DNA of 64,000 bases, from positions 66,687-130,686 of the forward strand of contig JBHLOC010000005.1 of the NCBI GenBank assembly GCA_048940925.1, given 5' to 3'. Made by a program: the position numbers and the translations under genes. The notes beneath the pieces are model-generated. The model had not been told where the DNA came from. It did not search any database and saw nothing but the letters and a program-made list of their open reading frames with translations. This DNA comes from Promethearchaeota archaeon. GTDB taxonomy: Archaea > Asgardarchaeota > Lokiarchaeia > Sigyniarchaeales > SOKP01. Positions 1-64,000 of the stretch are shown one piece after another. The number at the start of each line of letters is the position of its first letter. Positions within the stretch are counted from its first letter, which is position 1.

Positions 1-2
1 CT

Positions 3-827
3 CTACCCTTTTACTGCTCCTGTCATAAATCCTTTAATAAGAAATTTACCTAATACTAAATATACTATTAAAGCAGGTAATGTATACCATAATGTTCCTG
101 CCATTTGACGATTCCACAAAGCTACAAATCCTCCTTGTAAATTTGCAAGAGCAACCGAGGCGGGCATAGATTCAGTTCCTCTTGCTAATATTAACCCGAA
201 GAGAAAATCATTCCAAATACTTGTAAATTGAAATACTGCTGCAACAATAAAAGGCAATGCAGATAACGGCAATATTATCTTTTTATATATAGTCCACGTT
301 CCAGCACCATCAGTTTTAGCTGCTCTTATTATACTATCAGGTACACCATCGTAGAAACTCCTGAAAAGAAGTGTGCACATAGGAATACCATATGCCGTAT
401 GAGTGAGGATTAACCCCCATACAGTATTATATAATCCTAAAGCAACCATTGTTAAAATAAGTGGTATTAGAACGATTTGATAGGGTATAAAAATCCCTAA
501 GATTAGTAAAATGAAAACTGTGTTTGAACCTTTGAATTGTATTTTAGTTAATACAAAACCACAGATGGAACCTAACAAACAAGATAATATAGTAGCGACA
601 GATGTAAAAATAAAACTATTTATCAAAGGTCTTTGCATGATTTTAAAAGTTTCTGCTAAAGGCTCTAAAGTCGGAGATAAAGGAGGTTCTACTGGAATTG
701 TGCGAACTAAATCTTGTTCTGTTTTAAAAGCAGTCATAATACCAGCCCATAAAGGAAGCATCATTATTATCGCAATAAAAATCAACAAAATATAAAGAAT
801 TACTCGTCTAACTATTAATACGTTTAT
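3..827 (-). CDS. Carbohydrate ABC transporter permease (MalG-like)
   Basis: Six hydrophobic segments and EAA-loop variant 'SIIRAAKTDGAG'. The ORF track starts at TTG 788, but the frame is open to 839. An ATA at 827 overlaps the upstream TAA stop, follows GGAGG, and adds a typical 'RRVILYILL' N-terminus. Confidence 0.9.
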   Translation of the reverse strand: MNVLIVRRVILYILLIFIAIIMMLPLWAGIMTAFKTEQDLVRTIPVEPPLSPTLEPLAETFKIMQRPLINSFIFTSVATILSCLLGSICGFVLTKIQFKGSNTVFILLILGIFIPYQIVLIPLILTMVALGLYNTVWGLILTHTAYGIPMCTLLFRSFYDGVPDSIIRAAKTDGAGTWTIYKKIILPLSALPFIVAAVFQFTSIWNDFLFGLILARGTESMPASVALANLQGGFVALWNRQMAGTLWYTLPALIVYLVLGKFLIKGFMTGAVKG

Positions 828-1753
828 TTTGCTCCCCTCCTATATGTGATATAGAGATATGGAATTACTATTATCATGACTAATGAAAATAATACTGTGG
901 CTATGGCAGAGCCGTACGCAGGATGATTTGCAGCAAAAGTTTCTTTATACATTGTGAGTGGTAAAATCTCGGTTGCATAGCCAGGACCTCCATTAGTTAA
1001 TATGTATATGAAATCAAAAGCTTTTAGCGCAAATACCATGAGAACTACAAAGCCAGTGAATGTAGAAGTCTTTATTTGGGGAATAATAACACGAGTGTAC
1101 AACTGAAATCCAGATGCTCCATCTACCTGCGCAGCCATAATGTGAGATTCTGGAATCGAGCGAATTCCTGCTAAAAATATTATCATGGTGTATCCAGAAA
1201 ATTGCCAAGTAAGGGCAATAATCACAGAAAATAGTGCAAGATCAGAGTCTGATGTCCATCCTGGTTTCAAAAATCCAAGTCCAATTAATTTTAATAACGT
1301 ATTTATAACCCCTCTTTCTGCATTAAACATCCATCTCCATAAAAATCCAGTGACTATGAATGATAGAGCAAAAGGTAATAGATAAATCGTTCTAAAAACA
1401 CCCTCTCTCCTTACTTTTTGATCTAGAAGTATGGCTAAGAACAAACCTATTAATAAACTTAAAGGTACAAAAATAGCCATTAATACAAGATTGTTCCTTA
1501 AAGATGTTAAAAATACTTCATCAGTGAAGAGTTTAGCATACTGTTGAAAACCAACAATGTTATAGCTTTGTCTAAGGCCCTCCCAATCAGATAACGAGAC
1601 TATTAAATTCCATCCAATAGCAAAATATACAAAATATACCACAAGGAAAATGCAAAATAAGAATAAAAGCTGAATTATCAAATTCTCTTTTGAAAAGATA
1701 TACTTTTTTTGATAGATAAGGCTTTTTATTCTTTCAAATTTCTTTTCTTTCAT
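824..1753 (-). CDS. Carbohydrate ABC transporter permease (MalF-like, glucose/mannose type)
   Basis: Multiple TM segments, EAA-like 'IMAAQVDGASG', and 'ALKAFDFIYILTNGGPG' motif. Confidence 0.92.
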   Translation of the reverse strand: MKEKKFERIKSLIYQKKYIFSKENLIIQLLFLFCIFLVVYFVYFAIGWNLIVSLSDWEGLRQSYNIVGFQQYAKLFTDEVFLTSLRNNLVLMAIFVPLSLLIGLFLAILLDQKVRREGVFRTIYLLPFALSFIVTGFLWRWMFNAERGVINTLLKLIGLGFLKPGWTSDSDLALFSVIIALTWQFSGYTMIIFLAGIRSIPESHIMAAQVDGASGFQLYTRVIIPQIKTSTFTGFVVLMVFALKAFDFIYILTNGGPGYATEILPLTMYKETFAANHPAYGSAIATVLFSLVMIIVIPYLYITYRRGAK

Positions 1754-1820
1754 TAAATCACCTGAAATATAACTTAATTTAAATATTATTTAAAATTATC
1801 TAAAGTTTTTCTATAAAAAT

Positions 1821-1860
1821 AAAAAAAGGGGAAAGGATTAAATACTTATAATTTTCCCTT
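1821..1860 (-). terminator. Imperfect stem-loop plus U-tract after the binding-protein gene
   Basis: Minus strand reads AAGGGAAAA...TTTCCCCTT followed by a T run, between the binding-protein stop (1893) and the permease start (1753). Confidence 0.3.
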
Positions 1861-1892
1861 ACTAAAGTTAAATTATAATTTTCACCTTATAT

Positions 1893-3230
1893 TTAAGCTA
1901 AGCTCCATACTACTGTATATTCATCAATTATACTTTTTATATAATCAGTTATAGCTTTTGCTGCTTTATTTACATCTTTATCTTCTACAAATGCCGACAT
2001 TATATCATTTAATTTTACTTTAAATGCTTCAGGTGCTCCACTTCCATGAACTACACTAGGAAACATATATGGGACTTTCTTAAAGTCGGCGACAGCGGCT
2101 TTTTGATACGCTCCGTATTTAGAGAGGTCTGAATCAGTACGAGCTGATATCGATCCTTTAAGAGGATTAAAAGCATCTTGACCTGCTTTAGAACCTACAA
2201 CTTCTAACCATCTATCTGAATTTTTAGGGTGTGCTACATTCTTTGGATGCTGGAAACAATCTATTACAAGACCGTACATATCACCTGTTCCTGGAGGCGC
2301 AAATGTGCCATATTCGACACCATATGTATAATTCGCAACAGCAGGACCGAATTCTCCATTTGCCCAATCTCCCATGATATTAAAGGCACTTTCATTATTA
2401 ATAATTGCTGCTGTTGCTGCGTCCCAAGTTAAATCAGGTGATTCTTTGGTATCAACAAATCCTAGATACTCTTTGAAGGTAGTAAGTGCGCTTACTAAAT
2501 CTTCATCATCAGCTGAAGTAATTTTTCCATTTATATAGTCTTCATAAACATCAATTCCCTCGCTAGCAAGGATTTGCTCAAAAGCATGTGCTGCAGTCCA
2601 ATCTTGACCCATACTTATGGGATGAGCAATCCCACCATCATCATGTAATACAGTACAAGCATTAAAGAAAGCAGTCCAAGTAGTTAATTTTTCAGGATCA
2701 ATATTGTTATCTTCAAGTAATTTTGCACTATACCATACTACATTAGCTCTATGGATGTTAACTGGCATAGAATAATAATGCCCACCAAATTTATTCATGC
2801 TTTGTACTACATCTGGAATAACATTCTTTAAATCAGCAGTCCATAAATCATCTATAGGTTCTAGTAAATTCGCGTCATAATAGGGTACACCCTCATAGCC
2901 AGCATGCATTTGAAATGCATCCGGAGCTTCTCCCGCAAGGACTAGGGATTTAATAACTCCTAACATTGTAAATCCTGCTCCACCTGACACTGGACTTTGT
3001 ATGACAGCTACATCAGGATATTCTTCTTGAAAAACTCCAACAAGCGCTGCAATAGCTGCTGCTTCTCCTCCTGAAGTCCACCAATGGTATATCTCAAGTG
3101 CATCTACTTTTTTTTCAGGTTGGGATAAAACAGCATAAGTTACGCCACCTGCCACTCCACCTACTACTATTGCAGTAATTATTATTGCAATAGCTATTTT
3201 TCCTTTTGATGATAATTCCATTTTCATCAA
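1893..3230 (-). CDS. Sugar ABC transporter substrate-binding protein (glucose-binding type), N-terminal membrane anchor
   Basis: 'EIYHWWTSGGEAAA', 'PVNIHRANVVWY', 'NIMGDWA' and 'AFNPLKGSI' motifs; hydrophobic N-terminal helix; upstream of two permeases. Confidence 0.92.
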   Translation of the reverse strand: MMKMELSSKGKIAIAIIITAIVVGGVAGGVTYAVLSQPEKKVDALEIYHWWTSGGEAAAIAALVGVFQEEYPDVAVIQSPVSGGAGFTMLGVIKSLVLAGEAPDAFQMHAGYEGVPYYDANLLEPIDDLWTADLKNVIPDVVQSMNKFGGHYYSMPVNIHRANVVWYSAKLLEDNNIDPEKLTTWTAFFNACTVLHDDGGIAHPISMGQDWTAAHAFEQILASEGIDVYEDYINGKITSADDEDLVSALTTFKEYLGFVDTKESPDLTWDAATAAIINNESAFNIMGDWANGEFGPAVANYTYGVEYGTFAPPGTGDMYGLVIDCFQHPKNVAHPKNSDRWLEVVGSKAGQDAFNPLKGSISARTDSDLSKYGAYQKAAVADFKKVPYMFPSVVHGSGAPEAFKVKLNDIMSAFVEDKDVNKAAKAITDYIKSIIDEYTVVWSLA

Positions 3231-3382
3231 TCTCTCTTAATTATTTTTTTTAGGATAAATTGACTTGTTGTCAGATTTACCTTTCTCCCATTCTTTAAAA
3301 GCTTTACTTTTTTTTTTTGAGATCTTTTGACATAACTAAATAAGTATTAACTAAATTATTTTTTTTAGATATAATATCGCAG

Positions 3383-3808
3383 TTAATATTCTAAAATTAG
3401 AGTTTTTTTATACTGCTTTATCTTTGAAGTAAGAATTCGTTCAATTATATCTGAGAATGAACTAAATTGAGATATTTCACCATTGAAATCCGTTAAAACT
3501 TCTTTATATTTTTCTAAAAAGATTTCAATAATAATTTCCGCTATATCTTCTAACGTTTTCTTGTCAAGAGTCTTATTTTCACACTTCATTACTAAATGAA
3601 AATTAGATTTATGAGTATAGAAGAAAAACATATAACTATCAAGTGTTAACATACGTAGACTTTCTTTAAAACTCTGTTTAGTAAAGCGACATATTACATC
3701 AAAATAACTTGCTAAAGATTGTTTATCATCCATTTTATGATTTTTTATGAAATCATGATAAAATAAAGCTATTCCTGCTTGATTAATAATCATTATTTCC
3801 TGAATCAT
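3383..3808 (-). CDS. Longin-like domain protein (Asgard type)
   Basis: 141 aa with N-terminal beta hairpin 'IMIINQAGIALFY', a helix, three strands and a C-terminal 'F..KY....F.G....F..F...I' pattern typical of Asgard longin-like proteins. Confidence 0.65.
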   Translation of the reverse strand: MIQEIMIINQAGIALFYHDFIKNHKMDDKQSLASYFDVICRFTKQSFKESLRMLTLDSYMFFFYTHKSNFHLVMKCENKTLDKKTLEDIAEIIIEIFLEKYKEVLTDFNGEISQFSSFSDIIERILTSKIKQYKKTLILEY

Positions 3809-4158
3809 AATTGTTTAACTTTTAAGATATAATGGATTTTTCTATTCAACTAACCCTTGAGAATAGATGCTATTAGAATTGGTACATCTAACTTATAGAA
3901 CAATAAATTTTTAAACTTTTATTTTAAGAATTATTAACCTCTTAGCAAACGATTACATAGCATAAATTGCACATAACGAATATTTAAATGTAATACTATC
4001 ATACAATAATAATTAGGAGTGCTTTTTTGTCGGAAACTTTCATTAAAATCAATTTAAATTATTTTAATGCCGTTTTAAGCTATTTTATAATTTTTTTAGT
4101 TAATTATAGAAATATTTAATGGTTACTCTTTACTAAGGTATCTAATTATAAATCACTG

Positions 4159-4359
4159 GTGTTTAAACTGACATGGGGAGGTTCCCTTAATAAAGAGGGT
4201 TCTGATTATATTAAAAAACTTAGGGAAGCAGATAAAGTAATATTGTTGTTTTTAGAAAGCATGAAAAAGGATTTGAATCAAGAAGAACAAGCAAAAATCT
4301 CTAAAACAGTTGAAATAATAGTAGATTATATTTCTAAAATTTCAGAGAAAAAAGAATAA
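4159..4359 (+). CDS. Small helical hypothetical protein (start uncertain)
   Basis: Amphipathic, charged 66-aa ORF that fills the gap and converges on the next gene. GGAGG at 4177-4181 suggests the true start is further downstream. Confidence 0.5.
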   Translation: MFKLTWGGSLNKEGSDYIKKLREADKVILLFLESMKKDLNQEEQAKISKTVEIIVDYISKISEKKE

Positions 4360-4363
4360 CATT

Positions 4364-4933
4364 TTAGATTTTCTTCATAATGTATTTAATGATATCTATA
4401 ATTTGATCTGCTGCGTTTTGAATTGTCTCTGTGAGATGAAAATCAAAAAACGGAAGATCTATATTCTCGCTTCTCTCCTCGAGAGAGATTTCATTTTTCT
4501 TATACAAATCCAACTCTGTGAATCCTTCAAGACTTTCTGGTACAAAACCTATCATAAAAACTTGTAACTTTGGTAATTTTTGCAACAATAAATCAATAAC
4601 TACATTAACTGGTAACGTATGAGAGGATATTGGGACAAGTTCCTTAATATTCTCACGTTCTATTATAGATACCGTGCCAGCAGGTTCATTGAGGGTACAT
4701 GTATCTAATATTACTAAGTGTGATGGTTGAAATTCAAAGACATCATCAATTCTATTCATTGGATCAATGCCCGCATTTATGAACAAAAATTTTTCATTAG
4801 AATATTCTAAGAGTTCACTTATTATATAAACACCTATTGCGTCGTCTCTAAGCTTTTCTTCACCTATACCCATGAAAGCTATTTTATTAGCTCTATGCAA
4901 TTTTTTTAAAAGTATCCCAATTAGCTCTTTCAT
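4364..4933 (-). CDS. hycI: Hydrogenase maturation protease (HycI-like)
   Basis: 'GIGEEKLRDDAIG', 'VILD' and 'ISSHTLP' motifs. Confidence 0.8.
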   Translation of the reverse strand: MKELIGILLKKLHRANKIAFMGIGEEKLRDDAIGVYIISELLEYSNEKFLFINAGIDPMNRIDDVFEFQPSHLVILDTCTLNEPAGTVSIIERENIKELVPISSHTLPVNVVIDLLLQKLPKLQVFMIGFVPESLEGFTELDLYKKNEISLEERSENIDLPFFDFHLTETIQNAADQIIDIIKYIMKKI

Positions 4934-5060
4934 AATGAGGCAATATTATTTTGAATATTATAATGATCCATAGCTATTCTAATTAATCAAAAAAAGAGTT
5001 GTAAAATTATATGCAATTCCATTGATTTATTTTAAAAATAATAAAAACAATGAAAAATGC

Positions 5061-6113
5061 CTAGATTACCTGTTCAATTGGAATTTTCTTAATTGTATGA
5101 AAAGCAGCAGTTAGACATTTTTCTGCATCATTCACAATAGTATTGATTATATTGGATACACTCTCTACTCTTGTAATAAGTCCAATACTTTGCCCTATAT
5201 ATACAGTACCATCTTCAACATTACCTTCATAAGTCATTTCCAGTTCTGCTAGTTCCCTTTCTACATTGGACATCGAAGTCTCTCCAGCTCTTTTTTCTTC
5301 TTTACTTTTGACAAGTTCTTGGTTTTCAGCCCTTGTATTCTTCCATACCCTCGCAGGTCCAAAAATTCCAGTTTTTAGTTCAGTGTCAGAAGCAGTGGAA
5401 TGAATTACGACATTTTTATATTTTTCATGAAATTCACATTCTTTTGAAGCTATAAATCTGGATCCCATAGCAATTGCTCCTGCACCCATAGATATGGCAG
5501 AAGCTAAGCCTTCACCCGTGGCAAATCCTCCAGACGCAATTATAGGAACATTCGGTAATTCTTTTCTTATCTGTTGTAAAAGAACTAAAGTACTTACATT
5601 ATCATAGGATTGATGTCCTCCACCTTCAGTTCCAGTAATAATCAACCCATCGACTCCACTATTAACCAGTTTTTTAGCGAGATATGATGAAGGAGCAACA
5701 TGGAAATGCTTAATATTTGAACCACTCTCCTTTAATTTTTCAAAGTGTTTATTATAAATCATTCTTGGGGAACCTGCACTTGTAACTATATAGATACACT
5801 GTTCTTTTATTTTTGGATTTTCCATGATAAATCTTGGAAGTTGTCTGCACAATTTTATTGCATCTGGCTGTAATCTAGCCGTTCTGATGTTAAATCCGAA
5901 AGGCTTATCAGTATGTTCAACAACGTACTCCATACTTTTTTTCATTTCATCAAGAGTTATAGTTCCATGTAAAGTAACATGACTTAAAACACCTAATCCA
6001 CCTGCTTCAGATACGGCAACAGTTAATTTAGTAGTATAAAAAGGGCCCATTGGAGCACTTAATATTGGATGTTTAATCCCAAGCATTTTTGTAATATTCG
6101 TTTCGATTACCAT
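5061..6113 (-). CDS. Nitronate monooxygenase / FabK-like flavin oxidoreductase
   Basis: 'PILSAPMG', 'VSEAGGLG', 'GTEGGGH', 'IASGG' and 'MGSRF' motifs. Confidence 0.88.
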   Translation of the reverse strand: MVIETNITKMLGIKHPILSAPMGPFYTTKLTVAVSEAGGLGVLSHVTLHGTITLDEMKKSMEYVVEHTDKPFGFNIRTARLQPDAIKLCRQLPRFIMENPKIKEQCIYIVTSAGSPRMIYNKHFEKLKESGSNIKHFHVAPSSYLAKKLVNSGVDGLIITGTEGGGHQSYDNVSTLVLLQQIRKELPNVPIIASGGFATGEGLASAISMGAGAIAMGSRFIASKECEFHEKYKNVVIHSTASDTELKTGIFGPARVWKNTRAENQELVKSKEEKRAGETSMSNVERELAELEMTYEGNVEDGTVYIGQSIGLITRVESVSNIINTIVNDAEKCLTAAFHTIKKIPIEQVI

Positions 6114-6554
6114 TCTTAATCACTAACTTTTATTATAAAAGTCTTTAATTTATTAAATCAAATCTTCAATTAATAAATTAAATATTTAGTTATTTTTATC
6201 AACAGGTTATTTATAAAACTTTTACATGAAAACACAATATCAAAAGTATGAAATTTTAAGAGATATTATTAAAAATTTTTATAAATTTTATTAAATATGA
6301 AAATTTAGGTAATCTTATTAAAATAAATAGTGCTATTTTATTCAAGCAGAAGGATTTTCGAATTCAAACAAATTTCTTCAATCAATTTCAATCTGAAACT
6401 TCTTATTTTATGTGAAAATTGTAAGATGGAACGAGAAAAATTAGTGAATTATCAAGTTAAATAATAAATACTTCTTAGAAGGTTAAGATTTTTTCAAATT
6501 TATTAGAAGATGGCATAAATTCATTAATTATTATACATTTTTAATAACTATTAC

Positions 6555-7157
6555 ATGACAGAAGAATCGATTGAAAAAGCGGAGAAACTACAATTCGAGG
6601 GAGTTATCGAAGAAGATAAAGTTATTGTCTCTGATAAAAGAGGAATTGACGAATTTTACAATTCATCCTATATTGGGACTCTCACAAAAAATAATGAAGG
6701 AAATGAAGTTTTAATTTTTGATGCTATCGAAGTATTACTTCTATGCGAAAGAAATAGAATCCTCTTATGGGAAGAAAACGATAAAGGTAAAACCCAATAT
6801 GATTTTGAGGGTTTGTTATTGTATTTCACTCATTATGATGAGAGATTATGGCATAAATATATAATCTATATGGATCTAAGAAAAAGAGGATATATCGTCC
6901 GAACTGGCTATGGAAATGGAATAGAATTTCGTGTTTTTAAGAGAGGAGCTGATTTTGAAAAGGATACAGCGAAATTTTTGATATATCCTGTATTTGAAGG
7001 AGAACCTATAGAATTAAGGGATTTAGATAAAATGTCAAGAGTAGCCATGAGTTCACGTAAAGATTTAATTGTAGCAACTGTAGATAGATTAAGCAAACCA
7101 ATATATTATAGTGTAAAGAAATTCCAGATTCTAAATATAGAAGATAATTTAGAATAA
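6555..7157 (+). CDS. endA: tRNA-intron endonuclease subunit, probably the structural (non-catalytic) subunit
   Basis: 'IYMDLRKRGYIVRTG' signature. The catalytic Tyr position reads F ('EFRVF') and no His appears before 'AKFLI'. Confidence 0.8.
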   Translation: MTEESIEKAEKLQFEGVIEEDKVIVSDKRGIDEFYNSSYIGTLTKNNEGNEVLIFDAIEVLLLCERNRILLWEENDKGKTQYDFEGLLLYFTHYDERLWHKYIIYMDLRKRGYIVRTGYGNGIEFRVFKRGADFEKDTAKFLIYPVFEGEPIELRDLDKMSRVAMSSRKDLIVATVDRLSKPIYYSVKKFQILNIEDNLE

Positions 7158-7173
7158 GATAATTAATTTTTAT

Positions 7174-8859
7174 TTGAAAATAGTAAAGAATGGAACGAAG
7201 ATGCCTGATAAGTTTGTTTGTGATACCTCAGTTATTTTTAATGGAATGATTCTTGATTTAATTGAAAATGGCGAGCTTGGGGAATATCCTGAGATATTGA
7301 TCCCCAATATAGTAATTGCTGAAATTGAATATAGGACAAATATTCATAAAGAAATTGGATTTTATGGTTTAAATGTTTTAAAGACATTAAGAGAATTAAA
7401 TGAGGAAGGCACAATAAGGCTTCAGATAGTTGGCAAGCGTCCTACTAGAGAAGAAATAAAAATGGCACCAGGAGGGGAACTTGATGCCCTCATAAGAGAA
7501 ACTACGCTGAAAAATAAAGGGGTATTAATAACTGCAGATAGGATTCAAGGTGAAGTAGGTATTTTTGAAGGTGTAGAAGTTTTTTTTGTAAAAGAAAGAG
7601 GAATCCATAAACCAAAAGAACCACTCTCTCTTAAATTGCTGGAATATTTCGATGATAAGACTATGAGTGTTCATCTTAAAAAGAATTTACCTGCATATGC
7701 TAAGAGGGGCTCACCTGGAAATTGGAAATTAGAAAAGATTAACAATGAAATCATTAATCCCAAACTCATCGAAGATATCGCTTTTGAAATTATTGAGAAT
7801 GTAAGAGAAGATAATCATTCATTTATTGAAATTGAAAAAATGGGTGCTGTTGTTGCCCAACTGCGAGAATTCAGAATAGTAATCACCAGACCTCCCTTTT
7901 CTAATGATGTTGAGATAACAGCAGTTCGACCACTTGTAAATTTAAAATTATCAGATTATTCAATAGATGATAAATTGAGATATCGGATACAAAAGGCTGA
8001 AGGTATACTAGTGTGTGGATCTCCCGGAGCAGGAAAAAGTACTTTCTGTGCAGCATTAGCTAATTATTACTTAAGTCAAAATAAAGTTGTTAAAACACTT
8101 GAGAGTGTACGGGATCTACAGGTTCAACCAGAAATAACTCAATATACAAAATTAGAAGGTAGTCTTGAGAATTCAGCAGACATTCTTTTACTTGTTCGTC
8201 CTGATTTCACAATTTTCGATGAGGTAAGAACTACCAAAGATTTTGAAGTATATGCAGATTTTCGTTTATCTGGAGTTGGTATGGTTGGTGTCGTTCACTC
8301 ATCTTCTGCAATAGATGCTATTCAAAGGTTTATTGGTCGTATAGAACTTGGAATGCTACCTTCTATTATTGATACAATTATTTTTATCGAAGGCGGTGAT
8401 ATTACAACGGTTTTAGTTATTAAAATGACTGTTAAAGTGCCTTCGGGTTTAAGAGATAAGGATTTAGCGAGACCTGTAGTAGAAGTAAGAAATTATAAAA
8501 CGGGTCAACTTGAGTTTGAAATTTATTCTTTTGGACAAGATATTGTGATAAATCCAATTAGATCTAAAAAGTCACATTATCGAACTGATCAATATATAGA
8601 CTTATTTACTTATAAAAAGAGCAGATCAAAAAAAGATAGGATTAATATCGACATTGAAGCAAGGAAAGATAGAATAATTCTAAAAGCTGCGCCAAAATAT
8701 GCGAGTCAAAATATTATTGTGTATGCTGACCAAGAAGAAATTTTTACGGGATCATTAAGTAGGAAAAGTGAAATAAATTTATCATTAACTAATAAAGAAG
8801 GAAGGAGAATTCTTAAAGAATTTGATAAAAATAAGGATATTTATGCTAGACAAAAATAA
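7174..8859 (+). CDS. PINA-type ATPase (PIN domain + PilT/VirB11-like ATPase)
   Basis: N-terminal PIN 'VCDTSVI', Walker A 'GSPGAGKST', 'LLVRPDFTIFDEVR' and 'GRIELGMLP'. ATG 7201 is an alternative start. Confidence 0.9.
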   Translation: MKIVKNGTKMPDKFVCDTSVIFNGMILDLIENGELGEYPEILIPNIVIAEIEYRTNIHKEIGFYGLNVLKTLRELNEEGTIRLQIVGKRPTREEIKMAPGGELDALIRETTLKNKGVLITADRIQGEVGIFEGVEVFFVKERGIHKPKEPLSLKLLEYFDDKTMSVHLKKNLPAYAKRGSPGNWKLEKINNEIINPKLIEDIAFEIIENVREDNHSFIEIEKMGAVVAQLREFRIVITRPPFSNDVEITAVRPLVNLKLSDYSIDDKLRYRIQKAEGILVCGSPGAGKSTFCAALANYYLSQNKVVKTLESVRDLQVQPEITQYTKLEGSLENSADILLLVRPDFTIFDEVRTTKDFEVYADFRLSGVGMVGVVHSSSAIDAIQRFIGRIELGMLPSIIDTIIFIEGGDITTVLVIKMTVKVPSGLRDKDLARPVVEVRNYKTGQLEFEIYSFGQDIVINPIRSKKSHYRTDQYIDLFTYKKSRSKKDRINIDIEARKDRIILKAAPKYASQNIIVYADQEEIFTGSLSRKSEINLSLTNKEGRRILKEFDKNKDIYARQK

Positions 8860-9035
8860 GTGTTAAAAATTAAATATATTGTATTTTTTTTGCACCTTTA
8901 ATCTATTTAGTAGAGCTTCGTAAAAATCATTTTCAAGCTTATCATCAAATAGACAAAAATTTATCCAAAAATGAGTATGAAACCTTTACCTATTTTTAAT
9001 TTCAAGTTATAGGTGTGTTCTTTTTTGTTTTTAAT

Positions 9036-9575
9036 CTATTCATCTGAATGGGCTATAAAAATCATCTGATCCATGATATAACCCCATGGATCTGAATGTC
9101 CGTCAATTTTATCGGCAGGAGGATTTTCTAAACTAAATCGAATATGTGCTATTTGTCCGAAATGATGGATAGCATGCATTGAAGTCCTGTAAATTTTCCA
9201 AGCAAGAGTCCCTCTTCTCCTCAAATTTTGATAATTTTCATCTTCCCACTCCGGAATTCTTAGATTTAGATCATCATTATCTGCATTATCAATTAGTTCG
9301 AGTATAATAGGCTCGTGTTTTTTAAAACTATTAACTAAATCATTAAAGTAGATTTCTTTCGAAAAATATTCAAATGATTCATCCTTTATCATTTTATACC
9401 AATAAGCCTCCGCATTAAGAATATGTCTTAGATAACTCTCAATTGATCTTGCTTTTGTATTCTCTGGAATCCAAGTCGCTTCATTTTCTTTTAAACCTTC
9501 CAACATGCGATTTCCATAAAGTCTGATAGTTTTCACAACCTCTTTCAATTCCTTTTTTGTAGTTTTTCTGACCAT
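9036..9575 (-). CDS. DinB/YfiT-like four-helix bundle protein
   Basis: 'SIESYLRHILNAEAYW' and 'HAIHHFGQI' His motifs. ATG 9575 is preferred over TTG 9617. Confidence 0.8.
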   Translation of the reverse strand: MVRKTTKKELKEVVKTIRLYGNRMLEGLKENEATWIPENTKARSIESYLRHILNAEAYWYKMIKDESFEYFSKEIYFNDLVNSFKKHEPIILELIDNADNDDLNLRIPEWEDENYQNLRRRGTLAWKIYRTSMHAIHHFGQIAHIRFSLENPPADKIDGHSDPWGYIMDQMIFIAHSDE

Positions 9576-9884
9576 TTTTAAGCACTTTGTTACAGTATTA
9601 GATTGCAATTTTTTCAAATTAATAAAGATTACTACATTCTATTGTTAAACAATAGTTGTGAGACTAATCTATAAGTGTTGGAACGATTTTAAAGATGAAT
9701 TGAAGAGGATATAATATTTCTGCTGAAAACTAATTAATTCTCAGATTTGCTACTTTATGTTTAACCTCCCATCTTCGAAAGTAAAGTTTTTTATCTTTTT
9801 AATTTGGTTTTAATTAATCATATTATCATGAAATGAATCTTAATTAGAATTTGATCGAGCTTTTTTATCAATTTTAAAGGTACA

Positions 9885-10640
9885 CTAACTACTTTTTATT
9901 AGTTCTCTAACTCTTTCCATTATATAAGGGAGTACTTCCTCAATTTTGTTATCGAATCTTAAATCGCAAATATCATCGTATGGAGTTTCACCTTTATTTA
10001 TGATAATTAATTTTGCTCCATTTTGCAACGCTAATCCTGGCATATTTGCTGCAGGTGTAACAACTAAGGAAGAACCAATTACAAAAAATACATCAGAATT
10101 CTGAGAACGAATTATTGATTCTTGAAGTTCATCATATGGCAATGGATCTCCAAAATTGACTATACTGGAAATTAATCTTCCCCCACAATGTGGACAAGAT
10201 GGTTGACCTTCACGAACTCTATGTGTTCTATACCCTGGGCCCCATTTTCTTTTATCCCAACCAGCATCTTCAAAAGTCATTTTCTTTCCACAGTCTAAAC
10301 ATTTCATAAAATACTGATTCCCATGAAGTTCAGCTAACATTTCAAAAGGAATACCTGATTTAGCGTGTAATCCATCAACATTTTGAGAGATTAAATAATT
10401 TAATATTCCCATATCCATTAATTCTGTAATCGCATAATGATTAGGATTAGGTTCTACTTGATCCCATGGTATGCTTTTAGGGGGAGGAAGTCCTTTATCT
10501 CGTCTTGTCCATAGACCATCAGGTCCACGGAAGTCGGGCAATCCACTACCTGTAGAGATTCCCGCACCAGTGAACACGACTAATCTTTCTGATTCAGCTA
10601 TCCATTTAGCAGCTAGATCAATTTTTTCATCTAACTCCAT
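9885..10640 (-). CDS. Sir2-family NAD-dependent deacylase, copy 1
   Basis: '[16 protein letters not shown]', 'SQNVDGLH', 'ELHGN', two CxxC pairs and 'GSSLVV'. Confidence 0.95.
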   Translation of the reverse strand: [251 protein letters not shown]

Positions 10641-10680
10641 AATACAAAGATAACGATATTGATCATAAAAAGATAATTAT
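10641..10680 (-). promoter_or_regulatory. Conserved promoter of Sir2 copy 1 (TATA-like box about 25 nt before the ATG)
   Basis: Minus strand 'TAATTATCTTTTTATGATCAATATCGTTATCTTTGTATT-ATG' closely matches the region upstream of copy 2. Confidence 0.55.
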
Positions 10681-10739
10681 AGATTAGAATTAAATTAAGA
10701 GAAACTAAGTTGATAATTACTCAACATTAAAAAACTAAA

Positions 10740-11495
10740 TTAACCATTTTTTACAATGTCCTTCACTTTTTCCATTATAGGGGGAAGTACTTCTTCAATT
10801 TTGTTATCAAATTTGATATCTGCTGCAGAATCATAAGGAGTTTCACCTTTATTTATGATAATTAATTTTGCACCATTCTGTTTGGCAATTCCCGGCATAT
10901 TTGCTGCTGGAAAGACCACTAAAGATGACCCAATAACGAAAAAAACATCAGCATTTTGAGAACGTCTAATTGCTTCTTGAAGTTCATCATAAGGGAGGGG
11001 ATCTCCAAAGTCAACGATGCTTGAGATTAATCTTCCTCCACAATGTAGACATACTGGTTGACCTTCTTTAACGGGGTCTTTCCTAAACCCACGTCCCCAT
11101 ACGTTCTTATCCCATCCAACATCTTCGAACAACATTTTTTTATTACATGACAAACATTTCATGAAATAAAGATTTCCATGTAATTCTGCTAGTTTTTCAA
11201 AGGGAATTCCAGACTTAGCGTGTAAACCATCAATATTTTGAGAAATAAGAAAATCAAGTTTTCCCATCTCTAAGAGCTCCACAATTGCAAAATGATTAGG
11301 ATTGGGATCTACTTGATCCCATGGTCGAGACTTAGGAGGAGGTAATCCTTTATCTCTTCTAGTCCATAATCCATCAGGTCCACGGAAATCTGGTAAACCA
11401 CTACTTGTAGAACATCCTGCTCCTGTAAATACTACTAATCTTTCTGATTCAGCAATCCATTTAGCTACCAAGTCAATATTTTCTTCTAATTCCAT
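10740..11495 (-). CDS. Sir2-family NAD-dependent deacylase, copy 2 (tandem paralog)
   Basis: Same length (251 aa) and same motifs as copy 1, aligning without gaps. Confidence 0.95.
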   Translation of the reverse strand: [251 protein letters not shown]

Positions 11496-11535
11496 AATAT
11501 GAAAATAACGATTTGAACTATAAAAAGATAATTAC
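11496..11535 (-). promoter_or_regulatory. Conserved promoter of Sir2 copy 2
   Basis: Minus strand 'TAATTATCTTTTTATAGTTCAAATCGTTATTTTCATATT-ATG'. Confidence 0.55.
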
Positions 11536-11548
11536 AAGTTTATAATGA

Positions 11549-12319
11549 TTATTTTTTTAAAATCGATTGGATTACATTAAAATCATCGAGGTTAAAGGGT
11601 TTTAGTATCGAACCTGTAGCATTTAGTTCTCGAGCCTTTTTCTCTGCCTCAATAGATGGTATAGCTGTTAAGAAAAATACAGGTATATCTTTAAGCTTAC
11701 TATTGGTCCTAATTCTCTTTAAGACTTCATATCCATTAATATCTGGTAGAATAATATCAAGAAGTATTATTTTCGGAACATACATCTTTAATTCTTTCAA
11801 ACCTTTTAAACCACTCAATACTCCTTTGCATGATATTTCAATTGATTCAAAATAACTAGTTAGTAAATTAACTGTTTCAGTATCATCTTCAATTAAAAGA
11901 ATATCATAATCTTTCTTTTTATTATTTTCATTCTCATCTTTTATAGTTGTGATATTATCTAAATGATCAACGATAATATTTTCGAGAGTTAAACATTGAC
12001 CCAGTACATTTTTTAATATTGATATAATACTATCTTCTATTGAAACTCCATATTTTTCAATAATTAATTGTAAATATCCTTTAATAGATGTTAAAGGTTC
12101 TTTTAAATCGTGGGAAAGACTGGAAAGAAGGTCAATTTCTAAATTTTTATCTTTTACAATAATCCTTGACCTATATCGAATAAAGAACTTCAATGCTTCT
12201 CTAATTAATTTTGATAAAGTAGCATAACCATTATTCTTTGCAAAAGTCTGCCATTCTTCTTTGGCATATTTAGATACATATAAAGAAATTCTTTCTTTAT
12301 CTTGGTCCTCTTTTGTCAT
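11549..12319 (-). CDS. RHH-like + HisKA + receiver-domain signalling protein
   Basis: N-terminal 'RISLYVS...TLSKLIREAL', H-box 'SHDLKEPLTSIKG', REC motifs 'ILLIEDD', 'ILLDIILP' and 'KPF'. No HATPase domain. Confidence 0.8.
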   Translation of the reverse strand: MTKEDQDKERISLYVSKYAKEEWQTFAKNNGYATLSKLIREALKFFIRYRSRIIVKDKNLEIDLLSSLSHDLKEPLTSIKGYLQLIIEKYGVSIEDSIISILKNVLGQCLTLENIIVDHLDNITTIKDENENNKKKDYDILLIEDDTETVNLLTSYFESIEISCKGVLSGLKGLKELKMYVPKIILLDIILPDINGYEVLKRIRTNSKLKDIPVFFLTAIPSIEAEKKARELNATGSILKPFNLDDFNVIQSILKK

Positions 12320-12692
12320 AATTTTAATCTGTTAAATTAAGTTTTTGGAAAGCATATAATAAATAATATAGATTTTTTACATAATTATATTCTTTTACAT
12401 ATTTATATTCTTTTTTACACTCAAATTTATAATTAAAAATTTAATTTCATTTAATTCTTGTTACTTCACATTGATAAAATAAAAGAAAAATGAAGAGTTT
12501 TAGAAAGAGGAATTTGATAGATTTATGTAAATAAATAGAGATATGATAATAAATTACAATTTTTCCATAGTTTTTTTATTAAGATTCACTTTAAAAGATA
12601 CTGACAATACTGACTTTAATTAAAATAAGATTGTTTAAAAACTAAAATTATAATAACACTCATTTTGATTTTGTTTGAATGAGGAGGAAATT

Positions 12693-13415
12693 TTATTTTT
12701 GGTTGAGTTTATTAATGAGTATTCGAAAATTATTCTCTAGGTTATAATAGCTTATCATTTCAATTGGTTCTTCAATATTATCTAAGTTGTTGATATTATG
12801 TGTATCGCAACCTATTGCTACAGGAATACTATTTTCTTTCAATTTTTCGAAAAAGATTTTATTTTGAAGAGAGTAATAGCTAGAATAACTTGAATTGAAT
12901 TCAAAATAAACATCATTTTTTTTTAGAAAGTTTATCAAAACATCTAGATTTCCATGAATAAAATAAGAAGGATCGAAATGTGCTAATCCTAGTATTGGAA
13001 GATCTAATTGATTTAATGACCTTTTCCAAAATTTAATAGTATTTCTGAGAAAGGCAATAGCTTCAAGATTTTGAAGATACTCGAATATAATTATGTCATA
13101 TTTCTCTGGTTCTATATATTTCTTAATAAAAGTGTCAGAACTTGAAAGATCTATTTCAATCCCTCTAAAAAGGGATAATTTCTTATTATTTTGTATTAGA
13201 TAATTTTGACAAATTGAAATTTTATCTAAATATTCTGATATCTTTTGATTATTTTTTAATGTAGAAACCCACGCTTTCCAAGAATTGGTAAAATGATCAG
13301 TGATCGCAATATATTCTAATTTTAATTTTAATGATCTTTTAACGATTTGTTCTATTGAGTTTTTCCCATCAGAAAAAGTCGAATGGATATGAAGATTTAA
13401 CCTTGGAAAAATCAT
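12693..13415 (-). CDS. PHP-domain phosphoesterase
   Basis: 'LHIHSTFSDG', 'AITDH', 'GIE', 'LAH' and 'GCDTH'. Confidence 0.88.
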   Translation of the reverse strand: MIFPRLNLHIHSTFSDGKNSIEQIVKRSLKLKLEYIAITDHFTNSWKAWVSTLKNNQKISEYLDKISICQNYLIQNNKKLSLFRGIEIDLSSSDTFIKKYIEPEKYDIIIFEYLQNLEAIAFLRNTIKFWKRSLNQLDLPILGLAHFDPSYFIHGNLDVLINFLKKNDVYFEFNSSYSSYYSLQNKIFFEKLKENSIPVAIGCDTHNINNLDNIEEPIEMISYYNLENNFRILINKLNQK

Positions 13416-15311
13416 TTAAATTCCAAGTGTTTTTGTTTCACGATTTCTATATAAGCATAATGATCCACTAAATAAGAGTGCCATACTAAAGAAAACAAGA
13501 ATTGATATAAAAAGATATTCTCCAGTGGTCTGTGACACTATAATATGCCCCAATGAAATACTTTCTATAGAAAGGATATCCATTGCAAAAAGTGAGATTA
13601 AAATAAATGAAAACATTGAAGAAATTATTTGAACAATCCCAATTATTAAATTTATATAATATATCATTCTAACTTTAGGTTTTTTTAATTCAATAATTCG
13701 ACCAATACCAACATCAATTGCAATCTCGTCTTTATTGACTTTTTTTATGAAAAAATAGACTAACTCTTTAAGAGGAATTATATCAAAAAAAACAGAACCA
13801 ATCGCAAAAACACAAAAAAATATTAAAAATCTTGATAAAACTGAGCTATAAATTGATGAGAATCCTTGGATGGGAGAAGATAAAACTCCAAAATTGTTTA
13901 TAGCCCATATGGAAATTCCTACAAGAATTATGGCAAAGAATTTTAATCCTGCTAATGTTAATACAATTGAATGGCGATCTGTTATCGTTAGTAAATAATA
14001 TGTTATTCCAATAATAAAAATTATCAATCCAAGAATCACAGCATTTGGATTGAGAATAAAAGCTAAAATTAAACAACTAGATCCAACAATTACTGGTAAA
14101 TAGGGAAAAAAAGGTGCTTTAAAAGGGCGATCTAATTCCTTTCTTTTATATCTCAAGCTAACTGCGGCAAAATTTACGAAAGCTAGTCCAAAGAAATAAA
14201 TAAAAGTTGTAATATTTGCTGTAAATCCAATGTTAGCAAAAATAATTGCTAAAATTGTAAATATAATCGTAGCTATTGTAGTTATTATTAAAACTAGAGT
14301 TGGAACATTTGTTTTTTTACTTACTTTTAATAGCTTTTCTGATACATAATGATCTCTTGCAAGAGCATGCAATACTGCTACAGCAGATCCTAATGCAGCA
14401 TTCATCGCTATAAAAGTTGAAATAGTTGCTGCAATTCCCATCAACAAATATCCTGGAAAGCCTAAAATATCATTCATTACTAATGCTAGCAATATTGGAG
14501 ACTCTTCTAGCCTTGTTGATTCATTGCCAATATTGATCATTACTACGACTGTAATAGACAGATAAATAAACAAAGTTATCAATATGGCAAAAATATTTGC
14601 TTTAGGAATGTTTTTTGAAGGATTTTTCAAGCTTGCATTCAAATAAGCTAAGTTGGAGGTAATACTTGTAAAAAAAATAAATAACAATGAAAACATTAAA
14701 ATAACACTAAAGAAATTGGTTTTAGAAATGAGAAAATTTGGATCATAGCCAGAGATATTGGTAATAGGAGCAATAAAGATACCCGAAACAATAAAGATTC
14801 CAAATATCATTAATAAAATAATCGTTAGAGAAATAAGAGCTCGTAATGCTCTTTTTTGAGTCCTAAAAACAACAATCGCTGTAAAAAGGATTGATATAAT
14901 TATAATTGCAATTGTAATAAATAAGTTTTTCATCAAGGGAAAAGGGAAAAAAGCTTCAATTACAATCGCAAATGCTTGAGCTGAAAATGAGAAAGATGCT
15001 ATGCTCGCAAACCATAAAAAAAACCCAATTATGAAAGCTAAGAATCCTCCTAATCCTTCTTTACTAAAATTATATTCTCCACCAGAGATAGGTAGGCTGG
15101 TGGATAATTCACTAAAGTTGAGAGCAGTTATAAATATTAAAATTCCTCCTAAAATTAGACTTATTAAAACACCGGACTTCGCTTCATTAATAGCGGTTCC
15201 TAATAGAACAAAAATAGAGCCTCCAATTCCACATCCAATTCCATATAAAATTCCTGTACCTAATCCAACAGTTCTGGTTGGAGGTTTGATTTCTTTATCT
15301 TTTTCAGTCAA
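13416..15311 (-). CDS. APC-family amino acid permease with extra C-terminal TM segments
   Basis: 'GIGGSIF', 'FSELSTSLPISGG', 'ALARD' and 'RPFKAP' motifs; about four additional TMs after the core. Confidence 0.85.
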   Translation of the reverse strand: MTEKDKEIKPPTRTVGLGTGILYGIGCGIGGSIFVLLGTAINEAKSGVLISLILGGILIFITALNFSELSTSLPISGGEYNFSKEGLGGFLAFIIGFFLWFASIASFSFSAQAFAIVIEAFFPFPLMKNLFITIAIIIISILFTAIVVFRTQKRALRALISLTIILLMIFGIFIVSGIFIAPITNISGYDPNFLISKTNFFSVILMFSLLFIFFTSITSNLAYLNASLKNPSKNIPKANIFAILITLFIYLSITVVVMINIGNESTRLEESPILLALVMNDILGFPGYLLMGIAATISTFIAMNAALGSAVAVLHALARDHYVSEKLLKVSKKTNVPTLVLIITTIATIIFTILAIIFANIGFTANITTFIYFFGLAFVNFAAVSLRYKRKELDRPFKAPFFPYLPVIVGSSCLILAFILNPNAVILGLIIFIIGITYYLLTITDRHSIVLTLAGLKFFAIILVGISIWAINNFGVLSSPIQGFSSIYSSVLSRFLIFFCVFAIGSVFFDIIPLKELVYFFIKKVNKDEIAIDVGIGRIIELKKPKVRMIYYINLIIGIVQIISSMFSFILISLFAMDILSIESISLGHIIVSQTTGEYLFISILVFFSMALLFSGSLCLYRNRETKTLGI

Positions 15312-15382
15312 ATTATTACGTCTTATTGATAATCTTAGTTTAAAATTATTAATTTTTAATAAATTTTATTTCAATCAGTGGA

Positions 15383-16837
15383 TTATGATTTTTCTAAATG
15401 AAAAAATCCTGAAATTAAAGATAATCCAGCGCCTATTAGTAAAAATATACTCATTGTCAAGGTATTAGCATCACCAAAATCTATAAAATTAAAAAATACT
15501 CCAATTACCCATATAATGAAAAAAATTCCAATACCTATTAAGATCCCACCAAAGAATTTTGAGGTCCTATAAATAGCAGATAATATTTCTAACCTATGTA
15601 TTCGACTCTCTTTATCTCTAATTTCCTTTTCTTGATTTTCTAATTCCGCTTTTAATTGTTGGAGAATGAGTCGAGAATCATTAGTACTAGTTTCAATGGC
15701 TTCCTTAGCCTTTGTTAATTTTTCATGATCTGTTTCCATTTGCTCCAATTTTTCTGTTAAAGCATTGAGTCTTTCTTCTCGTTCAAGATATTCCATATTT
15801 GTTATTTCAATTTTTTGCTTTAAATCTTCCATCCTTTTTTCATTTGCTTCAATTAAACTCTCTTTCTTACTTATTTGCTCGTTTAAGTTTTCTACGGTAT
15901 CATTTACTTCTTGAATTCGAGATTCGATGTCAATTAATTGTTGTTGTTTATCAGACAACTGTACTTTATATTTAGCAAGAAGTTCTTCATATATTTCTCT
16001 TTGTTTTTCCATTTCAGGAAAGCCTTCATGATATTCTTGAATTTTTTGCTCAATCTCTTTAATTCTTCTCTCTTTTTTCTCAATTTGTTCTGTTAACAGC
16101 TTCTTTTCTTCTTCTTTAGCTTCAATCTCATTATTCGAATGCTCTACTTCAATTTTGTTTTTACTTATTGAAACTCTTAAAGTTTCATTTTCTGCACGTT
16201 GACTTTTTAATTTCTTCTCTAAAGCTTCTGATTCTTCTCTCTGTTTATCAAGTTTAATTTCATCTTCTTGTATTTCTTGATTCAATTTTGAAATCCTGTT
16301 TCGAAGTTCTTCTTGAGTAGCAACTTTTTCTTTTACTGAATCTGTTAGAACAATTAAATCTACTTGTCTACTTTCATACGTCTTTACTAGTTGTTCATTA
16401 TTTCTCAGAAGTTCTTTATACTCTTGTTCTAAATTCTCTTTACTTTCTTTAGTTATTTGTAATCTATCTTCTAGATTACCCATTTCCTCCGTTTTCTTGT
16501 TATATTTCTCTTCTAACTCCGAGATGGTTTTTTCTATAGCAGCAAGGTATTCTTCTTTATCATCAATTTTTTTTGTTATGTTATCAAGTTTTATTTGAGC
16601 GTTCTTGATATCCTCATCAATTTCCGCTACTTCCTTTTTGCTTATCTCTTTTTCTTCAACATTCTCTCCATCTGTCATCGTCTCTGAAATATCCTCAATT
16701 GTATTTTCGAATGTCCTTAATTTTTTGTCAATTATATCTCTTGAATTTTTTGCTTTAGATAAAAATTCTTTATCTACTTTATCTGTTTCCTTTTCCAATT
16801 TACTTTCTTTTTCTTCATCATTGAATTCTTCTGTCAT
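15383..16837 (-). CDS. Long coiled-coil protein with C-terminal two-TM membrane anchor
   Basis: About 420 aa of E/K/Q-rich heptad sequence followed by two hydrophobic helices; no signal peptide. Confidence 0.8.
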   Translation of the reverse strand: MTEEFNDEEKESKLEKETDKVDKEFLSKAKNSRDIIDKKLRTFENTIEDISETMTDGENVEEKEISKKEVAEIDEDIKNAQIKLDNITKKIDDKEEYLAAIEKTISELEEKYNKKTEEMGNLEDRLQITKESKENLEQEYKELLRNNEQLVKTYESRQVDLIVLTDSVKEKVATQEELRNRISKLNQEIQEDEIKLDKQREESEALEKKLKSQRAENETLRVSISKNKIEVEHSNNEIEAKEEEKKLLTEQIEKKERRIKEIEQKIQEYHEGFPEMEKQREIYEELLAKYKVQLSDKQQQLIDIESRIQEVNDTVENLNEQISKKESLIEANEKRMEDLKQKIEITNMEYLEREERLNALTEKLEQMETDHEKLTKAKEAIETSTNDSRLILQQLKAELENQEKEIRDKESRIHRLEILSAIYRTSKFFGGILIGIGIFFIIWVIGVFFNFIDFGDANTLTMSIFLLIGAGLSLISGFFHLEKS

Positions 16838-17210
16838 CTTATTGCATTTATAAATATTGGATTTATAATATTTTTTACCTCATTTAGAATTAGAATTTTT
16901 AATTATAAAGTTTAGTTTTTGCAGTTGCAAATTTGATTAAATAGGTGTCGATTTAAATAATCGATCATTTTTATATAAACACTTCTAATAAATGTCTTAT
17001 GTAATATCTGAAATACAGATATTTAAATTTTAATTTTTATTAAAATATTTCTCTGGAAAAAATCAGAATCTTAAATAAGTTTATAAATGATAATTGTTTT
17101 ATCTTTCATTTTTTTAAAAATAGAATAATTTTTTGCGTTTTTTCTTAATTTAATAATATATATAATATATACCTGTATCTGTAGTTTGCTTTCGAAGATT
17201 TTGTAAAATT

Positions 17211-18170
17211 TTACTTCCCTTCCAAAAAGTCAATAACTTCCTCATAGGATGTATCTGGCATAGGTCCAAAAAATTCTACTTTTAATGCTCCAACCGCATT
17301 CGCAAATTTAGCAGTTCTAATTAAATCCCAGTTATTTAAGAAACCTATTATAAATGCACCTCCAAATGAGTCTCCTGCCCCAGTTGGGTCAATCTGATTG
17401 ACTTTATAACCTGAAACTTTGATAGGTTCTGAACGTTGTGTAGAAAAAACCATGGAACCTTCTTTACCCTGTTTTAAAACTACTAATTCTGGACCCATTT
17501 CAAGTAACCTTTTGCATGCGTTTATTTCACCGCCAATCTCCGCTAATAGTTCAGCCTCTTCTCCACTAGGGAGCAAGACCGTTGATACTTCAAGTACGGG
17601 TTTGCAAATTTTTAGAATTTTATCTAAATCAAGCATTTCTGGTCTAAGATTTGGATCAAAAGTGACAACTACATCCGGGTTTATTTTTTTTGCTAACCGA
17701 ATTGCTTTATAACATGCTTCCCGAGATGTTTCGCTTATTGAAAGAGCACTTCCCATTATATGTAGAATCTTCACTTCAGAGAAATAAGATTCTCTCACAT
17801 CTTTAGGAGATGTCTCTCCAGCAGCACCTACAGCAAAAATAAACTTACGAGATCCATCAGAATTATATTGATTGAACGCAATCCCTGTAGTTTTTTCTTT
17901 ATCGATACGTATTTGGGAAATATCTACTCCATCTCTTTTTAATTTATCGATAATACACTTGCCAAACATATCATCACCAATTACACCTATAAATCCTGTT
18001 GTAAAACCAAAGTGTTTTCCCATTCGAGCTGCAGAATCAATGAAAATAATTGGGGCGCCACTTGGAAAAGGTCCTCTATAAATAGCTCCAATTGTACCAT
18101 GCGAAATATCTACTTCAGGACGTATAAACTCAACTAATAATTCACCCAAAGAAATTATATTAGGACACAT
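17211..18170 (-). CDS. PfkB-family sugar kinase
   Basis: 'PSGAP', 'FDPNLR' and 'DPTGAGDSFGG'. Confidence 0.92.
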   Translation of the reverse strand: MCPNIISLGELLVEFIRPEVDISHGTIGAIYRGPFPSGAPIIFIDSAARMGKHFGFTTGFIGVIGDDMFGKCIIDKLKRDGVDISQIRIDKEKTTGIAFNQYNSDGSRKFIFAVGAAGETSPKDVRESYFSEVKILHIMGSALSISETSREACYKAIRLAKKINPDVVVTFDPNLRPEMLDLDKILKICKPVLEVSTVLLPSGEEAELLAEIGGEINACKRLLEMGPELVVLKQGKEGSMVFSTQRSEPIKVSGYKVNQIDPTGAGDSFGGAFIIGFLNNWDLIRTAKFANAVGALKVEFFGPMPDTSYEEVIDFLEGK

Positions 18171-18247
18171 TTTATAAACTCAACCTAATTATTTACACAG
18201 ATAACTATTACAAAACAAAGTGTTTTACTACTTATAAAAAACAAGAT

Positions 18248-19204
18248 TTATTTTGTAAATTTTTGTTTGTATGATTCAATTACATTAGATATCTCATTCA
18301 TATGAATTTTTAATTCCTTAGGACTAGTTTCTTTTAATTTATCAAAATTTCCAATAATCTCTTTTAACTCCTCAATCCAAAGGTTCATAAGGATTTCTTT
18401 TTCTTTATTTTTACAAGCATTTTTTATTTCATTTCCAATCCATTCTTTAAGTGTTTCAAATATTTGTTTCTTGAGTACATCTACTGAAATTTTAACTAAA
18501 TCCTGTTGACTCTTAAGATCATCTAATATTTGTTTTACTCCAATTTTATATTCTGAATGCTCATTTTCCAATTTTTTTAATAAATCACTTTGAACTTCTT
18601 CTTTCGTATCAAATTCGTCTTTTAATCTGTTTAATTCTGTTAAGAGATCTTCATTAACATTCCTTAAGTTGTCTCTAATTGCTTGGATATTAGATTCAGT
18701 AGAATTATTATATCCCTCTAATTTTTCACTAACATCTTTAAACTTTAAATTCAAAATCTCAGTAATAGATTCAAATTTTCCCTCCGAGTTCTGATTAATT
18801 TCTCTAAATTTATCATTTAATTCTTGATCAAAAATATTTGTTATGTCTTCAATTTTTTTATTAAGATTATCTATTTGACTTTTAAGTCTCTTATCTAATT
18901 GAACGATTTGATCATCGAATTTCTTCTCAAGTTTAGTTATTCGCTCATCAAATTTTTGATTAAGTTTATCAGATTGATCCTTTGAACTTTGTGTAAGTTT
19001 ATTAATTAGATTATTTATTTTTTGATCATATTTATTTAAGAGATCATCTGTTTTTTTTTCTACTTCATTAATTTGCTCATTTACACTTTTAATTAATCTA
19101 GATGTCTGGTCATTAAACTTCTGACCAAAATTTTTTAATTGCTCCTTTAAGTTCTCAAAAGTTTTAATCGATATAGTTCCATCTGATTTGGAAATGTTAT
19201 CCAC
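18248..19204 (-). CDS. All-helical coiled-coil protein
   Basis: 318 aa of K/E/N/D-rich amphipathic repeats, almost no Pro or Gly; 41 bp downstream of the Rab-like gene. Confidence 0.7.
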   Translation of the reverse strand: MDNISKSDGTISIKTFENLKEQLKNFGQKFNDQTSRLIKSVNEQINEVEKKTDDLLNKYDQKINNLINKLTQSSKDQSDKLNQKFDERITKLEKKFDDQIVQLDKRLKSQIDNLNKKIEDITNIFDQELNDKFREINQNSEGKFESITEILNLKFKDVSEKLEGYNNSTESNIQAIRDNLRNVNEDLLTELNRLKDEFDTKEEVQSDLLKKLENEHSEYKIGVKQILDDLKSQQDLVKISVDVLKKQIFETLKEWIGNEIKNACKNKEKEILMNLWIEELKEIIGNFDKLKETSPKELKIHMNEISNVIESYKQKFTK

Positions 19205-19244
19205 CTTTTTTTGTGAGTGATTCTTAAATATTCATTTTTTTGAG

Positions 19245-20252
19245 TTATGAGAAATTTATTAGATCTTTTTCTATTTTCTCTTGTCTCAATTTATCACTAA
19301 TTATTGACAGTTCATTTTCTTCTCTAATTAGTTTTTGTAGTAAATTGAAATTACTTGCAGATTCTTTCTGGGACGTTAATAATAAATTTTTCATCCCACT
19401 AATTGTTTCTTCAACCGATTTGATATGATATTTCTTTAAATGTGTAATAGCTTTTCTAAGTTCAGATAAATTTATTAAAAACACATCAAAGCAATCACTT
19501 TTTTGTTGTCCTACTTTATTCAATTCTTGCTGAATAAATTCATAGTATTTTAATTCTGTATCCTCAGGTTCAGTAACAGATTTATATTTAACTTTTTGTT
19601 TTGATTTTATCTTTTTTAATTCTGATTCAATGGAATTAATATCTATTAACTGATTTTTTAATGAGTTTTCAGTTTTTCCAATAAATTTTAGGAAATCATT
19701 TGCAGTATTTTCAGATATAATATCTGGATTTAAGATTTCTGCTCTCTTTAAAAATGTATAAATTAACAGTTCAAAACAATCTTTAACATTTTTACTAGTT
19801 TTAGCTGAAGTTAATATCGTATTGTCTTTTTCTGTTAGGAAGCTTTTTATTATATTAATTAACCCTTTATTAGCAGAACACTCATCTAATTTATTTCCAA
19901 TAAACAATGAAATACATTTCTCAGAATAATACCTCATTTTTTCTAAAAATTCCTTTTTGAGATTTTCTAATGTTTTTTTTGGTTGAGTTAAATCAAAAAC
20001 TAAAAGGACTGCATCAGCATTGGAATAATGAGCGGTATTAAGGGGATTAAATGACTTTTGACCGCCTAAATCCCATATACTTAATTTAATGGATGTTTCT
20101 TTTAATTGGTAGTCTTTTTTACTAATAGAACTGCCGATTGTGGGCATATATGTCTCAGGAATTTCTTTATCTAAGAAAGCATTTACGATGGAAGTTTTAC
20201 CAACTTCACCTTCACCAAGAATAACAATTTTTAAGTTAATTCTAGTTTCCAA
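19245..20252 (-). CDS. Rab-like small GTPase with C-terminal helical/coiled-coil extension
   Basis: G1 GEGEVGKT, G2 PTIG, G3 WDLGGQ, G4 NKLD, G5 TSAK, followed by about 165 extra residues. Confidence 0.88.
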   Translation of the reverse strand: METRINLKIVILGEGEVGKTSIVNAFLDKEIPETYMPTIGSSISKKDYQLKETSIKLSIWDLGGQKSFNPLNTAHYSNADAVLLVFDLTQPKKTLENLKKEFLEKMRYYSEKCISLFIGNKLDECSANKGLINIIKSFLTEKDNTILTSAKTSKNVKDCFELLIYTFLKRAEILNPDIISENTANDFLKFIGKTENSLKNQLIDINSIESELKKIKSKQKVKYKSVTEPEDTELKYYEFIQQELNKVGQQKSDCFDVFLINLSELRKAITHLKKYHIKSVEETISGMKNLLLTSQKESASNFNLLQKLIREENELSIISDKLRQEKIEKDLINFS

Positions 20253-20490
20253 CTTATTAATCGCCTAAATAAAAATATTAAGAGAGGTAAATGTTGTACT
20301 AATTTGAAAAATTGGTCTAATAAAATTTAATTCTTAAAATCAAAATAGACTTGATTAATATAAATTTTAGCTTCACCTATTTCTGAATGCTTTAGGTTTG
20401 AATAAAAATTTTTTTTAAATTTATATTCAATACTTATATTTTTCTTTTTCTTATTTTCTAGTACTTCAAATAAAAAGTGTATTTCTAATA

Positions 20491-20730
20491 ATGAATACTA
20501 AGAAAAAGATTGATTTAATATCCGAAATTATAGACAGATATGATGATCATGTCTGTTTTTATTGCGGTAGCATCTTAAATGGTGATATGGAAAATGATAA
20601 TTATGATGAGGGATATTCGGATGATTGGTGCCCAGATTGTTGTAAAGGTATCGATCCTGATAATGACTGGGAAGATGCTTGTTTAATTGCTATTGATAAA
20701 GTAATTCATGATGAAAAGTTTAAACCATAA
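20491..20730 (+). CDS. Small acidic CxxC...CxxC metal-binding protein
   Basis: CFYC and CPDCC motifs, very Asp-rich; 8 bp upstream of the next gene. Confidence 0.65.
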   Translation: MNTKKKIDLISEIIDRYDDHVCFYCGSILNGDMENDNYDEGYSDDWCPDCCKGIDPDNDWEDACLIAIDKVIHDEKFKP

Positions 20731-20738
20731 AAAATGGA

Positions 20739-21221
20739 ATGAAAATGGTAACTGGTAGACAAGAAATCAATCCATTTGATTATATAGACTATTTTAAAAG
20801 AAATACAGCGTTAATGGTAACAATGAATAAAGAAGATAAGCTCAATGTGATGGCTCTTGATTGGAAAAAAATGGAAGAAATAGGGGAAAAGCCAGTTATA
20901 AGAGCACAAGTAGCTTATACTAGATATACCTATACTTTACTAACAGAGGGTATAGATGAATTTACCATTAATATACCTTCAGATAAGACACTTCATGCTG
21001 TAGATATCGCAGGATCTTATTCAGGGAGAAATGTTAATAAATTTCAAGAAGCAAAATTGGAGACTATTCCAGGACAAAAATCAAAAGTACCAACCATAAA
21101 AGATTGTTTATTAAGTTATGAATGTAAAATAATTCATGATAGTAAATCAAATATGAAAAGTCATCACTATTTTTATGGAGAAATTCTTGCTGCTTATGCT
21201 TCTAATGATATCATTAAATAA
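20739..21221 (+). CDS. Flavin reductase-like FMN-binding protein
   Basis: 'LNVMALDW', 'EFTINIP', 'GSYSGRNVNKF', 'YECKI' and 'HHYFYGEI'. Confidence 0.85.
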   Translation: MKMVTGRQEINPFDYIDYFKRNTALMVTMNKEDKLNVMALDWKKMEEIGEKPVIRAQVAYTRYTYTLLTEGIDEFTINIPSDKTLHAVDIAGSYSGRNVNKFQEAKLETIPGQKSKVPTIKDCLLSYECKIIHDSKSNMKSHHYFYGEILAAYASNDIIK

Positions 21222-21422
21222 ATGGAAGAGAAATTTACTTATTAATTTATTTTTCGATGGATCGTTGAGAAAGAACATACTCTCGAATTTTTTTATCCAT
21301 ATTCATTTTTCATATATTAAAACATGGTTGATATCCGTCCAATGGTTAAGAGAACTTAATAATTAGAAAAACCAATAAATGATTAATACAAAATTGATAT
21401 AAAAAGTAGAGGTTATTCCACT

Positions 21423-22856
21423 ATTCAAATTCCATTAACTTTAACTTGTATTGAATGTCAAAGAAAATTTGAATTTAAATCCATTGAATATAAATGTCCA
21501 GATTGTGGAGGATTATTATGGTTTGAATCTGATATTGAAAATCTTAAGCTCAAGTTTTCTTTAATTAAAATTAAAAATAAGTTCTGGGATTTTAATTTTA
21601 CTTTTCCTCAAATTGAAAGCAAATTTATACAATCATTAGGAGAAGGAGGTACTCCTTGTAGAAGTTCAAAACAATTTGGAGAGAAGTCAGGAATTTCAAA
21701 TTTATTTTTTAAAGATGAAACTCAAAATCCAACAAGTTCTTTTAAAGATCGTACAGCAGCATTACTAGTTTCTCACGCATATAGTTGGGGTTTTAAAAAA
21801 ATAATTTGTGCTTCAAATGGTAATCAAGGTGCTTCGTTAGCTGCTTATACTTCTGTTAAAAATATGGGATGTTTAAATATTATTCCACGAATAATTGATT
21901 TAGGTAAAAAGGCTCAAATGATAGCTTATGATTCTGAAGTAGAAATAATAGGAGATACAGTTGATGATGCCATTGAAAATGTTTTAAAGAGAAAAAAAAT
22001 TGAAGATTTTTATCAAGGGACTCCCGATTTGAATCCACTTACTATTGAAGCTCAGAAAACTATTGCTTATGAAATTATTAAACAGATTGAAAATCCTGGT
22101 TGGATTATAATCCCAATGGGAAGTGGGGAATTATTAGTTAGTTTATGGAAAGGATTTTTTGAACTTCAAAAAGCTAATATTATAAAAAATATTCCAAAAT
22201 TAGTAGGTGTTCAATCTCAATTCTCTTCTCCCATAGTAAATGAGTTCTTTAAAGAAAGGGAAAAAAATTTTTCACCCCAAAAGGTTCAAAATTCTATTGC
22301 TCTTGGAGTTTTAGTAAAAAATCCAATATACAAAGATTTAGCCATTAAATGTATTAGGGAGAGTAAAGGAACTGTAATAGCAATTCCTGAAGATTTAATT
22401 TTAAAATCAGTTGATAAATTAATAAGATACGAAGGAATCTTTGCTGAACCTTCCTCCGCTTTAACTGTTGCAGCAGTACAATCCTTACAACAAAAGTCTG
22501 TATTTGATGCTAAAGAAAAAATAGTGTGTATTATTACTGGAAGTGGATTAAAGGCGCCTTATATATTAGAAGCTATTTCATCCCAAACAAAAACTATGGG
22601 GAAAGGATCAATTATTATTACAAAATTGAAAATTTTATCGCAGATTTCAATATCGAGTATTAAAGGGATAACTGGAACTCAACTTAATAAAATTTTTGAT
22701 AATGTAAGATTAGCTGGAATCTATCAACATCTAAAAGATTTAGAAATAAAGGGTTTGATTTCAAGAAAAAAAGAAGGAAAAAATGTTTTATACTTTATAA
22801 CTAATAGTGGTAAAAAAGTTTTAGATGCTTTAGATGTTTTAATTACATTACTTTAA
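21423..22856 (+). CDS. thrC: Threonine synthase-like PLP enzyme with N-terminal Zn ribbon and C-terminal winged helix
   Basis: The frame is open from 21387 and contains CIEC..CPDC, 'SLGEGGTP', 'NPTSSFKDR' (PLP lysine) and 'ASNGNQG', all upstream of the first ATG (21864). Proposed ATT start at 21423 follows GAGGT. C-terminal 'IYQHLKDLEIKGLI' wHTH. Confidence 0.82.
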   Translation: MQIPLTLTCIECQRKFEFKSIEYKCPDCGGLLWFESDIENLKLKFSLIKIKNKFWDFNFTFPQIESKFIQSLGEGGTPCRSSKQFGEKSGISNLFFKDETQNPTSSFKDRTAALLVSHAYSWGFKKIICASNGNQGASLAAYTSVKNMGCLNIIPRIIDLGKKAQMIAYDSEVEIIGDTVDDAIENVLKRKKIEDFYQGTPDLNPLTIEAQKTIAYEIIKQIENPGWIIIPMGSGELLVSLWKGFFELQKANIIKNIPKLVGVQSQFSSPIVNEFFKEREKNFSPQKVQNSIALGVLVKNPIYKDLAIKCIRESKGTVIAIPEDLILKSVDKLIRYEGIFAEPSSALTVAAVQSLQQKSVFDAKEKIVCIITGSGLKAPYILEAISSQTKTMGKGSIIITKLKILSQISISSIKGITGTQLNKIFDNVRLAGIYQHLKDLEIKGLISRKKEGKNVLYFITNSGKKVLDALDVLITLL

Positions 22857-23479
22857 GATTGTTTCTGTTCACTGTGTTCTTTTTCTATTGAAATAAATAC
22901 TTTATCAAATATATGTGGTAAAGAGTCAAATATATTTTTTCTTGAAGCCGCAATTAATAAAATTGAACCTATCGCAGCAAATACAAATTGGAAAAAGTTG
23001 CCAGGTACCTCGACCAATGCCACAGCAACTCCAAGTTTAAGTATATAAGCTTCATAGATGAAATAGCCCGAAGGAATTAAAATTCCACCAATTAAAACAG
23101 CAATAATATCCCGATAAGAAATTCTACTTTTACAATCTTTTGGATTGGATATTAATCCGATTAAAAAACCCTCTATACCTTTAATCACTAAAGTAGCTGG
23201 TGCATAAATTATATATGGTGAAAAAATATCTGCTAACATGGGCCCTAAACCCCCAGTAATTCCACCTATAATGGGTCCAAATAATAGAGCGGTAAACATT
23301 ACTGCAATATCTCCAATATTGATGTAACCCCCAGTAGCGGGAATAGGAATTTGAATCCAATATGTTATTACAAAATTTAAAGCTGTAAAGATGCCAATCA
23401 TCGATAGTATCAATACATTATCTGGTAAAAGATAACCTAAAAAGTTTTTATTGCTCATAGGATCCTTTTTTTGTTCCAC
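22853..23479 (-). CDS. ECF transporter S component
   Basis: 'IPIPATGGYINIGD', 'LFGP..G...GGLG..LAD' and 'APATLVIKG'. Confidence 0.88.
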   Translation of the reverse strand: MEQKKDPMSNKNFLGYLLPDNVLILSMIGIFTALNFVITYWIQIPIPATGGYINIGDIAVMFTALLFGPIIGGITGGLGPMLADIFSPYIIYAPATLVIKGIEGFLIGLISNPKDCKSRISYRDIIAVLIGGILIPSGYFIYEAYILKLGVAVALVEVPGNFFQFVFAAIGSILLIAASRKNIFDSLPHIFDKVFISIEKEHSEQKQS

Positions 23480-23687
23480 TCTAACTTCATCTTCTTTTTC
23501 ATAAATATAAGTTTCAACTTATATAAATTTTTAATATATATATAAGTTTTCATCTTTTGGAATAAACTTCGAAAATTGAATATAAATTATTATATACGTT
23601 TAGATCCCTATAAATCACAACAATTTAACTAAAAATTTTATATACATTTAATAGAAATTCCATAAAATAAAATAAAATCAATCAAAA

Positions 23688-26600
23688 ATGAAGGCAAAGA
23701 AAAAAATCAAACTTATTAAAAAACTACTTGCTATAAGTACTCTATTTTATGCCATTTTATCACCTGTTACATTCATCGTATTATCAAATGGATTAAATAA
23801 TGATTTCTCAGACAGTCTTCTGCATCAGTCCAATAATTCTGCTGAAGATTCGATTTTGTGGAAATTAGGCAAAGGAATTCCTGGAACTGGGGCAACAATG
23901 CAACCTCGATTAGTGAATTTTACTGAGAATGGTGAATCATTAATCATTGTGGGAACTGATAAAGGTTTGGCTGCAATAACATTAGATGGATTTATTAACA
24001 TGAGTTACCGGACCTTTGGACCTGTTATAGATTTCGATATAATTGAAGACATATCAGGAGATCATAGAGATGATATCGTTCTCATTACTTATTATAAAGA
24101 TCATCCAAATCTAATTGCAATTGCTTCTAATAATGCCTCAGAGATATGGAAATTTAAAGCTACAGTAGAAGGAATAAGCACCGAAACTTATGAAAAACAG
24201 GATTTTATCACATATACATGGGATTTAGAAGTAATTAACGACATAAACGATGATTCAATATCGGAAATAGTAATAGCATCTTGGTATAGATTAATAGTAG
24301 TTGATGGAAAGGTTGGAGACAAAATATGGATGAGAGATGATGATTTTAAGAATGATATTTGGAAGGTAGAAGTTCTCGAAGATATTAATAATAATGGATT
24401 TCAAACAATCATAGCAGGTTCAGAAGAAGGGAAACTAATAGCATTTGATTCTCGAAGTGGTAAAGAATTGTGGACCTTTAAGGTTGAACCAACGAATATA
24501 CCAGTTCAAACTATGTTTGGCATTTCTACAGAAAAAGTACCAAATTCTATTGATGACATTAAGGTAATTAACGATGTTAATAATGATGAAATTGATGAAA
24601 TTCTTATTGCTGCTGACGATGGCTATTTAAGGTTAATTTCAGGGAAAAATGGACATGAACTTCATAAAGCAATCTGTTATAATATTACCCAACCCTCACA
24701 AACAGCTCCAATATATGATTTATCAACATCTCCATATACTTCTACTGAAAGATTGTTTAGGAAATCTGGAGTTAGGTTATATGATATTTCAGACATCAAT
24801 GATGATGGGATTAGAGAATACATGTCAATAGCGTGTGATCTTGATTATACATATAAAGAAACAAGCCTAATTGAATGTAAGATATTCAGTATAAATCCAG
24901 AAGCAGAGTTTGAACTAATCAATATCAGTATTAGTCGGAATTGGACATATACTGATTCGGATCAGGGGCGTTTTTACAGTTCCGATCCAGAAATAATAAA
25001 TAAAGGCTCTGAGATACAAATCTATTTTTATTCTGTTATTCAAGAAGATTACGAAAGTAGTGGAAGTGCGAGGATTGAACGTTATCATATTAAGGATGAA
25101 AAATCAGAAAATCCCATAATTATTTATGAAGATCCAGATTCATATTCATTTTATAGATATGGGTATGACTATGAAATTTTATCGCAATCTTCTACTAGTA
25201 TAAATGGTTATTATTTGTTAAATATTGGTGATGTTAATTTTGATGGAGTAAATGATTTATTTGCAATAAGTCCTAATGGTCGTTATTTATGTATCGACAC
25301 GAAAAATGATATTGTGCTTTGGGTAAGAACTCGTAAAGATTCGAAATTAGATCTTACAGAACTTAAAGATTTAAACAATGATGGAATTAAAGATTTGTTG
25401 ATCAAACAGATAAGTAATTTTGAGCCAGATTGGATTAGTTCCAATAACGGTGATTCTATTAAAAAACCTAAAATTGTAAGTGAATTATATACGATTGATG
25501 GTAAGACAGGAAAGATTATATGGTCTTTTAATATACCTTTCCCTCAATATTATGAAGGAATAAGAGATTTAAAGAATGTGGGAGATATTACTGATGATGG
25601 AATTGATGATTATGTAGGCTGGGTAATCCCCTCAATTATTCCTCCTGATATTTCTGATATTATAGAAAGCCTTTCAGAAAAGGATTCATATGGAGGGATT
25701 AATGGAGAATTTGTAAGTGAAGACATATATAGAGCATTATTAACAAAATATACAAAAATATTAGCGATTGATGGTTCTAACGGAATTATTTTTTGGAATA
25801 ATTCATTGTTAGGCTTTCCCTACAGATTTTATCGCCAATATGGATATGCTGGCTCTTATGAAGACCCATTTTCAGGATATTCTAGTGGTAATGATTTTTA
25901 TAATAGAATAAATAGTGAAATTCCTAACAGTTGGGGAGAATATTATAATATTGATTGGAATGGTGATTATAATCATTGGAGCATTTCAACATTATTACAT
26001 CCAGAAAAAATTCAACTTATAAATGGATTTTCTACTGATAATAAATTTGACTTATGGGGTGATCAAGGTACAAATTGCACAATTACCTCTACTAACTCTT
26101 CTGAATCGTCAAAATCCTTAAAATTAGGCACAACCTTAAATAGTACATCAGTAGGAACGGTTGAAAGTGGGGATTATTTATACTGGGTATTAAATTCAAT
26201 AAGTTCTAATGGAGAACACAAAATTAATGCGGAATTATCGTTCAATCTATCTCAACCTATTGAAAGCGAATTACAAAATATTATAGTAGATTATGAAGGA
26301 TTTATAGTAGATGATGTTATCGATCAGATAGACATATCAATATACAACTTTTCTGGAGATTATTGGAAAAAAATAAGTACTAATGTTATTAATGATCCTG
26401 ACCCAATAAATATGGTAAAGTATCTTAATAATATTAATGGGTTGACATATGGCTCAAACAAGTTAGTTAAAATAAAATTAGAGGCAACAAATGCTTCTGC
26501 GTTCACTCTATTTATTGATAAATTAGTGGTAAATTATACATATACCTATAAAAACTATACAATAACGGCTGAACCAGATGGATCTTCATGGAAAGCAATA

Positions 26601-28946
26601 ATGGATATGACAATTCCTATAGACTTTTCTAATGATAACTTATTAGGAGTTATGGAGTATTCCCTTTCCCAAATTGAAAGATTTTCTGCTCTCAAACTTC
26701 AAACCAAATTAAAAGTAAATACAGGAGATTCTCCGTGGTATAATTTTACATATGAAATGTATGATGTCTCGAATAGCAAGTGGGTTTTGTGCAATTGGAG
26801 TGATACACCTACATGGAACAACCATACATACCCTGATTTAAAAGGAGGTTATGGTGCCACCAGATATGATTATAAAGATTTCAATTTTGATTCAACATAT
26901 GGTTATGATCATATGTGGCTCGCTACACGTGGAACTAATGATTTTTATCCAGAGTTAGAATTTGATTATGAAAATAGAACAACCTTATCAAATTTCATAT
27001 ATCCAAATAAAACAATTCAAATAAGATTAAATGTTACTAATGGCAGAGATTCATTTAATTTAACAGTTGATAATTTCGGAATTGGAGCATTTTATTGGGG
27101 ATTATTTAGTTCTAAATTTGATAGATATTACATATCAGAATTTTATGAAGAATCTGGATCTGAATTTACTACTGATAATCTTTTAAATTTAGAAATTCAA
27201 GACTTTGATGTAGTTAATGGAACTAATGATGGGTATTTGGATATAATTGCTATAATTGGTAATGAAGAAAACAACTATGAAGGAACATGGAGTACAAGAA
27301 TTCGTCTTTTTGATATTAAAAACAAAGAAATATATAGTAAATGGAGTCTTAATCAAACTTATATTCCATATAAGAATGTACGAATTTTACCAATAAACAA
27401 TAATCTAAATAACTGGTTAATAAGTGGATTTTTTCAGTATGGAAATTTTTACAACTTTTCACACAAATTAATCGGCAATCCTCATTGGAATTCTCAAATA
27501 TCGCATTTTGACAATTATTCTGACACAAAAGTTGAAATTAATTATCTATGGGAAGAAATTCCAGATTTTCCAGAACAATATTATTATGAATTTCCTGGAA
27601 AAACAACTATTTCTAGAGATGGGAGTATAGGGATAATATTGGGAGAATATGAATTCCTGGAAGAGGAGTGGGGAGCATTTGCGTTTAAATTATCTAACAT
27701 TCGAATTATAGATATTAATAACCGTTCCATTGTATGTAAAATACCTGCTGAAAATTTATACTCCTTAGATGATTATGGTGTACAAGATAATGGTGCATTT
27801 GATTTTAGCTCACAAGGTGCGGGATATAGATTATTAATTTCTTATGATGATTTTGATGGTGATAACTTCCTAGATCATGTAGGTTTATATCATCTAGAAG
27901 GGATGGAAGAAGAAAACTTTAGAGATGGTTTTTATAGTTATGGATCAGAGATTAAGATATTTAGTGGTGATTCTGGTGATTCTGATCCTGTAATTTTATT
28001 TACAAAGGTTTTTGAATCTATACAACCAAGTTCTTCTGAATCTCAATCTCCAGATAAACTAACCATGCCATTTACTTCGATTGATGATATTAATAATGAT
28101 GAGATCCCAGAAACAATAATAGGAATTCAATCTGGAACTGACAGTTGTAAAGGAGCTTATATAAGTGTCTATGATATTTATAATAGTAATGAATATGAGG
28201 TAAAAGAGCTAACTGAATTTAAATGGGAATTAGATACTTTTAAATGTACCTCTCGATGGGCTGAGAGGTTTGATGAATTTGTATTTAATATTGATAAAAT
28301 TGGAGATCTTAACGCAGATAATGTAAGTGAAGTTTTTATAAATCGGAATTATTACGTTGAAAGAAGAACGGAGTATGGTAGTAGATATTATGAAGGAACG
28401 CCAACCACAGAGATACTAGACATATTTAATCGAAATATTCTCTATAGATTTAATGTTAATGTTGATTCATTACTCCCAATACCTGATTTAAATGCTGATG
28501 GGAATAAGGAAATATTGATTTCAAGTGAAGAAATATTATATTGTATTAATTCGAAGTTTGGAATTCAAATTTTAAGCCCTAAAGATCAACAGTCGATGAG
28601 ATCTTACAATTTCAATATAAAATGGGAAACAGAGTCAATATATGATTATTTTGAAGTATTAATAGACGGAGTTAGTCAAGGTGCTACAACAGCTAAAAAC
28701 ATTCACGTCTCTCTCGGTTCTGGGTGGAGAGAAATTTCTATTATGCTGTTCGATAAGAGTGGTTTAATCGTAGCAACCAGCACAATAAATGTTCTTGTTC
28801 CACCTAATTCTACTTTTTTAATTTTAACATTCGTATTTCTAGGTGTTGTTGTTGGTTTGTTTTTAATTTATAGAAGACATAGTAAGCAGAAAGAAGAAAT
28901 GGTGCTTATTGAAAAAAGAATCAAAGAAAGAGGTAAAAAGAAATGA
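23688..28946 (+). CDS. Large FG-GAP/PQQ-like repeat cell-surface protein, type I membrane topology
   Basis: N-terminal signal/TM, about 13 D-x-N/D-x-D-G-like loops, many N-x-S/T sequons, C-terminal TM and basic tail. Confidence 0.85.
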   Translation: MKAKKKIKLIKKLLAISTLFYAILSPVTFIVLSNGLNNDFSDSLLHQSNNSAEDSILWKLGKGIPGTGATMQPRLVNFTENGESLIIVGTDKGLAAITLDGFINMSYRTFGPVIDFDIIEDISGDHRDDIVLITYYKDHPNLIAIASNNASEIWKFKATVEGISTETYEKQDFITYTWDLEVINDINDDSISEIVIASWYRLIVVDGKVGDKIWMRDDDFKNDIWKVEVLEDINNNGFQTIIAGSEEGKLIAFDSRSGKELWTFKVEPTNIPVQTMFGISTEKVPNSIDDIKVINDVNNDEIDEILIAADDGYLRLISGKNGHELHKAICYNITQPSQTAPIYDLSTSPYTSTERLFRKSGVRLYDISDINDDGIREYMSIACDLDYTYKETSLIECKIFSINPEAEFELINISISRNWTYTDSDQGRFYSSDPEIINKGSEIQIYFYSVIQEDYESSGSARIERYHIKDEKSENPIIIYEDPDSYSFYRYGYDYEILSQSSTSINGYYLLNIGDVNFDGVNDLFAISPNGRYLCIDTKNDIVLWVRTRKDSKLDLTELKDLNNDGIKDLLIKQISNFEPDWISSNNGDSIKKPKIVSELYTIDGKTGKIIWSFNIPFPQYYEGIRDLKNVGDITDDGIDDYVGWVIPSIIPPDISDIIESLSEKDSYGGINGEFVSEDIYRALLTKYTKILAIDGSNGIIFWNNSLLGFPYRFYRQYGYAGSYEDPFSGYSSGNDFYNRINSEIPNSWGEYYNIDWNGDYNHWSISTLLHPEKIQLINGFSTDNKFDLWGDQGTNCTITSTNSSESSKSLKLGTTLNSTSVGTVESGDYLYWVLNSISSNGEHKINAELSFNLSQPIESELQNIIVDYEGFIVDDVIDQIDISIYNFSGDYWKKISTNVINDPDPINMVKYLNNINGLTYGSNKLVKIKLEATNASAFTLFIDKLVVNYTYTYKNYTITAEPDGSSWKAIMDMTIPIDFSNDNLLGVMEYSLSQIERFSALKLQTKLKVNTGDSPWYNFTYEMYDVSNSKWVLCNWSDTPTWNNHTYPDLKGGYGATRYDYKDFNFDSTYGYDHMWLATRGTNDFYPELEFDYENRTTLSNFIYPNKTIQIRLNVTNGRDSFNLTVDNFGIGAFYWGLFSSKFDRYYISEFYEESGSEFTTDNLLNLEIQDFDVVNGTNDGYLDIIAIIGNEENNYEGTWSTRIRLFDIKNKEIYSKWSLNQTYIPYKNVRILPINNNLNNWLISGFFQYGNFYNFSHKLIGNPHWNSQISHFDNYSDTKVEINYLWEEIPDFPEQYYYEFPGKTTISRDGSIGIILGEYEFLEEEWGAFAFKLSNIRIIDINNRSIVCKIPAENLYSLDDYGVQDNGAFDFSSQGAGYRLLISYDDFDGDNFLDHVGLYHLEGMEEENFRDGFYSYGSEIKIFSGDSGDSDPVILFTKVFESIQPSSSESQSPDKLTMPFTSIDDINNDEIPETIIGIQSGTDSCKGAYISVYDIYNSNEYEVKELTEFKWELDTFKCTSRWAERFDEFVFNIDKIGDLNADNVSEVFINRNYYVERRTEYGSRYYEGTPTTEILDIFNRNILYRFNVNVDSLLPIPDLNADGNKEILISSEEILYCINSKFGIQILSPKDQQSMRSYNFNIKWETESIYDYFEVLIDGVSQGATTAKNIHVSLGSGWREISIMLFDKSGLIVATSTINVLVPPNSTFLILTFVFLGVVVGLFLIYRRHSKQKEEMVLIEKRIKERGKKK

Positions 28947-29899
28947 TTGAGAATAAAGAAAAAACAACATATGAAATTTGGAGTGAGGAATTAACCAAAA
29001 TTTATGGAAAGGGGAAAGAGGCGTTAGAAGCTGTATCAGAAATAGATCTCCGTGTAAAACCTGGGATTCATGGGTTTCTTGGACCGAACGGTGCTGGTAA
29101 AACAACAACAATAAACATGTTAGTAGGCGCTATTTCAATAACTAAAGGAAAGGCTAAGATTAGAGATGAAAAAGCTGGAACTGTTACAGCTAAACAAATA
29201 ATTGGATTTTTACCTCAAGATCCTGTATTTTATGCAGATATGACCGGAGAAGATTATTTAATATATATGGGACAATTAGGAGGACTACAAAAGCAAGAAG
29301 CAAGAAGAAAAGCTCAAGAATTATTAGACTTCTTTGAACTTTTTGAATTCAGAAAAAAAGAAATTGGAACATATTCTGGAGGAATGAAACAAAAAATTGG
29401 CATAGCTGCAGCATTAATCCATGATCCAAAAGTCTTAATACTCGACGAACCTACGGCTAATTTAGACCCAATTGGAAGGGCTGATGTAATACAAAAAATC
29501 AAAAGTTTAACTGATATTAGCGTTTTTGTTTCGAGTCACATTTTATCTGAAATTGAACAAATGTGTGAAGATGTTACAATGATAGACCATGGTAAAATTG
29601 TAATATGTGATTCTATAAGAAATATTAAAAAGAGATACATAAGTAATCTCTACATCTTAGACACTAATATGAATGAAAAAATCATGAAACAATTAGATGA
29701 TAAGGATATTATAAAAAGTATTCGAATTGATAGGATGGATGAAAAAATTCATATCATTCCTATAGATTCCGAGAAACTACGGAAACTTATACCTGAAATA
29801 ATTATTAAAAATAAAGCGCTCTTATACAGTTTTCATCAACCAGAATTATCTTTACAAGATATTTTTATGGAGATAATGTCAAAAAAGGAGGGATCTTAA
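28943..29899 (+). CDS. ABC-2 type transporter ATP-binding protein
   Basis: GPNGAGKTT, YSGGMKQ and ILDEPT; ATGA overlap with the upstream gene. Confidence 0.95.
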   Translation: MIENKEKTTYEIWSEELTKIYGKGKEALEAVSEIDLRVKPGIHGFLGPNGAGKTTTINMLVGAISITKGKAKIRDEKAGTVTAKQIIGFLPQDPVFYADMTGEDYLIYMGQLGGLQKQEARRKAQELLDFFELFEFRKKEIGTYSGGMKQKIGIAAALIHDPKVLILDEPTANLDPIGRADVIQKIKSLTDISVFVSSHILSEIEQMCEDVTMIDHGKIVICDSIRNIKKRYISNLYILDTNMNEKIMKQLDDKDIIKSIRIDRMDEKIHIIPIDSEKLRKLIPEIIIKNKALLYSFHQPELSLQDIFMEIMSKKEGS

Positions 29900-30933
29900 T
29901 GGTAGAGAAGAAAAAATCAAGTTTTACTGATAACTTAAAAGGAAATGTTGAGAAATTAAATAAGAAAGTAATCCAACCAACAAAAACTTGGCTTTCAGAG
30001 CATGTTTTTAAAAGAACTACAATTGTAATAAAAAAGACCTTTCATGATATATATTCATTTAAAAAAATGATTGCTATGATTATAGTAATGTTGATTCTAC
30101 CACTAATTTACATTTCTCTATCTTCACCTGTTGATTTTGGACTAATTTCACCTTCTCATGCTGCTATTGTCATTAGTATCGCATTAGCATTTCCATTCTT
30201 TTTTTGGTCTTTAGGTTTATCTTATACTGTGTTTATTGGGATCTCTGGATCTCCACTTATTGCTGATGAATTAAACTCGGGTACAATGCTGATATTAGTT
30301 AGTAAACCTATAAGTCGAATAAAAATATTTCTTGGAAAATTTGTTGGTGTTTTCCTGTATGGAATGTTGTTGAGTTTTATTGTTATATTTGTGAGCGGAT
30401 GGATGGGAGTTTTGATAAAATCAGGAAATATAGATCACTTTGTCACCTTGATACCATTTTTGACCGCATTATATCTCTATAGCTTGTTCATACTATTTCT
30501 ATTTACCAGTATTACAATGGCACTATCAACAATTTTTAAAAAATCAAGGAATGCATCAGTAGGGATTCTTCTTGTATCAATTTTTTCTTTTCTCGCATTT
30601 CAACTGATTAGAACAATGGTGGGGGGTGCTTATGTAATGTTTCAATTATACCATTTTGATCTTGGTTATCATCTGGGAAATGTGTTTATTTTATTCATTG
30701 AAAGTTTGGACGCTATTCCACCATCAACAAGCTGGCAACGTATATTCGGAATGATGACGGGAGTATATAGTACTGAATCACCAATCGATCCTGATCAAAA
30801 TATTAATCTTGGTGGCTTTAGTAAGACTAATTATTATTTGCCTATCGTTTCTCTCTTGATATGGCTTTTAATTGCTTTCTTACTATTAGCATTTGCTTTA
30901 ATAAGTTTGAAGAAAAGGGAAGTTTCTGTGTAA
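29899..30933 (+). CDS. ABC-2 type transporter permease
   Basis: 'IADELNSGTMLILVSKPISR..IFLGKF' motif; TAATG overlap with the ATPase gene. Confidence 0.9.
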   Translation: MVEKKKSSFTDNLKGNVEKLNKKVIQPTKTWLSEHVFKRTTIVIKKTFHDIYSFKKMIAMIIVMLILPLIYISLSSPVDFGLISPSHAAIVISIALAFPFFFWSLGLSYTVFIGISGSPLIADELNSGTMLILVSKPISRIKIFLGKFVGVFLYGMLLSFIVIFVSGWMGVLIKSGNIDHFVTLIPFLTALYLYSLFILFLFTSITMALSTIFKKSRNASVGILLVSIFSFLAFQLIRTMVGGAYVMFQLYHFDLGYHLGNVFILFIESLDAIPPSTSWQRIFGMMTGVYSTESPIDPDQNINLGGFSKTNYYLPIVSLLIWLLIAFLLLAFALISLKKREVSV

Positions 30934-31078
30934 TTCTTATTTTAAAAAATCTTTTTTTTTCCAATTTAAAGGAGGTTTAATTGAATTTCTTAATTTCAAA
31001 TAATAGTAGATATACCTTTTTCGCAGGAAATCAAGAAATTAGGTATTATTAAATTTGTATGATAATAAAAAAAATAAG

Positions 31079-32038
31079 TTAGAAGTTAGAGTATGTCATA
31101 AATTTATCTCCTGAGCCTAAACTATAAATTTCAAACTTCTTACCTCGTTTGGTTTCAGCATGCATCAATATCATAGGAAATAGATAAATCTGAGATGTAA
31201 TTTGGGCATCTTTATCTTTTTCATGAGTCTTGTAATCACTACCTGCAGAATTTATTGTCTTTCTTATGTTTTTATTCCAGTATCCTAATGATGCTTCCGC
31301 TTTTGAATCTAATTCTTTAAAATTACTAAATTTTATACCTTCCACGTCTTCAATCATTTTGTGGAGATCTTCTCCAATTTCTTTTTCATATCTCGTTTGT
31401 GCGCTAGAATGAAGGACAGGAATTCCAGTAACAACCGTTTGAAAAGGTACAGGAAGTTCTTCATATTTATAGAGGTTTTTATGACCTCCACATTCTTTAC
31501 AAGGTTCTATTCTATTTCCTGTTCCATAACATGCTCCACAGGGATAAGAAAATGGTTTCTTTTCTTTTTTTTGTTCTTCACCGACTAAAATAGTAAAAGT
31601 TTCTTCAATTTTCCCGGTTCCTTTACAAGTTTTACATTTATCCTCAATATATCCTTTTCCTTTACAATTTTTACAAACAACTGCTTGAATTGACTCAAAA
31701 TGAGGAACTTTTTCGTCTCCCTTCCAATTCTCTTTATTAATTTTTCCAGCTCCCTTAAATGAATAAAATTGAACTCTTCCTACCCTAGGAGCAGTAACTG
31801 TATTTTCTTCTTTACCTTTTGGAGCTGGTCCAAGAGATTTTTTAACAGCAAAATAAATCGCTGCTTCTTTCGTAGTATCCTTTACATACTCAGCTGCACT
31901 GATTGCATCTAATGAGAAAACAGCCCCTTTAGTCCCAAACTCTTTCTCCATTTTCTTGCGATCCGTTCTTGCAACTTTTTGTTTCCATCGCAACCATATA
32001 TCATCAAGGTTTGGAGTTTTAATTCGTACATCTGGCAA
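31079..32038 (-). CDS. DnaJ-type CxxCxGxG zinc-finger protein without J domain (SSUH2-like)
   Basis: CKNCKGKG, CKTCKGTG, CGACYGTG and CKECGGHK; no HPD motif. Confidence 0.75.
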   Translation of the reverse strand: MPDVRIKTPNLDDIWLRWKQKVARTDRKKMEKEFGTKGAVFSLDAISAAEYVKDTTKEAAIYFAVKKSLGPAPKGKEENTVTAPRVGRVQFYSFKGAGKINKENWKGDEKVPHFESIQAVVCKNCKGKGYIEDKCKTCKGTGKIEETFTILVGEEQKKEKKPFSYPCGACYGTGNRIEPCKECGGHKNLYKYEELPVPFQTVVTGIPVLHSSAQTRYEKEIGEDLHKMIEDVEGIKFSNFKELDSKAEASLGYWNKNIRKTINSAGSDYKTHEKDKDAQITSQIYLFPMILMHAETKRGKKFEIYSLGSGDKFMTYSNF

Positions 32039-32187
32039 TTTTTTATCAACTTATAAAATTTATTTTAGTTTACAATTATTTTATTTAATAGGTTTGGAAT
32101 TAAAAAAATATAAAATAGAATAATTTATAATTTTATATAAAAGAATATTAAAAATAGAATAATTATAAGAGAAAAGGAATATAAAAA

Positions 32188-32349
32188 ATGTCTGCTGAAG
32201 AACGTCAATCAGTCGAGTATTTCCTTGAATGGATTAAGAATCAAGGACTTTCACAGTGGATTGAACATTTCTTAAACCAAGGCGATGAAGAAAGACTCAG
32301 GCAAATAAAACAAGTTTATGATAAAATTAAACAAGTTTTTGGATTTTAA
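32188..32349 (+). CDS. 53-aa micro-protein absent from the ORF track (SAM-like pattern)
   Basis: ATG at 32188 to TAA at 32349: MSAEERQSVEYFLEWIKNQGLSQWIEHFLNQGDEERLRQIKQVYDKIKQVFGF. AGGA lies upstream, and the segment is more GC-rich than its AT-rich flanks. Confidence 0.7.
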   Translation: MSAEERQSVEYFLEWIKNQGLSQWIEHFLNQGDEERLRQIKQVYDKIKQVFGF

Positions 32350-32471
32350 ATTTTTCTACCTTTTCTCTAATTTAATATCTTAGTGTAAGAATTGTTTTTT
32401 TTTCTTAATTTAGAAATTAGAAAAATTGAATTGGTATTATTCCTTTTTTATATCAGTATCTAAATAATTTA

Positions 32472-35153
32472 GTGGTTTCTCCATTGAGTGTTCCCTCAAG
32501 GAATTTCTTCATCGTTTTAGATTTAAACCGAGATTCAAAGAAAAAACTACTTTATAATGTTAATTTCTTTTATTTGAAAAAATTCAACAAAAAAAGGTTT
32601 ACATTTTCCTATATAAGTGATCCTTTTTTTAGAGGATCTGTTCTTTTTGGTTTAGATTTTAAAAATCGAACACGTCCATTGAGTTTTGATAAGATTAGTA
32701 AAGATAATAAGATTTCCCCCGTGGATCCTAAATTCTTTAAGAAATTTTTGCTTTCAGATTACAATAAGTTTATTGCTTTTTCAAATCAAACTCCTTCTGA
32801 AGAGATTTCACCAGTTAAAAATATGCTTAACAGCTTGCAATATGAAAAACACAAAATTGTTAATTTAACTTTCTGTAAATCATGTTTAGAGAATCAAAAT
32901 CAGAAATTTACTATTCTAAATGAGAATTTTCAAATTAAGGCGATCAAACAAGGATTTTTATGTTCTAATTGTGCATATGAAATTGTAATACGACAAGCAC
33001 GACTTGCTGGATTAATTTCAGAGAAGAGAGTAAGTTTAAAATTAAAAAACTTTTTAACACATATGATTCTTAAGTTTAGAGACGTTAAAAAGGTTTTAAG
33101 TGTATTTCAAGCAGATTTTAATCCAGCAGCGAACAGAGAAATTACACTCTACGATATTGAGAAAGCTCCTCCTATGAGTAAGAAGTATCTCACTCAAAAG
33201 ATTGAAGATCTTAATATACCTAATTCTTTAAAAGCTATATTAAAATATTTAAAGATTTTCAAGCTACTTCCAATACAGGCATTATCAATTGAAAAAGGCT
33301 TACTTTCAGAAAGAAGGAATCAATTAATAATGGCCCCTACTTCTGGTGGAAAGACCCTCGTAGGAGAATTAGCAGGAGTTTCAAAGATATTATATGATAG
33401 AAGAGCAAGAATGTTATATTTAGTTCCAATAGTTGCGTTAGCAAATTTGAGAACTGAAGAGTTTAAAGAGAAATATAAATCTCTTAAATTAAATATTGTT
33501 AAAAAGATTGGAGAATCAATATTTGAAAAGAGTAGTGAGTCTGACCAGGAAGATTTAGCTAATGCTGATATTATAATAGCTACTTATGAAGCGATTGATT
33601 TCATTCTAAGAAGTGGAAAGAAAGAGATATTAGGTAGAATAAGCACCATAGTCATTGATGAGATTCAAACTTTAATAGATTCCGATCGTGGTTTCTTATT
33701 AGATGGTTTTATTTCTAGACTCAAATTTCTTTATGCTAATGCACAATTTTTATATCTAAGTGCTACTTTAGGAGAACCGAAATTATTAGCTAAGAAGCTT
33801 AATAGTGAATTGATTATGTATAATAATCGTCCTGTACCTATAGAACGACACTTATTACTATGTCTTAATGAAGCTCAAAAACAAAAATATATATTTAAAT
33901 TAGTGCGTGTAGCTTTTTCGAAGAAATCCAATTACGGCTTCAAAGGACAATCGATAATATTTACAAATACTCGGAAAAATTGTGAATCAATATCAAAACT
34001 ACTTGAAGAAAGAGGAATTAATGTAGCATCTTATCATTCGGGATTATCTAATGAAGAAAGAAAGATTATTGAAGAAAGATTCCGTACTCAAAAAATTGCT
34101 GCAGTAGTAGCAACAGCAGCATTAGCTGCAGGGGTAGATCTTCCGGCAAGCCAAGTCATTTTTGAATCTTTAGCAATGGGAATAAATTGGTTAACTGTTG
34201 CAGAATTTGAGCAAATGTTAGGACGAAGCGGACGGTTGAAAAAACATGACCTTGGTTATGCATATCTTCTTGTGGAACCAGGAAAAGTATACTCTCCAAA
34301 AATGAAAGAATCAGAGGAAGATATCGCTATTAAATTATTGAATGGAAAAATTCGAGATTTTGAATTAATTCCAAATAGTGAGAGATCTCTTACAGAATTA
34401 TTAGCATTTGTTTCGATTTTTACTAATAGTGTTAAACGAGAGATGATTTACTTATTTTATAAAAACTTAATTAATAATGAATATGATTTTGAAATCTCTT
34501 TAAAAAAATTAAATGATTTAAAACTAATACGCTTTAAAGAAGATTTCACTGTTCGGATAACTAGATTAGGACAAGCAGTTGCCAAGTCATTCTTAACTAT
34601 AGATCAATGTTTAGACATTATCAATATTTTACAAAATAAAATGAAAAAACCTTTAGAAATTGCTCTTGACTTAAAACCAATTAAAAATGTATATTTATCT
34701 AAAAAAGTTGTAGCTGATCTAGCAAAAAATGTGAATATGAAATATTATAGCAACAATTTATTTAGTGCTAGCGTCTTATCTCTGATGAATGCTGAATATG
34801 TGAGGAAACGTAAAACATTTTCTCAAGAATTTATTGAATTTGTATTAAAATGGATAAAGGACATTTTTAATTGTAATTGTAAAGATTCTCCATTTTGTGA
34901 CTGTGGAAGGTTAAATCTTGAAAAATTAATTTTAAATTTAAGAATAAAAAAAAAATTCACGATAGAAGAAATCTGTAACTACTTCGAGGAGGAATATAAC
35001 ATAATAATCTTTAAAGGAGATGTTATCGATTATTTAGAGAATTTAATCTACAGCTTAGAAAGCATTAAAAATATTCTAGAAGGAATTTTACATTCTAATT
35101 ATGAATCTGATATAGGTGAAATTCCTAAACTTATTGAGCAGATTAAATATTAA
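32472..35153 (+). CDS. Archaeal Ski2-like SF2 helicase (ASH-Ski2/COG1202 type)
   Basis: 'LLPIQ', 'APTSGGKT', 'DEIQ', 'LSAT', 'QMLGRSGR', N-terminal CxxC pairs and C-terminal 'CNCKDSPFCDCG'. Confidence 0.88.
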   Translation: MVSPLSVPSRNFFIVLDLNRDSKKKLLYNVNFFYLKKFNKKRFTFSYISDPFFRGSVLFGLDFKNRTRPLSFDKISKDNKISPVDPKFFKKFLLSDYNKFIAFSNQTPSEEISPVKNMLNSLQYEKHKIVNLTFCKSCLENQNQKFTILNENFQIKAIKQGFLCSNCAYEIVIRQARLAGLISEKRVSLKLKNFLTHMILKFRDVKKVLSVFQADFNPAANREITLYDIEKAPPMSKKYLTQKIEDLNIPNSLKAILKYLKIFKLLPIQALSIEKGLLSERRNQLIMAPTSGGKTLVGELAGVSKILYDRRARMLYLVPIVALANLRTEEFKEKYKSLKLNIVKKIGESIFEKSSESDQEDLANADIIIATYEAIDFILRSGKKEILGRISTIVIDEIQTLIDSDRGFLLDGFISRLKFLYANAQFLYLSATLGEPKLLAKKLNSELIMYNNRPVPIERHLLLCLNEAQKQKYIFKLVRVAFSKKSNYGFKGQSIIFTNTRKNCESISKLLEERGINVASYHSGLSNEERKIIEERFRTQKIAAVVATAALAAGVDLPASQVIFESLAMGINWLTVAEFEQMLGRSGRLKKHDLGYAYLLVEPGKVYSPKMKESEEDIAIKLLNGKIRDFELIPNSERSLTELLAFVSIFTNSVKREMIYLFYKNLINNEYDFEISLKKLNDLKLIRFKEDFTVRITRLGQAVAKSFLTIDQCLDIINILQNKMKKPLEIALDLKPIKNVYLSKKVVADLAKNVNMKYYSNNLFSASVLSLMNAEYVRKRKTFSQEFIEFVLKWIKDIFNCNCKDSPFCDCGRLNLEKLILNLRIKKKFTIEEICNYFEEEYNIIIFKGDVIDYLENLIYSLESIKNILEGILHSNYESDIGEIPKLIEQIKY

Positions 35154-35164
35154 ATTAATCAAAT

Positions 35165-36358
35165 CTAGGATGTATGAATTTCTATTATATCATTATCCTC
35201 TAATCCGTAGTCAAGTCCGACTCTTTTTCGTTTTTGACGAGCATTTTGTCTAATAACTATAGCATGGTCAAAATCATCAAAAAAACTTCTATGAATTCTC
35301 AATGTTGCATCTTTTATCGTGGAATCTTCATCCATAATTAATGGTTTTTCAGCAATGTTTCCTGAACTCATTGTATATATTCTAATCTTTTTCAATTGCT
35401 TCAAAATTATTTCTCCAAAATCATTAGGAAAATTTTTAGTATGAATACTTGTACCTAAAATGAGAGGAAATTCATTTGAATAAGTGTTTTTTAATTTAAT
35501 AAATTTCTCTTCAGTATGGGGAAGATCACCTTTAGTTCCTATGACAATTGCTTTTTTATAAACTAGAGACGGGATTAATGAGTCTACAAGTTGATCGAGA
35601 GAAATCTTTCCAAAAACTTTTACTATAGCATTCTTTATTCCGTTCTCACGAACAATTTCTTTTATTTTATCTGTAAGATCTTCTAAATCATCATTATCTT
35701 TTGCTTCTTGAGTCAAATACAAAACTTGAATTTTATTTGATCCTGTTTTTTTAATTGTTAATTTAGGAGATAATACATTTATCCTAATATCTGCCTTGTA
35801 TAATTCTTCTTTAAGTAATTCCATTTGTTCTTTTATATCTCTTGATAAATCTATGCATAAACATATTAAATCACATGATCTAATTTGAGAAAGTATTTCT
35901 TTCCCATTTCCTATCCCTTCCGATGCTCCCTTCATTATTGAAGGCATATCTACACATTGAATTCGTATTTTGTTATGTTTATAAATTCCAATTTCAGGTA
36001 AATCTGTAAATTTTCCAATTTTCTCACCACCTGCTCCTGTTAAAAAGTTTAAAATCGAAGTTTTACCTACTCCAGGGGTATAAAAAGCACTAATAAAAAT
36101 TAACTGAATACCCTCTTTTTTAATAGAGAAGGGTGATATAACCTTTTGAGTGCTTTTTTGTCTTGTTTTTCGTTCCTCTAGTTCACGTTTCATTTTAGCT
36201 AAACGAGATTTATTCAATGCCACGATTTTTTCAGTTGCTTTGTGCTTGGGGACTAATGAGAGAAATTCTTCTAATTTTTTTATTTTCTCCTCTAAAGATC
36301 CTGCATCCAAATATTCCTGATATTTGACTTTAGCTTCTGCTCCAATATTAGAACTCAA
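35165..36358 (-). CDS. DRG/Rbg-related OBG-family GTPase with TGS domain, divergent motifs
   Basis: 'VPKHKATE', 'PGVGKTS', 'TKGD' and C-terminal 'VGLDYGLEDNDIIEI'. Confidence 0.85.
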   Translation of the reverse strand: MSSNIGAEAKVKYQEYLDAGSLEEKIKKLEEFLSLVPKHKATEKIVALNKSRLAKMKRELEERKTRQKSTQKVISPFSIKKEGIQLIFISAFYTPGVGKTSILNFLTGAGGEKIGKFTDLPEIGIYKHNKIRIQCVDMPSIMKGASEGIGNGKEILSQIRSCDLICLCIDLSRDIKEQMELLKEELYKADIRINVLSPKLTIKKTGSNKIQVLYLTQEAKDNDDLEDLTDKIKEIVRENGIKNAIVKVFGKISLDQLVDSLIPSLVYKKAIVIGTKGDLPHTEEKFIKLKNTYSNEFPLILGTSIHTKNFPNDFGEIILKQLKKIRIYTMSSGNIAEKPLIMDEDSTIKDATLRIHRSFFDDFDHAIVIRQNARQKRKRVGLDYGLEDNDIIEIHTS

Positions 36359-36383
36359 AAATCAAATCCCTAGAAAAATTTAA

Positions 36384-36839
36384 TTAAAATATAGAACGAA
36401 AGCGATCTTCTGTTTTTAATCTCAGATCTCCTAAAATTTCATTAATTCTAGCATCAAAATTTTTAAAATATTTAGGTTTTTTCGAAAATATATCATTTAA
36501 TGAATAACGATTTAGAAAATAAGTTAGTATTTCATTTAGTTGCTGTTTAACAACTGACACTTCTGTTCCTTTCTCAACAATAGCAAAGGATAATAACGGT
36601 TGTTTATTTTCAACCTCTTTACTAGGCAATTCTATCATTTCACAGTAACACACTAGTTTAAATGATGCGAGAGAGATGACATTTATGTCATCTCCAAAAA
36701 CTTCACTTGTAAAACTCTCCAGAGCTGATAAAAATCCCGCTCGCAGATTTGGATCTAAAATATTATCCGAAGACGTATAATATTTTATATCAAGAAGATT
36801 TTTCATTCCTAAATTTATACCTACTTCAAGAATTGCCAT
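36384..36839 (-). CDS. Longin-like domain protein (Asgard type)
   Basis: 'DPNLRAGFLSALESFTSEVFG' helix and 'FLNRY...F..F...INEIL' pattern. Confidence 0.65.
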   Translation of the reverse strand: MAILEVGINLGMKNLLDIKYYTSSDNILDPNLRAGFLSALESFTSEVFGDDINVISLASFKLVCYCEMIELPSKEVENKQPLLSFAIVEKGTEVSVVKQQLNEILTYFLNRYSLNDIFSKKPKYFKNFDARINEILGDLRLKTEDRFRSIF

Positions 36840-37055
36840 TTTCAGAAGAAAACATTTACTATTTTATCATATAGTTTTGTATCAATTTTTGTATGATAGT
36901 AATATTTTTTATTTTTTTTTCTATTTTTTTTTTAACCTTTAATTAATAAAATTCTTTTGTTTTCTTAAGAAGTTATTTAGTTTATTTAAACTAGCTTTCA
37001 ATTAGATTTTACTAGTCTAAAATTAAATTATAAAAAGAAAATTGTTTGTTTATTA

Positions 37056-37919
37056 TTATTTTAATTTCAATTGTCTTTTATAGGTAGTAAAAGTATTTTG
37101 AAATAGAAAACTTACAGTTAAGGGCCCAATACCGCCAGGAACGGGTGTGATTTTACTACATTTATCCAGAACACCTTCAAAATCAACATCACCACATATT
37201 TTATCTTTTAATCTGTTTATACCAACGTCAATAATTACCACACCTTCTTTAATCCTCTCATTTGTTATGAAATTTGGTTTTCTTACCGCAACAATTAAAA
37301 TGTCTGCATTTCTAATATAACGATCAATATTTTTTGTCGAAGTATGGCAAATAGAAACTGTTGCGTTCCGCTTTAATAATAAAAAGATAAGAGGTTTCCC
37401 TACTAAATTCGACCTGTTTATAATTACGACGTCTTTACCCTTAAGATCAATATTATAATGTTCTAAAAGTGTTATTATCCCTTTAGGAGTACAGGGAGCT
37501 AATTCCTCATCATAATCAAAAAGTTTACCTCTATTGAGTGGAGTTAAACCATCCGCATCTTTATCTGGTGATATATGTGCTAAAAAATTAGGAGTCTCAT
37601 TAATTAATTCATTTGGAAGAGGTGCTTGTAGTAAAATAGCATGAATTGAGTTATCTTCATTCAGTTGTTTAATTTTCTTTATTAAATCTTCTTTTGATAT
37701 ATATTTATCTAATTTGATTGTTATAGTTTCAATACCAATTTGAGAACTTGTTCTCTCTTTTATATTAACATAAACCTTTGAAGCTGGATCTTCTCCAACT
37801 AAAATGGTGGCTAATTTTGGTATTATTTTTGTCTTTTCTACAGCTATTTTTATTTTTTTTTTTAAATCTAGATTTAACTCATCTGCTAACTTTTTACCAT
37901 CTAAAATTTTATTATTCAT
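37056..37919 (-). CDS. folD: Bifunctional methylene-THF dehydrogenase/cyclohydrolase
   Basis: 'ILDGK', 'KDADGL', 'PCTPKG', 'RSNLVGKP' and 'TPVPGGIGP'. Confidence 0.96.
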   Translation of the reverse strand: MNNKILDGKKLADELNLDLKKKIKIAVEKTKIIPKLATILVGEDPASKVYVNIKERTSSQIGIETITIKLDKYISKEDLIKKIKQLNEDNSIHAILLQAPLPNELINETPNFLAHISPDKDADGLTPLNRGKLFDYDEELAPCTPKGIITLLEHYNIDLKGKDVVIINRSNLVGKPLIFLLLKRNATVSICHTSTKNIDRYIRNADILIVAVRKPNFITNERIKEGVVIIDVGINRLKDKICGDVDFEGVLDKCSKITPVPGGIGPLTVSFLFQNTFTTYKRQLKLK

Positions 37920-38015
37920 AACTCTTAGCTAATTTTATCTCATTAATTATTTTAGAAATATTTGAAGAATAAAAAGTAATTTTATTATTTACCCATTAAT
38001 AATTAATAGAATGCG

Positions 38016-39110
38016 TTAAATTCTTCTTTTACGCCACCAATAAATTGCAAAAGCAAAAGCTAATCCAATAGAAACCAAGACTATAAACAAAATCCAGTAG
38101 TTAAACTCAACCATCCAAATTTCTTTTGATAAACTAGATAAACTGGGCTCAAGTATTTTTAAAGCTGCAAAAGCATAATAAGAATCTATTACTGAAGATG
38201 ATGATTGCTCAAATCCTTCAATTATGTCGGTAAAGCCCCCATCTTGAAAATTTTGCCTAGATAGTATCCATCTTGTTGTTTCCGTTTTATTCAATTCAAT
38301 ATTTCCTATTAAAGATAGGGTTTTTACACAATAATAAGTACTACTTAATAAAGAATGTTTAGCATTATTATCAGGTAAATATCCTCCATAATTGTCTGGA
38401 TCTGCATTGTTGGCCACATAGAATGATTTAAGAAAACTTGAGGTTTGATTAAGATTTGTAATGGCACTTAAATTTCCCAGCTCATTCAGTATAGATATAG
38501 CGTGAAAAGTACTAATTATTGTAGAGACTAAACTAATATTTCCACCATATCCTCCATCATTATTGTAAGTAGATAAAACCCAATCAATATGAAGATTTTT
38601 ATTTTCTATTGGTTTATTTATTAAAGAAAATATTTGTGTAACATAGTAAGTTGAACTTAAACTTACTGAAGATGAAGCATTTGAAAACGCAAAACCACCA
38701 CTGCTTTGTTCTGTTTCATTGAGATATTTGTAAATTTTGCTTATTAAATCTTCTTCAAGGGAATAACCTAAAGAATCTAAAGAACTTAGAATGTAAGAAA
38801 GATCATATAAATTTACAGAATCTTGATCAATCATATCTTCTATTCTTTCTTCTAAATATTCTTGAAGTAATTCTTCTTCATGAGGATTTCTCCCAAAATG
38901 ATCTAAAATATTCAAAGCACAAGCAGTTGCTTCAAAAGAAACTCTACTGTTATTAGAAATAGCATTTGAAAATCCTTCACCCTCTATTTCTGTATTAAAG
39001 ATGAAGTTTACTAAGTATGTATTTCTTGTTCTTCCAAAAACACTCGGAATTATACTTATTGTCAAAAAAAATATTAAAAGAATCACAATAAAATTCCGTT
39101 TGCTTTTCAA
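38016..39110 (-). CDS. Secreted, membrane-anchored prenyltransferase/squalene-oxidase-repeat protein
   Basis: Signal peptide, five 'GGF/Y...ST(Y/F)' repeats (e.g. 'SRQNFQDGGF'), C-terminal TM and 'WWRKRR'. Confidence 0.75.
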   Translation of the reverse strand: MKSKRNFIVILLIFFLTISIIPSVFGRTRNTYLVNFIFNTEIEGEGFSNAISNNSRVSFEATACALNILDHFGRNPHEEELLQEYLEERIEDMIDQDSVNLYDLSYILSSLDSLGYSLEEDLISKIYKYLNETEQSSGGFAFSNASSSVSLSSTYYVTQIFSLINKPIENKNLHIDWVLSTYNNDGGYGGNISLVSTIISTFHAISILNELGNLSAITNLNQTSSFLKSFYVANNADPDNYGGYLPDNNAKHSLLSSTYYCVKTLSLIGNIELNKTETTRWILSRQNFQDGGFTDIIEGFEQSSSSVIDSYYAFAALKILEPSLSSLSKEIWMVEFNYWILFIVLVSIGLAFAFAIYWWRKRRI

Positions 39111-39263
39111 TTAAAAAAACCTAAGTCAGATTATTTAAATTTTTAATTTTTTAAATTTATCTTGAAATTAAAAATTATCTATCAGAGGAACCTAAAGAAT
39201 TGTTTTATTTCAACATAATTTTAAAAAAGATTTTATTAATAAAGAAATATAAATCTCAATATT

Positions 39264-40790
39264 TTAAAGGATTTCACTAATGTCTCGATATAATAAATCC
39301 TTATTAGATTGAAATTGTTCATGTGAAATAAAAAGTTGTTGAAATGAAGCTAAACTTCCCAATACAGCAGCACCTATAAAGATTGCAAACTGAAGATTAT
39401 CAGGAACAAAAAATTTAAGAACTTTACTTGATTCTGAAAGATATTCAGTAAACTCTTGAGCTGCAGTTTTCTCATCTAAATCTTCAGAACCTGTGGTTTT
39501 TTCTAGACCCTCCATAGATCTTCCACAATACGGGCAAAATAGTGAACTAATATCAGCAATTTCTTTTTTGCAATAAGGACATTTCCCTGTCTCTGTTTTT
39601 GAACCCTCTTTTTTAGTTGCTAAATCAATTTTTATTTCAGGCAAGATTAATGTTCCACCACATTCAGGACAATATTCCTTTCCGTCAGATATATCAATAG
39701 TTGCCCCACAATGGTGACATGTGTCTTTATCTTTTCTTTTCGAAGTCTCCACTGCTTTGAGTTTTAATAAATCATTTTTAACAGTAGATAATGTCGGTTT
39801 AGGTCTAGGAATTGGGCCAAGTTGAGGCAAAATTACATTTAGTTCGCTTTCAAATCTTTCTTCAAAACCACTATATGAGAGATTCCCTCCTGAAAATACA
39901 ATATGAGATAAAAGTTCGTGCCAATAATTCTTATCAAGAACTTTTAAGCAAGCGATTACAGCCTGAGGAATATTCATTACATTACTATAACCTACCATTC
40001 CAGGATTAAACAGAGCTTCAGGAGCTTGATGAAGGATATAATTAGGGATATTTATAGTTGATCCATCAGGCATAGAAACAGTAAAAGTCTCACTCACGTT
40101 TGGTGGTTTATTTGGATCTAAAATAAAATAACAATTTTTTTCCTTAATATCTTGGATAATTTCATCAGCAGCACTCGATGCTATACTAATTCCTTCTCTC
40201 ATTAATAAATTTTTTAGATTATGATTAACATCTACTCCAGCAAGAGGTATTTTTTGAACAGCATGTTGTATTATTTGGCCATTTACTATCGGTACGATCC
40301 AAGTTAGACCATCTCCTGATTCGATCACTAACCCTGTCGTTAATCCAACACTAAATAATGATAATAAGGGTGTTGGCATCATAATTAGACTTTTTACACG
40401 ATGAGTTTCAAAAAAAAGCCTTGCTATATATTCTTTGGTTTCTTTTTGTATAAATGGAGGTTCACAATAGAATACCGGATAATCTGCTAAATTTTCAACT
40501 CTTAATAAGGAATAAAAAATATAGTTCAATATTTCATAAAATGCTTCCCAGTCCATAATATTACCCCTATTAAGGGGATGTTTAATCTTGAGAACTCCAC
40601 GCATCTTAGCAGCATCTTGCCCTACATATATACTCCTAGCACTTACATCTACCATAACAGATTTATATTTTTCAGTACCAGTTATACAAGGAAATACAAA
40701 TCTAGGAGTGGGTTCTCCCGCAAAACCAATTTTCACATAAGCAGAGCCTATATCAATAATAATTGGTGTTCCAGGTGATGGTAAAGCCAT
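39264..40790 (-). CDS. Actin-related protein with double zinc-ribbon insertion
   Basis: 'IIIDIGSAYVKIGFAGEPTPRFVFP', 'IKHPLNRGNIMDW', 'TTGLVIESGDG', 'IKEKNCY', 'PEALFNP', 'IVFSGG' and 'FIGAAVLGSL'; four CxxC pairs inserted. Confidence 0.93.
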   Translation of the reverse strand: MALPSPGTPIIIDIGSAYVKIGFAGEPTPRFVFPCITGTEKYKSVMVDVSARSIYVGQDAAKMRGVLKIKHPLNRGNIMDWEAFYEILNYIFYSLLRVENLADYPVFYCEPPFIQKETKEYIARLFFETHRVKSLIMMPTPLLSLFSVGLTTGLVIESGDGLTWIVPIVNGQIIQHAVQKIPLAGVDVNHNLKNLLMREGISIASSAADEIIQDIKEKNCYFILDPNKPPNVSETFTVSMPDGSTINIPNYILHQAPEALFNPGMVGYSNVMNIPQAVIACLKVLDKNYWHELLSHIVFSGGNLSYSGFEERFESELNVILPQLGPIPRPKPTLSTVKNDLLKLKAVETSKRKDKDTCHHCGATIDISDGKEYCPECGGTLILPEIKIDLATKKEGSKTETGKCPYCKKEIADISSLFCPYCGRSMEGLEKTTGSEDLDEKTAAQEFTEYLSESSKVLKFFVPDNLQFAIFIGAAVLGSLASFQQLFISHEQFQSNKDLLYRDISEIL

Positions 40791-40894
40791 GTGGTATCAA
40801 TTTTAAATATTTTTTTCTACTTCTTAATACTTATCAGATATTTTGAGTATAAATAGTTTTATTTTTATTTTATTATAAATAAGAATTCTTTTAA

Positions 40895-41317
40895 TTATTT
40901 TTTCATATATTTAAAAAGGATTTGAAGAATCTCATTCTGTAAAACCAGACCAATAAGTTCATTACTTTCATTTACCACTGGAAGGCGTTGTATTTTTTTT
41001 TTTAACATTTTTTCTAATACATGCATTAATGTATCATTTTTTTTTACAACAAAAGGCTCTGAAGTCATCAAATCTTTAACTTTTGTATTAGGAGATTCTA
41101 AACTCATAGCAAATCTTGCTAGACGAATATCTCTTTGTGTGATAATGCCAATTAACTCTTTTGTTTTAGAATCTTTTACAACAGGAAGTCCTCCTATATT
41201 TTTTCTTACCATTAAAAGTTCTGTTATGCTGATTTTCTCATCTGGGGTTATGTAGACAGGATTTTTAATCATAACGTCTGTTACTTGGATTTGGCTGAAT
41301 TGTTCTAAGCGGTCCAT
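40895..41317 (-). CDS. CBS-pair protein
   Basis: 'IGGLPVV...LIGIITQRDI' and 'IQRLPVV...LIGLV'. Confidence 0.9.
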   Translation of the reverse strand: MDRLEQFSQIQVTDVMIKNPVYITPDEKISITELLMVRKNIGGLPVVKDSKTKELIGIITQRDIRLARFAMSLESPNTKVKDLMTSEPFVVKKNDTLMHVLEKMLKKKIQRLPVVNESNELIGLVLQNEILQILFKYMKK

Positions 41318-41381
41318 GATTGAAAATTTGTTTTTTTAATTAATACGATAAAAATTAATAATTTGTGAAATTAAAATTTAT

Positions 41382-41771
41382 TTATTCGTGTGCTCTTACT
41401 TTTTCTCCAAGTTTTCGTTCAATTTTTTCAATTTCGACCAAATAATCATTATAAGTTTTCAAGAGATAGTGACCCCAATTATTTAATTTTATCCAACCTC
41501 CACCACCACTTCCTCCTTTACCCGTTATCACTACAGACATCCCTGTTCTTTTTTCAATTCTTTTTAAAATATTCCATGCATATTTATAGGAATAATTACA
41601 CTCTTTAGCTGCTTGAGTTAATGATCCATCTTTATTTCTTTCAATATTTTCAAGTAATTTAGCCCAGCCTGTACCTAAAATACTTTTATTCTCAAATTTT
41701 AACCAAAATTTTATTCCATAACTGATTTTAGATTTTAATATTTCAATATTAGGTTCATTTTCAGTTAGCAT
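41382..41771 (-). CDS. ModE-like winged-helix regulator (no molybdate-binding domain)
   Basis: 'GSLTQAAKECNYSYKYAW' and 'GGSGGGG..L' motifs. Confidence 0.85.
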   Translation of the reverse strand: MLTENEPNIEILKSKISYGIKFWLKFENKSILGTGWAKLLENIERNKDGSLTQAAKECNYSYKYAWNILKRIEKRTGMSVVITGKGGSGGGGWIKLNNWGHYLLKTYNDYLVEIEKIERKLGEKVRAHE

Positions 41772-41868
41772 TATTATTATTTATTTATTTTCTAAATTTA
41801 TATCTTTTAACGGAAAAACATTAAAATAAAAGTATTTTTTTTTATAGGAAAGTTTGGTGTAAAAAATT

Positions 41869-42618
41869 ATGTTTTTTTTCAAAGATGATTCTGAGAAAAC
41901 AGGTAGAGAAGTTATTAAAAACCTATATTACTTCTCAGAAAATCAAATGCTCGATTGTAATCAATACATTATTGAAGATCAGAGTTCTAATGAGTTAACT
42001 TTATTCGATGCTGGTAATGGAATTTCAATGAAAGGTCTATTTAAAGGTATGGAAAAGTTTGATCTAAAATTTGAAAATATTACAAGAGTATTTTTAACAC
42101 ATGAACATGTTGACCATGTTTTAGGCGTTTATAAATTAATGAAAATTTTGGGAGATCATCCTCCAGAAATTTTTGCTTATGGTGAAACTGCAAATATTCT
42201 AGAAAAAGGAGAGGAACGAAAGATTTTACCGATTGTATTCGGTTTAACTGCAAGAAGATTCGATGTTGAGATAATTCCTCTAAAAATTAATGATTTAAGT
42301 AATATAAAAGAGATTAAAATAACACCAGAATTTAAATTTGAAATTATATATACCCCGGGTCATTCTTTAGGGTCAATTTGTTATTATGAACATGAAAAAA
42401 AAGTATTAATACCTGGAGATTTAGTCTTTACTGGAGGTAGTTTTGGGAGATATGATTTTCCAGGGGGATCATTAAATAAATTGATAAATTCAATTAAACA
42501 TATCAATAATTTAGATGTAAAGTATTTACTTCCTGGTCATATGGGAATTAGCGATAGCGGTAACCAACAAATTGCATATTCTTATAGAATGATACAGTCT
42601 ATTAGTTCCTTTTATTAA
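41869..42618 (+). CDS. Metallo-beta-lactamase fold hydrolase
   Basis: 'THEHVDH', 'TPGHSLG', 'GDLVF' and 'PGH'. Confidence 0.9.
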   Translation: MFFFKDDSEKTGREVIKNLYYFSENQMLDCNQYIIEDQSSNELTLFDAGNGISMKGLFKGMEKFDLKFENITRVFLTHEHVDHVLGVYKLMKILGDHPPEIFAYGETANILEKGEERKILPIVFGLTARRFDVEIIPLKINDLSNIKEIKITPEFKFEIIYTPGHSLGSICYYEHEKKVLIPGDLVFTGGSFGRYDFPGGSLNKLINSIKHINNLDVKYLLPGHMGISDSGNQQIAYSYRMIQSISSFY

Positions 42619-42751
42619 ATTCTTAAAAAAATAAAAAATAGATTTTGATTCAGCCTCACAAATTTATTTTAGGTTAGTAGTTATTTTTTTTAAGTTAAGA
42701 ATTATATAAGATTGTGAGAAATGCATAATAGAGAAAATAAAAATCTGAACT

Positions 42752-43426
42752 GTGTCTATGATGGGAGATCAAATGGAAAATAAAGAGAATTTTTTAGGAA
42801 AAGATGAAATTATTTTAAGGAGTTATCCAAAAGCAATATTTTTCACACCCTTATTTGTGATTTCAATTGTATTTTGGATTATTCAAGCTTTTCTACCCTC
42901 TTTGAATCCTTGGTTAGGGGCGATTTGGGTTATTATTTTTTTCTCAAATTTCGCTATATCATCATTAGATTTTCCATCAACTCGATTTATAATTGTAATT
43001 TTAATAACTCTTATTGGGGTATTGCTTTTGATATTTCTTGGTTTGATTCCTACTTTAACGCAATTAGGGTCAAATATAAACTTAGGCTTACCAGCAGAAT
43101 TTTATATGATAATAACCATTATTCTAGGCATTATTTTAGGCTTAGTTTTTCTTGGCTCAAGATTTGATTATTATAAATTAGAGAGGAATGAAGTTATTCA
43201 TAAAAAAGGAATTTACTCTACGCATATTGAGCGATTTCCAGTAAGAGGGTTACGAATTAAAAAGCATATTCCTGATGTTTTTGAATATCTATTATTTAGA
43301 GCAGGGTCATTAACTTTAATGTTTTCCAAAGGTGAAATAGCTCATTTAAATACGGTTCTCAATGTTAAAAAGAAAGCTGAACAAATTGATTTTCTCTTAA
43401 GTAGTTTGCATGTAATGATTGAATAA
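42752..43426 (+). CDS. Four-TM membrane protein with C-terminal bPH-like domain, paralog 1
   Basis: 'LRSYPK' start, four TMs, then 'YYKLERNEVIHKKG...ERFP...IPDVFE...AGSL'. Confidence 0.7.
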   Translation: MSMMGDQMENKENFLGKDEIILRSYPKAIFFTPLFVISIVFWIIQAFLPSLNPWLGAIWVIIFFSNFAISSLDFPSTRFIIVILITLIGVLLLIFLGLIPTLTQLGSNINLGLPAEFYMIITIILGIILGLVFLGSRFDYYKLERNEVIHKKGIYSTHIERFPVRGLRIKKHIPDVFEYLLFRAGSLTLMFSKGEIAHLNTVLNVKKKAEQIDFLLSSLHVMIE

Positions 43427-43646
43427 CTAATATCTGGAATTAAAACATTCAATAAAGAAATATAACAGTATTTTTTGAAACTCTTTTTTATAGATTTTGG
43501 AAGAATAATTGAAGAATAGGATCAGTTAGATTAAGTTTTAAGTTAACTCTATAAGATACTAATATTTAAATAACACATCTATCTATTATTTTAATAATCC
43601 TTTCTTTAATAAAAAAATATAAAAGAAAAATATTAGTGATAAATTT

Positions 43647-44321
43647 ATGTCTGAAACTCAAAAAAAATATCCCAGCGAGATTTACCTACGATCTTATCCA
43701 AAAATAATTTTCTTCTGGCCACTGCTCATAACAAGCTTCATTTTATGGATGATTCAAGCATTGATGGGTCCGGATGCAGATACTTCTGTATTAGGTTATG
43801 TTTGGTTCATTGTGTTCTTTGTAAATATATTCGTAATTGCTTTTGATTTCTCCTCAACAAAATTCTTTGTATTAATATTAGCTATTGTTATTATCATCTT
43901 AGTTGTAGTTTTTTTAGTTTTGCCAAATTTCGCAGTGGATATTGGAGGCTTGCCTAGACTTAATATATCTTTACCATGGGCCTTCTATATGATCATGACA
44001 GTAATTTTAGCTATAATACTGGGGATAGTATTCATTAGCGCCAGATTCGAATATTATAAGATTGAAAGAAACGAGATTTTTCATAAAACAGGAATTTTTA
44101 GCTCAGCTGAGAGATTTCCAGTGAAAAGTTTACGATTTAAAAAAGAAATTCCTGATGTATTTGAGTTCTTCATGCTTCGTGCGGGAAAATTGACTATAAT
44201 GCCGGGAAAGGCAGATGAGGTTATGATCCTTAATACTGTGCTCAACATAAATAAAAGGGAAGAGGAATTAGATTGGCTCTTAAGCCATATTTCTGTTGAG
44301 CCTGATGAAATTGATGCTTAA
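43647..44321 (+). CDS. Four-TM membrane protein with C-terminal bPH-like domain, paralog 2
   Basis: Same motifs as 42752..43426 ('LRSYPK', 'YYKIERNEIFHKTG', 'IPDVFE'). Confidence 0.7.
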   Translation: MSETQKKYPSEIYLRSYPKIIFFWPLLITSFILWMIQALMGPDADTSVLGYVWFIVFFVNIFVIAFDFSSTKFFVLILAIVIIILVVVFLVLPNFAVDIGGLPRLNISLPWAFYMIMTVILAIILGIVFISARFEYYKIERNEIFHKTGIFSSAERFPVKSLRFKKEIPDVFEFFMLRAGKLTIMPGKADEVMILNTVLNINKREEELDWLLSHISVEPDEIDA

Positions 44322-44428
44322 GGGATTCTAAAAATAAATTTATTTACTTTTTTTTAATTTTAATTCTTTTGACATTAGCAATAATTATAGATAAATTTAA
44401 TTATTTAACTGCACTTTTTAATACACTA

Positions 44429-45154
44429 ATGTCTCATCTACCAATAATTTTGTTTGATTTTGACGGGGTAATTATAACACATAAATCTCTTGAGTATACT
44501 GCTTCAATTTTTTTGAAAAATGAATTTTATAAATGGAAAAACATAGAAAATATGAGATTGATCGATTTTGCACGACTTTTTGAAGAAGCAGATTCAGAAA
44601 ATAAGATACTAGCATTAAAAAGAATAATCAAAATATATAAAGAGTATATCCCAAGTAGATGGAGGAGAGTTCTATTTATTATAAGATTCCGACGAATATA
44701 TCCTAAATTTGAGAAATATGAGACATTAAAGCCAAATTTAGAGGAAATTTTGAGAAAATTAAAAAAAAGCAAAATACCTCTAGCAATAGTATCTAATACT
44801 AGTGGGAAAAGACTTAATCGTTTTAGACAAAAATTGAATTTAGATAAATATATTTCTATTTTTATTTCTCGGGATGATACTCCTTTTAGGAAACCAAGTG
44901 CCTATCCTATATATATAGCACTTCGTAAGATCAAAGAAAACCATAAATTTTCAATAAATAAAGAATTGGTTTATTATGTTGGTGATCTTCCTCAAGATGT
45001 TTTATGTGCAAAGAATGCAAAAATCAATAGCATAGCTTTATTATCTGGTCATGGAACTAAGGAAAGTTTAGAAAAAGTTAAGCCCACTTTTTTATTTCAA
45101 AATATTAAGGATATCGTGGAAATTGGAAAAATAAAAAAATTCTTATTAAATTAA
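44429..45154 (+). CDS. HAD-superfamily hydrolase (phosphoglycolate phosphatase-like)
   Basis: 'FDFDG', 'VSN', 'KP' and 'VGD...D'. ATG 44429 is preferred over TTG 44369. Confidence 0.88.
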   Translation: MSHLPIILFDFDGVIITHKSLEYTASIFLKNEFYKWKNIENMRLIDFARLFEEADSENKILALKRIIKIYKEYIPSRWRRVLFIIRFRRIYPKFEKYETLKPNLEEILRKLKKSKIPLAIVSNTSGKRLNRFRQKLNLDKYISIFISRDDTPFRKPSAYPIYIALRKIKENHKFSINKELVYYVGDLPQDVLCAKNAKINSIALLSGHGTKESLEKVKPTFLFQNIKDIVEIGKIKKFLLN

Positions 45155-45173
45155 TTATTATATTACCATAAAT

Positions 45174-47900
45174 ATGTTCAATCTTGAAGATTTCAAAGAT
45201 ACTCTTATTCTTGAGAAAGTTGATAAACTTAACAAATTATTTGATAAAAATAAGCTTTCAAAAATTTCAAAAGTAATTGAAGAATTTGAGTATTTGTTGG
45301 ATCAGCAAAAGTATGTGATACCTATTTCTTATATTCTAAGCGTGTTAGCAGAAAATAATATTAATTTAATTTCTGAAGATTTAATTAAGAAGATAGATGC
45401 TTATTTAGATTCTGAAAATGAAAAATTACGAGTCAATTCCATTATAGTAATCGGCTTTTCTATGATGGCGAATCCAAAATTCCTCAATAAGTATTTTTAC
45501 AAGATAGCAAGGTTATTATTAGATGATTCTATAGATATAAGAAATAATGTTCATTACTTTTTATTACCGTTAGTGTTAAATAATCCAAATTTAGCAGATT
45601 CAATTAAAAAAATTTTAATTGAAAGTCTTTTATTAGAAGAATCTAAAGAGAATATAATATCCCTTTTGAGTGCACTTGAAAAGTGTACAGATTTAGATTT
45701 TGATCTGTTATATTATTTTAGAAATATTTCAAAATCACTCATATCCTCGTTAAAAGATTATCAAACATCAAAAATTTATGAAAAATTATTATTACTAATG
45801 AAGAAATATTTTCCTGTCTTATTTAATAGAGAATTAGAAAAAATTAGTATCGAAGAGCTAACTAATTTATTGGAAAATCACGTATTAATGAAAAAGTATA
45901 ATTTTTCTCAAATTTCTAAAAATACTGGTTTAAGACTAAAAGAATATCTTAATAAATTTAAAAATTCTCCGTTGAAAGATAAGAAGATCTATTTCTATGT
46001 CAAAACATTAGAAAACAGCGTATTTATTTATGAACTGGAAAAAGAAAAAATCTTACATTTTTTCGATGAGAATATGAAGATTCCTCAGGAGAAAATTATC
46101 GAAAAATTTTCTCCAATAATTACAGATAAAACAGAATTAGCAGTTTTTATTAAGACTCTAATTAGTTTAAAGATAATTAATGGCTATTATTCAAACATTG
46201 GTTATTTTTATCCGTATGGGCATATAAAAGCAAATATTTTAAATGATTTGAATAATAATGGCGTTATAAAATTAAGGAAATATAATTTCCTCCCTCCCAA
46301 GTTCTTAAAGAAAATTCTTCAAGAAATAATAATATTGACTAAAGAAAAACTATTATTAAGTAAAAAGAGAAATGCTTACTATTCATTAAAAAAATTTCAA
46401 GAACAAATAAATATTAATGCCGCTAAAAACGTAATCATCGATTTAAAGTCATATAGAGATAGATTAATAGATGAAGATTTCATAAAGTTGATTAAAAATT
46501 TACCAAAGGAGTATTTATCAGAATATCGTAAAGGAACTCAATGTGTAACTAATCTAGGTATTTTAAAAATAACAGAAGAAGTTCAAAATTCTAGAATTGT
46601 CGGTTATTTTGACATTTTTAAGATATCTAAAAGATTAGCTATTAATCAAATTTTATTATTTGATGTATTTGAAAGTTTGGTTGATTTAAGAAGCGGTGTT
46701 TGGGATACTAATAGACAGATATTTTACTATTCTAAATTTTTAAAAGAGAGAATTAAAAGTATTGGTTCAATTTCAGAAAAGCTTGAAAAAATAAGTAAAA
46801 TAGAAGAAGTTGCTAAGGAACTCAATATTGATAAAAAACATATAATAACAAAAATTGATGAAAATTTACAATTAATCGGTGAGGAAATAAAGAAAAAGAA
46901 TAAAATAAACATAAATGATTATCTTGAAAAAACAGGAATGGAACTCGATTCTTTCTTAGAATATATCAATGATTTAGGACTTACATATTTTAAAAAAGCA
47001 GATATGTTAATTTTCAAACCACAAAAAATAGAAGAAGCAAAGAATGAAATCAAATATATGTTAATAGATAAATCAAAATCAAATAATTTCATATCATTAG
47101 GAACTTATGATATTACATCCAGTGTAATAGAAGAGCTTATTAAAGAATTACTTGATGAGGAAAAATTAACGGGTATTTTTCATGCAGAAGATAATGAAGT
47201 ACTTTTTTACACTGAACGGGGAATTCGCAACCTGATGTTGGAAAATAGTTTTCTTTTTTCTTTTAACGATTTATTTTATGGGAAGGAATTAAATCATAGC
47301 GAGATCGAATTTTTAAAAGAAATATTTGATGATTTAGTTAAAAAAAGAAAGCTAAGGGGTAATTTTGATGAGGAGACATTAACCTTTTCTAGTGATGAGG
47401 TACTATTTGCTAAAGATTATAATACAGTTGTATTTGAATTTGAAAAAATGGTGAACAACTATATTAGAAAGCTTGAAACTGAACTTCAAAAAATAAAAGA
47501 AATATTAACTAAAAAAGATGAGACAATTTTTCCACAAGAGATAAAATTAATTCAAGAAATTATTGATCTAATAAATGAAAAAGGAGTATTTTGGAGGAAC
47601 AGCTTAGAAGCATATATTAGAAAAACTAATAAGAAATTATTAAGAGATCAAGGTATTAGCATAAAAAAATATAAGAATCTCTTTTCAAAAGAAAAAAAAG
47701 ATGAAATTTTATCACTTGAGGAGGATCCTGAAGTAAATGAACTTCTTAATACCTTCGAGGGTTGGTTAAAATTATTTAGTAAACTTGAATTAAAATACCC
47801 CAATGTTATTTTTTATCAGAAAAGACTAATTCAAAATCCAGAGGATGCAAATTCTAGTAATAAACTAAAGGAATTATTAGATGAATTGTGTTTGGTTTAA
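45174..47900 (+). CDS. HEAT-repeat + tandem winged-helix (PCI/UFL1-like) protein
   Basis: N-terminal 'LDSENEKLRVN' and 'LLDDSIDIRNN'; repeated 'L..LI....I/L.G.F' units such as 'DLVKKRKLRGNFDEETLTF'. Confidence 0.55.
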   Translation: MFNLEDFKDTLILEKVDKLNKLFDKNKLSKISKVIEEFEYLLDQQKYVIPISYILSVLAENNINLISEDLIKKIDAYLDSENEKLRVNSIIVIGFSMMANPKFLNKYFYKIARLLLDDSIDIRNNVHYFLLPLVLNNPNLADSIKKILIESLLLEESKENIISLLSALEKCTDLDFDLLYYFRNISKSLISSLKDYQTSKIYEKLLLLMKKYFPVLFNRELEKISIEELTNLLENHVLMKKYNFSQISKNTGLRLKEYLNKFKNSPLKDKKIYFYVKTLENSVFIYELEKEKILHFFDENMKIPQEKIIEKFSPIITDKTELAVFIKTLISLKIINGYYSNIGYFYPYGHIKANILNDLNNNGVIKLRKYNFLPPKFLKKILQEIIILTKEKLLLSKKRNAYYSLKKFQEQININAAKNVIIDLKSYRDRLIDEDFIKLIKNLPKEYLSEYRKGTQCVTNLGILKITEEVQNSRIVGYFDIFKISKRLAINQILLFDVFESLVDLRSGVWDTNRQIFYYSKFLKERIKSIGSISEKLEKISKIEEVAKELNIDKKHIITKIDENLQLIGEEIKKKNKININDYLEKTGMELDSFLEYINDLGLTYFKKADMLIFKPQKIEEAKNEIKYMLIDKSKSNNFISLGTYDITSSVIEELIKELLDEEKLTGIFHAEDNEVLFYTERGIRNLMLENSFLFSFNDLFYGKELNHSEIEFLKEIFDDLVKKRKLRGNFDEETLTFSSDEVLFAKDYNTVVFEFEKMVNNYIRKLETELQKIKEILTKKDETIFPQEIKLIQEIIDLINEKGVFWRNSLEAYIRKTNKKLLRDQGISIKKYKNLFSKEKKDEILSLEEDPEVNELLNTFEGWLKLFSKLELKYPNVIFYQKRLIQNPEDANSSNKLKELLDELCLV

Positions 47901-47902
47901 AA

Positions 47903-48190
47903 TCACTTCTTATTGTTTTTATCGAGTTGAGAAAAAAACTTTTCAATGTCAATTTTTTGATCTGTTATGATTTTATAGGTTTTGGGATTCGTAGTTCCAT
48001 TCATGGTTAAAATTCCTTCCTCTTCAAGAAACTTGAGAGATCGCCAAATAAAATTTATCTTAGAACGGTTTGATGATTTAATGTTATTACATCTTCTAAT
48101 TCTTTTTGTATTTACAATGTTAACATTATTCTCTATTAATTTATTAATCGCTTCGAGTGTGTCTTTCAAATTTTTTGCGAAAAAATCCAT
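47903..48190 (-). CDS. Small basic hypothetical protein, wHTH-like
   Basis: 'IWRSLKFLEEEGIL...PKTYKI' recognition-helix and wing pattern. Confidence 0.55.
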   Translation of the reverse strand: MDFFAKNLKDTLEAINKLIENNVNIVNTKRIRRCNNIKSSNRSKINFIWRSLKFLEEEGILTMNGTTNPKTYKIITDQKIDIEKFFSQLDKNNKK

Positions 48191-48392
48191 ACTTAAAAGG
48201 ATCCCTCTTAAAAGAAACTAATTAGCTATACTCTCCTCACTTAAATTATTACGTTTAAAAGTAAAAATGATTTTTTGAGTATTATAAAATTATGCTTTGA
48301 AATATATAAAGTTTTTTTATTCTAAATTGTAATTGTTTGAAAGATTTAAGAACTTAAGGGATATGAGATTAATAATCAACTGGTTAAGGTAG

Positions 48393-49997
48393 TTAATGTC
48401 TGAATACTCTTTTTCCACAAAAGACTAAAGCACACCCTAGTTCGTCAGCTCGTTCTATAATTAAATCATCTCTCATTGAACCCCCTGGATTAATTACTGC
48501 TTTTGCGCCTACTTCAACTGCTGCTTCTAAACCATCGGGAAATGGGAAGAAAGAATCAGTACCCATTATAGAATCTTTCAATTCGTTTTTATGACCAAAC
48601 TCTATTGCTTTTCGAGCAGCCAACTTGACCACATGTACTCTACTCTGTTGTCCTGCCCCAATGCCAATTGTATAAATCCCATCATTATAAGTTTGGGCAA
48701 AACATGCCGAATTTGATTTAGTCCATTTTGAAACTTTATAAGCAAATATTAATGCTTCCTTTTCAGGTTCACTTACTTTCCTTTTACTCACTACATTCCA
48801 TTCTTTAATGATAGGTTTACTATCATATTCTTGAATTAGCACTCCACCTAAAGTAGAACGAATCTCTAAATTTTTATAGATCTCATCTCGTTTATCCAAA
48901 AAATCTCCTAATTCTAATATCCTCAAATTTTGCTTTTGTTTCAAAATTTCTAGAGCTTCTAATTCAAATGATGGAGCCAATAATACGTCTACAAAAACAT
49001 TTTCTTTATTTATAATAAAATCAGCAGCTTCCGCTGTCAGTTCTTTATTTACACCCCATATTCCTCCAAATGCAGAAAGTGGATCACAACTAAATGCCAT
49101 TTGAACCGACTTTAATTGATTTTTTTTGTCAATTGCTATTCCATTTGGAGATGTATGTTTTAAAATCGCTGTAACATACTGTTCAGATCCAAATTCCCAT
49201 AACATTTGTATACATGAATCAATGTCTAAAAAATTATTAAAAGAGATTTGCTTACCTCCCAATTGCTTTAGATTATGTAATCCATGTTTCGAGGAAAGAT
49301 CTTTATAATAGGAAGCAGCTTGATCCCAATTTTCTCCATATCGACAATCCTGTACCTTTTCATACACTTTAATTAAGGTATTAGGAAGAATAGATTCGGG
49401 ATTATAATACTTTTGGAGATAATTTGCAATAGCAGCGTTATAATCTGCCATTATAGTAAATACATCTTGAGCTAAAATCAATCTTGTCGTTTCTGTAATT
49501 GCTCCTTTATTTTTTCTTAACTCATCAATAATATCATAATAATATTTAGGGCTAGGAACAACAATTACATCTGGATAGTTTTTTGCAGCAGCTCTAATCA
49601 TTGTAGGTCCTCCAATATCTATTAACTCGAGAGCGTCTTTAATATCTAAACCAGGTTTCTCAATTCCTTCCTTAAATTGATATAAGTTACAAATAACCAT
49701 ATCTATAGGCGGTATATCATATTTCTCTGCATCTTGCTTATCCTCTTTGAAGTCTCTCCGGAAAAGTATCCCACCTTCTATTTTCGGATGTAATGTCTTT
49801 ATTCTTCCATCAAACATTTCTGGTGAAGATGTATAATCAGATATTTTTATGAAATTAATCGAATTTTTTCTTAATAATTCCCCAGTTCCACCTGTAGATA
49901 AAATTTCAATACCAAATTCATCAACTAAAGTTTTTACAAAATCTACAACTCCATTTTTATCAAAAACACTGACTATTGCTCTTTTTATTTTCTTCAT
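48393..49997 (-). CDS. purH: Bifunctional AICAR transformylase/IMP cyclohydrolase
   Basis: 'STGGT', 'GRIKTLHP', 'IDIGGPTMIRAAAKN', 'RYGEN', 'KHTSPNG' and 'FRH' end. Confidence 0.96.
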   Translation of the reverse strand: MKKIKRAIVSVFDKNGVVDFVKTLVDEFGIEILSTGGTGELLRKNSINFIKISDYTSSPEMFDGRIKTLHPKIEGGILFRRDFKEDKQDAEKYDIPPIDMVICNLYQFKEGIEKPGLDIKDALELIDIGGPTMIRAAAKNYPDVIVVPSPKYYYDIIDELRKNKGAITETTRLILAQDVFTIMADYNAAIANYLQKYYNPESILPNTLIKVYEKVQDCRYGENWDQAASYYKDLSSKHGLHNLKQLGGKQISFNNFLDIDSCIQMLWEFGSEQYVTAILKHTSPNGIAIDKKNQLKSVQMAFSCDPLSAFGGIWGVNKELTAEAADFIINKENVFVDVLLAPSFELEALEILKQKQNLRILELGDFLDKRDEIYKNLEIRSTLGGVLIQEYDSKPIIKEWNVVSKRKVSEPEKEALIFAYKVSKWTKSNSACFAQTYNDGIYTIGIGAGQQSRVHVVKLAARKAIEFGHKNELKDSIMGTDSFFPFPDGLEAAVEVGAKAVINPGGSMRDDLIIERADELGCALVFCGKRVFRH

Positions 49998-50185
49998 AAA
50001 AAAATCATTAAATAAGTTTTTAATTACTAAATAACAGTAATAATAACAAAGTAAACTTTATGATCGTTATAATTTATTTAATAGATCTTTAATAACTTGA
50101 TATTAACAATATAAAAAGTTCTTTATTTGGCTGAATTTTAACCAACTAATATTAGTTAGAACTTTTTTAATATATATTACTTATT

Positions 50186-51667
50186 CTAAAATTTACCAAT
50201 CAAATCGTGCGGTTGCGTTTCTCGTGATCCTACAATAGAGATAATTCCGAGTGATACATTATTCATTTCTTCAATAGATCGAGCACCAGCATAAATCATT
50301 CCATTAGCTAATCCTTCTTTTAAAGTGGCTAAAACTCCAGAAACTTCTCCCACATAGGGCACATAATCACTAACACCTTCAGTTAACATCTTTGAATCTT
50401 CGATATAACGATCCGCTATATATCCTGACATTCTCGCATTTTTAGATCCCATACCTCTATATACTTTTACTTTTCTTCCTGCAATAGTATCTATAAAACC
50501 AGGAGACTCTTCTGTACCTGCAAAAAAATGTCCAGACATAATTAAATTGGCTCCAGCAGCAATAGCTTTAGGTATATCTCCAGGATTCTTAAAACCTCCG
50601 TCTGCAATTAATGATAGTTTTGGATTATAGTCTTGTATTGCATCTGCAACTTGCGCAGTAGCAAAAAGAGTTGGTGCTCCAACTCCTGTTTGAATAGAAG
50701 TTGTGCATATTGAACCAGAACCCATTCCTGCTTTTAATCCTATAAATTTATCATCAATAAAATCACATTTCGTTATTAAATGTTCAGCAGCTTGGTAAGT
50801 TCCAATGTTGCCTAAAACAAAATCAGATTCTAAAAATCTCATTAATTTTTCAGTTCCATCAATATCAGCTTTTTTGAAAAAATCAGCTACATCAATAAAG
50901 AATATATCTACATATTTATCGATTTCTTTAAGCATATTTTGTCCGTGAGAAGATTCAGGAAATTTGGGAGATAAAGCTAAAGCGCAAAGTAGATGCCCTT
51001 CTTCATCCTTGGAAGCAAATGGAAATTCTGGTGCTAAGTCTTTCTTAGTTATCAATCCTTTTAAATATCCATCGTCATCGATAATGGGTAACTTTTCCTT
51101 GCGTGATTCATATAAAATCTTTAAAGCTTCTTCTCTTGAGGCACCTGGTTTGATAGAAATAACTTCTTTCGTCATATAATCTTTTACGGCTCCATTTTGT
51201 ATATCTTGCTCAAAAAAGGGGATATCTCTTTTGGTAAAAATGCCACATACCTTTTTCTCTTCATTAGTTACAACAATACCGCTAATATTATAATTATCCA
51301 TCATGTATTTGGCTTTTGCTACTCCCGCATCAGGTTTAATTGTTGCTACATGTTCATCATCGATTACAAATGATCGAGCTCTCTTTACAATACGACTCAT
51401 TTCTAACTGTCTTTCATAAGAGCAATTACGATGTAAAACTCCAAGTCCTCCGTGCAATGCCATTCTAATTGCCATTAATTCTTCTGTTACAGTATCCATG
51501 GCAGATGACATGATAGGAAGATTGAAATGGTATTTTCCTAAATTTGAGGAAATATCTACCTCACTAGGAGAAAAGTTAGTAAAACCAGGAAGTACCAATA
51601 CGTCATCAAATGTAGCGATGAGTTCTTTTGAGTGTACTTTTTCACGGAAATTTGACAATATAATCAA
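50186..51667 (-). CDS. guaB: IMP dehydrogenase with CBS pair
   Basis: '[10 protein letters not shown]', 'SSAMDTVTE', catalytic 'GSGSICTT', 'IADGG' and 'YRGMGS'. Confidence 0.93.
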
Positions 51668-51801
51668 CCTCGTTAAAGATCTAATATAATCTTGATTTGA
51701 TTAAATCTTTAAATTTTTAATAATAAAGATAAAAAGACTTATAAATCTTTTTTATGACTGCAAGTTTTATAATTTTTAAAAAGAAAAATAATTAAGTTAA
51801 A

Positions 51802-52617
51802 TTAAACAGGAATATCCCGTTTGTTGAAGAAAATTAGAGAAACTAAAGCTAATATAATCGTATAACTCGAGAGGATCACGATCTTTATAGGAATTGCATC
51901 CCAATTACTATTGACGAGGAGATTTGATACATCAGAATAGTAAAAAATACTGATATATTTAATTCCTTCCATATTCTCTCCAAAACTTTGCCAGAATTGA
52001 CCAACTGCATAAAAAAAGATAATTGTACCAAAACTAAAAGCAAGAGATTTCTTAGTATCCATGAATGTCGAGAAGAAAAATCCAGTGGTCGCGATGCCTA
52101 AATTCAATAAGATCATTACAAGAAAAGCTGTCAAAAATTCTGCCCATGGAACATCATTAGGAGAAACATTTGGCATAATAAAAATACCCAGAATTACTGC
52201 CAACATTACTCCAACCAAGACTATAACGACACCTATAATATGGTATAAATATTTTCCTAGCGAAAATTCCCAGCGTTTAATAGGTTTTGATATCATTAGG
52301 TCAATCGTTTTAAAATTAATCTCTCTTGGAATGTCTTGGGAAGCTTTAAGTATAAAATAAATTCCAAAAAAGAACAAAGACATTGAAAAAAGATATATGT
52401 TCATTAAACCTCCAATAGTACTTAATGAGTAAAATTCACCAATCATCTGCCTTATTGCTTCTGGATAAGACTCAAGTAGAGCCTCGAAATCCTCAAAAAA
52501 AACAGGATCAAAAATTGAAACAAACCACATGTAAAATAATCCCATTAATGCTGTATAAAGAATAAGACCTTTCTTACTTGAAGTAAGTTCTTTCCACATA
52601 ATTTTAATCACTTTCAT
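51802..52617 (-). CDS. ABC-2 type permease (module A)
   Basis: 'REINFKTIDLMISKPIKR', 'KYISIFYY' and 'FNKRDIP'. Confidence 0.9.
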   Translation of the reverse strand: MKVIKIMWKELTSSKKGLILYTALMGLFYMWFVSIFDPVFFEDFEALLESYPEAIRQMIGEFYSLSTIGGLMNIYLFSMSLFFFGIYFILKASQDIPREINFKTIDLMISKPIKRWEFSLGKYLYHIIGVVIVLVGVMLAVILGIFIMPNVSPNDVPWAEFLTAFLVMILLNLGIATTGFFFSTFMDTKKSLAFSFGTIIFFYAVGQFWQSFGENMEGIKYISIFYYSDVSNLLVNSNWDAIPIKIVILSSYTIILALVSLIFFNKRDIPV

Positions 52618-53591
52618 GCAGCTTCCCCTCCTTCCGTAGTACTATCTTTATAATATTGCATAAAAATATTCTCTAATGTAGAATGACTGATAGAAAAGTC
52701 TTTTACAGGAGTTCCAGCCCATTCTTTTTCACTGATTTCATGTAGTATTTTTCTTGCTTCTTTTGGAGGAAGTAAAAATTCAAGTTGAACGTTGAAATTA
52801 TATTTCACAATAGCTTCAGGAAATTCATTTGATAAAAAAGAATAAAATGATTCCAAACTACTAGGGGATTCAAAAATCAGCTCAATATGTTTAAGATTTT
52901 TTGCTTTGAGATCTTGAACATTAGCAATTTCAGCAATTTTACCTTTCTTGATGATTGCTACACGTTCGCAGAATTTTTCTACTTCTGAAAGCACATGACT
53001 ACAAAGAAAAACAGTACATTTAGATTCTTTTTGACGCTCAGAAACAATCCTATAAAATTCACTCTGATTCAAGGGATCAAGCCCAGAAGTTGGTTCATCT
53101 AATATGAGTATCTCAAATTTTCCCATTAGTGCTGATAATACTCCTACCTTTTGTTTGTTCCCCTTGCTCAAAACGCCCATGTTTCGATCCATATCTAATT
53201 TAAGACGTTCTGATATTTCATCAACGAATTCCCAGTCTATTTCAATATCATAAAGTTTCGCAAAATAGTTAATTAATTGGGTTGCTGTCATGTTTTTATA
53301 TATTCCTAATTCCCCTGGTAGATAACCAATTCTATTCCTAATCTCTACATTTTTTTTGGGATTTATTCTTTCACCTAACATCGTAATTTTTCCTGCATCT
53401 GTGTTGAGAAATCCAAGTAAACACCTGATAGTAGTAGTTTTTCCAGCACCATTAGGTCCAAGGAACCCAAAACGAGACCCCTGAGGTACATCAAAAGAGA
53501 TGTCATCAACTGCTTTTACTTTTCCTCTATTATAATACTTTTTTAAGTTTCTAACTTCTATAGCATTCATTTTTGATAAATAATTTTTCAT
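52614..53591 (-). CDS. ABC-2 type ATP-binding protein (module A)
   Basis: GPNGAGKTT, LSKGNKQ and ILDEPT. ATG 53570 is a likely alternative start. Confidence 0.95.
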   Translation of the reverse strand: MKNYLSKMNAIEVRNLKKYYNRGKVKAVDDISFDVPQGSRFGFLGPNGAGKTTTIRCLLGFLNTDAGKITMLGERINPKKNVEIRNRIGYLPGELGIYKNMTATQLINYFAKLYDIEIDWEFVDEISERLKLDMDRNMGVLSKGNKQKVGVLSALMGKFEILILDEPTSGLDPLNQSEFYRIVSERQKESKCTVFLCSHVLSEVEKFCERVAIIKKGKIAEIANVQDLKAKNLKHIELIFESPSSLESFYSFLSNEFPEAIVKYNFNVQLEFLLPPKEARKILHEISEKEWAGTPVKDFSISHSTLENIFMQYYKDSTTEGGEAA

Positions 53592-53665
53592 ATATTTTAA
53601 AATATATAAAGATATAATAATTTATAATAAGATAACCTATATAAATATTCTTCATGATTTTTGAA
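53587..53665. promoter_or_regulatory. Pair of TTCA-N7-TGAA operator-like sites in divergent promoter A
   Basis: TTCA-TATATTT-TAAA at 53587-53601 (one mismatch) and TTCA-TGATTTT-TGAA at 53651-53665. Confidence 0.55.
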
Positions 53666-53710
53666 ATCTACGAAAAATTTAAAAAATACAAATCTAATTA
53701 TTTTATAAGG

Positions 53711-54235
53711 ATGATTGAAAGAGAAGGAGAATTTGAATTCGAAGGAATAATTCGTGAATTAGAAAAAAATCTTATTAAACTAATTGTAGATTTGGGAAAT
53801 GTAGGCCCATTATCTCCTAAATTTGTAGAGATTTTAGGCTATTTGATGATTCATGGACATCTGACTCAATCACAATTAAGTAAACTAACTGAATTTTCAA
53901 TTGGAACCATTTCATCTAATCTTAATCAAATGCTTGCATTAAATCTTGTTCGTAAGGAATTAATTCCCAAAACTAGAACTTATCATTACATATTTTTAGG
54001 AGAAAAAGGAAACTTAGAAATGGAAGCAAGTTTTATGAAAACCGAAGTTATAAATTCTGTTATAGCATTTTTTGATGAAAAACTGAATGAATTGATGAAA
54101 TTTGATGATGAACAAGGATTTGATTTGTTAAATGAAAGAATAAATGCAATGCTTACATTTTTTCATTGGCATAAAAATGTGATTGAGAGGAAGTTTGCAC
54201 TTTTAAAAAATAAAGATAACTATACTAAGAGTTAG
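53711..54235 (+). CDS. GbsR/MarR-like winged-helix regulator
   Basis: 'LTQSQLSKLTEFSIGTISSNL...IPKTR..HY'. ATG 53711 after AAGG is preferred over 53654. Confidence 0.8.
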   Translation: MIEREGEFEFEGIIRELEKNLIKLIVDLGNVGPLSPKFVEILGYLMIHGHLTQSQLSKLTEFSIGTISSNLNQMLALNLVRKELIPKTRTYHYIFLGEKGNLEMEASFMKTEVINSVIAFFDEKLNELMKFDDEQGFDLLNERINAMLTFFHWHKNVIERKFALLKNKDNYTKS

Positions 54236-54239
54236 GATA

Positions 54240-54740
54240 ATGAGAAAAAAAGAGAACTTCGGTCCAAATATTAAAAAAATTGAGGATAATTTGATTCACT
54301 TTATGTCATCTTCTTCAATTTTTTTTACAAAGGATCCATTTGTAAATATTATAAGAGGGTATTTTATTACTCGTAAAAGTTTGACTCAAAGAGAAATACA
54401 GAAATTAACAAAGCTATCTTCGGGTAAGATATCGCAAGTGTTAAAAATTTTAAAGAAATGGGGATTAATCAAAAAAACAAATGTTTCAAGCACTGGTGAA
54501 TATACATATACGATGGAGTCAATAGAGGATGCCTTTTTAAGGTATTTTAATATCATTATGGTAGATCTTTTGAAATGGGAAAAACCTTTAGAAGAAATGA
54601 AAAAAAAATTAGAAGAAGGTGGAGAAAGTATCAAAAGCCTAAATGGTTATGAGAAGATTAATAAATTAATTGACCTTTTTCTAATTGCTATAAAAATTAA
54701 TTCAATTGTTATGAAAGATTTTAAAATTGGTGATATATAG
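54240..54740 (+). CDS. GbsR/MarR-like winged-helix regulator
   Basis: 'LTQREIQKLTKLSSGKISQVL'. Confidence 0.8.
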   Translation: MRKKENFGPNIKKIEDNLIHFMSSSSIFFTKDPFVNIIRGYFITRKSLTQREIQKLTKLSSGKISQVLKILKKWGLIKKTNVSSTGEYTYTMESIEDAFLRYFNIIMVDLLKWEKPLEEMKKKLEEGGESIKSLNGYEKINKLIDLFLIAIKINSIVMKDFKIGDI

Positions 54741-55174
54741 TCTTTCTATTTTTGAGTTACTAATCTTAAAATTAAGGTATTTATTTATTAAAAAAAAGGG
54801 GGAAAAGCTTTTGATAAATTAATAATTATTGCTCCTTTATAGCTTTCATTAAGATTTAATTTACTCTATCTCTGAGTTTCATATATTTTTTTCTGAAGAG
54901 ATTGATTCTTCCATATGATTCAAGGTTATAAGTAAAACTCCTCCATGAATAATCACACTTAAAACTAACTCTGTATTTTTATTTACTTTATTCTTATCAT
55001 CCGAGATAATTGTTTCAATTTTATCATAGTTTTGCGAAATGGGTGGTATTTAATGACTGAAAGAAGCGAAGATTTGAGCTTCATAAGATGTTGCGTTTAG
55101 TTTAAAGGTATTTAGAATGCCAGCTAATGCCTTTTTTCTTGCTTCAAACAAAAAAAAAAAAGAAAAAAATGAAT

Positions 55175-55996
55175 TTAAATTGGAATATCTTTCTTATTAA
55201 AAATCAAAAGGCTTGAAACGATTAGAACTGCATTAATTGATCCTAATACAATAAGATCTCGTAAATATTTTTCAAAATCTCCATAAACCAAATAATCTCC
55301 TGGATTGAAATAGTAAAATATTGAAATGTATTTAACGTTTTGTACGGATTCGTCCATATAAATATAGAATTCACCTAGGAAAAACATTAAAAATAAAATC
55401 ATAACCCCAAATGCCATTGTTCTCCTTGTTCGAAGAAAAATTGTTGAGAAAAACTTAGCTAACATTGCAAATGCCCCCAAAAATAGAACAACGACGATAT
55501 AGGTACCCCATAAACGATCGAAGAAAAGACCTTCTCCTTTATAAACAGAGGAAGTAGCCATAGCGCCCATAGTTATTAGAAAAAAAATACCCATTGAAGT
55601 CAGAATGAAAATATAGACAAATACAATTTTACTACCAAGAAAATTAAAACGAGAGATAGGTTTGGAAAGAGAGAGATCAATTGTTTTATCTTCTACATCT
55701 TGAGGGAGTAAAGAGCTTGCCATATAGACAATATAAATTCCAGCATAAGCCCAAATAAAAGATAACATCTCTAAACCCCAGAACCCATAAGGATTGACTA
55801 TTATTGCCATTTCCCCAAAAAATTCCAATAAATCTTCTGGCCACATATTAAATATTTCTTGTAATGCTTCCAAATCCATATCTTCGACCATGTAAACAAT
55901 AAAATATGATAATAATCCAATGACTCCACCTAAGATTAAAAGGGTTAATTTCTTTTCCAAAATTAACTCTTTTATTGAGTTAAAAAACTGTTTCAT
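55175..55996 (-). CDS. ABC-2 type permease (module B)
   Basis: 'VEDKTIDLSLSKPISR', 'KYISIFYY' and 'FNKKDIP'. Confidence 0.9.
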   Translation of the reverse strand: MKQFFNSIKELILEKKLTLLILGGVIGLLSYFIVYMVEDMDLEALQEIFNMWPEDLLEFFGEMAIIVNPYGFWGLEMLSFIWAYAGIYIVYMASSLLPQDVEDKTIDLSLSKPISRFNFLGSKIVFVYIFILTSMGIFFLITMGAMATSSVYKGEGLFFDRLWGTYIVVVLFLGAFAMLAKFFSTIFLRTRRTMAFGVMILFLMFFLGEFYIYMDESVQNVKYISIFYYFNPGDYLVYGDFEKYLRDLIVLGSINAVLIVSSLLIFNKKDIPI

Positions 55997-56961
55997 TAAA
56001 TTGACACCTCCATGCCTTTTATTGGTTTATTTAATGTGTTAGTCTGACTTAGAGATGTTTCATAATACTTCAAAAAGATATCTTCCAACGCAGGACTCGA
56101 GACATCTACATCAATAATATCAGATTGAGAAAGTAAATTAAACACAGAAGACAATTCTTCACGATTAATCATGAATGAAACATTGGTTTCACTTAAAGTA
56201 ATAGATTCAACGTTCTGTGATTGTATTTGGCTTGAAAATTTCTGAAGAGCCTCTTTAGATAAAAATTCGACTCTAATCTCTTTCATAGCCATGCTTTTTA
56301 ATTGCTGAATAGTTGCCACTTCAACAATAGAACCTTCCCTAATAATACCAACCCGATGAGCTACTTTCTCAACTTCTCCTAGTAAGTGTGAACTTAAAAG
56401 AATAGTAGAACCTCTTTCTTTTTGTTGTTTGTGAAGTATATTATAGAATTTCGCTGTGATGAGTGGGTCCAATCCTGAGGTAGGTTCATCAAGGATTAAA
56501 AGTTCTACTTCAGGTGCGAGAGCAAGTATTATACCTATTTTCTGTTTATTCCCTTTGCTGAGTTCGTTAACTTTCCTATTAAGATCTAATTTAAATACTT
56601 CAGCTAATTCTTCAACTCGACTCAATGGAATATGGTTTTCATAAAGCCCAAGTAAATACTGAATATTGCGTTTTGCTGTCTTATTTTCATATAATCCTAG
56701 CTCTCCTGGAAGATATGTTGATCTTTGGCGAATTTCAATTGAATGATGATGTGTGTCTAAGCCAAAAATTTGTGCTTCACCAGAGGTTTTATAAATCAAA
56801 TCAAGAAGCAGTCTACAAGTTGTAGTTTTACCTGCTCCATTAGGTCCAAGTAATCCATATATTTCTCCTTGATAGATTTCAAGATTGAGGTTCTCAATAC
56901 CTCTTGATTTACCATAATACTTAGTTAAATTTTCTGTTTGAATTATAATTTCTTTTGACAA
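55996..56961 (-). CDS. ABC-2 type ATP-binding protein (module B)
   Basis: GPNGAGKTT, LSKGNKQ and ILDEPT. Confidence 0.95.
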   Translation of the reverse strand: MSKEIIIQTENLTKYYGKSRGIENLNLEIYQGEIYGLLGPNGAGKTTTCRLLLDLIYKTSGEAQIFGLDTHHHSIEIRQRSTYLPGELGLYENKTAKRNIQYLLGLYENHIPLSRVEELAEVFKLDLNRKVNELSKGNKQKIGIILALAPEVELLILDEPTSGLDPLITAKFYNILHKQQKERGSTILLSSHLLGEVEKVAHRVGIIREGSIVEVATIQQLKSMAMKEIRVEFLSKEALQKFSSQIQSQNVESITLSETNVSFMINREELSSVFNLLSQSDIIDVDVSSPALEDIFLKYYETSLSQTNTLNKPIKGMEVSI

Positions 56962-57002
56962 TTCTTATTGACCTACTTTTTCAAATTTTTTAGATAAATT
57001 TT

Positions 57003-57085
57003 GTTCATAAATTTTGAACTTTAAAAATGTATTCAAAAAATGTATAATAAAATTAACTATTTAAATGTTTTCATAAAATTTGAAA
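57003..57085. promoter_or_regulatory. Pair of TTCA-N7-TGAA operator-like sites in divergent promoter B
   Basis: GTTCA-TAAATTT-TGAAC at 57003-57019 and TTTCA-TAAAATT-TGAAA at 57069-57085. Confidence 0.65.
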
Positions 57086-57179
57086 CTTGAAAAGATTTAA
57101 ATACTAAAACATGTTTATATTTATCAAGGAGAGCTTAAGATGAAATAAATACTACAAATTACTTAGAATGTTATAAGCT

Positions 57180-58241
57180 ATGACAGGAGGAGAAGAAAAA
57201 AGTCATCTTTTCGATGAAAAGATACGTAAATATGAAGAAAAACTTGTAGAAGTTCTTTTAGATATCGGAAAAAGTAAAAGAGCTAATCCTAAAATGGCAA
57301 CAATTTCCTGCTATTTACTTATTCATGAAAAGCTAACTCAGAAGGAATTAAAAGAATTAACAGGATTTTCTATGGGTACTATCTCAACTTATCTATCGGT
57401 TATGGTTGGAACTGGAAATTTTCAAAAAATACGAATTCCTAGAACTCATAAATTTATGTATTCGATTTTTGGAGAACTTGAAGCCCTACCAACTAGAGCT
57501 CTTGACTTCGCATTAAGCAGTATAGGTTCCATAGAAATTTATCTAAAAAGTAAAGTAAAAATATTAAAGAAGTTAGCTGAACAAACTAAGGAAGGAGCTA
57601 AGCACCTTTTACTTAGAATTGAAGAACTAATTGAAAGTTTTGAAATCTATAAAAAGATTTTTCCACCTAATGGGATTTTAGATGAGATGATTCAGAAACA
57701 ATCTTCAATAAAACCTTCCCAACGAATAAAAAATGAGCAAAATAAAGCGATAGAGATAAAATTTGATGAAGAAGTTTATTTAATTGAGGATGATATTATA
57801 AATCAGCTTTTAACTTCACCAATGTTTTCTACTCGCGATCCTATGTTTATTAGGATTTTAGGGTATTTTATGACAAGGAAATACCTCACTCAAGAGACAC
57901 TAAAAAGGATTACAGGTTTATCATCTGGGAAAATTTCTGAGGAAGTAAATAGACTTTTAGATGATAAAATTATCAATAAAGCAGATATTTCGCCAAAGGG
58001 AAAAATAACATATAGTGCTGATTCATTCATAATTCTCAGATTTGCAAGGTACATTATTAATAAAATGACAAAATGGGTGAGAGAGATAGAAAATATGAAA
58101 TTAGAGTTAGAGAAAAATAAGTCTGATTTAGAGGATTTAGATGGTTATACTCAAATTGATAGGATCTATGATTTCATCTTGGATGCGATCCAAACATATA
58201 CTCAATATAGAAAAAAGCTCGATAGTTTGCTTGAGATTTGA
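57180..58241 (+). CDS. Tandem (double) GbsR/MarR-like regulator
   Basis: Two wHTH units, 'LTQKELKELTGFSMGTISTYL' and 'LTQETLKRITGLSSGKISEEV', matching 53711 and 54240 respectively. Confidence 0.82.
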   Translation: MTGGEEKSHLFDEKIRKYEEKLVEVLLDIGKSKRANPKMATISCYLLIHEKLTQKELKELTGFSMGTISTYLSVMVGTGNFQKIRIPRTHKFMYSIFGELEALPTRALDFALSSIGSIEIYLKSKVKILKKLAEQTKEGAKHLLLRIEELIESFEIYKKIFPPNGILDEMIQKQSSIKPSQRIKNEQNKAIEIKFDEEVYLIEDDIINQLLTSPMFSTRDPMFIRILGYFMTRKYLTQETLKRITGLSSGKISEEVNRLLDDKIINKADISPKGKITYSADSFIILRFARYIINKMTKWVREIENMKLELEKNKSDLEDLDGYTQIDRIYDFILDAIQTYTQYRKKLDSLLEI

Positions 58242-58272
58242 AATAAATTTATTCAATTCTACTTTAGAATTT

Positions 58273-59196
58273 TCACATGCGAGTTAAGTTTTTTCTTGGC
58301 AAATTTTTAATTCTTGGATCATTTATATAATAATCTAAGGTTTTTAGAAACATTTCTCGATCTTCCTTGATGTTAGGTGTCTCTATATCAACATAATTAC
58401 TAATATGGTCGTTGAAGACTTGAGAGTTTACATTTTCACCTAATTTAGCTATTATATCTCTTTCTTCTATAAGGTTCTCAACGGGAGATAAGAGTTCAAA
58501 ATCGCCATTTTTCCAATCGGTCCAGAGGTCAGAGTACGGGCCAATATTTAGGGTTCTAAACCGAAATATTGTGGGGTTAATTTGAGATAACACTCTTGCA
58601 GTTTCTTTTACATGTTCTTCGGAATATTTTTTTCCTCCTAATCCTAAGATAATATATAAGCTTAGTTTAATTCCTGCATTTAATAATTTTTTTCCCGCTT
58701 TAATCATTGATTCAGCATTTGTCCCCTTTCTCATAATCCTTAATATTTTACTACTTCCACTTTCCAATCCCATATATACAATATCAAGTCCTGCATCCGC
58801 TAATCTCTTAAGTTCATCCTCTGTTTTTCTTAAGATATCTAGAGCCTTTGAATAGCAACTTACCCTTGGAACATTATTTATCTTCAATCTAACATATTTT
58901 ATAATTTCTTCAAGATAATCAGTAGGAGCTGAAGTTGGATTTCCTCCTGCCAAAAAAACGGGAAAGCCATCTCGATTAAATTTAGCATAATAATCAATCT
59001 CTTTTTTAACGTCTTCTATAGGTCGAATTCCATAATCTTGGATTATACCATATCCACCTTTATAGGTATTACAGAATTTGCATTTATTCCATGAACAACC
59101 GCCTGTGACAGCAATTAAGGTTGATAAAGAGCTTCCCTCTACAGGTGGTCTTATAATTATTTCCTCAATCGATACTTTTGTAAACATAAAACTCAA
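58273..59196 (-). CDS. Radical SAM protein
   Basis: 'CSWNKCKFC' (CxxxCxxC), 'YMGLESG' and 'ILGLGG'. Confidence 0.9.
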   Translation of the reverse strand: MSFMFTKVSIEEIIIRPPVEGSSLSTLIAVTGGCSWNKCKFCNTYKGGYGIIQDYGIRPIEDVKKEIDYYAKFNRDGFPVFLAGGNPTSAPTDYLEEIIKYVRLKINNVPRVSCYSKALDILRKTEDELKRLADAGLDIVYMGLESGSSKILRIMRKGTNAESMIKAGKKLLNAGIKLSLYIILGLGGKKYSEEHVKETARVLSQINPTIFRFRTLNIGPYSDLWTDWKNGDFELLSPVENLIEERDIIAKLGENVNSQVFNDHISNYVDIETPNIKEDREMFLKTLDYYINDPRIKNLPRKNLTRM

Positions 59197-59318
59197 AATG
59201 ACAATTTCTTAAGATTACTTATTCATAGCTTAACCACAATTAATTAAAACAAAATAGATTTTTAGATATTATTATTATAATTTACAATAAATTGATTCTA
59301 AGATAAAAAGGATAAAGA

Positions 59319-60929
59319 ATGAATACACCTTTTAATTGGGATTTTTTGTATACATCAAAGAGGATGCCCATTTTAGCAGATAACATTGTTGCAACCTCCC
59401 AACCCTTAGCATCTCAAGCAGGGATTCAAATGATTAGAAAAGGAGGTAATGCCATTGATGCTGCTATTGCTGCAGCGATAACTTTATCTGTTGTTGAACC
59501 AACTATGAATGGTATTGGAAGTGATGCGTTTGCAATAGTATGGGATAGGAATGAAATAATAGGATTAAATGCATCAGGTAGATCACCAGCAGCCTGGACA
59601 CCAGAACTTTTTTCTCGTTATCAAGTAATGCCATTGTTAGGCTGGGAATCTGTGACTGTCCCTGGTGCAGTGTCTGCTTGGGTTGAACTTTCAAATAAGT
59701 ATGGACAGCTTTCTTTTAAAGAATTATTCGATCCAGCTATTAAATATGCTGAAAAAGGATTTATAGTTTCCCCCATAACTGCGGAAGTGTGGCAAGATTC
59801 AATAAATTCTTATGAAAAATTTTTTCCTAATTTTAAGGATAAATTTTTTGATTTTTATAATGCTTTTACTATTAATGGAGAAGCTCCAAAACCAGGGACA
59901 CTTTTTAAATTACCTGCTCAAGCGCAAACTTTAAAATTAATAGCTAAAACCGAAGGAGAGGCATTTTATAGTGGAGTTTTAGCTAAAAAAATTGTTAATT
60001 TCGCAAAAGAAACAGGAGGTTATTTTACTCTTAAAGATTTAGAAAACCATAAAGCTACTTGGGAACATCTACTTACAGTTGATTACAAAGGGATTACTTT
60101 ACACGAAACACCTCCAAATAGTCAGGGTTTGGCGGCATTGATTATGCTTGGAATTCTGAAAAATTTCGATTTGAGCATATATGAGCCAGATTCTCCCGAA
60201 TCACTACATCTTCAGATTGAAGCTATGAAGTTAGCATTTACTGATGTGTACCGCTATGTTTCTGACCCAATATCCATAGAATTAGATCCATCATTTTTGT
60301 TAGACTCAGAATATTTAAAGAAAAGAGCAAAAATGATTGATTTGAATAAAGCTACACAATTTAATGCGGGGATTCCAAAATATGGAGACACAGTATATTT
60401 AACAACAGCAGATTCCGAGGGTAATATGGTATCTTATATTCAATCGAATTATATGGGTTTTGGATCATGTATTATAGTCCCTAATACAGGAATTAGCCTT
60501 CAAAACCGTGGTAATGGTTTTTCATTAGAAGAAGGACATCCAAATCAAGTAGGTCCTAGTAAACGCCCATTTCATACAATAATTCCTGGATTTGTCACAA
60601 AAAAGGGAAATCCTTTAATGAGTTTTGGAGTTATGGGAGGTGCAATGCAACCACAAGGTCATACCCAAATGATAATCCGAATCTTTCAATATAAACAAAA
60701 TCCACAAACAGCACTTGATGCTCCAAGATGGAGATTTTCCAGAGATAAAAATGTCTTTATAGAATCGGAATATAAGCCTGATGTTTTTAAACAATTGTCC
60801 CAATTAGGACATAAAATTACTAAATGTGATTTTACTAGGTTTGGAGGTGGACAAATAATATTTAAACTCGAAGACGGTTATTTAGGAGCTTCAGATTGGC
60901 GTAAAGATGGACAAGCAGTAGGTTTTTAA
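59319..60929 (+). CDS. ggt: Gamma-glutamyltransferase family protein (YwrD-like)
   Basis: 'GGNAIDAAIA', 'TVPGAV', nucleophile 'GDTVY', 'KRPFHTIIP' and 'GVMGG.MQPQG'. Confidence 0.92.
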   Translation: MNTPFNWDFLYTSKRMPILADNIVATSQPLASQAGIQMIRKGGNAIDAAIAAAITLSVVEPTMNGIGSDAFAIVWDRNEIIGLNASGRSPAAWTPELFSRYQVMPLLGWESVTVPGAVSAWVELSNKYGQLSFKELFDPAIKYAEKGFIVSPITAEVWQDSINSYEKFFPNFKDKFFDFYNAFTINGEAPKPGTLFKLPAQAQTLKLIAKTEGEAFYSGVLAKKIVNFAKETGGYFTLKDLENHKATWEHLLTVDYKGITLHETPPNSQGLAALIMLGILKNFDLSIYEPDSPESLHLQIEAMKLAFTDVYRYVSDPISIELDPSFLLDSEYLKKRAKMIDLNKATQFNAGIPKYGDTVYLTTADSEGNMVSYIQSNYMGFGSCIIVPNTGISLQNRGNGFSLEEGHPNQVGPSKRPFHTIIPGFVTKKGNPLMSFGVMGGAMQPQGHTQMIIRIFQYKQNPQTALDAPRWRFSRDKNVFIESEYKPDVFKQLSQLGHKITKCDFTRFGGGQIIFKLEDGYLGASDWRKDGQAVGF

Positions 60930-61154
60930 CTTATTTAAATAAAAAATCAGGAAAATTTAATTTAATTAAAAAATTTTAATATTTTTTCTTCAATTCTCTC
61001 GAGAGACTGTAGGTATTACACGTTCAATATGATTACGAGCAAATTATTTAAGTTTACAATAATTTTCTGTAATAAATAAATTGATTAAATTCACACTTTA
61101 TAATTGAATAAGAATCGTTTATAGGATTTTATTAATTGAAAGGTATCAAAATCA

Positions 61155-61751
61155 ATGAGTTATGATAAAAAAAATGTCTTGTATAGTGCAAAAATAGTCA
61201 TATGCGGAGCAAGCTCCGTTGGTAAGACATGTTTATTTAATCGATATTGTTTCAACTCCTTCAATTTTGATACTTCTCCAACAATCGGTATAAATTTTCA
61301 TTCTGTCTATTTAAAAATTAATATTGAACACGAACCTAATAATTTAAAAGAAAATTATATTGTAAACTCTATTTTTGATTTTGGTGGACAGGAGAGATTT
61401 ATACCACTGATTCCGAAGTTTATAGAAGGTGCAGATGGAGCATTATTAGTATTTGATTCAGCAAATTCTTCTTCTTTTATTCAATTAGACTTTTGGTTGG
61501 ATCAATTAAAAAAGAATGCTATCAGTCCAAATATTCCAATTATTTTAGTAGGGAGTAAAAGTGATTTATTAGATAAAACCCCCAAATCTGAAATAATAGA
61601 TGACAACATAATAAATAAATACCTAGAAGAAAAGCGATTAAATGGTTTTTACAGAACGTCTGCTTTAGAAAACTATAATGTCTTAGAAGTTTTTAAAGAA
61701 CTTAATAATTTAATGTTGAAAAGGCATAGTTTACCTTATATTGTGGCGTAA
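61155..61751 (+). CDS. Rab-like small GTPase
   Basis: G1 GASSVGKT, PTIG, FDFGGQERF, SKSD and TSAL; no C-terminal cysteine motif. Confidence 0.88.
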   Translation: MSYDKKNVLYSAKIVICGASSVGKTCLFNRYCFNSFNFDTSPTIGINFHSVYLKINIEHEPNNLKENYIVNSIFDFGGQERFIPLIPKFIEGADGALLVFDSANSSSFIQLDFWLDQLKKNAISPNIPIILVGSKSDLLDKTPKSEIIDDNIINKYLEEKRLNGFYRTSALENYNVLEVFKELNNLMLKRHSLPYIVA

Positions 61752-61770
61752 AAATTAGTAAATTGAGAAT

Positions 61771-62847
61771 TTAATACGTTCTTTGATATACAAAATCAGA
61801 AAATTCATTAAAGAACAGTTTTTGTTCCTTATTTAGATCAGGATATATATCTTTTAAATTATTTTTTGCTTGTTCTACTAAATTTTTTGCTAAATGTTCA
61901 GCGATTGTTAAAGCGTTTGTTTCAGTAAAAATTTCTTTCACTTCTTTAACATCCTTCTCATCTAAAGTTTCCTTATGATATATTTCATTTAGTCTTTTAG
62001 ATTGATTCTCATTAGTGTTTTGAATGGCCAAAATATATATTATTTTTGAATGATTTTTTGACAAGATATCCTTTTCCATATCAAGAATATCATCTCGAAT
62101 CGCATGAGCTTGACCAATGCTTAAGAGCGAATCTGACAAGGGTTTTATTTGATAATGAATATTACCCTTAGCTAAAATAGCCCCAATTTTAGCAGATTTC
62201 TCAAACAATCTAGCTCTTTGATATTCAGCTATATTTAGATATTGTTCTAATGTCAACGTGATATTGTGATAATTCAAGTATTCTTCGATTAACATACCAT
62301 TCATTAAATAGTTCATAGCTTCTGTATACTCATTAATCGCTAATAACTTCAATTGCTCCGGGAATTTTGAAGATTTTATAATATTTAAACCTAAAAGATA
62401 TCCTTGAGATCCCCCCAATATTGACATATCTCTACCATAAAGATTAATAATACTATTCTTATTAGGAATATTAATGTCTTTATAAACTTGATTTAATTCA
62501 TTTCTTAGCTGCATATGAAATGTTGGTTTACTTCTTCGTGTGATATCATCATCTAAAAGGTCATCATGTATAATATGTCCACTATGTAATAATTCCACAG
62601 CGATTGATACTTCGTGTATTTGATCTATTTGATCCGCTAAATACATTGGATTTACTATCCCCTCAAAAGCAGCAGTCAATAGGATTGGATGAATTCTTTT
62701 TGCTTTTTCATTCATTATAAATTGTTTGAGTTGCGTTATAAAATCTTTGAGAAGTAGATCGGTTTCTTGTTTATTTAATCTAATAAAGTATTTTTCCAAT
62801 TCACTGTCGATAAATTGTTTTTCTGTTTTAAAGAAATCTTCTATCAT
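61771..62847 (-). CDS. Polyprenyl diphosphate synthase family protein
   Basis: 'AKRIHP', FARM 'HDDLLDDDITRR' and SARM 'RDDILD'. Confidence 0.88.
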   Translation of the reverse strand: MIEDFFKTEKQFIDSELEKYFIRLNKQETDLLLKDFITQLKQFIMNEKAKRIHPILLTAAFEGIVNPMYLADQIDQIHEVSIAVELLHSGHIIHDDLLDDDITRRSKPTFHMQLRNELNQVYKDINIPNKNSIINLYGRDMSILGGSQGYLLGLNIIKSSKFPEQLKLLAINEYTEAMNYLMNGMLIEEYLNYHNITLTLEQYLNIAEYQRARLFEKSAKIGAILAKGNIHYQIKPLSDSLLSIGQAHAIRDDILDMEKDILSKNHSKIIYILAIQNTNENQSKRLNEIYHKETLDEKDVKEVKEIFTETNALTIAEHLAKNLVEQAKNNLKDIYPDLNKEQKLFFNEFSDFVYQRTY

Positions 62848-62952
62848 GTTAAAATCACAATATTTTCATTAGTATTAATATAAAACATATAATAATTTAA
62901 TTTAATTATATCTAAATTCTATCAATTTTAAACTATAAGAGAGTTTGAAAAG

Positions 62953-63465
62953 ATGAAATTAGCCGTAGTTAGTGACACACATGACCATATGACTAATATA
63001 TTAAAAGCTGTCTCTATCATAAATGAGAGGAATGTTGATGTACTTATTCATTGTGGAGATTATGTTGCTCCATTCGTTAAAAGATGGTTTGATAATCTTA
63101 AAGATTCTATAAAAAAGAATTTTTATGGGGTTTTTGGCAATAATGATGGGGAAAGATTGTTTTTAAAACAGAATTTGGGACAAATCTGTGAATTTGCACA
63201 AAATGGGCATGAGTTGATTTTAGATTTAGGTGGTAAAAAGATCTTTGTCTCACATATGCCAAAGCAGGAGACTATTGATGCATTAGCTCATTCAGGGAAA
63301 TTTGATATTATTTTAACGGGACATACCCATTCTTTAGTAAATAAAAAATATGATAATGGAGTATTAGTATTAAATCCAGGTGAGGTTTGTGGTTATTTAA
63401 CAGGAAAATCAACATTTGCTATCATAAATACAGACAATATGGAAGTGGATATTATCAAATTATAA
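62953..63465 (+). CDS. YfcE/MJ0936-family metallophosphoesterase
   Basis: 'SDTHD', 'HCGD', 'GNND', 'GHTH' and 'NPG'. Confidence 0.92.
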   Translation: MKLAVVSDTHDHMTNILKAVSIINERNVDVLIHCGDYVAPFVKRWFDNLKDSIKKNFYGVFGNNDGERLFLKQNLGQICEFAQNGHELILDLGGKKIFVSHMPKQETIDALAHSGKFDIILTGHTHSLVNKKYDNGVLVLNPGEVCGYLTGKSTFAIINTDNMEVDIIKL

Positions 63466-63524
63466 ATTATAATTAATTTTTTCTTTACTTTATTTACAAT
63501 TAAGGTTTATTTATATTTAATTAA

Positions 63525-64000
63525 ATGTCAAAATTATCTCCATCGGAAATTTACGAGGATTTTATTAGTAAGAAAATAGACAAGAGTAAAGCTTCAGAAT
63601 TATTGATGTCATTAATAGAAAATCCTCTCGAATTGGATAATCAAAGCAGGATTTCATGTTTAAAATTCTTAGGTCTAATTTGTTCTAAAGAAGAAAACGT
63701 ATTTTTTTTTCTTGAGAATCTATTACTTTCAGATCTAAATGATATAGTACGTGGAAACGCCGCTAATATAATTATTAGAAATTTTCCTGAACAAGCGTTA
63801 AAACCAATTAAATGGGCTTTAGAACATGATGAATCAGATTTTTGTTTAATTTCTATAATCAAATCTATAGAAAAAACTAAATACCAAAAATTAAAATTTT
63901 TATTGAAATCTATAGAATATGTTGGTTTTGAAGATAAAATTTTTTTCCCTTTTGGGAAGTATCAAACAATTAATCTAAGTAATAATAATATTGATAACAT
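63525..64000 (+). CDS. HEAT-like + leucine-rich-repeat protein, truncated by the window end (not in the ORF track)
   Basis: ATG 63525, open to 64000: MSKLSPSEIYEDF...FLENLLLSDLNDIVRGNAA..IIRNFPEQALKPIKWAL...INLSNNNIDN (start of an LRR). Confidence 0.75.
   Translation, partial: MSKLSPSEIYEDFISKKIDKSKASELLMSLIENPLELDNQSRISCLKFLGLICSKEENVFFFLENLLLSDLNDIVRGNAANIIIRNFPEQALKPIKWALEHDESDFCLISIIKSIEKTKYQKLKFLLKSIEYVGFEDKIFFPFGKYQTINLSNNNIDN

Follow-up and report, generated by a model that had tools for sequence, protein, structure and literature searches.

A tailed Rab-like GTPase and its co-inherited partner gene in one family of Promethearchaeota, beside an older gene pair for an anchored coiled coil and a permease

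Asgard genomes encode dozens of Ras-like GTPases. Among the described systems, long helical rod proteins accompany small GTPases where Rab/Arl switches work with coiled-coil effectors or golgins, and coiled-coil exchange factors are also known (Sec2/Rabin8); in MglA-MglB and other prokaryotic Ras-like operons the switch lies beside, and is inherited with, a dedicated partner gene. As a rule, the small GTPase genes of MK-D1 do not share operons with candidate regulators, which makes the pairing of Asgard Ras-like GTPases with partners difficult, and the described Asgard Rabs are said to have no C-terminal extension (Tran et al. 2024, PMC10933270). The locus described here departs from the Asgard Rabs in a conserved 160-aa helical tail, and from those of MK-D1 in a conserved operon with a partner. 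The partner was identified by strict co-inheritance over about 100 genomes, giving a directly testable pair, and the helical-hairpin tail is a way of extending a Rab-like switch distinct from prenylation and from Roadblock fusion. Since tail and partner are confined to one family, without detectable eukaryotic relatives, they say little directly on the origins of eukaryotes.

The window, i.e., the whole stretch of 64,000 nucleotides that was analysed, carries at positions 15383-20252 four open reading frames, all on the minus strand and with the coordinates given by the sequence-only reading; each gene of the locus is real, kept in more than 100 related genomes. That reading combined three of them, for a Rab-like GTPase, a soluble helical protein and a membrane-anchored coiled coil, into one tethering module. 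The stretch is probably to be understood as two independent gene pairs which abut only in this lineage: pair A, the GTPase and a cognate rod partner, here called H, and pair B, the coiled coil and a permease. Nothing points to a functional link between them.

The first gene of pair A (19245..20252, minus strand, TTG start) encodes a predicted hydrolysis-competent Rab-like GTPase of 335 aa that would end in a helical hairpin. With the boundaries of the AlphaFold2 model (pLDDT 79.5) given second where they differ, it consists of the G domain (residues 1-175, or 1-174; positions 19728-20252), a small helical subdomain (176-217, with modelled helices at 183-217; 19602-19727), a disordered linker (218-231, or 217-231; 19560-19601) and the tail hairpin (232-334, from the model; 19251-19559), all on the minus strand. 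Residues 8-166 match Pfam Ras (PF00071, E 4e-30, 104.9 bits against a cutoff of 21.6), and direct reading places G1 at 13-20 (GEGEVGKT), G2 at T38, G3 at 60-65 (WDLGGQ), G4 at 120-123 (NKLD) and G5 at 149-151 (SAK); with these motifs and a Ras-type fold the protein belongs to the Ras superfamily. The superfamily G domain and all five motifs are shared with the Asgard Rab-like GTPases (Thor-Rab, the MK-D1 set) and with eukaryotic Rabs, while G3 differs from theirs in reading WDxGGQ and not WDTAGQ. The closest PDB entries by sequence and by fold are Rab7, Rab1, Rab5 and Rab10, covering the G domain alone, with Foldseek TM-scores against Rab chains of 0.74-0.83 when normalised to target length. 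Compared by eye with the RabF consensus, TIG, IWDxxGQ and LVFDLT resemble RabF1, F2 and F5, whereas SFNP and HYSNAD, at the places of F3 and F4, are unlike it.

Intact G1-G5 motifs and a helical tail in place of a prenylation site had been proposed from the start, and all of this was found again, the tail measuring 160 aa. The prenylatable C-terminal Cys motif of the Rab family proper is absent, since the last Cys is residue 254 and the protein ends in ...LINFS; no Cys is conserved in the tail among the aligned family sequences, and a C-terminal Cys is likewise missing from other Asgard Rab-like proteins. The tail is conserved in 109 of 134 family genomes, and the longer proteins that bear it (425-579 aa) also have Pro/Lys-rich repeats and a small module at the C-terminus. 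No tail-bearing orthologues were found in sister families, where the nearest G domains are N-terminal Roadblock fusions, a different architecture, and no real match to the tail, nor the pair, turned up in a search of 265 further genomes of the phylum. By analogy only, the order of G domain and helical extension recalls the septins, whose C-terminal coiled coil pairs with partner subunits, and the extension may mediate hetero-association into rod-like assemblies; unlike theirs, this G domain is of the Ras/Rab type, and nothing points to filament formation here. A polybasic, membrane-binding linker was also considered and was dropped because the linker charge is not conserved, the net value ranging from -7 to +7.

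The second gene of pair A (18248..19204, minus strand, GTG start) begins 40 nt after the GTPase stop codon and encodes H, confirming the all-helical 318-aa protein that had been placed 41 bp downstream. As the putative cognate partner, H would combine a hendecad rod of lineage-variable length (about residues 13-196; 18617-19168, minus strand) with a conserved 120-aa C-terminal helical domain (residues 197-318; 18251-18616, minus strand). The AlphaFold2 model (pLDDT 83.5) shows a single helix from 13 to 264 and three short helices, with lower confidence in the C-terminal domain (pLDDT 61-76); the models of both proteins agree with the proposed anatomy. The invariant residues of the C-terminal domain are D, I, E, L, W, P and I. 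Its family comprises 67 clusters among 1.84 billion representatives, in which the domain always stands at the C-terminus without ever being fused, no natural GTPase-H fusion was found, and all members have 318 aa or fewer. No known fold relative of the domain was found, an ESM Atlas search with it gave look-alike scores of 0.85 or less and was uninformative, and neither it nor the GTPase tail has a credible relative among solved structures, one match being a designed protein and the others having E above 0.06. In a search for known anti-phage defence systems (PADLOC) the GTPase had no match, and the low-scoring matches of the helical proteins were confined to the coiled-coil regions of ZorA, LmuB and JetC.

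The rod itself invites the reading of H as a lipid- or membrane-binding protein with amphipathic helices, akin to apolipoproteins, perilipins or phasins, that would bring the GTPase to a lipid surface. Residues 15-188 of H match Pfam Apolipoprotein (PF01442) with E 5e-13, matches to Phasin, Perilipin and YtxH are weak, the hydrophobic periodicity of 3.65 is a strong 11/3 signal, and genes of lipid pathways occur upstream of the pair in other genera, namely a thiolase (7/20 loci) and a CDP-alcohol phosphatidyltransferase (3/20). Against this, the apolipoprotein score of 49.7 bits is far under the curated cutoff of 90, so that membership in the Apolipoprotein A1/A4/E family was rejected, the likeness being one of repeat periodicity only. 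By direct reading about 3 per 11 positions are hydrophobic, a narrow seam that suits a coiled coil better. The repeat region is also the least conserved part of H, shrinking to about 50 residues in several genera (proteins of 170-190 aa), and the GTPase linker is not consistently basic. A lipid-binding H therefore seems decidedly unlikely. No DNA tandem repeats were found behind the hendecad array.

That the GTPase and H form one unit is supported by their distribution, scored over about 134 genomes of one Asgard family and the 265 others of the phylum. Twenty loci were compared, drawn from 11 other genera and from a divergent branch of this genus, and in all 20 the two genes are adjacent and co-oriented with H directly downstream; the gap is -14 to +36 nt in 13 of them and 120 to 297 nt in the other 7, and overlaps of 4-14 nt are frequent. 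None of the other genes of the window lies within 10 kb of the pair in those loci. The H C-terminal domain, single-copy in 103 of 134 family genomes, is found in the same genomes and on the same contigs as the tail, both are missing from near-complete genomes such as G072, G074 and G080, and a genome with two copies of each (G081) has every copy beside its partner. The older neighbourhood, consisting of genes for flavin reductase, NMO, pfkB, the coiled coil, permease, PHP and sirtuin, occurs in other genera without pair A, which indicates that pair A moved in as a unit. It is thus shown that the two genes have been inherited, moved, duplicated and lost together, often being translationally coupled. 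They are an undescribed GTPase-partner operon restricted to one Asgard (Promethearchaeota) family, and H is an orphan protein. As further components, only two other neighbours recur, a convergent gene for a 380-aa 4Fe-4S protein (about 12/20 loci) and the divergent thiolase; these were set aside, being read as remnants of the ancestral position of pair A.

Coupling in so tight an operon is usual for prokaryotic GTPase-regulator pairs, MglA-MglB among them, and H might accordingly regulate the GTPase, as exchange factor or GAP, instead of serving as its structural partner or effector. All 33 aligned family sequences retain the catalytic G3 Gln, which means that the nucleotide cycle is of importance; what is conserved in H is a compact 120-aa domain, which, given its modest pLDDT and the lack of a known fold relative, could equally be regulatory; and Sec2/Rabin8 offers the parallel of an all-helical, probably dimeric rod protein acting with a Rab-like GTPase, although H has no sequence similarity to it. 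The domain has, however, no invariant Arg, Asn or Gln to serve as a catalytic finger, and H shows no roadblock, longin, TBC or DENN signature. In particular, Pfam finds no Robl_LC7 in H, which is predicted to be entirely helical, so that unlike MglB it is no partner of the Roadblock/LC7 fold. One sub-clade has exchanged the G3 Gln for Asn and still keeps H. Finally, co-variation ties the C-terminal domain of H more closely to the tail hairpin than to the G domain: among 30 related sequences, without phylogenetic correction, distances in that domain are tracked best by those of the hairpin (r 0.88; with the G domain given, partial r 0.62), against a partial r of 0.40 for the G domain given the hairpin. 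As the sequences are related and uncorrected, the correlation is only suggestive of a hairpin-domain link. On balance, a regulatory H is unlikely.

For the GTPase and H as structural partners, the C-terminal domain of H would dock on the tail hairpin to give a stable helical bundle, and the rod of H would self-associate; docking and self-association together would make the complex a rod with nucleotide-switchable G-domain heads, recruiting or releasing a target. In its full form, the proposal is that GTPase and H, via the hairpin and the C-terminal domain, constitute a nucleotide-switched rod, i.e., a spacer, tether or cytoskeletal element with its length tuned from lineage to lineage by gain and loss of hendecads, an independently evolved archaeal counterpart of a Rab switch with its coiled-coil effector, which might still meet membrane-anchored rods such as that of pair B. 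This fuller proposal is a long shot.

The first gene of pair B (15383..16837, minus strand) encodes a membrane-anchored coiled-coil protein of 484 aa. A heptad coiled coil with a conserved N-terminal motif spans about residues 20-420, with a hydrophobic periodicity of 3.5 over about 400 aa, and by hydropathy there are only two hydrophobic segments, TM1 at 431-449 (15491-15547, minus strand) and TM2 at 460-478 (15404-15460, minus strand). The N-terminus is acidic, without a signal-peptide-like segment. The earlier description of a coiled coil with a two-TM anchor and no signal peptide, located after pfkB and a gap of about 370 bp, is borne out, the gap being 373 bp. A G-F-P-E-M break at 272-276 and a juxtamembrane motif before TM1 are conserved; within the genus the identity is 72-90% and the length nearly constant (484-486 aa). 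The gene is single-copy in 121 of 135 family genomes and has homologues across the order. After 71 nt follows the gene for an APC-superfamily amino-acid permease (13416..15311, minus strand, 631 aa, TTG start; Pfam AA_permease E 5e-33), with 114.9 and 107.7 bits (PF00324/PF13520), both above threshold, a polytopic profile of at least 14 hydrophobic segments and, at its C-terminus, about 200 extra residues with further hydrophobic segments. In 19/19 main-clade loci the coiled-coil gene has the permease gene as its immediate downstream neighbour, and the same holds for 13 of 14 other family loci and for families f3 and f4; the link is not universal, because in family f2 a soluble TPR protein, and no permease, follows the coiled-coil homologue. 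Pair B is much older and wider than pair A, and its coiled-coil gene is a module separate from the GTPase pair. The 484-aa rod might serve the transporter as an attached scaffold or regulator.

It remains to weigh the proposal that all three proteins form one tether, the 484-aa rod providing the anchor and the GTPase arriving through coiled-coil pairing. In its favour, the three genes share one orientation and lie within 5 kb of each other, both in the window and in the majority of the genus's genomes, just 400 bp separate H from the coiled-coil gene in one genome (G003), most family genomes hold both sets, and the layout is that of tail-anchored golgins. Within the genus, however, the whole neighbourhood of about 25 kb is collinear, so that local synteny there is uninformative and was rejected as linkage evidence, the closeness of the genes being part of this general collinearity. 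It is confined to one sub-clade of one genus and arose by a single insertion of pair A into the older neighbourhood, which already held pfkB and the coiled-coil gene. In relatives the genes are unlinked, the outcome which the sequence-only reading had itself named as contradicting it: all of the approximately 52 genomes outside the genus that hold both have the coiled-coil gene and pair A on different contigs, as do five genomes from a branch of the same genus (G012, G085, G098, G099, G105). Two genomes have pair A and no match to the coiled coil (G061, G122), whereas G072, G074, G080 and the whole families f2-f4 have the coiled-coil protein without pair A. Profile comparison found no similarity among the GTPase tail, H and the 484-aa protein (hhalign probability <1%). 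The tether of three proteins is thus very improbable; of the proposed GTPase-coiled-coil module there stands the two-gene unit of GTPase and H, borne out by the 20 loci and by co-occurrence, and the 484-aa coiled coil falls away as third component. Since most family genomes carry both, there is still room for contact of pair A with the 484-aa protein in cells, which may occur even with unlinked genes.

The comparison with golgins holds for the layout, in which a long coiled coil in the cytoplasm is fixed to the membrane at its C-terminal end, and not for descent, since neither golgins nor known Rab-binding domains showed homology; the anchor, moreover, is a two-TM hairpin and not a single tail anchor. 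An association with a Rab or Arl is not seen in the genomes, where linkage of the genes is limited to one sub-clade and their distributions are independent: by gene position and distribution, the anchored rod has no evolutionary link to the GTPase. The golgin-like reading rests on a lineage-specific accident of gene order.

The gene between the two pairs (17211..18170, minus strand) encodes a pfkB-family sugar kinase (Pfam PfkB E 4e-47; NCBIfam tagatose-kinase-like 252 bits, under the cutoff of 420). It is a bystander, part of the older neighbourhood and not of the GTPase pair: in other genera pfkB is close to the coiled-coil gene where the GTPase pair is absent, and G003 has no pfkB between H and the coiled-coil gene. 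The intergenic regions gave no match to an RNA family. No run of T follows the GTPase stop codon, and a run of six T stands immediately past that of H.

The four minus-strand open reading frames described in the sequence-only reading were confirmed in both their coordinates and their description. One of them, at 19245-20252, encodes a Ras/Rab-like GTPase of 335 aa (Pfam Ras over residues 8-166, E 4e-30), in which G1 GEGEVGKT, G2 Thr38, G3 WDLGGQ, G4 NKLD and G5 SAK can be read from the sequence. Its G domain belongs to the Ras superfamily and, by similarity, resembles that of Rabs; the closest solved relatives by both sequence and fold are Rab7, Rab1, Rab5 and Rab10, in the G domain only. The protein lacks a C-terminal cysteine and, unlike true Rabs, has no prenylation motif. 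In its AlphaFold2 model (33-sequence alignment, pLDDT 79.5) the G domain extends to residue 174 and is followed by short helices (183-217), disorder (217-231) and a long helical hairpin (232-274/280-334). Two parts of this ~160-aa tail are conserved, the short helical segment behind the G domain and the hairpin, whose turn region, K-K-T-P-I-x-S-L, is conserved in lineages other than the genus's main clade. The intervening linker is inconsistent in its basic charge. Relatives of the tail were found in none of Pfam, NCBIfam, PDB and Atlas. The catalytic Gln of G3 is kept in the GTPases of the 33 aligned family members. Asn replaces it in one sub-clade of long GTPases (425-579 aa; locus L028:6689-7981 of genome G013 and proteins P0018-P0026), as G3 there reads GGN instead of GGQ; behind the helical tail these proteins carry tandem Pro/Lys-rich repeats, in units of the type K-P-K-P-E-x-K-P-L-E-V-K-A, and they end in a conserved ~45-aa module.

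The helical partner of 318 aa (18248-19204, minus strand) begins 40 nt behind the GTPase stop codon with a GTG start, which is backed by the conserved N-terminus of its orthologues. Its predicted structure (pLDDT 83.5) is a single helix, residues 13-264, followed by three short helices. Repeats of 11 residues, each with about three apolar positions, make up the N-terminal part; the hydrophobic period is sharp, at 3.65 residues, and the length of this part varies with lineage from ~50 to 200 residues. The conserved core is the C-terminal domain of 120 residues, with a mean column identity of 62% across the family. When 1.84 billion representative proteins were searched exhaustively with a profile, this domain turned up in only 67 clusters, always at the C-terminus of proteins of at most 318 aa and never in a fusion; no relatives were found in Pfam, NCBIfam, PDB or Atlas.

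A profile of the last 119 residues of the partner detected one copy in 103 of the 134 family genomes and in 12 of the 13 genera. In the remaining six families of the class it matched nothing credibly; the sole marginal match (E 1e-5) lies in a 484-aa frame of family f2. The GTPase tail was found in 109/134 family genomes; elsewhere in the phylum, 265 genomes yielded only two matches, both at chance level. The two gene sets match genome by genome and contig by contig. Where the tail occurs without the partner (G006, G136 and G137, with G139 left out), the gene lies at a contig edge or beside a run of N, and the one genome in which the two genes are apart, G022, has them at a contig end. Both genes are present in two copies in G081, with the partner beside the GTPase in each pair, and some near-complete genomes, G072, G074 and G080 among them, have neither. 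Twenty partner loci were compared, drawn from 11 further genera and one divergent branch of the genus to which the window belongs. In every one the partner homologue (170-251 aa) is located directly downstream of the orthologous GTPase (320-349 aa, with the same tail layout) on the same strand, the gap being -14 to +36 nt in 13 of them and 120 to 297 nt in seven; none of the other window genes is present within 10 kb of the pair in any of them. The GTPase and partner genes are inherited as one unit, which in many lineages is a translational unit as well. A six-T run is located directly behind the partner stop codon (18225-18247) and none behind that of the GTPase (19205-19244), a placement weakly suggestive, in a genome of 29% G+C, of a single transcript ending behind the partner. 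Outside the main clade (L057-L076) the pair is followed in ~12/20 loci by a convergent gene whose 380-aa product ends in a 4Fe-4S dicluster domain, and preceded by a divergent thiolase gene in 7/20 and by a CDP-alcohol phosphatidyltransferase gene in 3/20.

The sequence-only reading had joined to this pair, as the third part of a candidate tether, the membrane-anchored coiled-coil protein of 484 aa encoded at 15383-16837 on the minus strand, 373 bp beyond a pfkB gene (Pfam, minus strand) that is the next after the partner gene. The protein shows heptad periodicity, a single proline and two terminal hydrophobic segments, 431-449 and 460-478. Almost every genome of the genus has the three genes together. 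However, when 24 proteins of the window were mapped by tblastn on 20 related loci, the result was one collinear block (splicing-endonuclease subunit, sirtuin, PHP, permease, coiled coil, pfkB, helical protein, GTPase, flavin reductase), and since the whole neighbourhood is equally collinear, synteny at the genus level is uninformative for these three. Beyond the genus the tripartite arrangement does not hold: in every genome having both (~52/~52), the coiled coil and the GTPase pair are on different contigs, as they also are in five genomes of the same genus (G012, G085, G098, G099, G105). At 14 such coiled-coil loci the old neighbourhood consists of flavin reductase, a nitronate monooxygenase-like gene (NMO), pfkB, coiled coil, permease, PHP and sirtuin, without the GTPase pair. 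Most simply read, the two genes of the pair were relocated together, in the ancestor of the genus's main clade, into the space that separates pfkB from the NMO/flavin-reductase genes, next to pfkB. Most genomes of the genus have NMO beside the GTPase, but in the window it is found ~14 kb off, at 5061-6113; this local rearrangement is peculiar to the present genome and its closest relatives.

The coiled-coil gene itself is widespread, present as a full-length single copy in 121/135 family genomes, including all 36 high-quality ones, and weaker full-length homologues in three other families of the order share its N-terminal motif, juxtamembrane motif and hairpin. For a coiled coil it is unusually conserved, with 72-90% identity and near-fixed length across the genus, more than pfkB and at the level of the permease; its invariant blocks are R-Q-V-D-L-I-V-L-T-D, G-F-P-E-M and the juxtamembrane Q-E-K-E-I-R-D-K-E-S-R-I-H-R. 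Its conserved neighbour is a 630-aa APC permease (13416-15311, TTG start), directly behind it in 19/19 main-clade loci, 13/14 other family loci and also in families f3 and f4. At its C-terminus the permease is longer by ~200 residues, which add hydrophobic segments to the usual 12-helix core, and its f3 and f4 homologues (656-661 aa) have the same extra part. In family f2 (L035-L037, L039, L040, L042), where the coiled-coil homologues are of 458-570 aa, a soluble TPR protein of 602-635 aa takes the permease's place as the other conserved neighbour of this rod family.

The GTPase and partner proteins probably bind each other, and docking of the partner C-domain onto the tail hairpin is the favoured mode, because each is a conserved helical module that has no other partner, because they changed together in the main clade, and because pairwise distances in the C-domain are tracked more closely by the hairpin (r 0.88, partial 0.62) than by the G domain (partial 0.40). 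This correlation, uncorrected for phylogeny, is only suggestive of such docking. A less probable alternative is that the partner is a regulator of the GTPase, an exchange factor or a GAP; D, I, E, L, W, P and I are the residues invariant in its C-domain, where no Arg is invariant. A lipid-binding role is another less probable alternative; the apolar seam of the hendecad repeats is narrow, as would suit a self-associating rod more than a surface for binding lipid. Such a rod, with the docking proposed above, would be of lineage-specific length and bear switchable G domains.

No description of the GTPase tail, the partner or the anchored coiled coil was found in the literature, and the likeness of the latter to golgins is one of layout only. 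The described Asgard Rab-like proteins were reported without C-terminal extensions, and operons with regulators are generally not their setting (PMC10933270). The nearest G domains of the sister families are C-terminal in 318-340-aa proteins with an N-terminal Roadblock/LC7 domain (Pfam, above threshold; L091:4253-5215, L092:845-1864, L093:4056-5009, L096:3839-4831).

What the first reader, a model, noticed from the sequence alone, without database searches (positions are those of the whole stretch)
39264..40790. Actin-related protein with a ~125-aa double zinc-ribbon insertion
Seen: the protein aligns by eye with actin end to end, with phosphate loops DIGSAYVK and ESGDG. Between 'LPQLGPIP' and 'KVLKFFVPDNLQFAIFIG' (actin's 'KIKIIAPPERKYSVWIG') it carries CHHC-CPEC and CPYC-CPYC ribbons on flexible linkers (about 39430-39810). 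The D-loop region looks short. Known: eukaryotic Arps gain specialised functions through insertions. Inference: a specialised Asgard Arp acting as an adaptor, nucleator or capper, which links actin to ubiquitin-like proteins, nucleic acid or membrane partners through the zinc ribbons rather than forming ordinary filaments.
Basis: partly seen in the sequence, partly recalled or inferred. Interest (0 to 1): 0.78.

Follow-up and report, generated by a model that had tools for sequence, protein, structure and literature searches.

The report
Lokiarchaeal actin relative with zinc-ribbon insert
This gene encodes a real actin-like protein, kept by almost every member of one order of Loki-type Asgard archaea, that lacks actin's key ATP-splitting glutamine and has one or two small zinc-binding modules on flexible tethers in a loop that actin uses to stack into filaments; its function is untested and I found no paper describing the insert.

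Summary
ORF 39264-40790 (-) encodes a 508-aa actin-fold protein. A ~131-aa insert with two Cys4 zinc ribbons on low-confidence linkers sits in the actin 322-325 loop. One detail is wrong: the D-loop is not short.

It is not a chimera. Insert-bearing orthologues form one clade and occur in 152 of 153 sampled genomes of one Asgard order. One of them is the 'Ca. Lokiarchaeum ossiferum' ARP UYP44711.1, matched through published qPCR primers.

Phosphate loops are kept. Actin Gln137 is always Thr/Ser/Ala and His161 is usually replaced. The protein evolves far faster than lokiactin. Pointed-face elements stay actin-like, while the subdomain-3 barbed face is remodelled.

A new point here: the gene is almost always followed by a type-I membrane glycoprotein with a short basic tail that usually ends in -RI.

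My best reading is a sub-stoichiometric, hydrolysis-poor Arp that docks on lokiactin and tethers a partner. Binding was not tested, and the ribbon ligand is unknown.

Five differently worded literature searches found no description of the insert. This scan has noted the same family before in at least 43 other genomes, with concordant follow-ups.

The parts
39264..40790 (-). Arp-DZR gene: 508-aa actin-family protein with a zinc-ribbon insert
   Evidence: ORF. Pfam Actin 232.8 bits and DZR 33.5 bits. More than 120 homologue clusters of 501-510 aa with the same architecture.
39822..40790 (-). Actin core, N-terminal part (aa 1-323): subdomains 1, 2, 4 and most of 3
   Evidence: Aligns to actin residues ~6-323. 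pLDDT ~90. Foldseek TM-score ~0.9 normalised to actin targets.
40731..40754 (-). Phosphate-1 loop DIGSAYVK (aa 13-20). The equivalents of actin D11 and K18 are invariant.
   Evidence: D and K are present in all members examined.
40629..40679 (-). D-loop region (aa 38-54). It is full length, keeps a V-M-V triplet and is the most conserved segment of the family.
   Evidence: No gap against yeast actin. Majority-residue frequency 0.90 against 0.83 for the core. Model pLDDT 58, so it is flexible.
40371..40373 (-). Thr140, the equivalent of actin catalytic Gln137
   Evidence: Ungapped alignment block. T/S/A in all members, Q in lokiactin.
40299..40322 (-). Phosphate-2 loop ESGDG (aa 157-161) followed by Trp164, the equivalent of actin His161
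   Evidence: W in all 44 proteins of the ~508-aa type; W/Y/T/S/F/N/H across the order.
39726..39821 (-). Insert linker 1 (aa 324-355): basic (+6), variable in length between lineages
   Evidence: pLDDT below 50 over aa 333-353. Conservation 0.65. Length variation shown.
39651..39725 (-). Zinc ribbon 1 (aa 356-380): DTC-x2-CG...CP-x-CG, net charge -4. It is present in every member.
   Evidence: Cysteines invariant. Conservation 0.79. Pfam DZR/Zn_ribbon hits.
39585..39650 (-). Conserved hydrophobic LPEIKI strand (aa 381-388) followed by variable linker 2 (aa 389-402)
   Evidence: Conservation 0.74 for the strand and 0.35 for the linker. pLDDT below 50 over aa 384-399.
39516..39584 (-). Zinc ribbon 2 (aa 403-425): CP-x-C...FCPYCG. 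It is absent in family f32, in the L. ossiferum orthologue and in the metagenomic relative P0125.
   Evidence: Pfam Zn_ribbon_3 33.4 bits over aa 403-423.
39420..39515 (-). Acidic linker 3 (aa 426-457), which contains the conserved A-x-E-F/Y motif (aa 442-450, DNA 39441-39467)
   Evidence: The Glu is invariant and the aromatic residue nearly so, even at 23-35% insert identity. The motif was found in 19 of 22 order-wide members. pLDDT below 50.
39264..39419 (-). Actin core, C-terminal part (aa 458-508 plus the stop codon): the subdomain 3 strand and the subdomain 1 helices that line the hydrophobic cleft
   Evidence: Aligns to actin ~326-364. pLDDT ~90. The cleft segment has conservation 0.89 and 0.40 identity to lokiactin.
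38016..39110 (-). Conserved downstream neighbour: a type-I membrane protein with a signal peptide, a Prenyltrans-type alpha/alpha-toroid ectodomain (7 N-glycosylation sequons), a C-terminal TM helix and the basic tail WWRKRRI
   Evidence: Pfam Prenyltrans 64.8 bits. It follows Arp-DZR on the same strand in nearly all loci across four families. Tail conservation is shown.
40895..41317 (-). Upstream CBS-pair protein (140 aa). It is a neighbour in most loci of the window's family and in L012, but not across the whole order.
   Evidence: Pfam CBS 102.9 bits. Synteny.
41382..41771 (-). Upstream small winged-helix protein (129 aa) with a weak LysR/ModE-type HTH match. It lies upstream of Arp-DZR in families f1 and f2.
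   Evidence: Pfam HTH_1 at E 5e-4, below the cut-off. tblastn synteny.

Best explanation
Arp-DZR is an order-specific, single-copy actin paralogue (an Asgard 'ARP'). It very probably binds an adenine nucleotide but hydrolyses it poorly, because the phosphate loops are intact while the Gln137 equivalent is never Gln and the His161 equivalent is usually replaced. Its pointed face stays actin-like: this includes the D-loop and the subdomain-4 P-D-G element. Its hydrophobic cleft is also kept. The subdomain-3 side of the barbed face is remodelled. Two contact elements there have diverged, and the third (actin 322-325) carries a 101-214-aa, mostly acidic, flexible tether with one or two zinc ribbons and a conserved A-x-E-F/Y motif. 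I infer that it works sub-stoichiometrically. It would dock by its pointed face onto a lokiactin barbed end or barbed-face cleft, and would not be the bulk polymer. The ribbon tether would then hold a non-actin partner. The leading candidate for that partner is the short basic cytoplasmic tail of the type-I membrane glycoprotein encoded immediately downstream. This remains a weak candidate. If correct, the protein would link actin filaments to the membrane. Shown here: the fold, the insert anatomy, the substitutions, the distribution, the evolutionary rate and the gene pairing. Inferred: nucleotide behaviour, lokiactin docking, capping geometry and the identity of the partner.
For: Fold and insert.

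Single origin: 16 insert-bearing proteins form one clade (SH-aLRT 100) on 380 core columns.

Distribution: an insert-only profile hits 133/134, 14/14, 1/1 and 4/4 genomes in the four families of the order. The best hit outside the order is not an actin.

Catalytic site: the Q137 equivalent is T/S/A in all members. The H161 equivalent is W/Y/T/S/F/N, with H in 3 of 22. D11 and K18 are invariant.

Evolutionary rate: identity to this genome's copy in five genomes is 100/99/99/96/90% for lokiactin, 92/78/75/61/50% for the 373-aa Arp and 86/65/55/53/38% for Arp-DZR.

Face asymmetry: pointed-face elements are 0.55-0.60 identical to lokiactin, against 0.34 for the whole core. The subdomain-3 element 283-294 and the W-loop are 0.17 identical.

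Insertion site: actin residues 322-325 contact residues 243-245 of the adjacent subunit (PMC7247010).

Expression: all three published L. ossiferum ARP primers match a closed 6.0-Mb genome exactly, and the UYP44711.1 primer lies inside the insert-bearing gene. The paper reports lokiactin transcripts as severalfold higher than those of the other homologues (PMC9834061).

Partner gene: it follows Arp-DZR in 11 of 12 extra loci from three other families, and in the earlier loci down to 37% identity. In 13 of 19 orthologues its 6-8-aa basic tail ends in -RI. No other of 262 C-terminally anchored ORFs in this genome ends in [RK]RRI.

Insert charge: usually acidic, between -2 and -29.
Against: The hydrophobic cleft on the barbed face is conserved, so a further subunit's D-loop could still bind, and polymerisation is not excluded. 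The linkers are flexible, so the insert need not block the interface. FolD and a small winged-helix gene are conserved in the same array, so gene order alone does not prove a functional link to the membrane protein. That protein's toroid domain is extracellular, and only ~7 residues face the cytoplasm. A Thr or Ser at the Gln137 position might still support slow hydrolysis, and three members keep His161. The face comparison rests on few residues and on numbering transferred by alignment.
Confidence: 0.45

Rival explanations
1. Arp-DZR forms its own homopolymeric filament, or co-polymerises along the whole length of lokiactin filaments. The zinc ribbons would project from the filament surface as docking sites. 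It would be a second actin-like cytoskeletal system rather than an end-binding or adaptor subunit.
For: The actin fold is complete, with a full-length and very conserved D-loop. The hydrophobic cleft is conserved: cleft helix 0.92 and subdomain 1 segment 341-355 0.89. Flexible linkers could route the insert out of the interface. The gene is near-universal and single-copy in the order.
Against: The Gln137 equivalent is replaced in every member and the His161 equivalent in 19 of 22. The protein evolves much faster than lokiactin, and faster than the other Arp. Two subdomain-3 longitudinal contact elements have diverged and the third is interrupted. In L. ossiferum, transcript levels of the ARPs are severalfold below lokiactin.
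Confidence: 0.2
2. Arp-DZR is a non-cytoskeletal, nuclear-Arp-like subunit. It would be a monomeric, nucleotide-bound actin fold inside a nucleic-acid or transcription-linked complex, with the zinc ribbons contacting DNA, RNA or a polymerase/ribosome component.
For: The weak similarities of the ribbons are to ribosomal eL43 and bL32, Nop10, RNA polymerase subunit P and NOB1 (E about 1e-3 to 1e-1). A small winged-helix gene is conserved upstream. Eukaryotic nuclear Arps are hydrolysis-poor and are defined by their insertions (established knowledge). Earlier notes of this scan describe a separate Heimdall-group actin with a basic N-terminal zinc ribbon (not tested here).
Against: The insert is not basic. 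Net charge is -2 here and down to -29 in relatives, and ribbon 1 is -4. The PDB similarities are generic and barely significant, and Foldseek found nothing at E <= 0.001. The conserved D-loop and pointed-face elements point to an actin-type contact.
Confidence: 0.1
3. Arp-DZR is a nucleotide-sensing scaffold unrelated to lokiactin. It would work with its conserved neighbours, for example by regulating the biogenesis or sorting of the downstream surface glycoprotein, with the CBS protein as an adenine-nucleotide sensor.
For: The array winged-helix gene, (CBS), Arp-DZR, toroid membrane protein, FolD is conserved. The membrane protein's tail is conserved and basic and usually ends in -RI, which resembles a recognition signal.
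Against: CBS is missing from the array in family f2 and in some f1 loci. Nothing links actin folds to protein sorting. Preferential conservation of actin's pointed-face contact elements is unexplained under this reading.
Confidence: 0.15

Closest known systems
'Ca. Lokiarchaeum ossiferum' actin homologue GenBank UYP44711.1, one of three 'ARPs' in Rodrigues-Oliveira et al. 2022 (PMC9834061)
   Same: It belongs to the same clade. The insert is at the same site. It lies in the same array of winged-helix gene, Arp, toroid membrane protein and FolD (L052). It was placed in a published actin tree and assayed by RT-qPCR, with lokiactin transcripts reported severalfold higher than those of the other homologues.
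   Different: It is 499 aa with only one zinc ribbon, followed by a long acidic helical segment (net -18). It keeps His at the His161 position. In the passages I searched, the paper does not mention the insert.
Lokiactin (for example this genome's 381-aa copy, L001; solved relative 'HC1 actin', PDB 9wc4)
   Same: The fold is the same, and HC1 actin is the best solved match (256 bits). Core identity is 38-39%. Phosphate loops, the D-loop length class and the hydrophobic cleft are shared.
   Different: Lokiactin has no insert: 18 against 149 residues between the same anchors. It keeps Gln137 and His161. It is 90-100% identical across the order, against 38-86% for Arp-DZR.
Eukaryotic actin-related proteins defined by insertions (Arp2/3, nuclear Arp4/5/8), and the ARPC1 insert of the Arp2/3 complex
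   Same: The principle is the same: an actin fold is specialised by a surface insertion. In ARPC1, a flexible insert delivers a helix with a conserved Phe into actin's barbed-end groove (PMC9295785). That is a possible analogy for the conserved A-x-E-F/Y motif here.
   Different: No orthology to any eukaryotic Arp is shown: the tree backbone is unresolved and the top 60 PDB sequence hits are all actins. I know of no eukaryotic Arp with zinc ribbons in this loop; this rests on my own knowledge and was not tested.
Pfam DZR (PF12773) and generic zinc ribbons
   Same: Two Cys4 knuckle pairs score above the gathering threshold, and all eight cysteines are conserved.
   Different: Here the module is inserted inside an actin fold, with the two ribbons structurally independent (pTM 0.23 when folded alone). 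No closer relative to a characterised ribbon was found.

Membership tests
Actin family (Pfam PF00022) | Full-length profile match above the gathering score | tested here: met
   232.8 bits against a cut-off of 27, matched as two stretches on either side of the insert.
Actin family (Pfam PF00022) | Four-subdomain actin fold | tested here: met
   The AlphaFold2 core has pLDDT ~90. Foldseek gives a TM-score of ~0.9 normalised to actin targets, E ~1e-34.
Actin family (Pfam PF00022) | Nucleotide-binding phosphate loops and adenosine motif | tested here: met
   The equivalents of D11, K18, G156, G158, E214 and G301/G302 are invariant. Actual binding is not testable here.
Filament-forming actin / lokiactin | Catalytic Gln137 and His161 | tested here: not met
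   Gln137 is T/S/A in all members. His161 is W here and variable across the order. Lokiactin keeps Q and H.
Filament-forming actin / lokiactin | Uninterrupted subdomain-3 loop 322-325, which contacts subdomain 4 of the adjacent subunit | tested here: not met
   A ~131-aa insert sits at this loop. The role of the loop is from PMC7247010.
Filament-forming actin / lokiactin | Extreme sequence conservation | tested here: not met
   38-86% for Arp-DZR against 90-100% for lokiactin in the same five genomes.
Filament-forming actin / lokiactin | Polymerisation into double-stranded filaments | not testable with these tools
   This needs biochemistry or cryo-EM.
A specific eukaryotic Arp orthogroup (Arp1-Arp10) | Phylogenetic placement inside that orthogroup | tested here: inconclusive
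   The backbone of the tree is unresolved and the representative sequences are unnamed. The best solved matches are actins, not Arps.
Asgard ARP clade with a zinc-ribbon insert (contains L. ossiferum UYP44711.1) | Monophyly on core columns together with an insert at the same site | tested here: met
   One clade with SH-aLRT 100. The primer maps inside the gene. The insert is at the same alignment position in all 22 members.
Pfam DZR, double zinc ribbon (PF12773) | Profile match above the cut-off and conserved Cys4 pairs | tested here: met
   33.5 bits against 27.3. All eight cysteines are invariant in 19 sequences. Metal binding itself is not testable here.

The most novel reading that the evidence does not exclude
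Arp-DZR is a prokaryotic link between membrane and actin. Its actin-like pointed face would cap or dock on lokiactin barbed ends. Its acidic zinc-ribbon tether would grip the conserved basic -RI tail of the co-encoded surface glycoprotein. Filament ends would thereby be anchored to the membrane and to cell-surface structures, foreshadowing the eukaryotic habit of pointing barbed ends at membranes.
Probability: 0.12. Interest if true: 0.85.

Novelty: new variant of a known kind. Interest (0 to 1): 0.62.

Why it matters
[quoted passage not shown] Only lokiactin, profilins and gelsolins have been studied so far, and the Asgard 'ARPs' have no known function. This ARP is nearly universal in the order that contains 'Ca. 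L. ossiferum', so it can be studied in culture. Its design suggests how an actin fold was turned into an adaptor before eukaryotes existed: hydrolysis residues are lost, one filament-contact face is preserved, and the other carries a tethered binding module. The conserved pairing with a membrane glycoprotein gives a concrete, testable candidate for how Asgard filaments connect to the membrane and to surface structures.

Tried and rejected
1. Assembly chimera: rejected. More than 120 homologue clusters share the architecture, and it is found order-wide.

2. Complex prediction of Arp-DZR with this genome's lokiactin: NOT FOLDED. There is no verdict of any kind on that pairing.

3. RNA evidence: no RNA holder was listed for window 38016-41771.

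4. ESM Atlas search with the insert alone: no usable hit.

5. Insert folded alone: the ribbons form (pLDDT 73-83) but have no fixed arrangement (pTM 0.23). Foldseek against the PDB found nothing at E <= 0.001. A profile search of PDB sequences gave only generic ribbon hits at E >= 8e-4. The ribbon ligand therefore stays unknown.

6. The first distribution query (insert plus C-terminus, E <= 1e-8) suggested restriction to one family. That was too narrow: whole-protein and profile searches found the diverged 489-566-aa forms in the sister families.

7. Weak profile hits outside the order (1e-6 to 1e-12): treated as generic zinc ribbons. Non-actin proteins in this genome reach 5e-9, and the best outside hit is a CarboxypepD_reg/RING protein.

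8. Co-loss test: G040 lacks Arp-DZR and the toroid neighbour, but it also lacks the flanking MBL gene. A whole segment is missing through a deletion or an assembly gap, so this is uninformative.

9. A donor for the insert elsewhere in the genome: none found.

10. I recalled an Arp3 insert at the same loop but could not confirm it in the library, so I do not use it.

11. No relation was seen between ribbon number and the neighbour's tail sequence.
Full report
OBSERVATION. The window carries a 508-aa ORF at 39264-40790 on the minus strand. Pfam gives Actin (232.8 bits, cut-off 27) and the double zinc ribbon family DZR (33.5 bits, cut-off 27.3, aa 358-423), plus several single-ribbon families. 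Against solved structures, the best match is the Asgard 'HC1 actin' 9wc4 (256 bits), followed by conventional actins (~228 bits). The match covers aa 5-323 and resumes at about aa 451-458. Between the same alignment anchors this protein has 149 residues and the genome's own lokiactin has 18, so the insert is about 131 aa (aa ~324-457, DNA 39420-39821).

An AlphaFold2 model built on a 51-sequence alignment has a confident actin core (pLDDT ~90). The two ribbons score 60-73 and the three linkers score below 50. Foldseek returns actins with TM-scores of ~0.9 normalised to the target. Folded alone, the insert gives two ribbons (pLDDT 73-83) with no fixed mutual arrangement (pTM 0.23). 'Ribbons on flexible linkers' is therefore a fair description. 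The region aligns to yeast actin without a gap and is the most conserved segment of the family.

NOT AN ARTEFACT: A CONSERVED FAMILY. More than 120 protein clusters of 501-510 aa share the architecture at 62-86% identity. Database names include 'zinc ribbon domain-containing protein', 'hypothetical protein', 'actin-related protein' and 'centractin'. All eight cysteines are invariant in a 19-sequence alignment. A search of 1.8 billion cluster representatives found more distant members of 486-576 aa, at 37-60% identity, with the insert at the same site.

On a tree built from 380 core columns, with the insert columns excluded, the 16 insert-bearing proteins form one clade (SH-aLRT 100, stem length 0.71). 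This indicates a single acquisition. The position of that clade among other actin-like proteins is unresolved.

DISTRIBUTION. My first genome survey used the insert plus the C-terminus at E <= 1e-8. It found the gene in 67 of 68 genomes of the window's family, in 1 of 7 genomes of a sister family, and nowhere else. That query was too strict. Whole-protein searches showed 553-566-aa insert-bearing forms in the sister family. An insert-only profile (A3) then hit 133/134, 14/14, 1/1 and 4/4 genomes in the four families of the order.

Hits outside the order are weak (1e-6 to 1e-12). I treat them as generic zinc ribbons for two reasons. Non-actin proteins in this genome reach 5e-9 with the same profile. 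The best outside hit is a CarboxypepD_reg/RING protein. The gene is single-copy. The NCBI labels on close homologues (Heimdall, Thor, Odin and others) conflict with this genome-based picture and probably reflect submitter taxonomy.

LINK TO A CULTURED ORGANISM. A closed 6.0-Mb genome in the sister family carries exact matches to all three RT-qPCR forward primers published for the 'Ca. Lokiarchaeum ossiferum' actin homologues (primers from PMC9834061). The primer for GenBank UYP44711.1 lies inside the insert-bearing gene. That gene encodes a 499-aa protein with one ribbon followed by an acidic helical segment.

The family has therefore already appeared in a published tree as an 'ARP'. Its transcription was assayed there, and the authors report lokiactin transcripts as severalfold higher than those of the other homologues. 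In the passages I searched, that paper does not mention the insert. Five differently worded full-text searches found no description of an actin with a zinc-ribbon insert (also 9 and 16). The library lacks many subscription papers, so this is 'not found' rather than 'never described'.

WHAT THE SEQUENCE SAYS ABOUT MECHANISM.

(1) Nucleotide site. The equivalents of actin D11, K18, G156, G158, E214 and G301/G302 are invariant. The Gln137 equivalent is Thr, Ser or Ala in every one of 22 order-wide members. The His161 equivalent is Trp in all 44 proteins of the ~508-aa type. Elsewhere it is W/Y/T/S/F/N, and His is kept in only three members. Lokiactin keeps both residues. From established knowledge of actin, Gln137 and His161 position and activate the hydrolytic water. 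I therefore infer nucleotide binding with poor hydrolysis.

(2) Rate. In five genomes of increasing distance, lokiactin is 100/99/99/96/90% identical to this genome's copy. The 373-aa Arp is 92/78/75/61/50% identical, and Arp-DZR is 86/65/55/53/38%. This is not the constraint pattern of a bulk filament former.

(3) Faces. In F-actin, subdomain-3 residues 322-325 contact residues 243-245 of the adjacent subunit (PMC7247010). That is where the insert sits. The pointed-face elements are 0.55, 0.60 and 0.57 identical to lokiactin, against 0.34 for the core. These are the D-loop, residues 61-65 and residues 241-247. They are also highly conserved in the family. On the barbed face, the W-loop and subdomain-3 residues 283-294 are only 0.17 identical and are less conserved. 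The hydrophobic cleft is retained. This asymmetry suggests docking by the pointed face onto another actin-type barbed face, with the protein's own barbed face altered. The sample of residues is small, so the argument is suggestive only.

(4) The insert. Ribbon conservation (0.79 and 0.73) approaches that of the core (0.83), while the linkers score 0.35-0.65. Insert length ranges from 101 to 214 aa. Ribbon 1 is always present. Ribbon 2 is missing in family f32, in L. ossiferum and in one metagenomic relative, P0125. A short A-x-E-F/Y motif just before the return to the core is conserved even at 23-35% insert identity. The insert is usually acidic, from -2 down to -29. That argues against nucleic-acid binding and is compatible with a basic partner. 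A published analogy for a flexible insert that delivers a Phe-bearing helix into actin's barbed-end groove is the ARPC1 insert (PMC9295785). Whether the EF/EY motif does this is speculation.

GENOMIC CONTEXT. The gene is followed on the same strand, after ~100-150 bp, by a gene for a Prenyltrans-type alpha/alpha-toroid protein. This holds in the window and in L006, L012 and L025-L028. In L007 one gene intervenes. It also holds in the distant short contig L010 (Prenyltrans above the Pfam cut-off) and more weakly in L011 (E 0.016 on a partial product). It holds in 11 of 12 further loci from three other families, including the L. ossiferum genome and a closed 4.36-Mb genome.

A small winged-helix gene usually lies upstream and FolD usually follows. 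A CBS-pair gene sits between the winged-helix gene and the Arp in most loci of the window's family and in L012, but not elsewhere.

The toroid protein has a conserved architecture. It has a signal peptide, an ectodomain with 4-9 N-glycosylation sequons, one C-terminal TM helix and a 6-8-residue basic tail. That tail ends in -RI in 13 of 19 orthologues and in -QI in two more. In this genome, none of the other 262 crudely defined C-terminally anchored ORFs ends in [RK]RRI, and only six end in any basic-x-I pattern. The tail ending is therefore a family-specific conserved feature.

This makes the tail the only concrete candidate ligand for the acidic ribbon tether. Conserved adjacency also includes FolD, so adjacency alone is weak evidence, and I could not test binding.

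VERDICT. The best-supported reading is a hydrolysis-poor, sub-stoichiometric Arp that engages lokiactin by its preserved pointed face and presents a tethered zinc-ribbon module to another partner (confidence 0.45). The membrane-tail partner is a lower-probability extension (0.12 as the full linker model). Three rivals remain open: a separate or co-polymer filament (0.2), a neighbour-linked scaffold unrelated to actin filaments (0.15), and a nucleic-acid-linked nuclear-Arp-like subunit (0.1).

Neither result bears on the question.

This scan has noted the same family before: 54 notes in at least 43 genomes, several with follow-ups that agree. I consulted those follow-up notes only after my own tests, and they match my results.
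- the rate comparison with lokiactin and the other Arp;
- the comparison of pointed-face and barbed-face conservation;
- the order-wide table of ribbon number, catalytic residues and insert charge;
- the conserved EF/EY motif;
- the order-wide pairing with a membrane glycoprotein that has a conserved basic -RI tail.

Noticed in passing
window 38016-39110 (-): The downstream toroid membrane protein gives a sub-threshold Pfam match to the Ribophorin II N-terminal domain (E 2e-4, 21.5 bits against a cut-off of 23.4), alongside Prenyltrans. Its best solved relatives are RabGGTase beta subunits, and only weakly (E ~7e-4). It could be a eukaryote-like surface or lumenal module and may deserve its own look.
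   Followed up: partly
L001 (G000:C40) and L002 (G000:C7); also G276:C48:2620-3762 and 5381-6490: This genome has two lokiactin genes scoring 441 and 430 bits against the Actin profile. A congener carries two copies about 1.6 kb apart on one contig, 100% and 94% identical to L001. This looks like a recent lokiactin duplication in the genus.
   Followed up: no
L003 (G000:C34, 373 aa) and L005 (G000:C10, 392 aa): The two other Arp-like paralogues also lack actin's catalytic pair. By alignment, the 373-aa Arp has Asp at the Gln137 position and Arg at the His161 position. The 392-aa protein is very divergent, with a long branch in the tree.
   Followed up: partly
G225:C102:13366-13931: In one congener, the Arp-DZR gene is split into frames of 426 and 113 aa with in-frame stop codons. 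This is either a pseudogene or a sequencing or assembly error.
   Followed up: no
L009 1-2181: In one distant relative (P0122, 48% identity), the Arp-DZR gene lies four genes downstream of Vps4 and an ESCRT-II gene. I saw this in only one locus, so it is probably coincidental.
   Followed up: no
window 41382-41771 (-): A 129-aa winged-helix protein with a Gly-rich GGSGGGG loop and a weak LysR/ModE-type HTH match lies upstream of Arp-DZR in two families of the order. It may be the local regulator.
   Followed up: partly
one search hit list: Close homologues at 72-77% identity are labelled in NCBI as Heimdall-, Thor-, Odin-, Hod- and Hermodarchaeota. The genome-based survey places the family in a single order, so the MAG taxonomy labels look unreliable.
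   Followed up: no
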